DNA of 61,384 bases, the filler included, from Platydemus manokwari (taxonomy: Eukaryota): assembly GCA_037951405.1 (NCBI GenBank). It is 6 parts of 6 records of this genome, joined end to end, with 100 filler letters (N's around TTAATTAATTAA, not from the genome) between each part and the next. Parts side by side here need not be neighbours in the genome. Positions count along the whole stretch, not along the records: positions 50,146 to 61,384 come from JBBMOY010823314.1; 5 more parts are not named here. The stretch is one strand, 5' to 3'. The notes beneath the pieces were generated by a model. It made no database searches, was not told the DNA's origin, and was given only the letters and a program-made list of their open reading frames with translations. The first letter of the stretch is position 1; each line of letters begins with the position of its first letter. This document shows positions 1 to 61,384 of this stretch, one piece after another. The position numbers and the translations under genes are program-made.

Positions 1-559
1 GTTAGGTTTAAAGAAGTTTATTGCTCAAAAGTTAATTTTAATTTCAATCTAACTTTAAATATGGATATAAAATTGTGATAAAAGTTAGTATATTAAAATT
101 ATAAATAATTTGATAACTCAATAAAATATAATTGATTATTGAAACTGATTAACAATAATGAATCAAATTAAGGTACAATATTCTGTTGACAAAAAATTAC
201 TAAAAACAATACAAAAATTAATGATAGCATTTAATATAATCAGATAACTAGAATTTTATTTTGTTATTAATTATATCATAACGGATTTGATTCGGCTAGT
301 AAAATGAGGTTTATGTATTGTTCTAAAGTCTCTTAAGAAAATTTTCACGGGAACCCTATATTTGGTCAAAACTTTAAAGGTGACTAGATCTAAAGTCGTC
401 GTTGTCATGAAATGTCGATGATTTTGTGAAATTTTTGCTTTGATTTATTTTTTGGTTGGATAATTATCTTTTATTTTGCCTTTCATTATTCATTTAACCT
501 ATTTTAGATTATAAGCGTTTTATACGAATCATCATACACTTTTAAAATAATTTTATTAT

Positions 560-950
560 TAAAGTAGGATTTAGTACCCAGTAATATGTAAAAGACTACA
601 ATAAAGGTACAAACATAATCATCACCATGAGATATGGATGGAAGTAAAAACATTTTTACGTGTCTACTTTAGAATTTGAATACTTGTGTAAGGAATAGAC
701 TAAAATTAAAAGGCAATGTTTTATTTTTGGACCCTTCGTTTTAAAAGAATACATTTTATTGGATCATACATTTACAAGTGCTTACACATTTGTAACCACA
801 CAAAAAAATTAAATTACAAAACTAAAAAATAGGAATTATCCAATCAGAATAATAAAATAATTACCACTTTGATTGATAAGTTTGGAACACCTAAAACTAT
901 ATGCACCAGAATATATTTTCAGTGGGCTAATGAGGACTATTTGTAGAGAT
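560..950 (+). mobile_element. Highly decayed Gypsy-type integrase fragment
   Basis: Short residual motif DKFGTPKTIC (~875-905) resembles the integrase core FGxPxxI motif; surrounding frames are broken by stops. Confidence 0.3.
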
Positions 951-2249
951 TTTTGTTTGAAATATTATACTACTTTCAATCAATAGTGCATTCAGTTGTA
1001 AATATTAGTTCTTGACTAGTAAAATTATTAGTACCATTAATTCTTAGTATCGTGCAGCTACGATTAGTCGTTTCCAAATTCTGTTACATTTTGGTAACCC
1101 TTATAATTATCTAGAACTTGTGTTACTGAATTATTAATTACTTTTCTGTTGTTTAGAGCTTGTGCTTGTGTTCTCAATAAAATTAAAATAAGAATAAAGA
1201 CAGCGTGTTTGCAAATATAAATGTTGAGTTGTGGATGTTAACTTTGAAACTCAATGGAGTGAGTTCTATTATGATGTGTGTAATGAATCAGATTTGGGTT
1301 TATTCAAATAAACAAACAACACAAATATTAATTATTAACTGCATCGATTAAATAGATGTAAATTTAAATTTAAATTTTATACGATTTTAACTCAATCAAT
1401 GTAAGTTTGAAACAAATAAGTATGGTTATTTTGCCCGGATTGGAAGAATGCGTTATTCATCTTAATAAATTTGATTATAAATTTAAAATATTATTATTTA
1501 GGATCCAAAAGAATATGATTATTTCGGCCTATTAATTAAGCGGTTTTTTAAAAACAATAAATTTACTATATTATTTTTGTCAATAGATTATTAGTTATAA
1601 AATGATTTGTTTTATTTATGACTTTCGCTTTGGCAATAGATTATTAAGGACAAGATTTTATTTTTTCGCTACGATGCGATTTTTTGAACTCTTCGTTATC
1701 GAATTATTGTGAGAGCAGTTTGTGTTGAAAATTCATAGTCTTATATACTCACTGATGTTAAGAATTTTGAACCTAGGGTTTTTCCACCACCCTCACGAAA
1801 TTTTATCACCTTTAATATACTGGACCTTAATAGTTTATGCTTTATTGAAAGCCCATTGACATAAATTCTTAAAGTTGGAAACTTCTTAAATTTACTGACA
1901 TTGTAAATTTTATTCAAATAATTTTTTCCTTTTTATATTCTATTTTGTCTTCATTAATCAAATTTCTATAAATAATAATATTTATTGTTATTATTATTTT
2001 ATGTTTTTTCATTTTTCGCAAATATTTCAATTATTCTATACAAATGATAAATGGCATTAATAAATTACAGTTACTTTGTACAAAAATTAAAATCTTAAAT
2101 CAAAATCAGAATCAAATTAATGATCATGAAGGATTAAGTCATTATCATGTTAAGAAAGGATCATGGATGTTTAAATTTTAAATGTATTTTGAATTGATTT
2201 GTGACTCTAGGATAAATTCGAAGATTTGTTCTATCTTGACTTCAGACAT

Positions 2250-2550
2250 CTTAATATACATCCCCAGGTCTTCTTACCCCAGGTCTTTTCCTTCACTTCC
2301 AAAATCTTTTTTAAGCTGGTCCATTGCTGTCAAGTATTATGGCGCTGAATTTTATTTTTTTAGTCCTTATCCATCAGACCATAATTCCTTGTCGTGGCCT
2401 GATATCTTGTCGTAGATTCGGTACTTTTATTTCCGCGCACCTTATGAGCTAACGATGTTGGGTATTTTTTGTTCAATCTCAGTTTCTTCACGTCTGAGTA
2501 TAGCACCAGCTTGATTATATTTTTCCAACACATACACTCTCAAAACAATT
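2250..2550 (-). mobile_element. Decayed Gypsy pol (RNase H) fragment
   Basis: Minus-strand translation gives QAGAILR...KYRIYDK...HDKELW, resembling LTR-retrotransposon RNase H motifs GxGAvL and NYxiyDKELL; frameshifted. Confidence 0.4.
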
Positions 2551-5500
2551 GATTTTGAACTTTAATAGTAATGAAATTTTGGTTTTAAATCTTAATTTAT
2601 GTTGTAATGGACTTTTTACTATTGCCAATTTCGACTTTATAAATGCTTTATTTGTATAAATATTTTTATAAAGTCTAAAACAGTTATGATATGGAAACTA
2701 ACTACCCGTTATATTCGATCTATTATTCTCGAATAGTCACAAAAATACCTGCAGGATGTCCTTAGAAAATCAATGGAAATAAAATTATTTGGAGCAATTA
2801 ATAAGTCATGAAGGCCTTTGTAACCGTTGCGATAAATAGGCTTATAAACATCACAAGCCTGGCTAAAATTCAAAATCACTAGCTGATGTTAGAACAACTG
2901 TATCCTATTCATATCAAGTTGAGGATCTGTCTTCTAGCAAATATTTTCCCAGTACATTTTGTGTTGTAGCCTCTTATATGACTTTAATCATTTTACTGTA
3001 CGATCAATAATTTATGAAATTATTATATTTTAATAATATTTTAATAATGTATTTTGTATGTAAAGAAAGCACAGTGAAGGATTCAACATTGAGAAATAAT
3101 TATCGACATTGAGAAATCATTAATCAATAAAAAGAAAATATAAATTGCATCAATATTTTATTCTAATTCAACATTACACCATTTGTTTTTTTAATAATAA
3201 AACAAATCTTATTTTTTTATCTAACTGTAAAAATAAATAAATATACAAGAGATAAAAGGTTATTATTTATTATCGATAAGCATGAAATAATTATCATAAT
3301 TATCTGAAATAATTCCGGAATAATAAATGACGAGAAAAGACAAATCACGTGGGCTTAATAATAAATAATTCATGTGGGTGTTAAGACGCAATCATCACAG
3401 TAGACTATAAATACTGCGCTAAGGGTTAATCAAAACACACTAATAGATAACCAGACGACGAGTGGAAACCAACGGAACAATCGACAGATCATTTACGGAG
3501 ATAGATTAACTTTTGGCGAAATGTGGACAAACACGTTTTCGCAGATCTACGAAATTATTCTGGACTCGAAAGACATGGCAATCAATAAAATATTAACAAA
3601 CAAACATGAATATTAATAATAAATAATAAAATTAAAAAGAGAATTTTAGAAATAAAAGTAAGATAATAATTATCAATAACAAGATATATTTTAATAATAA
3701 TCAATAATAGACGTACAAAAAAACATCCATGGAATGTAAGAAAATAATATAAATAGTAAATGAATTTAGCCCAAAGCATTCTTACGATAAATAAAGTTAA
3801 AGAATCACTTGCATTATCTCACGCCAAAAATAGGGGTATAAATACCCCATAGTTATTACTGAAGTCCCCAACGAGCCAGAGTTAAATAACAATCAATATC
3901 AACCACAAACTAATTAATATGTTGAGTTAATTAATAGCTATTTTCAAATAATGAATTTTCAAGTGAATAAATTAAATTTGATAAATTAAATAATTTGATA
4001 AAAAGCACATCCGTGAAAAGTAAAATTGAAAATACACACACGCATATATATACATATATATGATAGGATAATTTACAAAAGATCTTGATTTTAAAGTGTA
4101 CAATTTGAAATACACTAATCATATATTTAAAATTGATTATTGATAAAATTTTATCCAAATAGAAATTTTCAAAATTCTTTTCATTTGAATACGATAATGT
4201 GATAGGCTGATAAAATATTACATAATTGTTGACAGAATAAAATTGTTCAAATCTAAATTAATTATTAGTTTAATAGAAAAGTTAACTGAGAATTTCATGA
4301 AACTGAAAAACAGTACTAGCAAAAAAAATTAAACTAAATCGATAAAACACATCAGAATACATTGATTAAATTGATTAAGTTGTACATTAATAAAATGTAT
4401 TCGTTACGCTTGTTATTCTATTAAAGAGGAAAACTAAGATTTATTAGACATAAACATAACAGTCTTCACGATGGGGTGGCACAAGTCTTCACTTTGACTT
4501 TTAAACTGAATTCTTAAGATGGATATTTCTGATATTCTGATTGGAATGTAAGCGAACTGTGATCTATAGAACGATCTCTAAGGAAAGACCTTTGTGCATC
4601 CCATACTTTAATGTATGGATATATCGATTATCAATGTTTATGAATAAATATTCATGTATATGTGTATCTATATTTAAATAGATCAATAGGTAGAGAAAAT
4701 CAAAAATTGAAATTATTAAATTTGCTGTTATGAAATTAGAATGCCGATGCAAGTTGTACAAATTGCCAAATGATAAGCATTATTGAATGTAGCTAGAATA
4801 TCTGTGTCCAAATGAGTGATTTAATTAAATTGTGAATTCGAGATCCTATCCGATAATGGTTAGTAATGGGGACAATAAAATCAATATTTCGGTGGATTAT
4901 TCATTAGAATATCTAAAGGTTGGATCAGGTAATCCTGTAGACAATTACATCAATCAACTTAAAATTCTACTGCTATTTCATCAAATACGAATTTTGAAAT
5001 TACTGCATCTCTGCGTAGTAATATGTTCTTATTGTGTAATTCCAATTTTTTAAAATCTTCAAAATGAATACCCTAAGAATTAACTTTGATTTGCAACTCT
5101 GATCTTCAATTTTAGGCCAATCTTTTCACTCAGCCTCTTCTTTCTCAGCTTGAATTATTTTAATAAGAATAATATTTTTGAATTAATATTTACCATATTT
5201 TTCAAATAGAAATTAAACATATAAGATGGTGTTTCTGGACTTAATGATGACAAATGATGTAGATCATGATAAGCCAGTTAGTATGACAACTCGTGAGCTG
5301 TTGTGACTGCTGTATTGACTGTGGTATTTATCTTTTTATTTTTCTTTTTTGTTTGTGTTTACAAAAACAATTTTCCATTACTATTATTGATTTTAAATTT
5401 GAATAAATATAAACATTCGACACAAGACATGGTGCTCTTAAGAGTTTAATTTTATTATTACATAATTTATTTTATTTTAAAATGTTGTTTGTTTTTCAAT

Positions 5501-8500
5501 ATATTTTTTAAGCAAATTTCGGTAACTCGAAGAGCTTCGTGATTTCAATTTACATTTCCTGGTGCATTATCTCTTGAAATTGATATCAATTGAGTAATTA
5601 GAATTCTCGATTAGGTTCCTAGACCTATTTACTCGTTAAAGATACCAAAAAATACAAAATATCTTTATTTGTCTGGAATCCAACAGATAAAGGTTCCTGC
5701 TGCAAGTGAGTCCCGAAATAATATAATCAGATAATATTTAAAATATAAATACCAATTATAAAATACGACAAAGGAAAATAATAAAATATATCTGACTAAT
5801 TGAGATAATTTTATAACTAAATGATAATATATAATTTTATTGTATAAGTACAATATAATCAAGGGAAAAGTAAAGGCGAACCAAGTAGGTGCTCGTAAAA
5901 TTCTTTCTATAAAAAGAACAGTGGGAAACCAAGTATTAGCTTCTTATAAGATTTTTAAAGACCACATAACTAAAATTATCCGTAGACCTACAGTTAATTA
6001 CAAAGACAAAATTTTATGGAACTGTAGAAATCTTCAAAATGATTTTAATAATAAATGAAATTTACGCTGAAACAGATAAGGAAATAATAATTAAATAATA
6101 ATGTGCTGATTTATCGGAATACATTTGCATAAAATATTGTGGGATCAGATTTGTGTTTAGAGTGACATTTATTTCATGTGTGTCTTTTTCATATGACATG
6201 TCCCTGATTTGAGTAATATTCTTTGCTTATTACCCTCACTATTTTTGGCGTCTCTGATGTATTAGTTACTGTTTTTAGTAAACACCATCATTTATAGTAT
6301 CTTCTATCGTTATTTCATTTTTGGATAAGACATAATTTCTATTAATAGATTTTAATTAAATTTCGCTGTGACCTTGGTAAAAGTGAAACAGTTGATGCAT
6401 TTAAGCAAAGTTGTAAAAAATTTATGTATATTTTTGTTCAAAATATAATTATACAAAATTTTTTAATACCATTATTTGTGACTATTTATTTCCTCAGATC
6501 ACTTGGTTGGTTCCCATAATTATTTAACAAGCGGGATTGTATGAAGTTTATAAGGCAATTTCATTTTCATAAATTTTTATTCAAAGTTGGTAGTGAAAAA
6601 ATTACTTTATATTAATTGTGAAAAATGAACAAAATTTGTTGCTATTCAAACCGACTTCTGAATTTATAAATATTGGCGTGACTGATAGAAAATTTAATTT
6701 ATTACCGGTAGAAATTGAAACAAGATAGTAAATGAACTTAAGATCAGTTGAGTTTTTGTTAAAACAAAAAGTCCCAAATACCAAGTCTCTCTCTCCTTCT
6801 ATATGTATTTATTCATATCAGCATAAAAAAATGTCAGTGATCAAATATCACGAAATATATAACTATTTTAATCATGCAGTAATAAATTTTCATATATTTC
6901 AATTATCAAATATAAAATTATCACATTAGAAATATAAAAATACAATATAAAAGTATACTCGTGTTTGAAAATGAAATATCATTGTTAATATTAATTTCAC
7001 AAATGAGAGTCACGCTTAATTTGATTGTGTTTGAATCTGAATTTAACTGGATTGCCATGTGTTGATGAATTGTTTACTGATGAATTTGGAGAAGAATTTA
7101 GGCATCTAAGCCTTTACCAACACATTTCTTATTTCTCATAATTTTTAGGATTATCTTATGATGCCAATAAATGACATGGTAGATTTAAGACTAATTCTCA
7201 AATAAACCTTAATAAATATTAATAATTTTTGGACTCTAAACTGCAAAATTTAAAGTTTTAACTTTAAATTCTTTAGATCCGTTACTTTAACAATCGCACT
7301 TAAAATAAATTTGTAAACAAAAATCTTAGTTGACTACAAATAAAAAATCTATAGGTTGATTAAAGAATTGTCAAAAACTACACTACAGAAAGTATTAAAA
7401 TAGAGCCAATTCAGTCAAATTTTGACCACATTATTTCCTAGAAGAATAGTTAAATGACTAATTGTTAATTAGACGGTCGACGTTTAAATTATAGAAATCT
7501 AGTTAAATTTAAGGGTAGATAAATTGTGACAAAAGAGTTAATTTCGAGAAAAGTTGTAGTCGTTATTGACAAATTTCAGTAGCGACATATTATTGATGTA
7601 GTATAGTCTAAATGTTAATTCTCAATGATACCTAATTTATAAATATTGATACTTTATTATAAAAATCTGCTGTAGGCGTTGTAAAGTGCAAATAAAGTTA
7701 AAATCAAATTATAAACGAAAGTTGGCTAAAGAGTTTCAGAACTAAAGAATTATTAGAATTTGACAAAACCCAACATGTGTAATCAATTTGGTCACATAAT
7801 TTATCTTTGGTTTTTAGGTGCGACTAGCTTGACATAAGTGTGCATTGCCAATTGTAAACTTCTTTAAAATCCTTCTTCATTCAATTAAAGTTTATTGAAG
7901 CACACAGTCAAACTAAGTCAAAAGTCCATGGATGACATTAGTAATCGAAAAAGATATTTGGAATATATATTAGCTTTTACTGTTAAGAAATGATTCCTTT
8001 GTGGCGCATATGTTGATCAAATAATACCTTAGTGATTATTTTAAAGAATATATTTACATTAAGAAAAATAAATGATCAATTTAATTTATTTGAATACCTT
8101 TCATTAACTATACTTTTGTGGTTTAAGGTTTTTATATTCGTTTTCATTATGTATTTAATAATAAATAACAAATTTACTATAAGAAATTACATGATTTTAA
8201 TAATGATTATTGTTTTACAAAATATTATTTTATATTTATGAATATAAAATATTATATCTATTAAACATGTTCATGCTTTTATCATCAATCATTCATTTAA
8301 CGTATCTTTATCCTCCTGTTAAATTTCATCATATGTAATTTAAACTAAATGAAAAACTTAAACTATAAAATATAGAAATTTAGGTCTCAATTCTATCAAA
8401 AAATCTTGAAAATATTTTAAAAATTAGTTATTTGGACTTATAATTTCGAATTTTTAATTTTTTAGACAAACATTTGTTTAAATATTATTTGATTTTATTA

Positions 8501-8581
8501 ATGTTAACTTATTTAATTTTGTGTAATATTTGATTTTTGTATAGCTTATTTTCTTTTTAAAATTTTAGTTTTACCTCCAAC

Positions 8582-9615
8582 ATGATTCGTAGGAAAATCA
8601 AAAATGTCGTCAAGAACTTTTCAGAAATCGAAATTCTTGTTCGTGAAGCGACCTCCAATGAATCATGGGGTCCAAGTAATAGTATTTTAGTAAAAATTGC
8701 AGTGTTATCGTCCACGGATGCAAACATAATACAAATTATGCCAATTGTTTGGAAAAGATTAAAAGATACAGGCAAGAAATGGCGTCATGTTTACAAATCA
8801 TTGATTTTAATGGAATTCTTGATAACCCGTGGAAATCCCGCAATAGCTGATAATTGTCGTCAGAATATTCATTTCTTACAAACCCTTGAACAATTTACTT
8901 ACGAGGAGAATAACGTTGATGTCGGAAGTAGGATTAGAAAACGAGCGGAAACTTTAGTGCGTTTGCTGAAAGATAATGATCTCCTCAGAAGTGAAAGAAA
9001 TAAAGCTGCAATAACGGATTTAAGATTTTCCAAAGCAATAGTTTCACAAGGCTCAAACGTTCCTATAAAGTATGGCAATGGAGTTGGTTCTCTTAGTCAG
9101 GGCCCATCAACGGGTAGTTTTAGTAGTAATAATGACAACAATAAAGGTAACATAAAATAATTTTTAATCAATTAATATTACCGTAAATATTTTGCACTTT
9201 AATTGAATTTGGATATTGTTTGTGAATATTAATTATTAACAATCGATAATTAAGTGATTTCCGGAAACGATTTGATGCACATTATTTGTTAGCATCGATA
9301 TGTTTATGGGAGTTTTGATGTATACAATGTGATGTGTTGATGATTTCATTTCGATTATTTCATTCTGTAGAATTCATTAAAGCCGATTATGTGGTGCCGT
9401 CGAATTTATTGGAAGAAGATATGCAATTGCAAATCGCGTTGGCCGAAAGCAAAGAAGATGCCGAAAGACAGAAACAGATAGAGGAAATTGATGAATTAAC
9501 AGATAAATTTAAATTATCCTTAGCCGTTCAGAAAAATTTGCAAGAAGTAAGACTAAAATTTGAAAAAGAAAAAAGAAAATTATCAAAAAATTGCAGAAAA
9601 CCAAATTCTAATTAA
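8582..9615 (+). CDS. EPN: Epsin-family protein (ENTH domain + ubiquitin-interacting motifs), possibly 3'-incomplete
   Basis: Exon 1 8582-9146 encodes an ENTH domain (RRKIKNVVKNFSEIEILVREATSNESWGPS...WKRLKDTGKKWRHVYKSLILMEFLITRG...DVGSRIRKRA). A phase-1 GT-AG intron spans 9147-9370. Exon 2 from 9371 encodes UIM-like EEDMQLQIALAESKEDAE and a second weaker UIM. The stop at 9615 may be intronic because a good donor (GAA|GTAAGA, 9547) precedes it and the contig ends at 9832. Confidence 0.9.
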
Positions 9616-9832
9616 ATTTTAAAAGTTGTATTTATAAAATTTAATTAGTTAAATTATGCAATTATCATAATTTTTTTTATTAATTAAAAATTATTTAATT
9701 AATTTAATTTAGATTTGTGTTTTGCACATTAAATAATTAATTTTATTAATTCATTATTATTCATTGAATATTAAATATATCAAAGGAATTTATTCAAATC
9801 GTTTGATTGAATAATCAAGTTATTTATAGCGT

Positions 9833-9932
9833 NNNNNNNNNNNNNNNNNNNNNNNNNNNNNNNNNNNNNNNNNNNNTTAATTAATTAANNNNNNNNNNNN
9901 NNNNNNNNNNNNNNNNNNNNNNNNNNNNNNNN
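9833..9932. other. Artificial contig spacer N44-TTAATTAATTAA-N44
   Basis: Identical 100-nt spacer at five positions; the 12-mer puts stops in all six frames. Confidence 0.97.
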
Positions 9933-10137
9933 CATGTGTCTCACTAATTTTAGTTAACCATATTTAAAAATACTGTTTGTCCTATGTAACCAATCAGTTA
10001 TTCTATATAATTAAACTTGTACATCATTTTGTTAGTAATATTTAAAGGTCGCTTTATTATCAATTTAATTTCCATTTTGAATAAAATTTCAGATACCATA
10101 TTATTCGAAATAAAATTTTCTGTCGATAAATTGTGCA

Positions 10138-11198
10138 ATGATTTCAAGTAAGATTTAAATCAATTTATTATTATTTCTATAATTAAATTCAATAATAAGA
10201 ATAATTTGCCAAGATAAAATCTATTTTTATTTTTATTGCATATTCAGAAAAATTAATTGTCAAATCCAGCTCAAAATATATCGAATGTAAATATGAAATT
10301 CAAAATGAAATTGGTCAAGGTGGTTTTGGAAAAGTATTTAAAGCAACTAAAAAGAGAAATGGAAAACCAGTGGCTTTGAAATTTGTAATGAAAGATAAAA
10401 TATCTGAATATTGCTTACATGAAGTAAAATTGTTATTCTAATTGTTTTAATGACATCAATATCAATGTTTAGAAAACTAATCAAAAAATTCCAATAGAGA
10501 TTGCATTATTGGCACAATGTCAAGGAATACCTGGAGTGATTAAATTACTAGAAGTAGTTGAACTTGACGAATATAATGCTTGGTGTATTATTATGGAACG
10601 CAATCCAAATTCCATTGATTTATTTGATTTTATCACAAGAAATGTGAAAATTCCAGAAGATATTGCAGTTTTGATTTTAAATCAACTTCTTCATACTCTT
10701 ATTGGCTGTCACAAAGCTGGTGTTGTTCATAGAGATATCAAAGATGAAAATATACTTATCGATATCGACACAAAAGAAATAAAATTAATTGATTTCGGGT
10801 CAGGTCATTACTATCATGAAGGAGAATATTTTGATTTTAATGGTATAATTTATTCAATTCAATTCAAATATATTTCAGTTTTTTTTTAAAAATTTTAATC
10901 AGGTACATCAATTTATAGCCCACCAGAATGGATCGAAAGTAAACATTATTTTGTCAAACAACTAGAAACTTGGGAAATAGGAGCTTTATTATTCAATATG
11001 ATTACTGGAGATATTCCCTTTAAAACATGCAAAGAAATACTCAAAGAACCTATTTTATTCGATTCAACATCTGTAGAATGTCAAGATCTGATTCTATCAT
11101 GTCTGTGTAGAGATAGACAAAAACGATTGGAATTAGATAAAATTCTAAGTCATAAGTTATTCCAAAAATATCATTTATCTATTGGAATCGAAATATGA
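10138..11198 (+). CDS. PIM: PIM-family serine/threonine protein kinase (4 exons)
   Basis: Exons 10138-10147, 10248-10423, 10473-10842 and 10903-11198 are all GT-AG and phase-compatible. Motifs: IGQGGFGKV, VALK, IPIEIALL, DLFDFIT, GVVHRDIKDENIL, KLIDFGSG, DFNGTSIYSPPEWI, MITGDIPF. HRDIKDEN, DLFDFIT and YSPPEWI are PIM hallmarks. AATAAA lies ~50 nt after the stop. Confidence 0.92.
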
Positions 11199-11763
11199 CT
11201 AGAAAATCGTAGTCATAACAACTGTTTTGTTGTAAATATTTTTGAGAATAAAAATGTATTTGTAAATATATTCGAATATATTTCTAATTATCATTATATA
11301 TTATCATAACTGATAAAATTGACAAATCTAACTCAATCAATAAAATTCAAATAATCAAATAAAAAAACAATAAAAATCTGACATGCATTTATTTGCAGTA
11401 ACAATTATTATATAGTTGCATACAATCGATACTAAATAAATTGTCTGAACTTATCTCATTGTACAAGATAATATCAAACAAATCTTCAATGTTGATTGTC
11501 TTATAAAACATTATAGTAACTCTTTAAATAAAATATGTTCTAAGAAATTGTAATCAATAAATGGTATCAATATGATCTGTACATTGCTATCACAATTCCT
11601 CTTTTACACAATTCAAAACCTAGTAACTTAAAAATGTCGAAAATACTTCAGTTTTATAGCGGCACTTTGAAGTATAAGAAAATAAATTTCAGTCAATAAT
11701 TCAAAGAGAAATAGATATATAAGGTATAGAGTTCCGGAAAATAATTGCCTCGGTTTAAAATTT

Positions 11764-14700
11764 CTACATGGACATTGGAGAGAACGGGGGACTGCCAACA
11801 GTTCCACCAGTGTGCCTTGTTCGTCTGGTGCGATTACGAATTATTTGAAGCATTATAAGTTTTCGTAAACCCATTCTTTCACCAAGAGCCACTATGGCTT
11901 TTTTGTCGTTGGTTAATTTAACATTAAGTATCTCTATATTGGATGTAAACCAACACATTTGGGAACCACTTTCTAAATTCCAAACTCTCATCGATCCATC
12001 CCAACTTCCAGATACAATAATTTCATTGTCCAATGATATGACAGCACTTAGAACCTGAAAATATATTTTTTCGATTAAAATTAATAACAACAACAATTAA
12101 TAATAGTCTCGAGACGCATAAATTTTATTTCATCTCTTATTGAAAGTGATTATTATTAATTAATAATTATAATTATTTAATAATAATATAATTAACAATA
12201 TAATAATATCTTACATTAAAGACCCTGGTTGAATTCATTGAATAATTTATTATTGTTAATCATTAACAAATATTTATATTAATATTAACTTTGATTTTCA
12301 ATTAATCAATATTTTTCAATGTTTATCTTATTTTGTTTCATTTTCATATTTTATTACTATCATATAATTATTTATTCAAACCATATTTACTTACAAACAA
12401 ATTCAATCATTCAAATTCTATGAATTTCATTTCTAAATTTGATTTCTCTATTTGGATATATAGATTGATAAATTTGTTTTGCATTGATATTGTTTTAATT
12501 TTTTAATCAAATTGTTATTTGCAGAAAATATTAAAACTATCTACATAATTCATTGAAAACACGTGTACTCTGAAAAATATTGAAAATGCTTAAAATAGAA
12601 AATATAGAAAATTGCTCATTGCTTGTTGAAACAATGATTTGATTTTTTAATATCACAAATCAAACATCATAATTTCAGGTTTTTAATTTTGTCAATTTTA
12701 ATTTATTTTAAATTAGCTAGGTAAAAGAAAATAATCAATTTTAAATACAGGATGGTTTTTGAAATGGTCCTGATGATAATTGATTATCATCATTATTAAC
12801 TATCAAACTTATCCGCATTATTAGTCATAGCATAAACAGTAATGGTGATGAACTTTGAAATTATGTCAAAATATTGAATATCTTATGTAATTATTGACAA
12901 AATCATTTATATATATACATCATCTGCATGGCCTTCAAGACTGTGCATCAATCTCTCGTCAGCCATTGTGTAGACATTTACTGTTTGGTCTGCGCTGCCT
13001 GTCACTAAATATTCTCCATTCTTTGAAATAGCAATGCAATTGATTGCATCCTTATGGGGAGTCAATTTTGTTTGTGTATTACCTTCCAATGTAGCATGAA
13101 TTAATATTTGACGAACTGGTTTTGCAGTACGTAGATTCCAGATTATAAGTTCACCTTTTTTGGTTCCTAAATTTGTATCAAATTTTATCCATATATTTAA
13201 ATATTTTTTTAATTTACCAGTTATTGCCTCATCAGTACCAATAATTTCAGTAGCAACCACTTTAGCGTTAAATGTAGCCAATAATGGTTGAACTATCACT
13301 CCATTAGGATAGGAGGCCATGAGATCAAATACCATGTAATGTGCTTGATCATCAACTCCAGTGAAACCAGCAACAACCATTCTATCATTATGGGAAATTT
13401 TGAGAAACGTAATACCCTCGTGATTCATGAAATCTGGTGGTTGATAATAAATTTCTTTTACCGGTTGATTGGCTTGTAAGTCCCAACATACTATTGACAT
13501 ACCACCATCATGGGATTCGCGATTGATGATCATATGATCAGAAGAATTAGTGATACATGATGCTGAACACATTATATCTAATGGCATGGCAATTTGTGCA
13601 CCAGTTACAAAATCCCACATCTAATAAAAATCAAATCAACACCGGCATTAATATTATTTTTTAAATAAATTAGAATTAAACATAGAATTAAAATTAACTT
13701 TCAAATTAAGGCCAAATTAAATTTAGAAAAAGACATTGTTGGATTATGCTCTATAACAAAATGAGGAAGTGGATTAACAAAAAAGAACTATTCCATAATT
13801 TACAGAAGGATATAAGTTCAACAAAAGAAAGCAATCTTTCATATAAGTTTTCTTGACATTGATGAAGCTTTTCCATCTGGAGCATCAAAGCTATCTTTGG
13901 GGATTTGAAAAGATTGTGTGCATCTGAGGAAGTCAAAACAATAATATACAGAAAATAGAGTAATAGTAATAACTCCTTAAGAATCCAGTAAATATGTAGG
14001 GATGTCTCTTATTAATGCTATTATTTAACATTGTAAATAATCCACTGATAATTAAAATGGATCTTTGTCCAACTGGAGAATTAATGCTGGAAAACTACAA
14101 AATTTGATGTCTAGCATATATGCATGATATTGCAGTTGTCGCTAAAGAATGGTGTTCAGGAACAAGTAGACAGTGCATGCATATTAGTGGAATAATTAGG
14201 ACTTATGCTCAAGCTATCCGCATCTCCTAATCTATTGAAAAAAAGTATGCACAAAAGTTTAAGATGAACAGAAAGACTATAGGAATAGAAAATTGAATAC
14301 TGAGAGATAACATTTCGCTAAATTTTCACAGTTCAGTTGAAAATCTATTCTGCGATCTAATAGACAACAAAAGATTTGCAAAAAGTTATCCTCCTACCTT
14401 GGTAAAAATCAAATGCTTACAAATGCCTCATTTATAGAAAGGTAGATTTCTTTGTCAGAAAATATACCGAATTTATGTCTCTAAATTTCTCTCAAATCAA
14501 TCATATTCAACTTTGAACAAATGATATGCGAAATAAAGAAGATCCATTGTACGTAAATTTGTGTTCCCACAAATAGGGATGATAAAATTAAAGAAACAGT
14601 TTTAGTATCTTAAAAAACAAACCACCAAAGATTCAAGAAAAGGCATTAAATTGCCTAAATTCTCATATTAAAGGAACAAAAAGAAATAGAAATTGATGTG

Positions 14701-28450: not shown

Positions 28451-29741
28451 CACATAATCGGCATCTGTAACCTCGTTACCTTCATTCGACTTACATATTT
28501 CGAGTCTTAATAATTCTGATATCCGCATTATGACTCAATTAATTGGTCTCTACTAATTTATATATTTTTGCAAAAGTGGATTTTGCAACGAATCTAATTC
28601 GATTATTTTATATAATTCTTTCATCATGGCTTGAGTTGACCATAACATCATATTTTTTATACTTCTCAAACAAATTAACACATGTAGGAAAATATTCGAA
28701 ATGAAGATCAAACAAAACCGATGTTTTGATTGGGCCAATACTCACATTGAGTTGCATTTTACCTTCACATTTTCTGTTGTGAACTTTGCATGAGTAAATT
28801 TAGTATTGGATTTATGTTTTTATTAATGATTGTGTTTTAATCATTTTCTCTCCGGATTCTTTGCTAATATCGTTTAAATTCACATCAATATTGTCCATTA
28901 TATTCACCTTCTATTTATTCACATTACATTCGATGAAAGGCTAATTTTTGCTTTTTGAGGTCTTGACTCTGAAATCACAGCACCCTCAATTTTTCGTAAC
29001 TATCCAGTTAAGATATTTTTTCAAATGGTTCCGCTGTTTTTGATATAGATTTGAAGTTTTTGATCAATGTAATCGATCTTTGTTGCAGCACAGTTTTATA
29101 ACCATGTTAACTTCGAGTCTGTTCGAACATCCTGAATCACTGTTCTACGTGTGATCTAAATCGCTGTATTCTGACAGTTTGTCGTATTGTACGCGAGTCA
29201 ATTTCTTTAGCTGACAAAATCTTACCCCATGGTTTCCACCGTAGTTGATCGTCGATGTGACTACTTATAAAATCTTGTTTGTTACAATTATAACACGTTC
29301 ATATATAGTCAAAGTTTTTATGATCTTTTCTGTGTTTTCATCCCATATTTTGAAACTTCTTACTTATTCAATTTCCTTTCTAAGAATCTCATTTTAAGCT
29401 TTTAGGGTTTTAAGGAAATCCTGCTCATGTCAAAGAACACAAAATCATTTTCATCGTCATATAAAGACTTTTTAACGCTATCTTAGATGTTTTCTATTTC
29501 TTAATTCAACTTTCTAAGTTGAGAAATCTAAAATTTTTTAGCAACCTTTCTATTTAGCTAGGAATTTTTTTTGTCAGGTTTTTATTTTGTCAGATATTTA
29601 TTATGAATTAAATTTTAATTTAATTCAAAACAATTTTAATTCACATTTTTTTCGAATTTTATTCAGATGAATTTCTAATTTTATAAACAAATTAAATTAA
29701 TGTAAAATTAGAAATATTTGTTAAAATATTTGGATTTAAAA

Positions 29742-29772
29742 TATTAGGTTGGTGCAAAAATAATGGCCTTTT
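29742..29772 (+). mobile_element. Mariner-like terminal inverted repeat with TA target site
   Basis: TA-TTAGGTTGGTGCAAAAATAATGGCC closely resembles cecropia/Hsmar1-type TIRs; the element runs into the gap. Confidence 0.65.
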
Positions 29773-29815
29773 TTAAATTGGCTTTTCATTTTTAAATATT
29801 AAATTGAAGATCTTA

Positions 29816-29915
29816 NNNNNNNNNNNNNNNNNNNNNNNNNNNNNNNNNNNNNNNNNNNNTTAATTAATTAANNNNNNNNNNNNNNNNNNNNNNNNNNNNN
29901 NNNNNNNNNNNNNNN
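29816..29915. other. Artificial contig spacer
   Basis: N44-TTAATTAATTAA-N44. Confidence 0.97.
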
Positions 29916-29963
29916 ATAAATCGATGGCAAAACGTGATGGCAAATTTTTATTTACAATTTTGT

Positions 29964-29989
29964 CCGCGAACTTTATTTACAACCTAATA
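29964..29989 (-). mobile_element. Mariner-like terminal inverted repeat with TA target site
   Basis: Reverse complement reads TA-TTAGGTTGTAAATAAAGTTCGCGG, a mariner-type TIR start. Confidence 0.55.
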
Positions 29990-31651
29990 TTATTCTGGTG
30001 TTAGTGTGATTTGAAAATCGTTAATAACTTTTTAATAACTTTATAATAATCTTTATAAACATTTACGTTGGTTAATGTAATGTAGCGAAGCGGGGGAAAA
30101 GGTGAGGAAGAGAGAGTGGCAAATTATAAATAAGAATAAAATAATAATAGCAAGAATAAATAGTAAATAAATATTGATAAAAGTGCATTATGTTATCCGA
30201 AAAAATATTCGAAGAATGTCGACAAATTTATTGTCGACGGTAACAATTTTAAAAAAATAGAAGGCGGAAGAGGGCAAAGAAAAGTATAAATAGAGCCGGC
30301 CGCCACAATAACTACACCAATCACAACAAACACACTAAACACAAAATCGATATAATTTCAATAATCAAAGAATTTTGTATCACATGGAACGGAAGAGAAG
30401 AAGATTAATTCGGAAGGGATTTATTTTCATATCAAGCGGACTTGCAGACAATTAAGAAAACTGATTTTCACAGGGAGATATTTTGTCTATCAACAGGATT
30501 AACTTTTATGGGAGTAAGCATCATTTAAATTTTCCGTGTCGTTTTTCATAATCATTAAGTAAAACAGTAATTTTATTATAACTGCAACGTAAAATATTAA
30601 TTATAATTGCATGAATTATTTTTTAAATTAAATTTTCCAACAATCTCTCTTCTCTGTACTGCACATCTTTCCTCCGTCCGCTTCGGACTCCACTGGCTAC
30701 TTGCTGAGGCAACGTGCAGGCTATTTGAACTATATTTTTGTTGTTAAATTTTCCTGCTGGGTTGTTTTATTTTTACTTCTAAAAATATATCTATTCTACA
30801 ACGATTATTGTATTTATTTGAGTTAATCATAACAGATAATTAATCATAACCATTAAAATCTAACAGTTTAACTTATATCATTGTATATCGATCAATTGGA
30901 TTTAGAAAATTGATTGATTTAATATTACAGCTTTCGATATCAGTGTTGGGTATCATCGCGAAGAACTCAGTCATCCAAATCTTCATACCCGTTATTGAAG
31001 CCCCTTAGGAATCAGTTAAAAAACAACCACCAAAAAATCATTTAATAAAATACTTGCTACAAATGGGACAACAGATGGAATCCTGCTAGCCTGTTCTAAG
31101 TAGTATCTGGTGAGTGATTCTAAGAGATAATTCAACTAGCAGAACTCGCGCTATTGAGTGATGATTAGAACCGGAGTAATGATGATTCCACCAATAATCC
31201 GACTTTAATCAGTGAATAGGTTGCGTGTAGTTATTCAGGTACTGTTAAATATAATAATGATATGAATAATAACGAAATCGTAATACAAAACGTTTATTAT
31301 AATAAAAATTAACGAATATGTCGTGCAAGAATTTGACAGAGAGTAGTGTCGCGTCCTGAAGAGTTTAAAACAAACCGACGTAAGAAACTAAGTGCCACGC
31401 CTTACTTCGGACAATAAACTAAAGGAGATGTGATTTTAACTTGTTAATTTAAGATGATGTTTCAAATCCTTGCGGCTTTACAGCATACGGATGGCTCGGT
31501 AAAAATGCTTCCGCCTTTGTCCCGCTATATGATTTTGAGTAAGAGTATCAGTACAAACTCTGATATAATTAATTACAAAAATTACCGATTGCATTCCAAA
31601 ATTTGATGAGACTTGAACGCTTGATATGTATAAAGATTCCAACGCACGAAC

Positions 31652-31885
31652 ACAGTGAGGTTTTGATGAATATAATTTTCCACAATAAGACCTCGCAAAA
31701 AATATCCAATTTACGATTGGGTGATGAATAAATTGTTGAGGCAAAAATTCTGTAGAAGGTATATTCCAAATTATGAATACAGTGAGGCTTGATGATATAA
31801 GTTTCCGCAATAAATCCACGCAAAAAATAACAATTTAGGATTGCGGTGATGAATAAATTGTTGAGGCAAAATTCTGTAGAAATTT
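31652..31885. repeat. Two-copy tandem duplication, period ~125-127 bp
   Basis: ACAGTGAGG at 31652 and 31779; exact 27-mer GGTGATGAATAAATTGTTGAGGCAAAA at 31720 and 31845. Confidence 0.85.
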
Positions 31886-32255
31886 TAAATCCCAATCAAT
31901 GATGTATTGAGGTAAGAAATTTTGTGGCAAATCGCCTATGTCGCCCACTATTTTCTAGAAATTTTGATGTGGGCGTGCGTGGGATTTGATGATGGAATTT
32001 TTCGAATTTGGTGTTGCCATGGTGATATATTAAATCACCACGGTGATGTTTATTTCAATATTATTATTATTATTGTCACCATGGTGACGTATCATGATTT
32101 TAATTATTATTTTTATTATTATTAAATTTTCCCAATGATGTGGGCTGGTGTGGGAGTACGTAGGAAGGATGAATATATTTCTTAGATGTATTATTATAGA
32201 TTTTATATTATATTTTATATTTATTATTATAGATTTTATATTTTGGTTCCCAACA

Positions 32256-32650
32256 CTATATTTATTCTAAAATGTATCGCTAAATCTTTCATTTCCGTTC
32301 CCTTGAAAACTCTAACCCAATCAGTGAGCACTGATTTTGAAACATCGTTCCTAATTATCTATAATGGATTTGGAAATACTTGCCTCGTCTTGACGAATGA
32401 GTGACACTAAGCTTAATAGCTTGCTGAATCTATACGCAATAACCAACAGTTACTTGGTATTAGTCATAAATTCCCCAAAGTGTGCAACATCAACAACGAT
32501 ATGTTCCAATGGACCAAACTCTTTCCTTGAAATCGTAACTTCTTTAGTCCATCTAGTGTATAACTTCCGTTTAGCACAGATATCAAAATTCTGTACGTCG
32601 TGTTCAATGATTCGTGACATATTTGTCCAGAAGTAAATCTGTGGAATCCG
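32256..32650 (-). mobile_element. Gypsy-type integrase fragment
   Basis: YFWTNMSRIIEHDVQNFDICAKRK...FGPLEHIVVDVAHF...LLVIAYRFSKLLSLV...LTDWVRVF (zinc-finger end and first catalytic Asp region); homologous to 35303-35850. Confidence 0.75.
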
Positions 32651-34259
32651 ACCTTTCCAGAGACTAAAATATAACATATGCACAAATATATATAAGAAGA
32701 AAAAAAATTTGAAAAAACATGAAAATTTTAATTATAAAAAATGTTTACTTTTGACAGAAAAATAAAACAAACAAAATTCAAAATTTTATAAAAAATTATT
32801 TAAAAATAAATAAAACAAAAATTTAGTTTATCTACAATAATTTCTTTTGCTTAAACGACCTCAAGGTCAACCAGATAGGACCCAAGGTCAAAAGAAGAAA
32901 ATAATTTCAAAAATCTATTTTTAGCAATCACGTCATTGCTAAAAATAGTGTAGGTCAATTTAGCAACTCAAGTATCTAAAAACAGTAGGTTGTTGCTAAA
33001 TTTAGGCATGGCGTCTAGAGAGTTTCTAAATTTAGAAACAAAAGAGAACAAAAAATAAGCACACTAACAATCGATTCAACAAGCAATCATGAATTTTATT
33101 ATTTGGAAGAAAAATTTGATTTGAGAAGCATTCCACGGACGAATATCATTTATCGATTATTGAAGAGTAAAAGAAACTTTCCAATTAATTATTGTTAAAG
33201 AAGCGAACGACAGCCAATTTGAACCTATATGACAATGATGAGTACACGTTTATATTTTTATAACGTGCCCACAGCTATCTCGATAGTCCACAATAGTATC
33301 TTGAAATGTACATTTAAATTTGATTGATTATTAATAAACGTATTTCATCGCAATTGTTTAATAATTTATTTTCTGTATATTCTCATATTTTACCTATATT
33401 TATATTTTAAATATTATTATTATTAACGCACGAGAGTGATTTGAACACTTCCTACGTATCTGATTAGAGCAGATTCTGTTAGGAACCAGATCTCAACCTA
33501 CTTTTATAATATCCTAAATCCGATTGTTATATTTTATCTTACAGTTATAACACCAAAATTTTGATTTAACTTCATTTAGTATCATCTTATCTCATAAAAC
33601 CCCAGCATTTTTTTGAAAAATCGAACAGGACGTGTTGAGACCTCCGAAAAGAAAACATCTCGATCTATTCGTTCAATTTTCGGGAGTCTGAACACAGCCC
33701 ACAATTTTAGTTGATTATGTAACTGAATTGGGATTATTTATTTTTAGGACTGACGCAGTTGCCAAAAATAGATTGGATGAACAATTTATGACCTTGAGGT
33801 CGCAATGATAATTAATTATTTTGAAGCACTCAAACAAATATAATTTTTGATTAATTAAAACACATTTTGTTTTTACTATTTTTTGTGGTATATTTATAAT
33901 TTTCAACCTAGTCATTTCTACAATTTGCGACTTATTTTTTTCTTTTGGTTGGGTCAAAATGACCCGGTTAGTTTCAATATATTGGACAAGAAATAAAAAA
34001 TTAAATTTTTCCAATATGTGAAAATCTATAGAAATTTATACATACTTTTTCTTAGATTGTTTTAATTGTTGCAACAACTTTTGAGGCTCTAACTAAAATA
34101 GCTAAAATTGATTACAATGCCGCTATAAAAAGTAAATTACCATCTTCTATTTGTGTTTTATAAACTTCTTTGTTATAAATGATCGTATATAGTTCGTTAA
34201 TAAGTTTTTATTTATTAATTTTTCTCCATCATAATTAAATAATTTTTGTTTCCATTTTT

Positions 34260-34955
34260 TACTACTTGTTTTAAAAGTTTTCCATCATCACTCTTTTAAT
34301 TAATGTTTCAACAGTTTTTTCTTCTAATATACCACAATAAGCTTTGCATTTTAAATCTGATTATTAATTTCAATTGATACTGTACAACGATTAATTTTCA
34401 TCTTGAGCTTTAATATCAAAACAAAATATTGAGCATAAATTCTGAAAATTTAACATGTTCGATTGAGGATTTTTTAGAACTCTTTACATAATGTAAGATA
34501 AGCATCATAAGAAGCATCCTGATTATTACTTGTGATATCAACTTGCATTTTATTATCCGGGTAGTTACTGATATTCAATCTAACTTTTAATCATTTTATA
34601 TATTTATCATTTCCAATATTTTGAATGAATTTTGAATTATTTTTAGTAAAGCTAATTTCTGGATCTTTAAACCCAATTATAACATATCTCGGTCTATTCT
34701 TTAATAAAGCTACTTTCCATGTATAAGTTTGTGACTATTGAATATCAATTAGATTTGGAAGTCAATTTAAATAAGTAACTTGTACTAGTTTATCAGTTCG
34801 ATCTCTCTGAAATAATTCAAGCTCACTCTTCGAATTTTGGGATAATTCGGACATACAAAATTCTAATGATTTGATAGTTAATTTTGCTTCACCTTTTTGT
34901 TTGGTAAAGTATTTTCTTATCATCTGTATTTCTGTTTAAGGTTAACTTAATCATC
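34260..34955 (-). mobile_element. Pseudogenised Polinton/Maverick-like virus double-jelly-roll major capsid fragment
   Basis: One frame over 34920-34477 with three stops: KLTIKSLEFCMSEL...TYTWKVALLKNRPRYVIIGFKD...SKF...LKVRLNISNYPDNKMQVD...SYDAYLTLCKEF. After a frameshift: SIFCFDIKAQDE...AYCGILEEK. This matches my recollection of the invertebrate DJR-like capsid motif series (W-V..KPRYVI.GF, V.LN...YP...L..D, .F.FD.S.Q.E, AYC.I..D/E). Confidence 0.65.
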
Positions 34956-35302
34956 ATCAAAAATTATGGTCTGTGAGCATTAATTAAATAATCTTAAAAT
35001 TTCAAAAGAATTTAAAATAATTTTTAAATCAATTTTAAAACCATTATTTAAATAATGTTATTAAAATAAAAAGATTATTTTGAATAATATATATAATAAT
35101 AAATTTTAATATTTTAAAATAATTTTAAAAGTATTTTAATATTGTTTTATATAAACTTGATTAAAATGGATATCGAAACTTTCCGGAATTAAAATTTGTT
35201 TAAGTAATTATATAAAGTTTTGTAATTAAAATAAATTTCAAGAAAATGAGTTCTTCTGTTGAAACTTCAATAACAAGCGAAGTAGCTGCTACTAACAAAC
35301 AC

Positions 35303-35850
35303 GAAGTACGGAGTTATGATATTTGTGTTAGACGGATGGTTTGCACTGAACAAACAAAGTAAATTATGATTTCAAGGGAAGAGTTTGGTTCTCAGAAACA
35401 GATCGTAGTTGATGTTGAGCACTTTTTGACAATTTATGACTAAAATCAGATATTTATTGGTTATTGTAGATAAATTCAGTACATTAGTAAGCTTGGTGCC
35501 ACTTATTTGGCAAGATGATATAAGTATATCGAAGTCTATCATCGATAAATGAATCTTTAGTTAAGGTGCAATAAAATCAATGCTCATCGATTAGGGTAGA
35601 GTTTTCGAGGGGAGGAAAATGAAAGATTTAGTGATACATTTTGGAATAAAGTCCCATATTAACATCAGGCATATGGCTTAGGTGAAAAGATGATTAGGAC
35701 GGTGCGAGACATTATGGTAACTACAATGGCATCAAAGAAACAGGCTTAGAATAAATTAATAGTTTGAATAGAATTTATCATAAATGCCACATATCAAAGC
35801 TCATTTCAACATTCTCATTATGAAATATTGTTTGGACAAAGAATTGACAT
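35303..35850 (+). mobile_element. Gypsy-type integrase fragment
   Basis: QIVVDVEHF...RYLLVIVDKFSTLVSLVP...SMLID*GRVFEG...HQAYGLGEKMIRTVRD...INATYQSS...YEILFG (DDE core through C-terminal motifs), with stops and frameshifts. Confidence 0.8.
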
Positions 35851-38649
35851 GCATAGGTAACGACTAAACGAACCAAGCCACTACGACACACGATTTGATT
35901 ATTATGTTTTAAAACTTACACCTAAAGAAAATATTGAAATATTATAAATTGACAGATAGTTTTGTTTTAATCATTGTAACCGAAATATATTTGTTAGTAG
36001 CTGTTACTTCACTTGCAATTGATGTTTCAACAAAAGAATTCATACTTACGATTATCTTAAATTTTATTTAATTACAAATAAAACATTTTTCAAACAAATT
36101 TATGGAGAGCTTTTTCTATTTTTTAATCTTTATCAGGCATAGATATAAATACTTATTTTAAACAATCAAATATAAATTGAATTTTAATTTAAATTTTAAA
36201 ATTCTTTTAATTAATCCTCACAAACACAAAGAACCAATTTTGTCCAATGTTCATATTATAAAAAAAACATGAACACCCATAAAAATTATAAAAATATTTC
36301 ATTTGTTACGTTTTGGGGTCACTGCTTTTATTTCTTTTTTTTCTTATTTGAATTGATCGAAATCTACGACTTAATCAGTTCTCAGAATCCGTTTTGACCC
36401 TCAGATAGTAATATGACGTATTATTATTGATATTGCTTCGCCTCGACGTACTCAACCTATGCGAAGATAAGTGGAACGGCGTAGAAATCGATTTATTTAA
36501 TTTAAACCCTATCAATGGTCTCTTCTTATGGTCTCAACAATGTTTTTGTTTTTGTTACCAGTCTTAATTATTTTAACAATGCACATGGATAACCTCAAAA
36601 GGTGGTGAATAATAATGAAATGTTTAATAATGAATTTTTGAATCCCAAGAGCTAAATTCTAAATGAATATCAAAACTAATTTTTTTAACACCTAAATATG
36701 TATTAGAATTCAATATTACAAATTCAATACTTTTGTGCAAATTATAATTTTTAAGCTACTTATGTTCACATAAACGATGGAATTTATATACCATTCAGGG
36801 AAGCAGGTTGTGCACCAACAAGACCCTTCGTGAATATTGGGTAAGTGTCCTTTTCAAGAATTTTTTCCGAGCTCGGCTCGATAAATAGGGAGAATATGCG
36901 ATATAAATATTAATATATGATTTTAAATGTATTGTCTTACTGTTTGTTGTTCCTGTAGAAAATATTGGGTATATCCTAATCCCGGTCCCGGTAATGAATG
37001 ATCTTGGATCTTAGGTTCTGGTTCTTCTTAACTATTGTGCAGTGCGTGTAATGATTGAGGTTACTGCCTTATATATTAGCAATGGTGAGTCATTCGCAGA
37101 TATTTTCTGCGAATTTTATATAAAGTAGTGCATATATGTTTATTGCACCGGAATTTATCGTGGAAGAGAGAAATTCTCTGCAATTAAATGCACGGTAATT
37201 TATTTTTATTTAGTGCATGAATATTAATTGATTCTAACTGGATTCTAACTTATTCTGTTTGATTATTTCATGGATAAATTCACTATATGTGTCGTTTTAA
37301 TGAGTGAATTTATTATAAGGTAATTTTAGTGTTTTTAACTTATTATATAATTGCCGGGTTAAAATTATTTATGGCCATTATTATTTTGGGTTTAAATTAT
37401 ATATTATATTATATTATATTCCTGTTGGTCACAAAATCTCCCTGAATTCTCATCATATTAAAATTTCATGCAATAATAAAAATTATACATTATTACATGC
37501 GATTACTGTCTGACATAGACCCCAAAAGCAACACATTTATTTAGCCAATATTTTAGTTATAAAAACTAAAAAACTTTTTTGTCTTGAATATCATGAATCA
37601 TTTCCAATATTGATTAGTTTTATTTTGAAGATTAAGTGGAAAATATCTTTCAATTTTTTCGTACATTGATTTGTTTCGTATTATGCCAATATTGTTTCTT
37701 CTAACTTTGCAACAGAGTCATCATCATTGCCTTGCAATTCTTCTACTTCTCTATTAGATCAAATAAAAGTTGTTCATCAATTTTTGGATTAATTTCAAAA
37801 CATAAAAAAATCAGTGTTTAATTCTTCAACGAAAGTATTTTCAAGAAACTAATTAAAACAATTAGAGTTAGCTGTGGATTTAATCATATACTTTTCAAAT
37901 CCAAACCGCGGCTTGATACGCGTCAATATTTGCTGCATTCCTATTGTACAACTTGGAATCAAAATTAGATTATGTACTTCTTTTATTAACAATTCTTAAA
38001 AACCTTTATAATATTTGGTTAAGAAATTGAATAAAAAATGACGCATTTTATTAGGAACAAAATAATTCAATGTTTCTCATTGCATTGGCGAATGGCTCGC
38101 TATCTAATAATGATACGATTTTAATTCCCCCTGGTTTCTGTCCACTATTTAAATTGAAAACCAATCCTAAAAATTGTTCACATTATTTAAGACCTTATAT
38201 TCGAATTGTAAAAGTTTTCGATGTTAAAATGTTTAAAACAAAAGGGTTTCTTTGACTTGCCCATTATTATTGGCTTTGATGACTCTTCTAACATATTAGT
38301 TTTCAATAGTATAGTTATGTCACCTTTAGAAAATTTACTACTTGGAAATTGCACATGTTCTATTTAATGAACTTTTCCATTATTGAACTTTTTAAAGCAA
38401 CCCTGATCTTTATCAAATAATTATAACAGCTTCTGTTTTTTATCAATGGTTTATTAGTTTATTTTTTGCTCTAGACTTATATCTTTCATGTTCACAATAG
38501 ATGGAAATAAATCAGTTATACTTCAAGAATCCTTATTGGAAATAGGGTATTAATAAAAAGACAAATTTTTTAACACTGGCTTCGGCTTACATAAAGCTAC
38601 ACTCCTAAAGTTGAAGTAATATTGGAAAACATATTTTCTACAGATTTTG

Positions 38650-40400
38650 ATGATTTTCCAGGCCTCCAAGGAATGTAATTAGATTAATATTATGATCAAA
38701 TATGAGCAGGAATTTTGTAATGAAATGAAATTTATTTATCTCCTCACCTCTGGTGCTATTTCGAATTTTCTTGTAATCTATTGGTTCAACTTCAATGACG
38801 AAATGTATGTGACGAAGTTAATGTAGTTTTTTAATATGATTGAATCAAATTGCTCCTTGACTTCACCCTGAATACATAAGATTCTTCTTTGTGTTCCGTG
38901 TCTGGCATCTTGAAATAGAACGGTCTGAAACGATGGTCTTCTTGTTCTCATATTAAACGCTTGTGCCTTAGGAGGCACTGGGTTCTGAAATGTCTGCACG
39001 CAAGCGTTCTTCTTTTGAGTCTGACATGCTTCGACACGTGTTGTACAGTTTCTTGACCATATGTCTCATCGGATACATTGGTCAATCTCTATCTAAGATG
39101 AACTTCTGTTCCAACGCTACAGGCTCGGAGTTTTGTGTTCTAAGAGAATAAGGTGGTTTATAACCCCTGGTCTCAGTGCCCGCTTTTTTGGAGAGTTATT
39201 CCACCAGTTAGCACTTCCAGTTTTTGCAGCTTGAGCATAGCTATCTCTACGAATTTCATTGATTACCTTGGAATATAGTTGCATACTTTGTTCCCGATTA
39301 ACAAAAACCCTCGCAGCACTCCTAACTTCCGATAATTCCATGTCTGGTTTTAGGTCACGAGCATTTTTTAAGCCACTCGATCGTGTTATCTTGCTGATGC
39401 TGTCTTTTACGTCCGAATCCTGCTTTACTTCGCAATTCATTACTGACTCCATCATTCTGCAGACCCTTATCTCAAAAGTGGTGAAACATTTGCTCTCCGA
39501 TTGTTGAACATTTTGCTAGCTCGACATTCATATCCATTATGAATATTTTTTATTATGAATGTTTCTTCAAACCACGATTTAGTTGTCAATTCCGTGATGT
39601 CATCCTATTTAAAAATTATTCCATAGTATGCTGTTTCAGCTGAAAGTAGTAAATCAAATGCACTAACGAGATTCAGGATATTAATCAACAGCCTTTTCTC
39701 TGTGACCCTTATCCATTTGCGACCTCTTTAGCGTTTCTGCCATCGAACTTACGAATATTAAAATTTAGGATGTCCTGTGCTTGTTGTGGCAAGCTCTCTA
39801 ATAATTTTTTCTTCTGTTAATTTTTGGTTATTGTATTTACTCGAATGGTGCCAGTTACATTTAAAAATTTCCATTTATTTCCAAAATTGCATATTTTTGT
39901 GAATCACTTATTTAAACAAATATCACATTATTTTACCAAGTAACTCTTCCAAATCAATTTTGATAAAATACACTTATGCCAAAGTTCTTTGGAATTCTCG
40001 ATACAGTTGTTGAAATCGATTTCCTGAATGGCTCGCAATATCTTCTTTGCTTCAGTTTTTATCTCATTAATCCAGCAAAAACGGTGTTCTCAGATAGTCT
40101 CTCGTAACGATGTGTGTTTCATTTAGTCTGGATAGTCAGAAATAATTGTTTAACCGACATTAAGACATCGCAATTTATCCAAAAACCCGATAGTTCTTGG
40201 TACCAAATGAAGTTTGGCTCGATTGAGACACAAAATATCTTATAAAATGAAATTTTTACAACATCAGCCAGGTCTCTAATTATCTATCGATGATTTTCAA
40301 ACACAATATCTTCGGTTCTCTTTACGTGCCGATAAAATTTGTAGTCGCCTGGAAAATGGTTCGTCTTCAACACGCTTCCCAAACATATTAGAGCATTTTA
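38650..40400 (-). mobile_element. Decayed RLE-type (R4/Dong/NeSL-like) non-LTR retrotransposon
   Basis: In order on the minus strand: DN*RP...YKIF (cf. RT NYRPI..YKI, ~40280), KYAILEING (~39885), then GQETVQHV...ACQ (cf. zinc-knuckle ETxxHIxxxC, ~39040). ORFs 39117-39455 and 38778-38999 lie within it. Confidence 0.5.
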
Positions 40401-40845
40401 TACCACTTTTATGCTCTTGTTTTCGACATAGCCTAATCACAAAGGGAATTCTGAAACATCTTTGGCATTTCTGCAGCATTAAATTTATCAATTTTTTTGT
40501 ATCAAATAAACCCAGGAAATACAAATTAAAAATTTTAGGTCATATATTAACATATAAGTGATAAAATCATTTATGTCCGCCATCATGTCTAGAGAAATAT
40601 TACACTCTTTTCACTATTCAGATTCATTATATCATGAATCATTGCACACTTTACCATCGTTTCATCAATCTGGCTTCCATTTTTCAAAGTTGTAGTACTG
40701 TAAAATCCCGAGTATAAGCTGCAGCTAATACGTACATAACGGCAACATTTTTGAATTGCAGCTAATAAGATGTGCAGCTTATACAACTAAAAAACAATTC
40801 AAATCGAAGATAAGATTATTTATTTCAATTTTCAAATATAAACGA

Positions 40846-40945
40846 NNNNNNNNNNNNNNNNNNNNNNNNNNNNNNNNNNNNNNNNNNNNTTAATTAATTA
40901 ANNNNNNNNNNNNNNNNNNNNNNNNNNNNNNNNNNNNNNNNNNNN
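40846..40945. other. Artificial contig spacer
   Basis: N44-TTAATTAATTAA-N44. Confidence 0.97.
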
Positions 40946-41289
40946 TCAAAACCCCACACAAAAAAAACAACCACCTCAAAAGCTATAAGGTGTGTCAAAA
41001 ATTATGATGACCAGTATATAAACAATGAAAATTTAATTAAAATATTTCCTTTAATTTGATGTATAAATCATTAAAATTGGTTCAGTGGATCAAAAGTTAA
41101 TAATTTTATATAATATAATATTTGTTTTACTGTATCAATTTTTTGACACAAAATTAGAGTAATCGCCAAAAAAACGGTAACTTAAAGTTATTTTTTTTCT
41201 AAAATTATTTTACGAAAATGATCACGAAAAAGCTCAAAAATCGCGATGGTGAAATCGAGGTTGGACTTTTCATGATAATTTTTACACAC

Positions 41290-41760
41290 AAACATGGTGA
41301 GTGGGAAATCAACCGCAGTTGCATTTTAACCAATTGTCGTATCTTTTCATCAAAGCCTTTTGTGAGGAGAGGAAAGAGATAAAATACTGACTTCTCTGAT
41401 TCAAATATGAAATAACAATCTAGATTGTGAAAACACTTTAAAGGCGGTTAGCTTTTAGCTCGGATGTAATTTCGTGTTGCAAATCATTTCGAAGTCAGAG
41501 ATGATATTGTTTAAAATATCATCAATATCTTTACCGAATGGGACTCCAAGATATTTATATCGATTATCACAATCAACTATCGAAACTACACTATCGCAAA
41601 TAGATAACTCACTTTTTAATTCACTATTATTACAATAATATCCACACTTACTAGGATTGAAAGTCAAGCAAACCTTTGAAGCCAAACTTACAATTCTATC
41701 TAACCTATCAGCAATCCCAGCTGCGTCCAAAGAAATAACAACCAAGTTATCAGCAATTAA
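41290..41760 (-). mobile_element. R2/NeSL-like non-LTR reverse transcriptase fragment
   Basis: IADNLVVIS (cf. FADDL)...LTFNPSKC...RYKYLGVPFG...TKLHPS*KL, then GFDEKIRQLVKMQL; RT domains 5-7 plus thumb. Confidence 0.85.
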
Positions 41761-44700
41761 AGTGAAAAAATTTCAAACATCGACATTGCCCTTGCCGCAT
41801 GGACAAAGAATAAAAAAACAAAGTTTATAAAATCTTAAAAGAATATTCCATTTGCACTGAGGCTTACGAAGAAAAAGAGGAGACCGAAAAGACGGAAAAT
41901 TGTCCAAAAATCAATTAAAAATTAATAAAGGGTTGTCGCATTGACGTTAAAGGCCATAACTAAACCATCAAGAATACCAAGCCCCTATTATGAGATGGAA
42001 CATCCTCAACCAGTATACAAAGATAATTTAATCACCTTGGATATGGGCCAAGTGGTTATAATAAGCATCTCAATACATTGTTAAATACTCAAAAGAAAAT
42101 AGCTATGGATGGGTGGAGGCATCCTTTACAGTCCCGGAGTAATGTTTGAAAGGTGTTAGAATGAATTGAGCTGGATGCTGAAGGAAATTGGAATGGCATC
42201 GTTAACTGTGAAAACAAACAAGGTATAGAAAGTTGCTCTAAGTGAGAAAGCTGAACAGATAAAAGCGGAATCAATAATCCTTAATGCAATGACGATCAAT
42301 TTCTTCTAGATGGTGGGATCTCCACGAGCGTGTGAGCATCAATTGGGAGTTTGACCACTGACAAGCTTGACCACTTAAATTAACTAAACTATTTAATTTA
42401 AATTTTTATTTGATTGTCTCTGGTTTGTAACTTGAAATATGTATAATTCCAAGGCTTTCCTTGCATTATAAATATGAACTAGCATTTTTGTATAATGAAT
42501 AGCATAATGATAAACATAATGGTATAAATATAAATATAAATGTCAAAATACTAATGAGAGATGAGTATAAAAAGTTATCTACAACTAATAAAAAAATTAT
42601 ATTCTGAATTTGAAATTAACCAAATATGAAAGCCATTGTATAATTAATAATATATATTTTTATCCTTATGGGGTTTCGACAATTCAAGCAGTTTGTGAAT
42701 TCTTTTATAACGAAAAGATTGTTTATAATGAAAATAAAAATAAAATATCAAATTTAGGATAATCCTAAAATGATTTCGGTTCTGTAAATTAGAAATGTCT
42801 TGAAAAAAGTGTTGAAGAGATAAAAAATTATTAAAGAGTTTTTTAAACATGAAAGGTAACAAAAAGATTAGAATTTTTATTTCTATATCAAGTAAAAGAT
42901 CTAAATTAATTGGAAATAATACAAAAGATCAGAAATCAGAGATTTATTTGAATAAAACTATCCTTATCTGGAGTACTAATAAATTTTTTATTTAAAAATG
43001 AAAATCCGACATGGATAGCAATTCAGTAAGAGCCCTTATTTTCAGTCATTTCTCCATTTCTTGATCACTAGAATGGTATGTACTTCAACTTAATGTGATG
43101 AATGATGTCAGAAACTCCATTTTCTTCTAAATATACTGATTTATTATTTTGAGTATGCTATTATTTTTTAGAAATATAGGTTGGAATTCCTGTGTAATCT
43201 TACTAGTGATTTCCATTACCTTTAATGACATAAACATTTATTTTGGCATTATTATCTTTGTCAAATAATTCAATTTCATCAATAGGCTTTGAAAAAGCCA
43301 AGCCGTTTTGATTTAATTTATCGATATTTTTGATACTCACCAGGTCTATTGGGGCGTTTTATCCCCTCAGATGGGTGTGAATAAATTAATGTTTTTTAAA
43401 TAATTTTCGGTCTAATAATAAATAATTCGAGATTTTTTACAGACTTTCAATCGTCAAAGAGAAAAAGGATAAAGGTTGGATTCTTATGAGCCTCAAATTC
43501 TGTTACATTTCGATGGAAAGTACATTATCGAGTTTAAATCTGTCTTTAAAATTAAAATCGAATAAATATTCAAAAAGTTACTCGAATTAAAAATGTAAAG
43601 AAAGCTTACATATTACAGCCGCGACAGCCAAACGTTTTATGGATCAAAAATTTCGTATTCGCGTACCAACTATTCTAATCTGTTTCTCTTATTTCGAATT
43701 TCATTTCAAAACCAAACCAACTTTAGCTAGATTACTATTATCCTTTGTAATCATGGAAATGATATCTCTAGAAAATTATAACTTACACAATGCCAAATAC
43801 CGACAAGAATCGGAACCATAAAATTAACAAAAAACCTTTACAAAAAAACCTTGCATGATCGACTTAGTACCTCATCTCCTTCTTTGAAATTTCGTTTAGT
43901 TGTTGCTTTTCTAACGTTATTTTGTTTATCTAACATGCTCTTCTTTAACTCTTCTCTGCCTGTTCCAATATTTTTAATTATATTTTTAATTTTTGAGAGA
44001 TTAAAATAATTGTCTGAACAAGATAAATATTAAATATTTTTAATATAATCCATTAACATATTTTATATAATTATTAGTCGTTATTTAAATTTTAAATCTC
44101 ACAAAACCCTTGGAGAATATTATTGTAACAATATTCAACAAATATATGAGATATTTATAATATTGTACCGAAATATATTTTAATCGGGATAATTATAAGC
44201 GCCGACAAGGTATGCATAAAAGTTAGAATCATCACAACTGGCCCTGTTAGTTAGAAACCACTAGTGTAAGCGTAATCTGTAATCTGAAGAATCTTCAATC
44301 ATATTAGCCATAAGGTCTTCGATATTTGAGTTACTCCAGTGACCATCAGCAGCCCACGTTTACAATTATGGTAGCCTTATAAGTAAATGATTTCAATATT
44401 TCAATTTATTTCAACATTGCTCCTTTCAATGAAATTTGATTAAACTGATGTCAAACAAAAACAAATTTAAATATGACGTCTTAAGTGTTGCTAAAATTAG
44501 CAACACATAAAGACCAAACATGTGCACACAAATGTGACGCATGAGAACTACAATATCAGTATATAGGTACAAATAAATTCAGCCGGCTTGCAGTTTATTT
44601 CACGCGCTCAAGACATTGAATAAACATCGATTGTTACGAAGAATTTGCAATATTTATCGTTACGAAGAAACTTTTTTATCCGACGATAGCTATGGTTGAT

Positions 44701-45652
44701 TTAAAATTTACTGAGGTCACTACTTATGTCCCACCTTTATTGATCACAATGGTGATTTGCTATCTAGTTGGGCAAATCAGAATTTTGTCGTGAAAATTAT
44801 TATTCACAATGATTATTAATTTTTAAACTATTATTTTTAATATAAGAGAATTCGAACACTTCCTATGCATAAGTCCATGTTATTATTATGGATTTAAGTC
44901 TCAGTAATTTTTTATTCATTCTAATTCCATCCAAAAGCCATTTCAAAAAGATATAATAATGTTGTCGAAAATTCGATTCTTTATAGGGGTTCACAGCAAA
45001 TTTTTTCATTACTTGGAGCCGTCAGCGACGTGACTATCATGATTCTGAATTTACAAATTGATCCGTTTACTAATCCGTTTAATTGGTGCTGATAAGACCA
45101 GCTAAACAGCTGACTAATACCGACGAATTCTCAAACATAAACTATTCTTATTTCTTTTCTTGTATTTATATTAAGGTTAAGTTAAACACGATATATCGAA
45201 AAGGCACTTGCCAATCATCAATTCTCCAGGCAATGTATAATAAAATAAGAAATTTGGAAAAAAAATATCTACCATTGACGTAAATAAATGATATTAAATT
45301 TCAAGTCAAGGAATAAATTAATTGATAAACTGTGGCCACAATAACTTCTAAGAATTTAATATATTCAAAATTTAGCTTTGAGCTTATCATGAATAACAAC
45401 TATTTTTAAAGGAGCGAAGATTAATGACACATAGGCACTGGTTTATATTGATGATATTTATAATAATCATTATTAGTACACAAGTAAAATATCAAGTCAA
45501 TTGATGATAAAATCAATTTGAAAAACATAAAATGAAACAAATAAAGTTATGGAATGAGAAGTTCAAGTGAAAATGCCAATGATTTTGTTTATTCCTAATC
45601 GCTATATCAAAATGTCGATGAAAATGAAATGTTTTTGCAGTTTAACTTTGAA

Positions 45653-46654
45653 TTAATTTAAGCCATACGATCCTCCAGCATTGTTGTAAAGGTGACAACG
45701 ATTACCCGATTCCATTGTAAATGAAACACAATCCGGATTGAGAAAACAACTCTGGCCACATTGCAAATGAGATAAATTCTCAATGACTTCAATCGGATTG
45801 ATTTTTTTGTATTCATATGGTTTTTCTTTGAAGATAACTGAAAATATCTTAAACATCAAAATAAAGATAAACAATAATTACATGTCGCAGGATTTGACTT
45901 CACATATCGAGCTTCAAAAATATCAACTTCACAAAAATTGAGAGGTTCTGCTTCTTTTGATTTAGATATCACTATCGTCCTGGCAACCTAAATATATTGA
46001 GCATCAGAGTATGAAGTGATCTTAGTTCAAAGTTTTACAATCCCTTTCAGACTAATGTTAACAATATTTTCCGGTGCACTCTTGTTACCACGGTAATAAC
46101 CGATTTTGAAGAAATCAGATGAGTTCATTACAAATCTATTTCTAAAATTCAGACTCGCATAAAATGTTAACAGGGTTGTCCTTTCAGCTTAAATATATCG
46201 ATTAAATTTGCAAATAATAAAATATAAATCAATAAACTGCAGCAATCAGTTCTGGCATAAATTCGAATCATTGAAACATCAGAAATGTTTTTCAGTACCA
46301 CAAGCCACCATTTATCGAAATTAGCGAAAAAGCTATGGTAACAAGTATCTAAAAAATTTTATATAAACTTATATTATTCAATATTTTACAAGTAAGTGAA
46401 TTTTCATTGTAATTCCCGTCGACAGCGTTTGATGGTGAGAAACTTAACGTTTGATATTGATATGTATTTAAAGCGAATGTTGGCTGATTCCTGGACACAA
46501 GTTTTCCTAAATATTGAAAAATTATCAAAAGAACCAAATAATTAAAAAAAAACCAATTTCAGCTGAATCTATCAGACCAATCAGCCATAGATTCAGAGAA
46601 AGCATTTCAGACTGAGAGATGAAACAAATCACAATCAATAAATAGCTATAGGAA
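45653..46654 (-). CDS. Secreted F-type lectin (fucolectin/FTP domain) + PAN/apple domain protein (start exon not located)
   Basis: Exons 46654-46554, 46506-46390, 46348-46238, 46187-46039, 45987-45882 and 45837-45653 are GT-AG and phase-compatible. Hydrophobic N-terminal stretch YLLIVICFIS; FTP motifs PSNAVDGN, TCYHS...KWWLVVL...IRIYARTDCCTER, PLNFCEVDIF; PAN motif SHLQCGQSCFLNPDCVSF...CHLY. Confidence 0.85.
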
Positions 46655-48749
46655 CTGGAAAATAATTTTATTCGTTGACCAATGATATTCATTGGTTGAA
46701 ACTAAATAGTGGATTTAGTAATTAGTTAGTATTTCTGACAATAAATGAGAAGCCGTAATATTAATCAAGAATCCAATCATTTTTTAAAATAATATGTCAA
46801 ATGATTACTCATAAACAGTACACTTAATTGATTTGAAGTTGAATGACAATAAGTAGAAATATAATTGTGTGAATTTTGAATGCTTTGCCTTTACTAATAT
46901 TTCTTAACAAAACAGTAAAACAAAAATATTACACCTGTATAATACATTAATTTGAGAACAAATAATAAATATAAGATATATTTCATTATTATGAAATCAG
47001 TGAAAAATACAAGAAACAAAATTCAGGAATTTTTTGAAGGATATTACTTAGTTTATTAATTGATATTAGTTGATTACGATTCTTTATTTACTCCAAATCC
47101 TTTGAAAACACTGTGTCAGAGAGAGTATTTTATTGCTGTTGTCAGGCACAATTACTTATAGTCATGATTTCTCTAAAACTGTAATAAAGTACAATTTCTT
47201 GCATAGAAAAAAAACGTTATCGATTACCATAATATTAAAAACATGACAAAATGCGCATTCGCAATCGATTTATTGCTGGATTAATATATTAAAACTAAAA
47301 ATTTCCAGATAATGAACTAACTTATGAATCCAGGAACACATGTATAAATTACTGCCTTAATTGTGAATATTTATTCGTCGAATGTATTTTATTACTAAAC
47401 TGATACCAACAATTATCAAATCTATTATTATCTAAAATATCGAGACTCGCTCTTAAATTATAATCTTACAAACCGTTAAAATGATCAAAGTAATTGCAAA
47501 GCCATTCTCTACCATATTTAATTGTTTTTCGTAAGTCTTTTCTTTCATTTTCATCAATAATATATTAGATTGGGGATTTTATTGATGAAAAATTGTAAAT
47601 TTTAATTAAATCAGAATAAATAATTATTTTTTTCATTTATTTGTCATTCATTATGGTATTTATTAGCAATAAAGTGTTTTACAAGTTCTCATTAACTAAT
47701 TGAAATGCTTCGAACGACAACATATGCGTCTGATACGATGAGAACATATACAAATAAATATAAATTACGAAATTTAAATGATTCTAAAATTTCCTGATAT
47801 TTATTTTTAAAATATTTAATTTCAAAATTATTTTGTTGGAAAAATATGGTTTGAAATGAACAAAACATTAATTTGTTAATCTCTTTAAAATGCTCTAGCA
47901 AACTCAATTAAGAAATAATTATTATCACAATGCTATGAGAACATATAATTTGTTGAAGATTTTAGTAGAGCGTCCAGCTAGTTAGTTTTACTCGATATAC
48001 GTCGTTTCACAAAAATCACTATGGTTTCTCTCATGTAATTTGAATTTGCTATGTTCATATTTTCTCTTTACCAAATTACGTCCACTCAATTCATTTTATC
48101 TCATGACTGATATGTAACCAATGGTTTCTCTACATATCACTATACTTTCATATGATCTAAATATAGTTAACGAAGCAATAATTTCGGGTTTTTCTTTACA
48201 AATACTGCTGTTGATTATTAATTTAAAAAATTCTGTACCATTTATCTACTTCACTATCAGCTGAAAATAGATTTAATCATCAGGCCACAAAATTTTGGGT
48301 TTGTATTTTCAAAATTATTATTCATTATTAAATATAGATAATATTATATTAAATAAACTTAAATTTGAATTAAAAATATATCAAAAACGATTATTATTAA
48401 ATTTTGGAAATCCAAAATGAATGAAATGAACCATTACATTTCATTTTAGTCCAATGCAATTCGAGTAAATATTATTTGTTAAATACTATAGATATGGTCT
48501 GAGACTTATTGATAGATTATTCAATACACATTTAATAATTTTTTCTTAGATTTTCCGAATGTTCCGCAAATGAATTGAATTTTAAGGTGTATGATTTTAC
48601 CAATTCAAAATGTAGTTTCCTCGTGTCAGTTTAAGTTTTTCAGTTGATTTGAATTATATCCAGACTTTGAAAATATACGAATCATAAGAAATTAGGTAAA
48701 GTTAATTCTGACGTGTTTCTAATGTAATCTAAAGTATGAATTAAAAATA

Positions 48750-49162
48750 TTACTGGTCAATGGAAAAAATATATTTACAATTCCTATAGCTATTTATTGA
48801 TTGTGATTTGCTATACCTTATCATGTGAAATTGTTTTTCTGAATCTATGGCTGATTGGTCTAACAAATTCTAGTAAGGTATTGAATAATCTTGTGGTTTA
48901 CTAAAGCAGTATTTTATATTCTTGTTACCATAGTCTGTTTGCTAATTTTAGCAAATGATAGCTTGTCGTTTTGAAAAACTTTTCTAATATTTCAATGATT
49001 CGAATTTGTCCCAGAAGTGATTTCTGCGGTTTATTGATTTTTATATTATTATTTGCAAATATAATCGAAACATTTCATCTGAAAAGACAACTCTGATATC
49101 ATTTTGTGGCAGTCTAGTTTTTCGAAAGAGATTTTAATTAACTCTTCTGATTTCAAAATTGA
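48750..49162 (+). pseudogene. Inverted, decayed partial copy of the F-type lectin gene
   Basis: Aligns by eye to 46680-46100 (TTCCTATAGCTATTTATTGATTGTGATTTG, CTGAATCTATGGCTGATTGGTCT, TTCAATGATTCGAATTT). TGG TGG has become TGA TAG, acceptor AGs are lost and most of the second exon is missing. Confidence 0.88.
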
Positions 49163-49949
49163 TGATTTCAATCATTAGCCTTTTCAAATTGAATAAAGCT
49201 ACTTTAATATATACACACTCACAAACTTAGACAGAAGTACATATTTAGTTCTAAGCCAATTTACAGAGTTGTAGACCGATGTTTAAATTTGAATATACAC
49301 ATGGCTAACGTTGATACATATGCAGTGACTTATCAATCCAGGTTAACATAAAATAATGGGGTCATTCATAACTTGGATATAAAAATGGAAAGGAATTCGA
49401 GCACACATATCTCAAGTATGGTCTTGATTTTAATTATCATAATAGACATTTATTGTTAACTCTTTGTCTTAATTTATCAAAATCAGGCTTTAATTAATGG
49501 TTGCGACAATTCTTCACTGACTCGTATAAAATGCACATCAACCAAAATATTTTAATCGATCTTATTATTATGCTAAATAGTTCGTTACATAATGATTACC
49601 TTTATTATTTGACTATTAGGTTCGTGCACTTGTTTTTTCATTGAAGTTGACCATTGGTTTTATTATTGTGGCAAACTGATCTAGCGGCACCATTGAATTT
49701 TTGGGATTTCTCGATTTTGATAGCGACTTGATTACCGTCGATTCATTCATTAATTTTATTCAAAGGATTTAAAAATCCAATTTTATATATTAATTTATTT
49801 AAATAAAGCAAATTAAATATAAGTTGGTTTCATTTCAGTTGGTTTTAAATACGTTCTTTATTAAATAGTAGAAAATGAATAAAGCATTTTTATTATAATT
49901 TTTATAAATATATTGATAATAATAATTATTATTAATATTTAAATTGTTA

Positions 49950-49968
49950 TCATTACTATTACTATTAC

Positions 49969-50026
<58 letters not shown>

Positions 50027-50045
50027 GTTATTATTATTATTATTA
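49950..50045. repeat. (ATT)n microsatellite at contig end
   Basis: Long near-perfect ATT run up to the gap. Confidence 0.95.
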
Positions 50046-50145
50046 NNNNNNNNNNNNNNNNNNNNNNNNNNNNNNNNNNNNNNNNNNNNTTAATTAATTA
50101 ANNNNNNNNNNNNNNNNNNNNNNNNNNNNNNNNNNNNNNNNNNNN
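50046..50145. other. Artificial contig spacer
   Basis: N44-TTAATTAATTAA-N44. Confidence 0.97.
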
Positions 50146-52779
50146 TGTACAAACGGATTCCAGCTTAAATTATTAGTATAAGTTATGTCTCTTAGTAAGC
50201 TTTCATTGACTGTTTACAGATATTATTTAAATTACATTAATTAAATATTCCATTTAGTTAATTATGAAATTATAGTTTTAATGCAACAAAGATAACAAAA
50301 TCTGTTTATTTCTTGTTGAAGAAACACTTGTAATTTTTACAAGAATAATAGATCAATTCAATATTGCCATAGCCAGGTTATTATATATTAATAAAGAATC
50401 AAAGAATGAATATTATGAGAAAAAATTCAAAGTATAGCCTGGTGAATACTGAAAATTGTTTATTAAACAGAAGTGAAAATTAATATAATCGAAAATCTAA
50501 TTTAACAAATTATATCACTAATCAATAAAAGAACATTTGAATTTTTGCTCGAATGGTTCTGTCAGAGAAAAACGCAAAAAAAGGAACTTCAGATAGGCTT
50601 TTCATGCTATTAATATATCATAATTAAGAATATTAATACTTATATTTAGGATTAACTTGGGTTACACATCAAAGAAAACTCCACACTAATATCTATTATC
50701 TTCTTCAAACGAATTTTTCAACAAACTTGACTCCCGTTATTCAAATATAATTTCATTTAAACATAAATAGATTAGTAAAAAATCAAATTTTAAGTTGTGA
50801 TTTTAAAATAACAATTTTTGTAAATATGAAAGGTAATAATTAACTTATAAATACGCTGAGAATTTCGGTACACAGCCCCTAGTGTACAGTCCAGATATCA
50901 ACATTTTAAACGGTGAAATCCATCGACATTAATTGAAATATATCAATACCTTCAAAATCAAAATTCTCTAACATAAATCTCTCTGAAATCCTTCACCATA
51001 ATTATCTCTAGCTCAGTGGTTTGGGTTCAAAAGAACCGAAGGTTTCAATATGTATTTCACGAACAGGAATAACTACAATACTGAACAAATTTCATAAATA
51101 AATATAAAACAACAGCATAAAATTTTATTACTAATCTTCATTTGGCCATCTTCACATCAGCATTTGTATCTAATTTTGGTATCATGTTTTGATCTAATCT
51201 TTTATTTTTAAATTTCCAATTTGATTTATTGATTTCATGGTGATAAGTCAAACCATACGCGTTTTTCTGTGTGACTATATCCCATTTTCGAATAGTAATG
51301 TTTCATTTAGGATAGTTGTAATTGATTTATTGCCAGGCCTACATGGCTGTGTTGGCATGCAAATATTTAAAGTACTGAAATAATGGTTTCTGTGTACAAA
51401 ATCGTTTTTCTTTCGCAATATTTCATCTCTACTCAACTTATTTCCCTTCCCAAGAAGATTTTGTCCCAGTGTCTTTACAACAAACTCAGACTTGACTTAT
51501 TTTAAGTTCTTCGCTAAACTAAATTTGAATTTACTCAATAATGAATATTTCATCGATTGCATTTCTCCAGAAATTTGTCTAGTGGTTATCATCAATGATA
51601 ATTTAATGATAAGTTAACTAAAGTCATTGGTTGACATACGAAAGATTTTCTTCCTTGAAGAAAATTAAGTAACTCTTAATATGATAGTTAAAATAGTGTA
51701 AATGATACGATAGATGAATTGAGGTGATTAATTAAAGTTAAAGATGGCGCATAATCCTAGTTTTCTCTTAATACTGGACCCTGTAAAGGGAAGATGGCGG
51801 TAGATGCATCCTGAAAATGTATCGATATTGCCACGAAGCAAAGTCACATAACCGTAGCGTCGGCGCTGATATGATAATTCCTGGGCTTGGTCGACCAATT
51901 GTTAGGCAATTTGTGGAAAAGTTGATGTAATAGCCTCAAGTTATTGAAATGGTATTTGGCCAGTAAGATATTAAAAATCAATTGAGTTATTATCGATGAT
52001 GAGGATTACTTCAAAAATATATTTATTTATCTTTTTTGAAGTTAATTAAAATATATTCACATAAAAATTAAGAAGTAAACAATTATTATGAGTAATCATT
52101 ATGAGTATCATGATAGTCGTCGCAGCAATACTATTAGGCTGTGAATCAACGACTAAAGTATGAATAGAGACATAAGGCTCGATAAATCAAGATAGTTGTG
52201 AAGACAAAACTCGTGGGCTTGTTATAAAACGCAGTGATTTCTCTGAATATTTCAGCATTCTGAATTTTTTTTGTTGGAACTTGATTATGTTTGCAAAATT
52301 TCTAGTTTCACCAAAGATCACTGAAGTTGTTGAACAATTTCCATGATGACAGAATTTTTCTCTGTAGGAATTTTTTTGAACGAAATCATTTATCGAGAGC
52401 TATGTTTTCGTAAAAATTATTTAATAATGGGTTTTATTATTTTCATGTTTCCGCTAATATATTTTAATAATGATTTATCCATGATTTATTATCATTATTT
52501 TCACTTTATTATTTGATATTGGATTATTTGCTGAGTCCTAGAAACTAAGTTATTTTATTTTAAACGAGTTTTTCTTATTAGTTATTCGAGAAATTCGAAT
52601 GATTTAGTTCAGGGTTCTCCAAAGCTTACTATGAAACACACGAACATTATGACAAAATTAAGTGATACACATATTTATGATAATCGCGGTATTTTTAATG
52701 ATGTTTCATCGCGTTTTTAGATATGTTCCAGAGCGCCTAGAGTTACGAAAATTACATAGATTATTCTATTTTCTGTTAT

Positions 52780-52848
52780 CTTTGGCCCTCAAAATTTAAA
52801 AAAATCAGCAATGTGGCCCTTTGCTGAAAATGTTTGGAGACCCCTGTC
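52780..52848. mobile_element. hAT (Charlie-like) transposon terminus
   Basis: TGGCCCT...TGTGGCCCTTTGCTGAAAATGTTTGGAGACCCCTG resembles the typical hAT/Charlie terminal sequence; no partner end confirmed. Confidence 0.4.
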
Positions 52849-54182
52849 CTAAATAATTAAAAAAAATTTAAATTTACCCTTGTTTTAATTGGTATGAAAT
52901 TATATTATTCAACAAATACAAGTAGAGTTTGTTTAAGTTCATTCATGAACATTTTCATAATATTTTAATATCGAAAAAGTACAAAAACATCATGATGCTA
53001 ACAAAAAATCTAAAATAATTATTTATAATATTTGTATTTATTATTCATCTTGTTTATAAATTAGTTTTATTTTGTTTCCACATTAATCTTTAATGAAGGT
53101 AAAGAAGCATCTTTACACCGTGTCATCATTTGTAAAGACAAAAGAAAAATTAAACAATTCTCAGAAATCTAATCATATTCCTTGACAACATTCGGTCAGT
53201 GATTGGTAGAAAGTTTCTTTCATAGTCATTTTCAAAAAGATGAAAATTCGTTTAAGTGCTTTATCTGCATGAAATTGCAGTTTAAAATTGAGACTTATTA
53301 TTTATACACAGTGGAAGATTGAGAGAGACTGTTGAAGTAAACAAAGTAACTACTTTTAGAGTTTGATTAAGAATGATATTTAAATATTAAAGAAAAAACA
53401 ATTTGATGTATGTAATAGCTGTTCTAACTTGTATCGAGACGTCTTAACCACATAGTTCAACTTGACAAAAACTTCCAAACCATCAATAAAGTCAACACAA
53501 TATCAGATTTTTATCTTATTCTTTTGTTATGTTAAATAAGATATGTTTTTATTTATCTTGACTTCTAAAAGACTCTGACGAACCATTTTTGTCCATTTCA
53601 TTTGTTATATATAGTGGTATATAATAAAGAGATATAGAATTAAAACAAAATGAAACAATAATGTTTATTTGATTAAAACAAATAAATTAAAACAGAATTT
53701 ATTTAAAAGGATAGCCTGGTGCGTAAGCACATTGGCATACTAAAACATGAAAATGTAATGCAAAATAAAATATTGTCAACATACTTAATATGTAATGAAT
53801 TTTTAAATTTAAACAAAATTTTCTGTGTGATTTATATAATATTTGACAACATTTATACTAATTGATAATATGTAGTTTATATAATAATTCTAATTAATTA
53901 TAACTTTAATTATTATTTTTAATTAATTATCAAATTGAGTCACGATCATCCATCATACTCGTAACTCAATCTGTAATCTATTTTGAATTGTATTTCTTCT
54001 CCAAATGGATTTATCGTGACGGCAAAAATGCGTCAAAATTTATTGCCTATGAACGCTTTAAAATCCCGTCGGGTTTTGGGTGAATTTTTAGCTACAATAT
54101 AGTAATCATGTGTTTCGGATTACTTGATAAATTGGTCTCAAAATTAGTATATTAAAAGGATAGTTATTTCATATATTTCTTT

Positions 54183-54235
54183 TAGTCCTATCCGTCTCTG
54201 ACACTGATAAGGCCCACAGAATGCCGAAATAGAAC
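54183..54235 (+). ncRNA. Type III hammerhead ribozyme motif, copy 1 (degenerate core)
   Basis: UAGUCCUAUC (AUC site after 54192), short stem I GUC/GAC, CUGAUAA (G8 changed to A relative to CUGAUGA), stem II GGC/GCC, GAAA, then UAGAAC as a stem III partner with one mismatch. Confidence 0.6.
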
Positions 54236-54287
54236 ACCATCCGTAACCACCATCACTGCAGCTATCGCTCTTGAAGGCTCCGAGAGA

Positions 54288-54349
54288 TAGTCCTATATAT
54301 CTCTGAACCGGGATACTGATGAGGCCTGCTGGGGGTCGAAATAGGACTA
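54288..54349 (+). ncRNA. Type III hammerhead ribozyme motif, copy 2 (intact core)
   Basis: Stem III UAGUCCUAU (54288-54296)/AUAGGACUA (54341-54349); AUA cleavage triplet (after 54297); stem I UAUCUC/GGGAUA with loop UGAACC; CUGAUGA 54316-54322; stem II GGCCU/GGGUC; GAAA 54338-54341. Confidence 0.88.
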
Positions 54350-55799
54350 ATTTTTCAACAAAAAGTAGTTTATTTATTTATTTTTAATATTTTGACCACT
54401 TAACACATTACTCTTAATATATCTTAGGATTAATAACATGAAAGTAGGTATACGTTTATTTTCATCATAAAAAACGGCATAGAATTTACCATTTTGAATT
54501 ATAGTTGTAGTTTCAGCAGCCCCAAAATATATTCAAAACTTGTATTATATGAAAGGTGAAGGTTGTTTATTTTTTAATTTCTCATTTAAAACTTTAATTT
54601 GATTCTCCATAATATACTTAGTATTTATTCATAAATTGCTTCCACAAAATTCTCTCAGCGTTTACTAGTATTATTATTACATATTCCGATTTTAGATAAA
54701 TTTTATTTGTCAGGAAATCCTATACTTCATCATTCAATATTGTGCTATTCTTCATTCCAGTTCAAATGAATTGGAAGAAAACTTTAGGATTTAAATAATC
54801 GTAACGTTGGTTTACAATAAGAATACAAAAAGATAAATCGATTAAAAAAATAAAATTTAAAAAACTAATTTTTTTTAATTCCTTAATATTTGAATCCAAT
54901 AAAATAATTCAATGATGTAAAAGTTTTATTTAAAATTAATAAGAATTTATTAAATTTATCAAAATTATTTACCAACCTCAAAACTCTTGACACTTACATC
55001 ATTAGGGCACCAATCACAGGTTGAAAATCGTTCTATTTTATTAAAAAGAATCGTACTATTTCAAAATCACGTAAAAATAGAACCCAGGTGCATTTGTTTA
55101 ATTTAAGATTTTCTGATAAAAATTTGATAAATTAACTATCTTTTGTTTTTAGAATTTTTGAATGCCAAGATAAGATGGCCAATATGAATATCGTGAATAA
55201 AATTAAACTCCATTATATAATGCCAAAATTTTACAAATTATTTTTCCATTGCTCAACTAAATGAGCAAAGGCACAATCAATGACAAGTTGGTTTCTATAT
55301 TGATTGAAATTTTAGATTTTGATATTAATCCGTTAAAGGTTTGGACTAAGACATTAATATTATAGAGATTCGATCAAGATAAATGATTACCGAATAGATA
55401 AAAATTAAAGCCTTGTTTCTGAAATTATGACATCATAGAGAGTTACATAACTTTACAGTTTATTATTCGATTTTATATTTAGGAATAATCAAGAACATCA
55501 AATGATTTCCACGACATAATCACATCTTGTTAATTTTTTGTTTAAGTTTTTTATATAATATTAATGAGATTAAAAAATTGATGGAAATCGGGGATTGTTA
55601 GAAATGCCAAAATTATAAAGACACATAAAACTAATAAGAGGTAAATTGAAGGATTTCTTCATTATATTACAATTAATAACGAAATCGATAAACGAAACAG
55701 ACAAGGAATTTTAATAAATTGAAAATTTTCAAAGCAGGATTTAAATATAAACAGTAGTATTATAGGTTCGCATTAACATTTGAAAATTGATGATATAAT

Positions 55800-56940
55800 C
55801 ATCATGCAACACATCTGAACGAATCATATATTCAAATAAACATTTCATATCCGAATGATTCATAACTTCAACTATCTGAGATGTCATTACTATACCGGTG
55901 GTCATTTGAAAAATATTGTGATTCTAATAGGCTAATATTTAGCTGTTAAGGTATGAAATGAACTCCTTACAGGTCCTCCACATTGAATTATTAATGGAAC
56001 TGATAACGAATCAAAATTTTTTTTAACCACTCAAGCTCTTCAGATAAATAAATGTTTCACAAATTAATAATGTTACAATATAATAGATTTTATATCAGAC
56101 ATTTTAAGATTCGGAAATATCGAAAAAGTCAATAAGATCAAAGGTGATGGTGATCTATTTTTATGAAAATAATAAACCAAAACAATATGAGGCAAGAATA
56201 ACATACATGTACATGTTGTTCTCATTGCATTAGAATGAAATGAGAGATCATGATTGTTCCAAATCTGTTATTTCCTTGAAATCATGGATGAACCAATTTT
56301 TAGTGGGTAAAAAAATCTGTATTATTTTATATTCGTTCATATTTTTACCCTAAAGTAAATGAATCGATATCCACTTTCTAAATTCAACACTGAAAACATC
56401 AAATTTCTTACTGATAAAGTTTTAGATAACAAGCATTCCCTTCCAAAAACTGTGTTGAACTCCAAAGAACATTTTTATGGGTATAGCAACATTTTAAAAT
56501 TTATTTCAAACAATTTTAGAGGAACAGCTACAGTAAAACAACGAGATTGCAACCCAAATCAATTCATATTTCCTAATGATCTGAAAACCATAACACTGCA
56601 TTCTAAAGAATTATCCAGTCATTTTGGTAAAGGAGCTAAAAGGTTCGATTTAAGATATGAAACAATATGTGACGTTTCAGCACTTTCTCAACGAAACCTG
56701 TTGTAAGAGTAAATCACGGAACTTCCATTTGTATTTTTCAAAGAATGAAATCGAAACTATATTTTCAAAATCCAGTCGTTCCAACGTTCAAATAATTGTG
56801 AATTGTGTGAAATTACAGAAAACTCAGCTAATCCATAAATTGATGAATTTCTTCATTGTCGATCTCAAAACGAAACATGTGAATATAAACACAAAGCTCA
56901 ACATATTAATAAATTTTAATAACAGAAACGATTTCAACTC
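55800..56940 (+). mobile_element. Probable decayed Penelope-like retroelement (RT C-terminus + GIY-YIG endonuclease)
   Basis: Faint motifs in PLE order: INGTDNESKFF (cf. IWxGxxxELxxF), NRYP (cf. NGYP), SALSQRNLL, SRSNVQIIVNCVK (cf. GIY-YIG N-terminal SxNVxYxIxCxxC). Heavily degenerate. Confidence 0.4.
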
Positions 56941-56954
56941 TATCATCTTAATTA

Positions 56955-59900
56955 TTAAGTAATACCATGGGCAAATATCATCACGATTCCAGGCTGTACT
57001 ATCATATCAGGAGACATATGACCATTTTCTGTTGCTAAAATGATTATCGCTTGTTTGTCTATAAATAAAAGATAAAAATCTTTATTTGAAATAGGCAAAT
57101 TCATAAATATAAATAAATATATATTCCAAACAGTAATTGGGACAATAAAATAAAAATCCAAATATAAGCATTCAATAATGCTACTGATCAATTTTTATTA
57201 GTAAACAGTAAAATGTCTTTGAAAAATGTGTGAAGTTTTCGAATAATGAAGGTATTAACTATTACACTATACAGGATTGGAACGAAAGACTTGTCCGATA
57301 GAAAACAATATTTATTTAACTAATAAAGACAATATGTAGATTGGAAATATAAACAAAACACCATTCGTCTGTAAATCTAAACAATTTCAATGTTTTATGA
57401 AGAAATATTTATTTTAAATGCATTATTAAATCCTTTTTTAAAATGTTTAATTTCTATCTTATAATTTCAGATAGCTATCATTTAAAAAATATTATTCTGT
57501 GGAATATTATGAAGTTTAAGCGAAGTGATTTAAAAAAGCTGACGTATTTTTTTGTGGAAATATGGAATGAATGCGATAACGCTCGACCGCATGCGGCACT
57601 TTTAAATCAAAATAAGCTTGGTGAGATCGGTTTTACGGTTATACTGCATCCACCATATTCCCTAGACCTGGCCCCTTCAGACTATTACCTGTTTTCTCTG
57701 AAAAACTCACTTCATGGAAAAACGTATTACTCCTCTGAAGAGGTTTACGATGATTTGAGAAAGTGATTCGATTCAAAACCTGCGGAATTCTATGAAAACG
57801 GCATAAAGTAATTCGCAGAACGCTGGAAAAAATGTGTGGACCTTAAATGTGACTATTTTCAACATTTCATATTTAGAGACAAATGATGTTTTGTTTATAT
57901 TTCTCTATTTACATATTTTATTTATTGGTTAAAAAAATATTATTTTCTATAGGATAAGACAATATACGAAAATTATTTCAAAAATTTCTCACAAAATGCA
58001 AAACGAGAAACAATTTTTAGATAAATTTATTATAAACAATAAAATGGCATACACAGACAATTGTAAGAGTTCAGATGGTATACTGATTGAGCAACAGTTG
58101 ATTATTCCGACTGACAGTTAGCACAGCCAGTAACAGACATGGAATCGATTACACCATCTAATTATTCTCTCATTGTCTTATTATAACACTGTCATTTCAT
58201 TCACATTGGCTGTGGGGAAATGTTGTAATTGTATTTTGGTTCATTATCCATTTATCCATCACAATAATAATAAATTCCTTTTAAGGCATAAAAATACTAC
58301 TTAAAAGATACACTATATATAGCTCATTTGGATTTCACGTATTCTACTACTTATAAAATATCATAATGATATAGCACAGTCAATTTTCAATTTATTCTAT
58401 TATTCTTCTCTTAATATAACCATTCAATTTCATTATTCTCTTCCCATAGTTTAATACGAGTATCGGTTTTGATGAAATATGCAGACGAATAATTTGAATT
58501 TCGTAACATTGATACTGCTACGATATCTACTAGCAATTGAGATTTCCTGATTACAGACAGTTCGGAAATGTGATAATACTGATATCTAATAGTCATTACT
58601 GACACAGTAACCCTCCGAATTGAATTTACATCTTCTAATCAAGAGCCTACAAGAAAAAGATGACTGAATAATTTTCTTTGATGAAACACATTACATTTTC
58701 TTCATACACTTCATGATTGCAGATAATGTTTTTATCTCTCAACGATATTGAATACAAGAAGATGAGTAAATAGATATTTAGATCCACCAATACTGTGTTA
58801 TACAAACACATTATTAAATCAACCTTCGTGAAAGAGTCATAAATCGATTATATTCACAGGTCAGTAATATATCCAGATTTCAGAAAATTTATCAGAATTC
58901 TCCAAATGTGATAGTGATAAAATTAGCTAAAATAATCGATAATGGGTAATAATAATTATCGGAGTTTTAAAAGTAATCGAAAATTAAAAAAAAACAACAA
59001 TAAAGTAGGATTTAAAAAAGCGTAAATCTTATAATTTGTTTGACTGCACTATCAATATTATTGATATTATTGTTTATTTTCATGATATATTTTCACCACA
59101 ATACCAGTAAACCAAATTGTAATATCACAACTGTATTAGTTAATGATATGTTCACGTTCTGAATATTGCTTCTGAAATCACAAAAAGGACAAATATTTCA
59201 AAGCAGTTCCAGCTATTTTATATCCAGCATCATATCGTTATATTTCCAACTGGAATTCCGATACATGATCATTACTTCTAATAATGTCCAATGTATATCT
59301 TAGAGATTATCTTATCAGTATCAAATTCCACTGATTATTAGCATATGAAACATCAAAATGTTATTCAAAAAAATCAAAAATCTATTTATCTCGAAATCCT
59401 TACTTTAAAGGATTTTAAAAGTTTAATTAGCCAATTCAAAACATGAAAAATAGCCGCAAATAGCCGAGAAATATAGAGGTGATTGTAAAAATATAAAACC
59501 ATTTATGGTCACCTTTTTACAATTCTGTATGTTCATAATGGACATAATGATGCAATTCTCTCCTTTATAAATTAAGTTTCGAGCCATTAAAAGCTTTAGC
59601 CAAACACATCAACGTGGTTAGTATTGAAATAATATTTTCAATCATTTCCATTCAGGATTACTGCTTTCACAGACGTTTGCAGAAACCTTATGAAAAATCC
59701 ATTATTTGTTGAAAGATACAAATCAATTAATCAATATAATCGAATTAATTACAGCTTCAATTCATTCGTTGTTTAGAAATGTAACCCAATTGTCTAGAGA
59801 ATTATTGGCCGAAATTTGTCACTGGATGATTATTGTCGACCATTTCGAATACATCGAATTCGAATTCTGATAATGTATAATATAATAATCGCTGGAAGTT

Positions 59901-60610
59901 CAACATACAAATATATTTGATGAGGTTTTCTATGTTAGATTTCCGTTCAATCACTTATTTCTGTTCTCCTATGAAATCCCCGCTAATCTCAGATGAAAAC
60001 AATTTAATATTTTATACATGATGAACAAATTAATGGATATTTCATTGAACTGCATGATTTATCGTCTAATACAGACTAGGATAGCTTCAACTCATAAATT
60101 CCCATTAACCCTCATTATTCAAACGTGTAAATTTATTAATATTCGGGAAGTGGTCATTATATGGTATATCGGGTTCAATTTAATGTTTATAATTAACGCT
60201 TTTCATTTTGACTGTAAATATATTTAATGCCTATTCATTATTTTCGATCTGGAAAGAGTGATCTATTACACGACTACAACAATCAACCAGTGCTATTAAA
60301 AATTGGATTTAATACAACAAGTAGAATCAATTGAATAATATCGATAGAAAAACGTATAGGCTTACTAGGCACTCGACGAATTATAAAATTTTCAAAAGCA
60401 TATCTATTTGCTTGTCGGCTTTCTAAACTTCGTAATCCAATGGGCCATCTTCGTTCATGAGCATTATCCATCAACAATAGTACATGGGCAGGTGGGCAGC
60501 CAGTTTCAAGAATTGACCGCTTAATAACTGTTTGAAGAAGTGTATCTGGAGTGGAAATAATCCCACCCCATCGAACTTCTTGAGCAATTGGGAGATTATT
60601 GATCCACAAT
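56955..60610 (-). CDS. RNF41: E3 ubiquitin-protein ligase NRDP1 (RNF41), last two exons; 5' part outside the window
   Basis: Exon 60610-60366 (VRWGGIISTPDTLLQTVIKRSILETGCP...MDNAHERRWPIGLRSLESRQANR) joins by a phase-1 GT-AG intron to exon 57058-56955 (NKQAIIILATENGHMSPDMIVQPGIVMIFAHGIT*). This is the NRDP1 USP8-interacting C-terminal domain. Confidence 0.95.
57572..57886 (+). mobile_element. Mariner (DD34D) transposase 3' fragment in RNF41 intron
   Basis: DNARPH...LHPPYSLDLAPSDYYLF...FYENGIK*FAERWKKCVDLKCDYF, with two in-frame stops. Confidence 0.92.
59530..59900 (-). mobile_element. Decayed LINE (CR1/L2-like) RT fragment in RNF41 intron
   Basis: Minus strand DKFRPII (cf. NYRPIS), then CLAKAFN (cf. 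DLxKAFD) and ELHHY. Confidence 0.4.
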
Positions 60611-61295
60611 CTGAATATAATTTTTGGCTTGAATAAAATTGAACACAAAAACAAATTATATTTACATTTTCTGGACATTCAGGAATAAATTAAAATTTCA
60701 AGGCAAAATAATTTCGTGTAAATCAATAAAAGTTGGGGAAAAAGTAATAAAAATAATATATATATAAAGACATATTCATATTTCCAGTATATTTTGCTTC
60801 TTATCTTTATATACTTAGAGACTCACATGGTAGGGCATTTTCACAGGAACCTAATTACCGTGATTTAGGAAGACACTTAAAGTTAACATGTTTTTTTAGA
60901 AATGGTAACCAAATATATCTGTATTACTAAAATTAACGTCTAGATTTAAGGAAAATATTATTAAAGATCCAAGATAGAACGATATAATAATAATCCACTT
61001 GAATGCTCACGAGAACAGCTCAAGTCTATCCCGGATACGACGTTATTGTGCAATTACATCACAAGCACGCTGATTTCAACAAAATGAAAATGATTGATTA
61101 AATTATATCAAAGAATAACACAATGTTTTCTTGAACGATTCCATTTCAATTTGGGTGAAAATGTATCAATCAAGAAATCCATTTGGAAATTTATCGACAA
61201 AAGAAAATTTATTTTTTCTCAATCATTTCCAGTTTCTTAGATAATTTATTCAGATTTTCCATTTCATCAGATTTCCATGGACCAAATAAAACGAA

Positions 61296-61318
61296 TATAT
61301 ATATATATATATATATAT
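61296..61318. repeat. (AT)n microsatellite
   Basis: Direct dinucleotide run. Confidence 0.9.
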
Positions 61319-61384
61319 GCTAAAACTAAAATACATCATTGCTTGATTAAAACAATATTTGAAAGGTTTTATTTTTTCTTCCTT

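Follow-up and report, generated by a model that had tools for sequence, protein, structure and literature searches.

Most of the hammerhead ribozymes in metazoan genomes are of type I, and they sit in tandem non-LTR retrozymes, in Penelope-like elements and in Sm-alpha (PMC7229834, PMC7761336). Type III is the topology of plant retrozymes, viroid-like RNAs and some HDV-like agents (PMC7229834, PMC7761336, PMC7936874). A review also ascribes type III hammerheads to elements of 'bacteria or insects', with a 2010 paper and work in preparation as the sources (PMC7761336). Our subject is a pair of hammerheads in the type III layout from the genome of Platydemus manokwari (GCA_037951405.1). It lies within a stretch of 61,384 nucleotides that joins six parts of this assembly (the window, along which all positions are counted), in an 11-kb piece taken from JBBMOY010823314.1 (positions 50,146 to 61,384).

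With the plant LTR retrozymes (Cervera, Urbina and de la Pena 2016, PMC4918200) the Platydemus repeat shares two type III hammerheads on the same strand; both kinds of element are non-coding, non-autonomous and multi-copy, and both have one-ribozyme ('solo') derivatives. The plant elements differ in their LTRs of ~350 bp, tRNA-Met primer-binding site, polypurine tract and 4-bp target duplications, and they place 600-1000 nt between their ribozymes, with a GC content >55% and circles that are stable and branched or rod-like (PMC4918200). In the Platydemus repeat, by contrast, which belongs to an animal host, the repeated part is ~60 nt, the two ribozymes are spaced 105 nt apart, and unique, AT-rich arms lie on either side. 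The metazoan non-LTR retrozymes (Cervera and de la Pena 2020, PMC7229834; Li et al. 2026, 10.64898/2026.07.22.740005) share the animal host, the short unit and the low-GC surroundings. Like our repeat they have no LTR, primer-binding site or polypurine tract, they come in monomer and dimer forms, and a small self-cleaved RNA is predicted for them. Their hammerheads, however, are type I, often with a weak helix III and acting as dimers, and they are organised as head-to-tail arrays of whole units with a Penelope-like link (PMC7229834; preprint 10.64898/2026.07.22.740005). The Platydemus pair differs from them in being type III with a helix III of 7-9 bp, in having only its cassette duplicated, and in its unique, conserved arms.

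Hammerheads carried in short, high-copy interspersed repeats are also known from the SINE-like Sm-alpha elements of Schistosoma and from Aedes, Nematostella and Xenopus (Perreault et al. 2011, PMC3088659), but these are type I, and Sm-alpha includes a tRNA-like part (PMC3088659). Type III topology, with helices I and II closed, is shared with viroid-like satellite RNAs, with HDV-like circular RNAs from termites and toads (PMC7936874) and with the retroviroid-like element of carnation; the last of these also resembles our repeat in that DNA copies of a small ribozyme unit are known. All of these replicate as RNAs of 275-1700 nt and have ribozymes in both polarities; the Platydemus repeat, in contrast, exists as hundreds of genomic DNA copies, with the ribozyme on one strand and a unit of ~105 nt.

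A repeat with a type III pair, a unit of ~105 nt and conserved arms fits neither described class of retrozyme. What appears to be new is an animal repeat-borne hammerhead that combines an unusual topology with a very short unit and an arms-plus-cassette architecture. The locus is probably one copy of a high-copy, interspersed, non-autonomous repeat of ~300 bp, built from a left arm, one or two type III units and a right arm, and the repeat is best read as retrozyme-like in its type III hammerhead cassette.

The hammerhead pair

The downstream unit, copy 2, has a complete core (C3-U4-G5-A6-U7-G8-A9 and G12-A13-A14), an A15.1-U16.1 pair formed by A54341 and U54296, and a non-G residue at H17; its parts are set out in Table 1. 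Of its helices, I and II are closed by loops and III is open; it is therefore of type III. Folded alone, its 62 nt give the three-way junction both as the MFE and as the centroid structure (-19.9 kcal/mol, z -2.05). By its sequence copy 2 satisfies every consensus feature of a type III hammerhead (Rfam RF00008, clan CL00010), and self-cleavage is predicted. The first-pass annotation had seen here a full core and three stems in type III layout, with which sequence and MFE agree, and had put the two cleavage sites after 54192 and 54297, which is the predicted spacing of 105 nt.

Table 1. Features of the hammerhead element and its neighbourhood (positions in the window). Depths are summed contig depths; family letters are contig variants at copy 1 positions.
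Feature	Position	Strand	Details
AT-rich left arm of family	54101-54182 (at least 54112-54182)	+	Depth 500-2700 vs 6 in single-copy flank
Copy 1, decayed paralogous type III hammerhead	54183-54237	+	Sequence, fold, copy-to-copy alignment, family letters
Copy 1 5' arm	54183-54191	+	Identical to copy 2 5' arm
Copy 1 H17	C54192	+	A15.1-U16.1 is A54229-U54191
Family letter	54193		C>T, 95% of depth; U1.1 pairs with A54203
Copy 1 core CUGAUAA	54204-54210	+	G8>A at 54209
Family letter	54209		A>G, 48% of depth; G8 restored
Family letter	54222		T>G, 82% of depth; pairs with C54214, helix II C-G
Family letter	54233		A>G, 45% of depth; pairs with C54187, helix III G-C
GC-rich spacer between ribozymes	54238-54287	+	Depth 500-2900; many C>T variants
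Copy 2, intact type III hammerhead	54288-54349	+	Sequence, MFE fold, descriptor scan, family variants
Copy 2 helix III 5' arm	54288-54296	+	9 nt, ends in U16.1
Copy 2 H17	A54297	+	Predicted cleavage between A54297 and U54298
Copy 2 helix I hairpin	54298-54315	+	6 bp, 6-nt loop
Copy 2 core CUGAUGA	54316-54322	+	
Copy 2 helix II hairpin	54323-54337	+	4-5 bp, G10.1-C11.1 closing pair
Copy 2 GAAA	54338-54341	+	GAA at 54338-54340
Copy 2 helix III 3' arm	54341-54349	+	Complementary to 5' arm
AT-rich right arm of family	54350-54411	+	Depth 3000-4900; family end ~54405-54411
RNF41/NRDP1-type exon	56958-57191	-	Pfam USP8_interact, E 7e-11; stop codon 56955-56957
Mariner-type remnant in RNF41-type intron	57344-57903		38-nt inverted repeats 57344-57381/57866-57903, 87% complementary
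RNF41/NRDP1-type E3 ubiquitin ligase exon	60286-60678	-	Pfam USP8_interact, E 4.7e-31

Copy 1, upstream, is another matter. The traits by which it had first been picked out (the same arm, CUGAUAA and a shrunken stem I) are all there in the sequence. Its helix I has 4 bp, with 7 nt fewer than in copy 2 and a C.A mismatch at 1.1/2.1; there is a C.U mismatch in helix II (54222) and an A.C mismatch in the 3' arm of helix III (54233), and no hammerhead structure was obtained when copy 1 was folded. Four of its defects are mended to the hammerhead consensus by the family letters of Table 1, and in one contig the sequence at copy 1 has an unbroken CUGAUGA and a helix I of greater length. Because these letters and this contig restore the consensus, the ancestral copy 1 was a full hammerhead, of which the present locus carries a decayed version.

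Could a hammerhead likeness have arisen by chance inside a GC-rich patch? Our type III descriptor called for CUGAUGA, for a helix II hairpin next to it and then GAAA, for a helix I hairpin, likewise adjacent, with U and a non-G before it, and for a helix III opening with A15.1-U16.1; descriptor searches (RNAmotif) are also used by laboratories that catalogue genomic hammerheads (PMC7229834). Its only match in the 11-kb piece has H17 at 54297 and stems of 6, 5 and 9 bp. In simulated sequence of the same composition 0.028 matches per Mb, counting both strands, are expected for a loose form of the descriptor (stems no shorter than 4/3/4 bp), and a strict form (at least 6/4/7 bp) had 0 matches in 300,000 simulated CUGAUGA contexts, which is <0.3 per Gb. 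What speaks for chance is the Infernal search with Rfam models, to which the first-pass annotation had looked for confirmation and which gave none: at E<=10 the Rfam 15 covariance models matched no hammerhead family on the 11 kb, on 231 nt or on 74 nt, and no other ribozyme on either strand of the same segments. In a control run on metagenome loci the only match was to RAGATH-1-hammerhead, on an unrelated contig; the search can thus report models of hammerhead type, although this is not a type III control. Possible reasons for the miss are the AUA triplet with U-A at 15.2/16.2 (the usual being GUC and C-G), the long helix III, or speed filters. Set against it are the strict expectation for stems of such length, a second, paralogous copy 105 nt upstream and hundreds of related copies with an intact core, and we reject a chance motif as very improbable.

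In a metagenome contig that a pattern scan for the family had brought up by chance (L015, 233-351, minus strand) we noted a sub-threshold RAGATH-1 match of 29.2 bits (E 0.35), which reads CUGAUGAG...CGAAA and has helix III closed. It is probably a bacterial or phage type I hammerhead, unrelated to the Platydemus pair.

The repeat family and its surroundings

The 11-kb piece is animal DNA, because it contains exons of the RNF41/NRDP1 type, whose best named relative is avian RNF41 (56% identity). An invertebrate genome had been proposed from the sequence, and these exons bear out the animal part of that proposal. The hammerhead element lies ~2.6 kb past the RNF41-type stop codon, on the opposite strand. 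In the mariner-type remnant of the RNF41-type intron, an ORF (57443-57766) has the transposase C-terminal motif DNARPH...PYSLDLAPSDYYLF. The piece yielded no reverse transcriptase, endonuclease or tRNA gene. It has a second GC-richer bin at 51746-51945 (0.43), where an ORF (51731-51898, minus strand) has no Pfam match. A contig from a metagenome assembly (L056; ENA ERZ27256860, contig k141_2284923) encodes at 250-549 a fragment of 99 aa that has 94% identity to the RNF41 exon of the window; at the DNA level the exon identity is 83%, and the flanks do not align. The contig looks like host DNA, from a related animal, that entered the metagenome assembly.

The extent of the repeat was read from contigs of the genome's own public run, aligned to 54100-54450 at 80% likeness; all the family data come from this one run, the only public one to contain the locus, which is kept as contigs, may derive from the sample behind the assembly and is not independent of it. 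From 54100 to 54411 the locus is covered by 561 contigs, with a summed depth of 500-4900, and from 54412 the depth is a flat 6.04, so the pair is part of an interspersed repeat of high copy number. Past 54405, 47 contigs continue into AT-rich sequence that is unrelated. The start of the left arm is not fixed by depth, as the aligned stretch opens at 54100. Conserved-segment depth over single-copy depth gives a copy number of, roughly, hundreds; the first-pass annotation had proposed a genome-wide check of copy number. The GC-richer island that it had pointed out in AT-rich DNA is real too (0.44 in 54146-54345 vs ~0.27 in the surroundings and as the average of the piece). A search of the 11-kb piece found no further copy of the repeat.

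The family is old and heterogeneous, since 289 of the 561 contigs are <90% alike and many have internal deletions. Joints at 54197>54300 and 54199>54302 skip ~102 nt and make one-hammerhead versions, which probably arose by recombination between the two units, much as solo LTRs do. In copy 2, loop 2 (54328-54333) has five variable positions, with indels, among the 40 of 90 variants listed; none of those listed falls in CUGAUGA, GAAA, positions 16.1/17 or loop 1. At 54289, in the outermost pair of helix III, the letter is C in 81% of the depth, and helix III is typically 7 bp. Some changes preserve pairing: 54311 G>A turns a G.U with U54302 into A-U in helix I, and 54336 T>C turns G54324.U into G-C in helix II. 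Between the paralogues the pair 1.2/2.2 shows a compensatory double change, G-C in copy 1 and A-U in copy 2. Such events are few and are read from summary variant tables, not from aligned copies; the match between copy 2 variation and what constraint on the fold would predict is a thin one. The right arm looks no less conserved than the ribozyme, so that the conservation may stem from a recent amplification and not from selection on catalysis.

Beyond this genome, a scan of metagenome, prokaryote-genome and viral collections for the core and 3' arm gave 55 loci, which are chance matches because the family's 5' arm is absent from all of them. A 77-aa stop-free frame on the minus strand had no homologue in a protein search, and exact look-ups of neighbouring ORFs returned no record; none of these searches brought up a copy of the repeat in another genome.

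Cleavage, folding and mode of copying

How might such a cassette work? The founder of the family had a pair of consensus type III hammerheads on the same strand, at a distance of ~105-112 nt. In a plus-strand transcript an intact hammerhead would cut itself 3' of H17, leaving a 2',3'-cyclic phosphate and a 5'-OH, and members with two intact units would release an RNA of ~105-112 nt. Because the halves of helix III, together with the scissile site, would lie at the ends of that RNA, ligation into a circle would re-create one full hammerhead, as in retrozymes. At the present locus only copy 2 is predicted to be active. A single cut at 54297/54298 would follow, and the release of a 105-nt unit, as originally envisaged, is not expected here because copy 1 is dead (G8>A).

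Context matters to the fold. In a transcript of 54240-54380 the active fold of copy 2 is the MFE, with a mean pair probability of 0.69. Once the dead copy 1 is included, in the two-copy context of 167 nt, that fold is less favourable than the MFE by 15 kcal/mol, and in the whole element by 5.6 kcal/mol. In the competing fold the 5' arm of copy 1 pairs with the 3' arm of copy 2, and a hairpin of 54282-54288 (the 3' end of the spacer) with 54298-54304 hides the copy 2 cleavage site. Cleavage at the locus would thus depend on co-transcriptional folding. That the family is active today, with two-unit members releasing and circularising an RNA of ~105-112 nt, we regard as doubtful.

A rival reading of the pair makes it a true retrozyme, in which the circularised ~105-nt RNA is itself the template for retrotransposition and the genomic copies are cDNA insertions. 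Two same-strand type III hammerheads with identical 5' arms of helix III, from which a circle would re-form a full ribozyme, are what such an element should have; the copy number is high, one-unit and two-unit versions exist, and type I families with consensus lengths down to 51-98 bp have been reported (bioRxiv 10.64898/2026.07.22.740005). The difficulty lies in the arms. They are conserved beyond the cleavage sites and match the cassette in abundance; what is copied is therefore the whole ~300 bp, more than the circle, and not the cleaved RNA. Since they travel with the cassette outside both cleavage sites, the template for transposition would not be the cleaved unit alone, and a circle-only intermediate does not explain them. 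LTRs, a primer-binding site and a long purine tract are also missing: the LTR search found a direct repeat confined to the ~60-nt ribozyme, with unrelated flanks around the two units, no tRNA-Met primer-binding motif matched within 3 mismatches in the element, and the purine run before copy 2 is the 6-nt GAGAGA only. The array at the locus is no longer than two units, the second of which adjoins a unique arm, and Tandem Repeats Finder reported no array here. Lastly, the 105-nt monomer (54193-54297) is neither rod-like nor stable, with 40-46% of its bases paired and a z of about +1.4 vs shuffles, linear or circular; in retrozyme RNAs >70% of nucleotides are double-stranded (PMC4918200). A true retrozyme is, we think, unlikely. 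What survives of the retrozyme-like interpretation in the first-pass annotation is a real type III pair in repetitive, presumably mobile DNA; the LTRs, primer-binding site and array that would complete it are absent. The equal abundance of arms and cassette speaks for a relic, in which the element moves as DNA or by some other ribozyme-free route (MITE-like, or as a Helentron/DINE-like composite of arms and internal repeats) and its hammerheads are inherited, inactive passengers. Many copies are decayed or deleted, as the 289 divergent contigs attest, copy 1 is dead at this locus, and the two ends of the element share AGTAAT..GTGTT just where depth turns single-copy. That inverted-repeat likeness is not significant vs shuffles, however, and there is no clear target-site duplication, while the copy 2 variants and the consensus-restoring letters of copy 1 fit a master copy with working ribozymes. 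We hold the relic to be improbable as well, if a shade less so.

Some better-known architectures can be set aside. A plant-type LTR retrozyme is rejected for want of LTRs and a primer-binding site and for the 105-nt spacing. The metazoan non-LTR class does not fit an element of type III topology without an array, whose monomer is not highly self-complementary. A Penelope-like terminal hammerhead, which is a minimal type I ribozyme in the pseudo-LTR beside an RT/GIY-YIG ORF, is rejected because the 11-kb piece has no reverse transcriptase or endonuclease ORF and helix III is long and open.

As to the ends themselves, 54101-54114 reads AGTAAT(CAT)GTGTT, the reverse complement of 54400-54412 reads AGTAATGTGTT, and depth drops at both. 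The similarity hints at a short terminal inverted repeat, at a level that is not significant on one copy; local alignment of the arms was no better than shuffles, and this single copy has no clear target-site duplication. Depth climbs toward the right end and one contig is a 5'-truncated copy, which hints at target-primed reverse transcription, again without significance on one copy. Folded whole, the element has a z of -1.0. No tRNA-like or SINE head and no Pol III box were found. Helix III of copy 2 is followed at once by the T5 run with which the right arm opens (54350-54355), and a T4 run (54180-54183) precedes copy 1. These could be Pol III terminators; such runs are common in DNA this AT-rich.

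What the repeat may mean

Our preferred reading remains a ~300-bp interspersed repeat that carries a retrozyme-like type III cassette between its arms. If its ribozymes are inactive, this is an ordinary decayed repeat with a ribozyme fossil. If they are active, mobile elements that bear ribozymes would prove more varied than described, and the animal (insect) reservoir that has been suggested for type III hammerheads, so far 'in preparation' (PMC7761336), would gain a concrete case. Were the family also to prove a circularising one, it would be the first characterised family of its type III kind in Metazoa, and its circles would be among the smallest hammerhead circles. It would then bear on the proposed transfer of type III hammerheads from insects or bacteria to plant retrozymes or viroid-like RNAs (PMC7761336).
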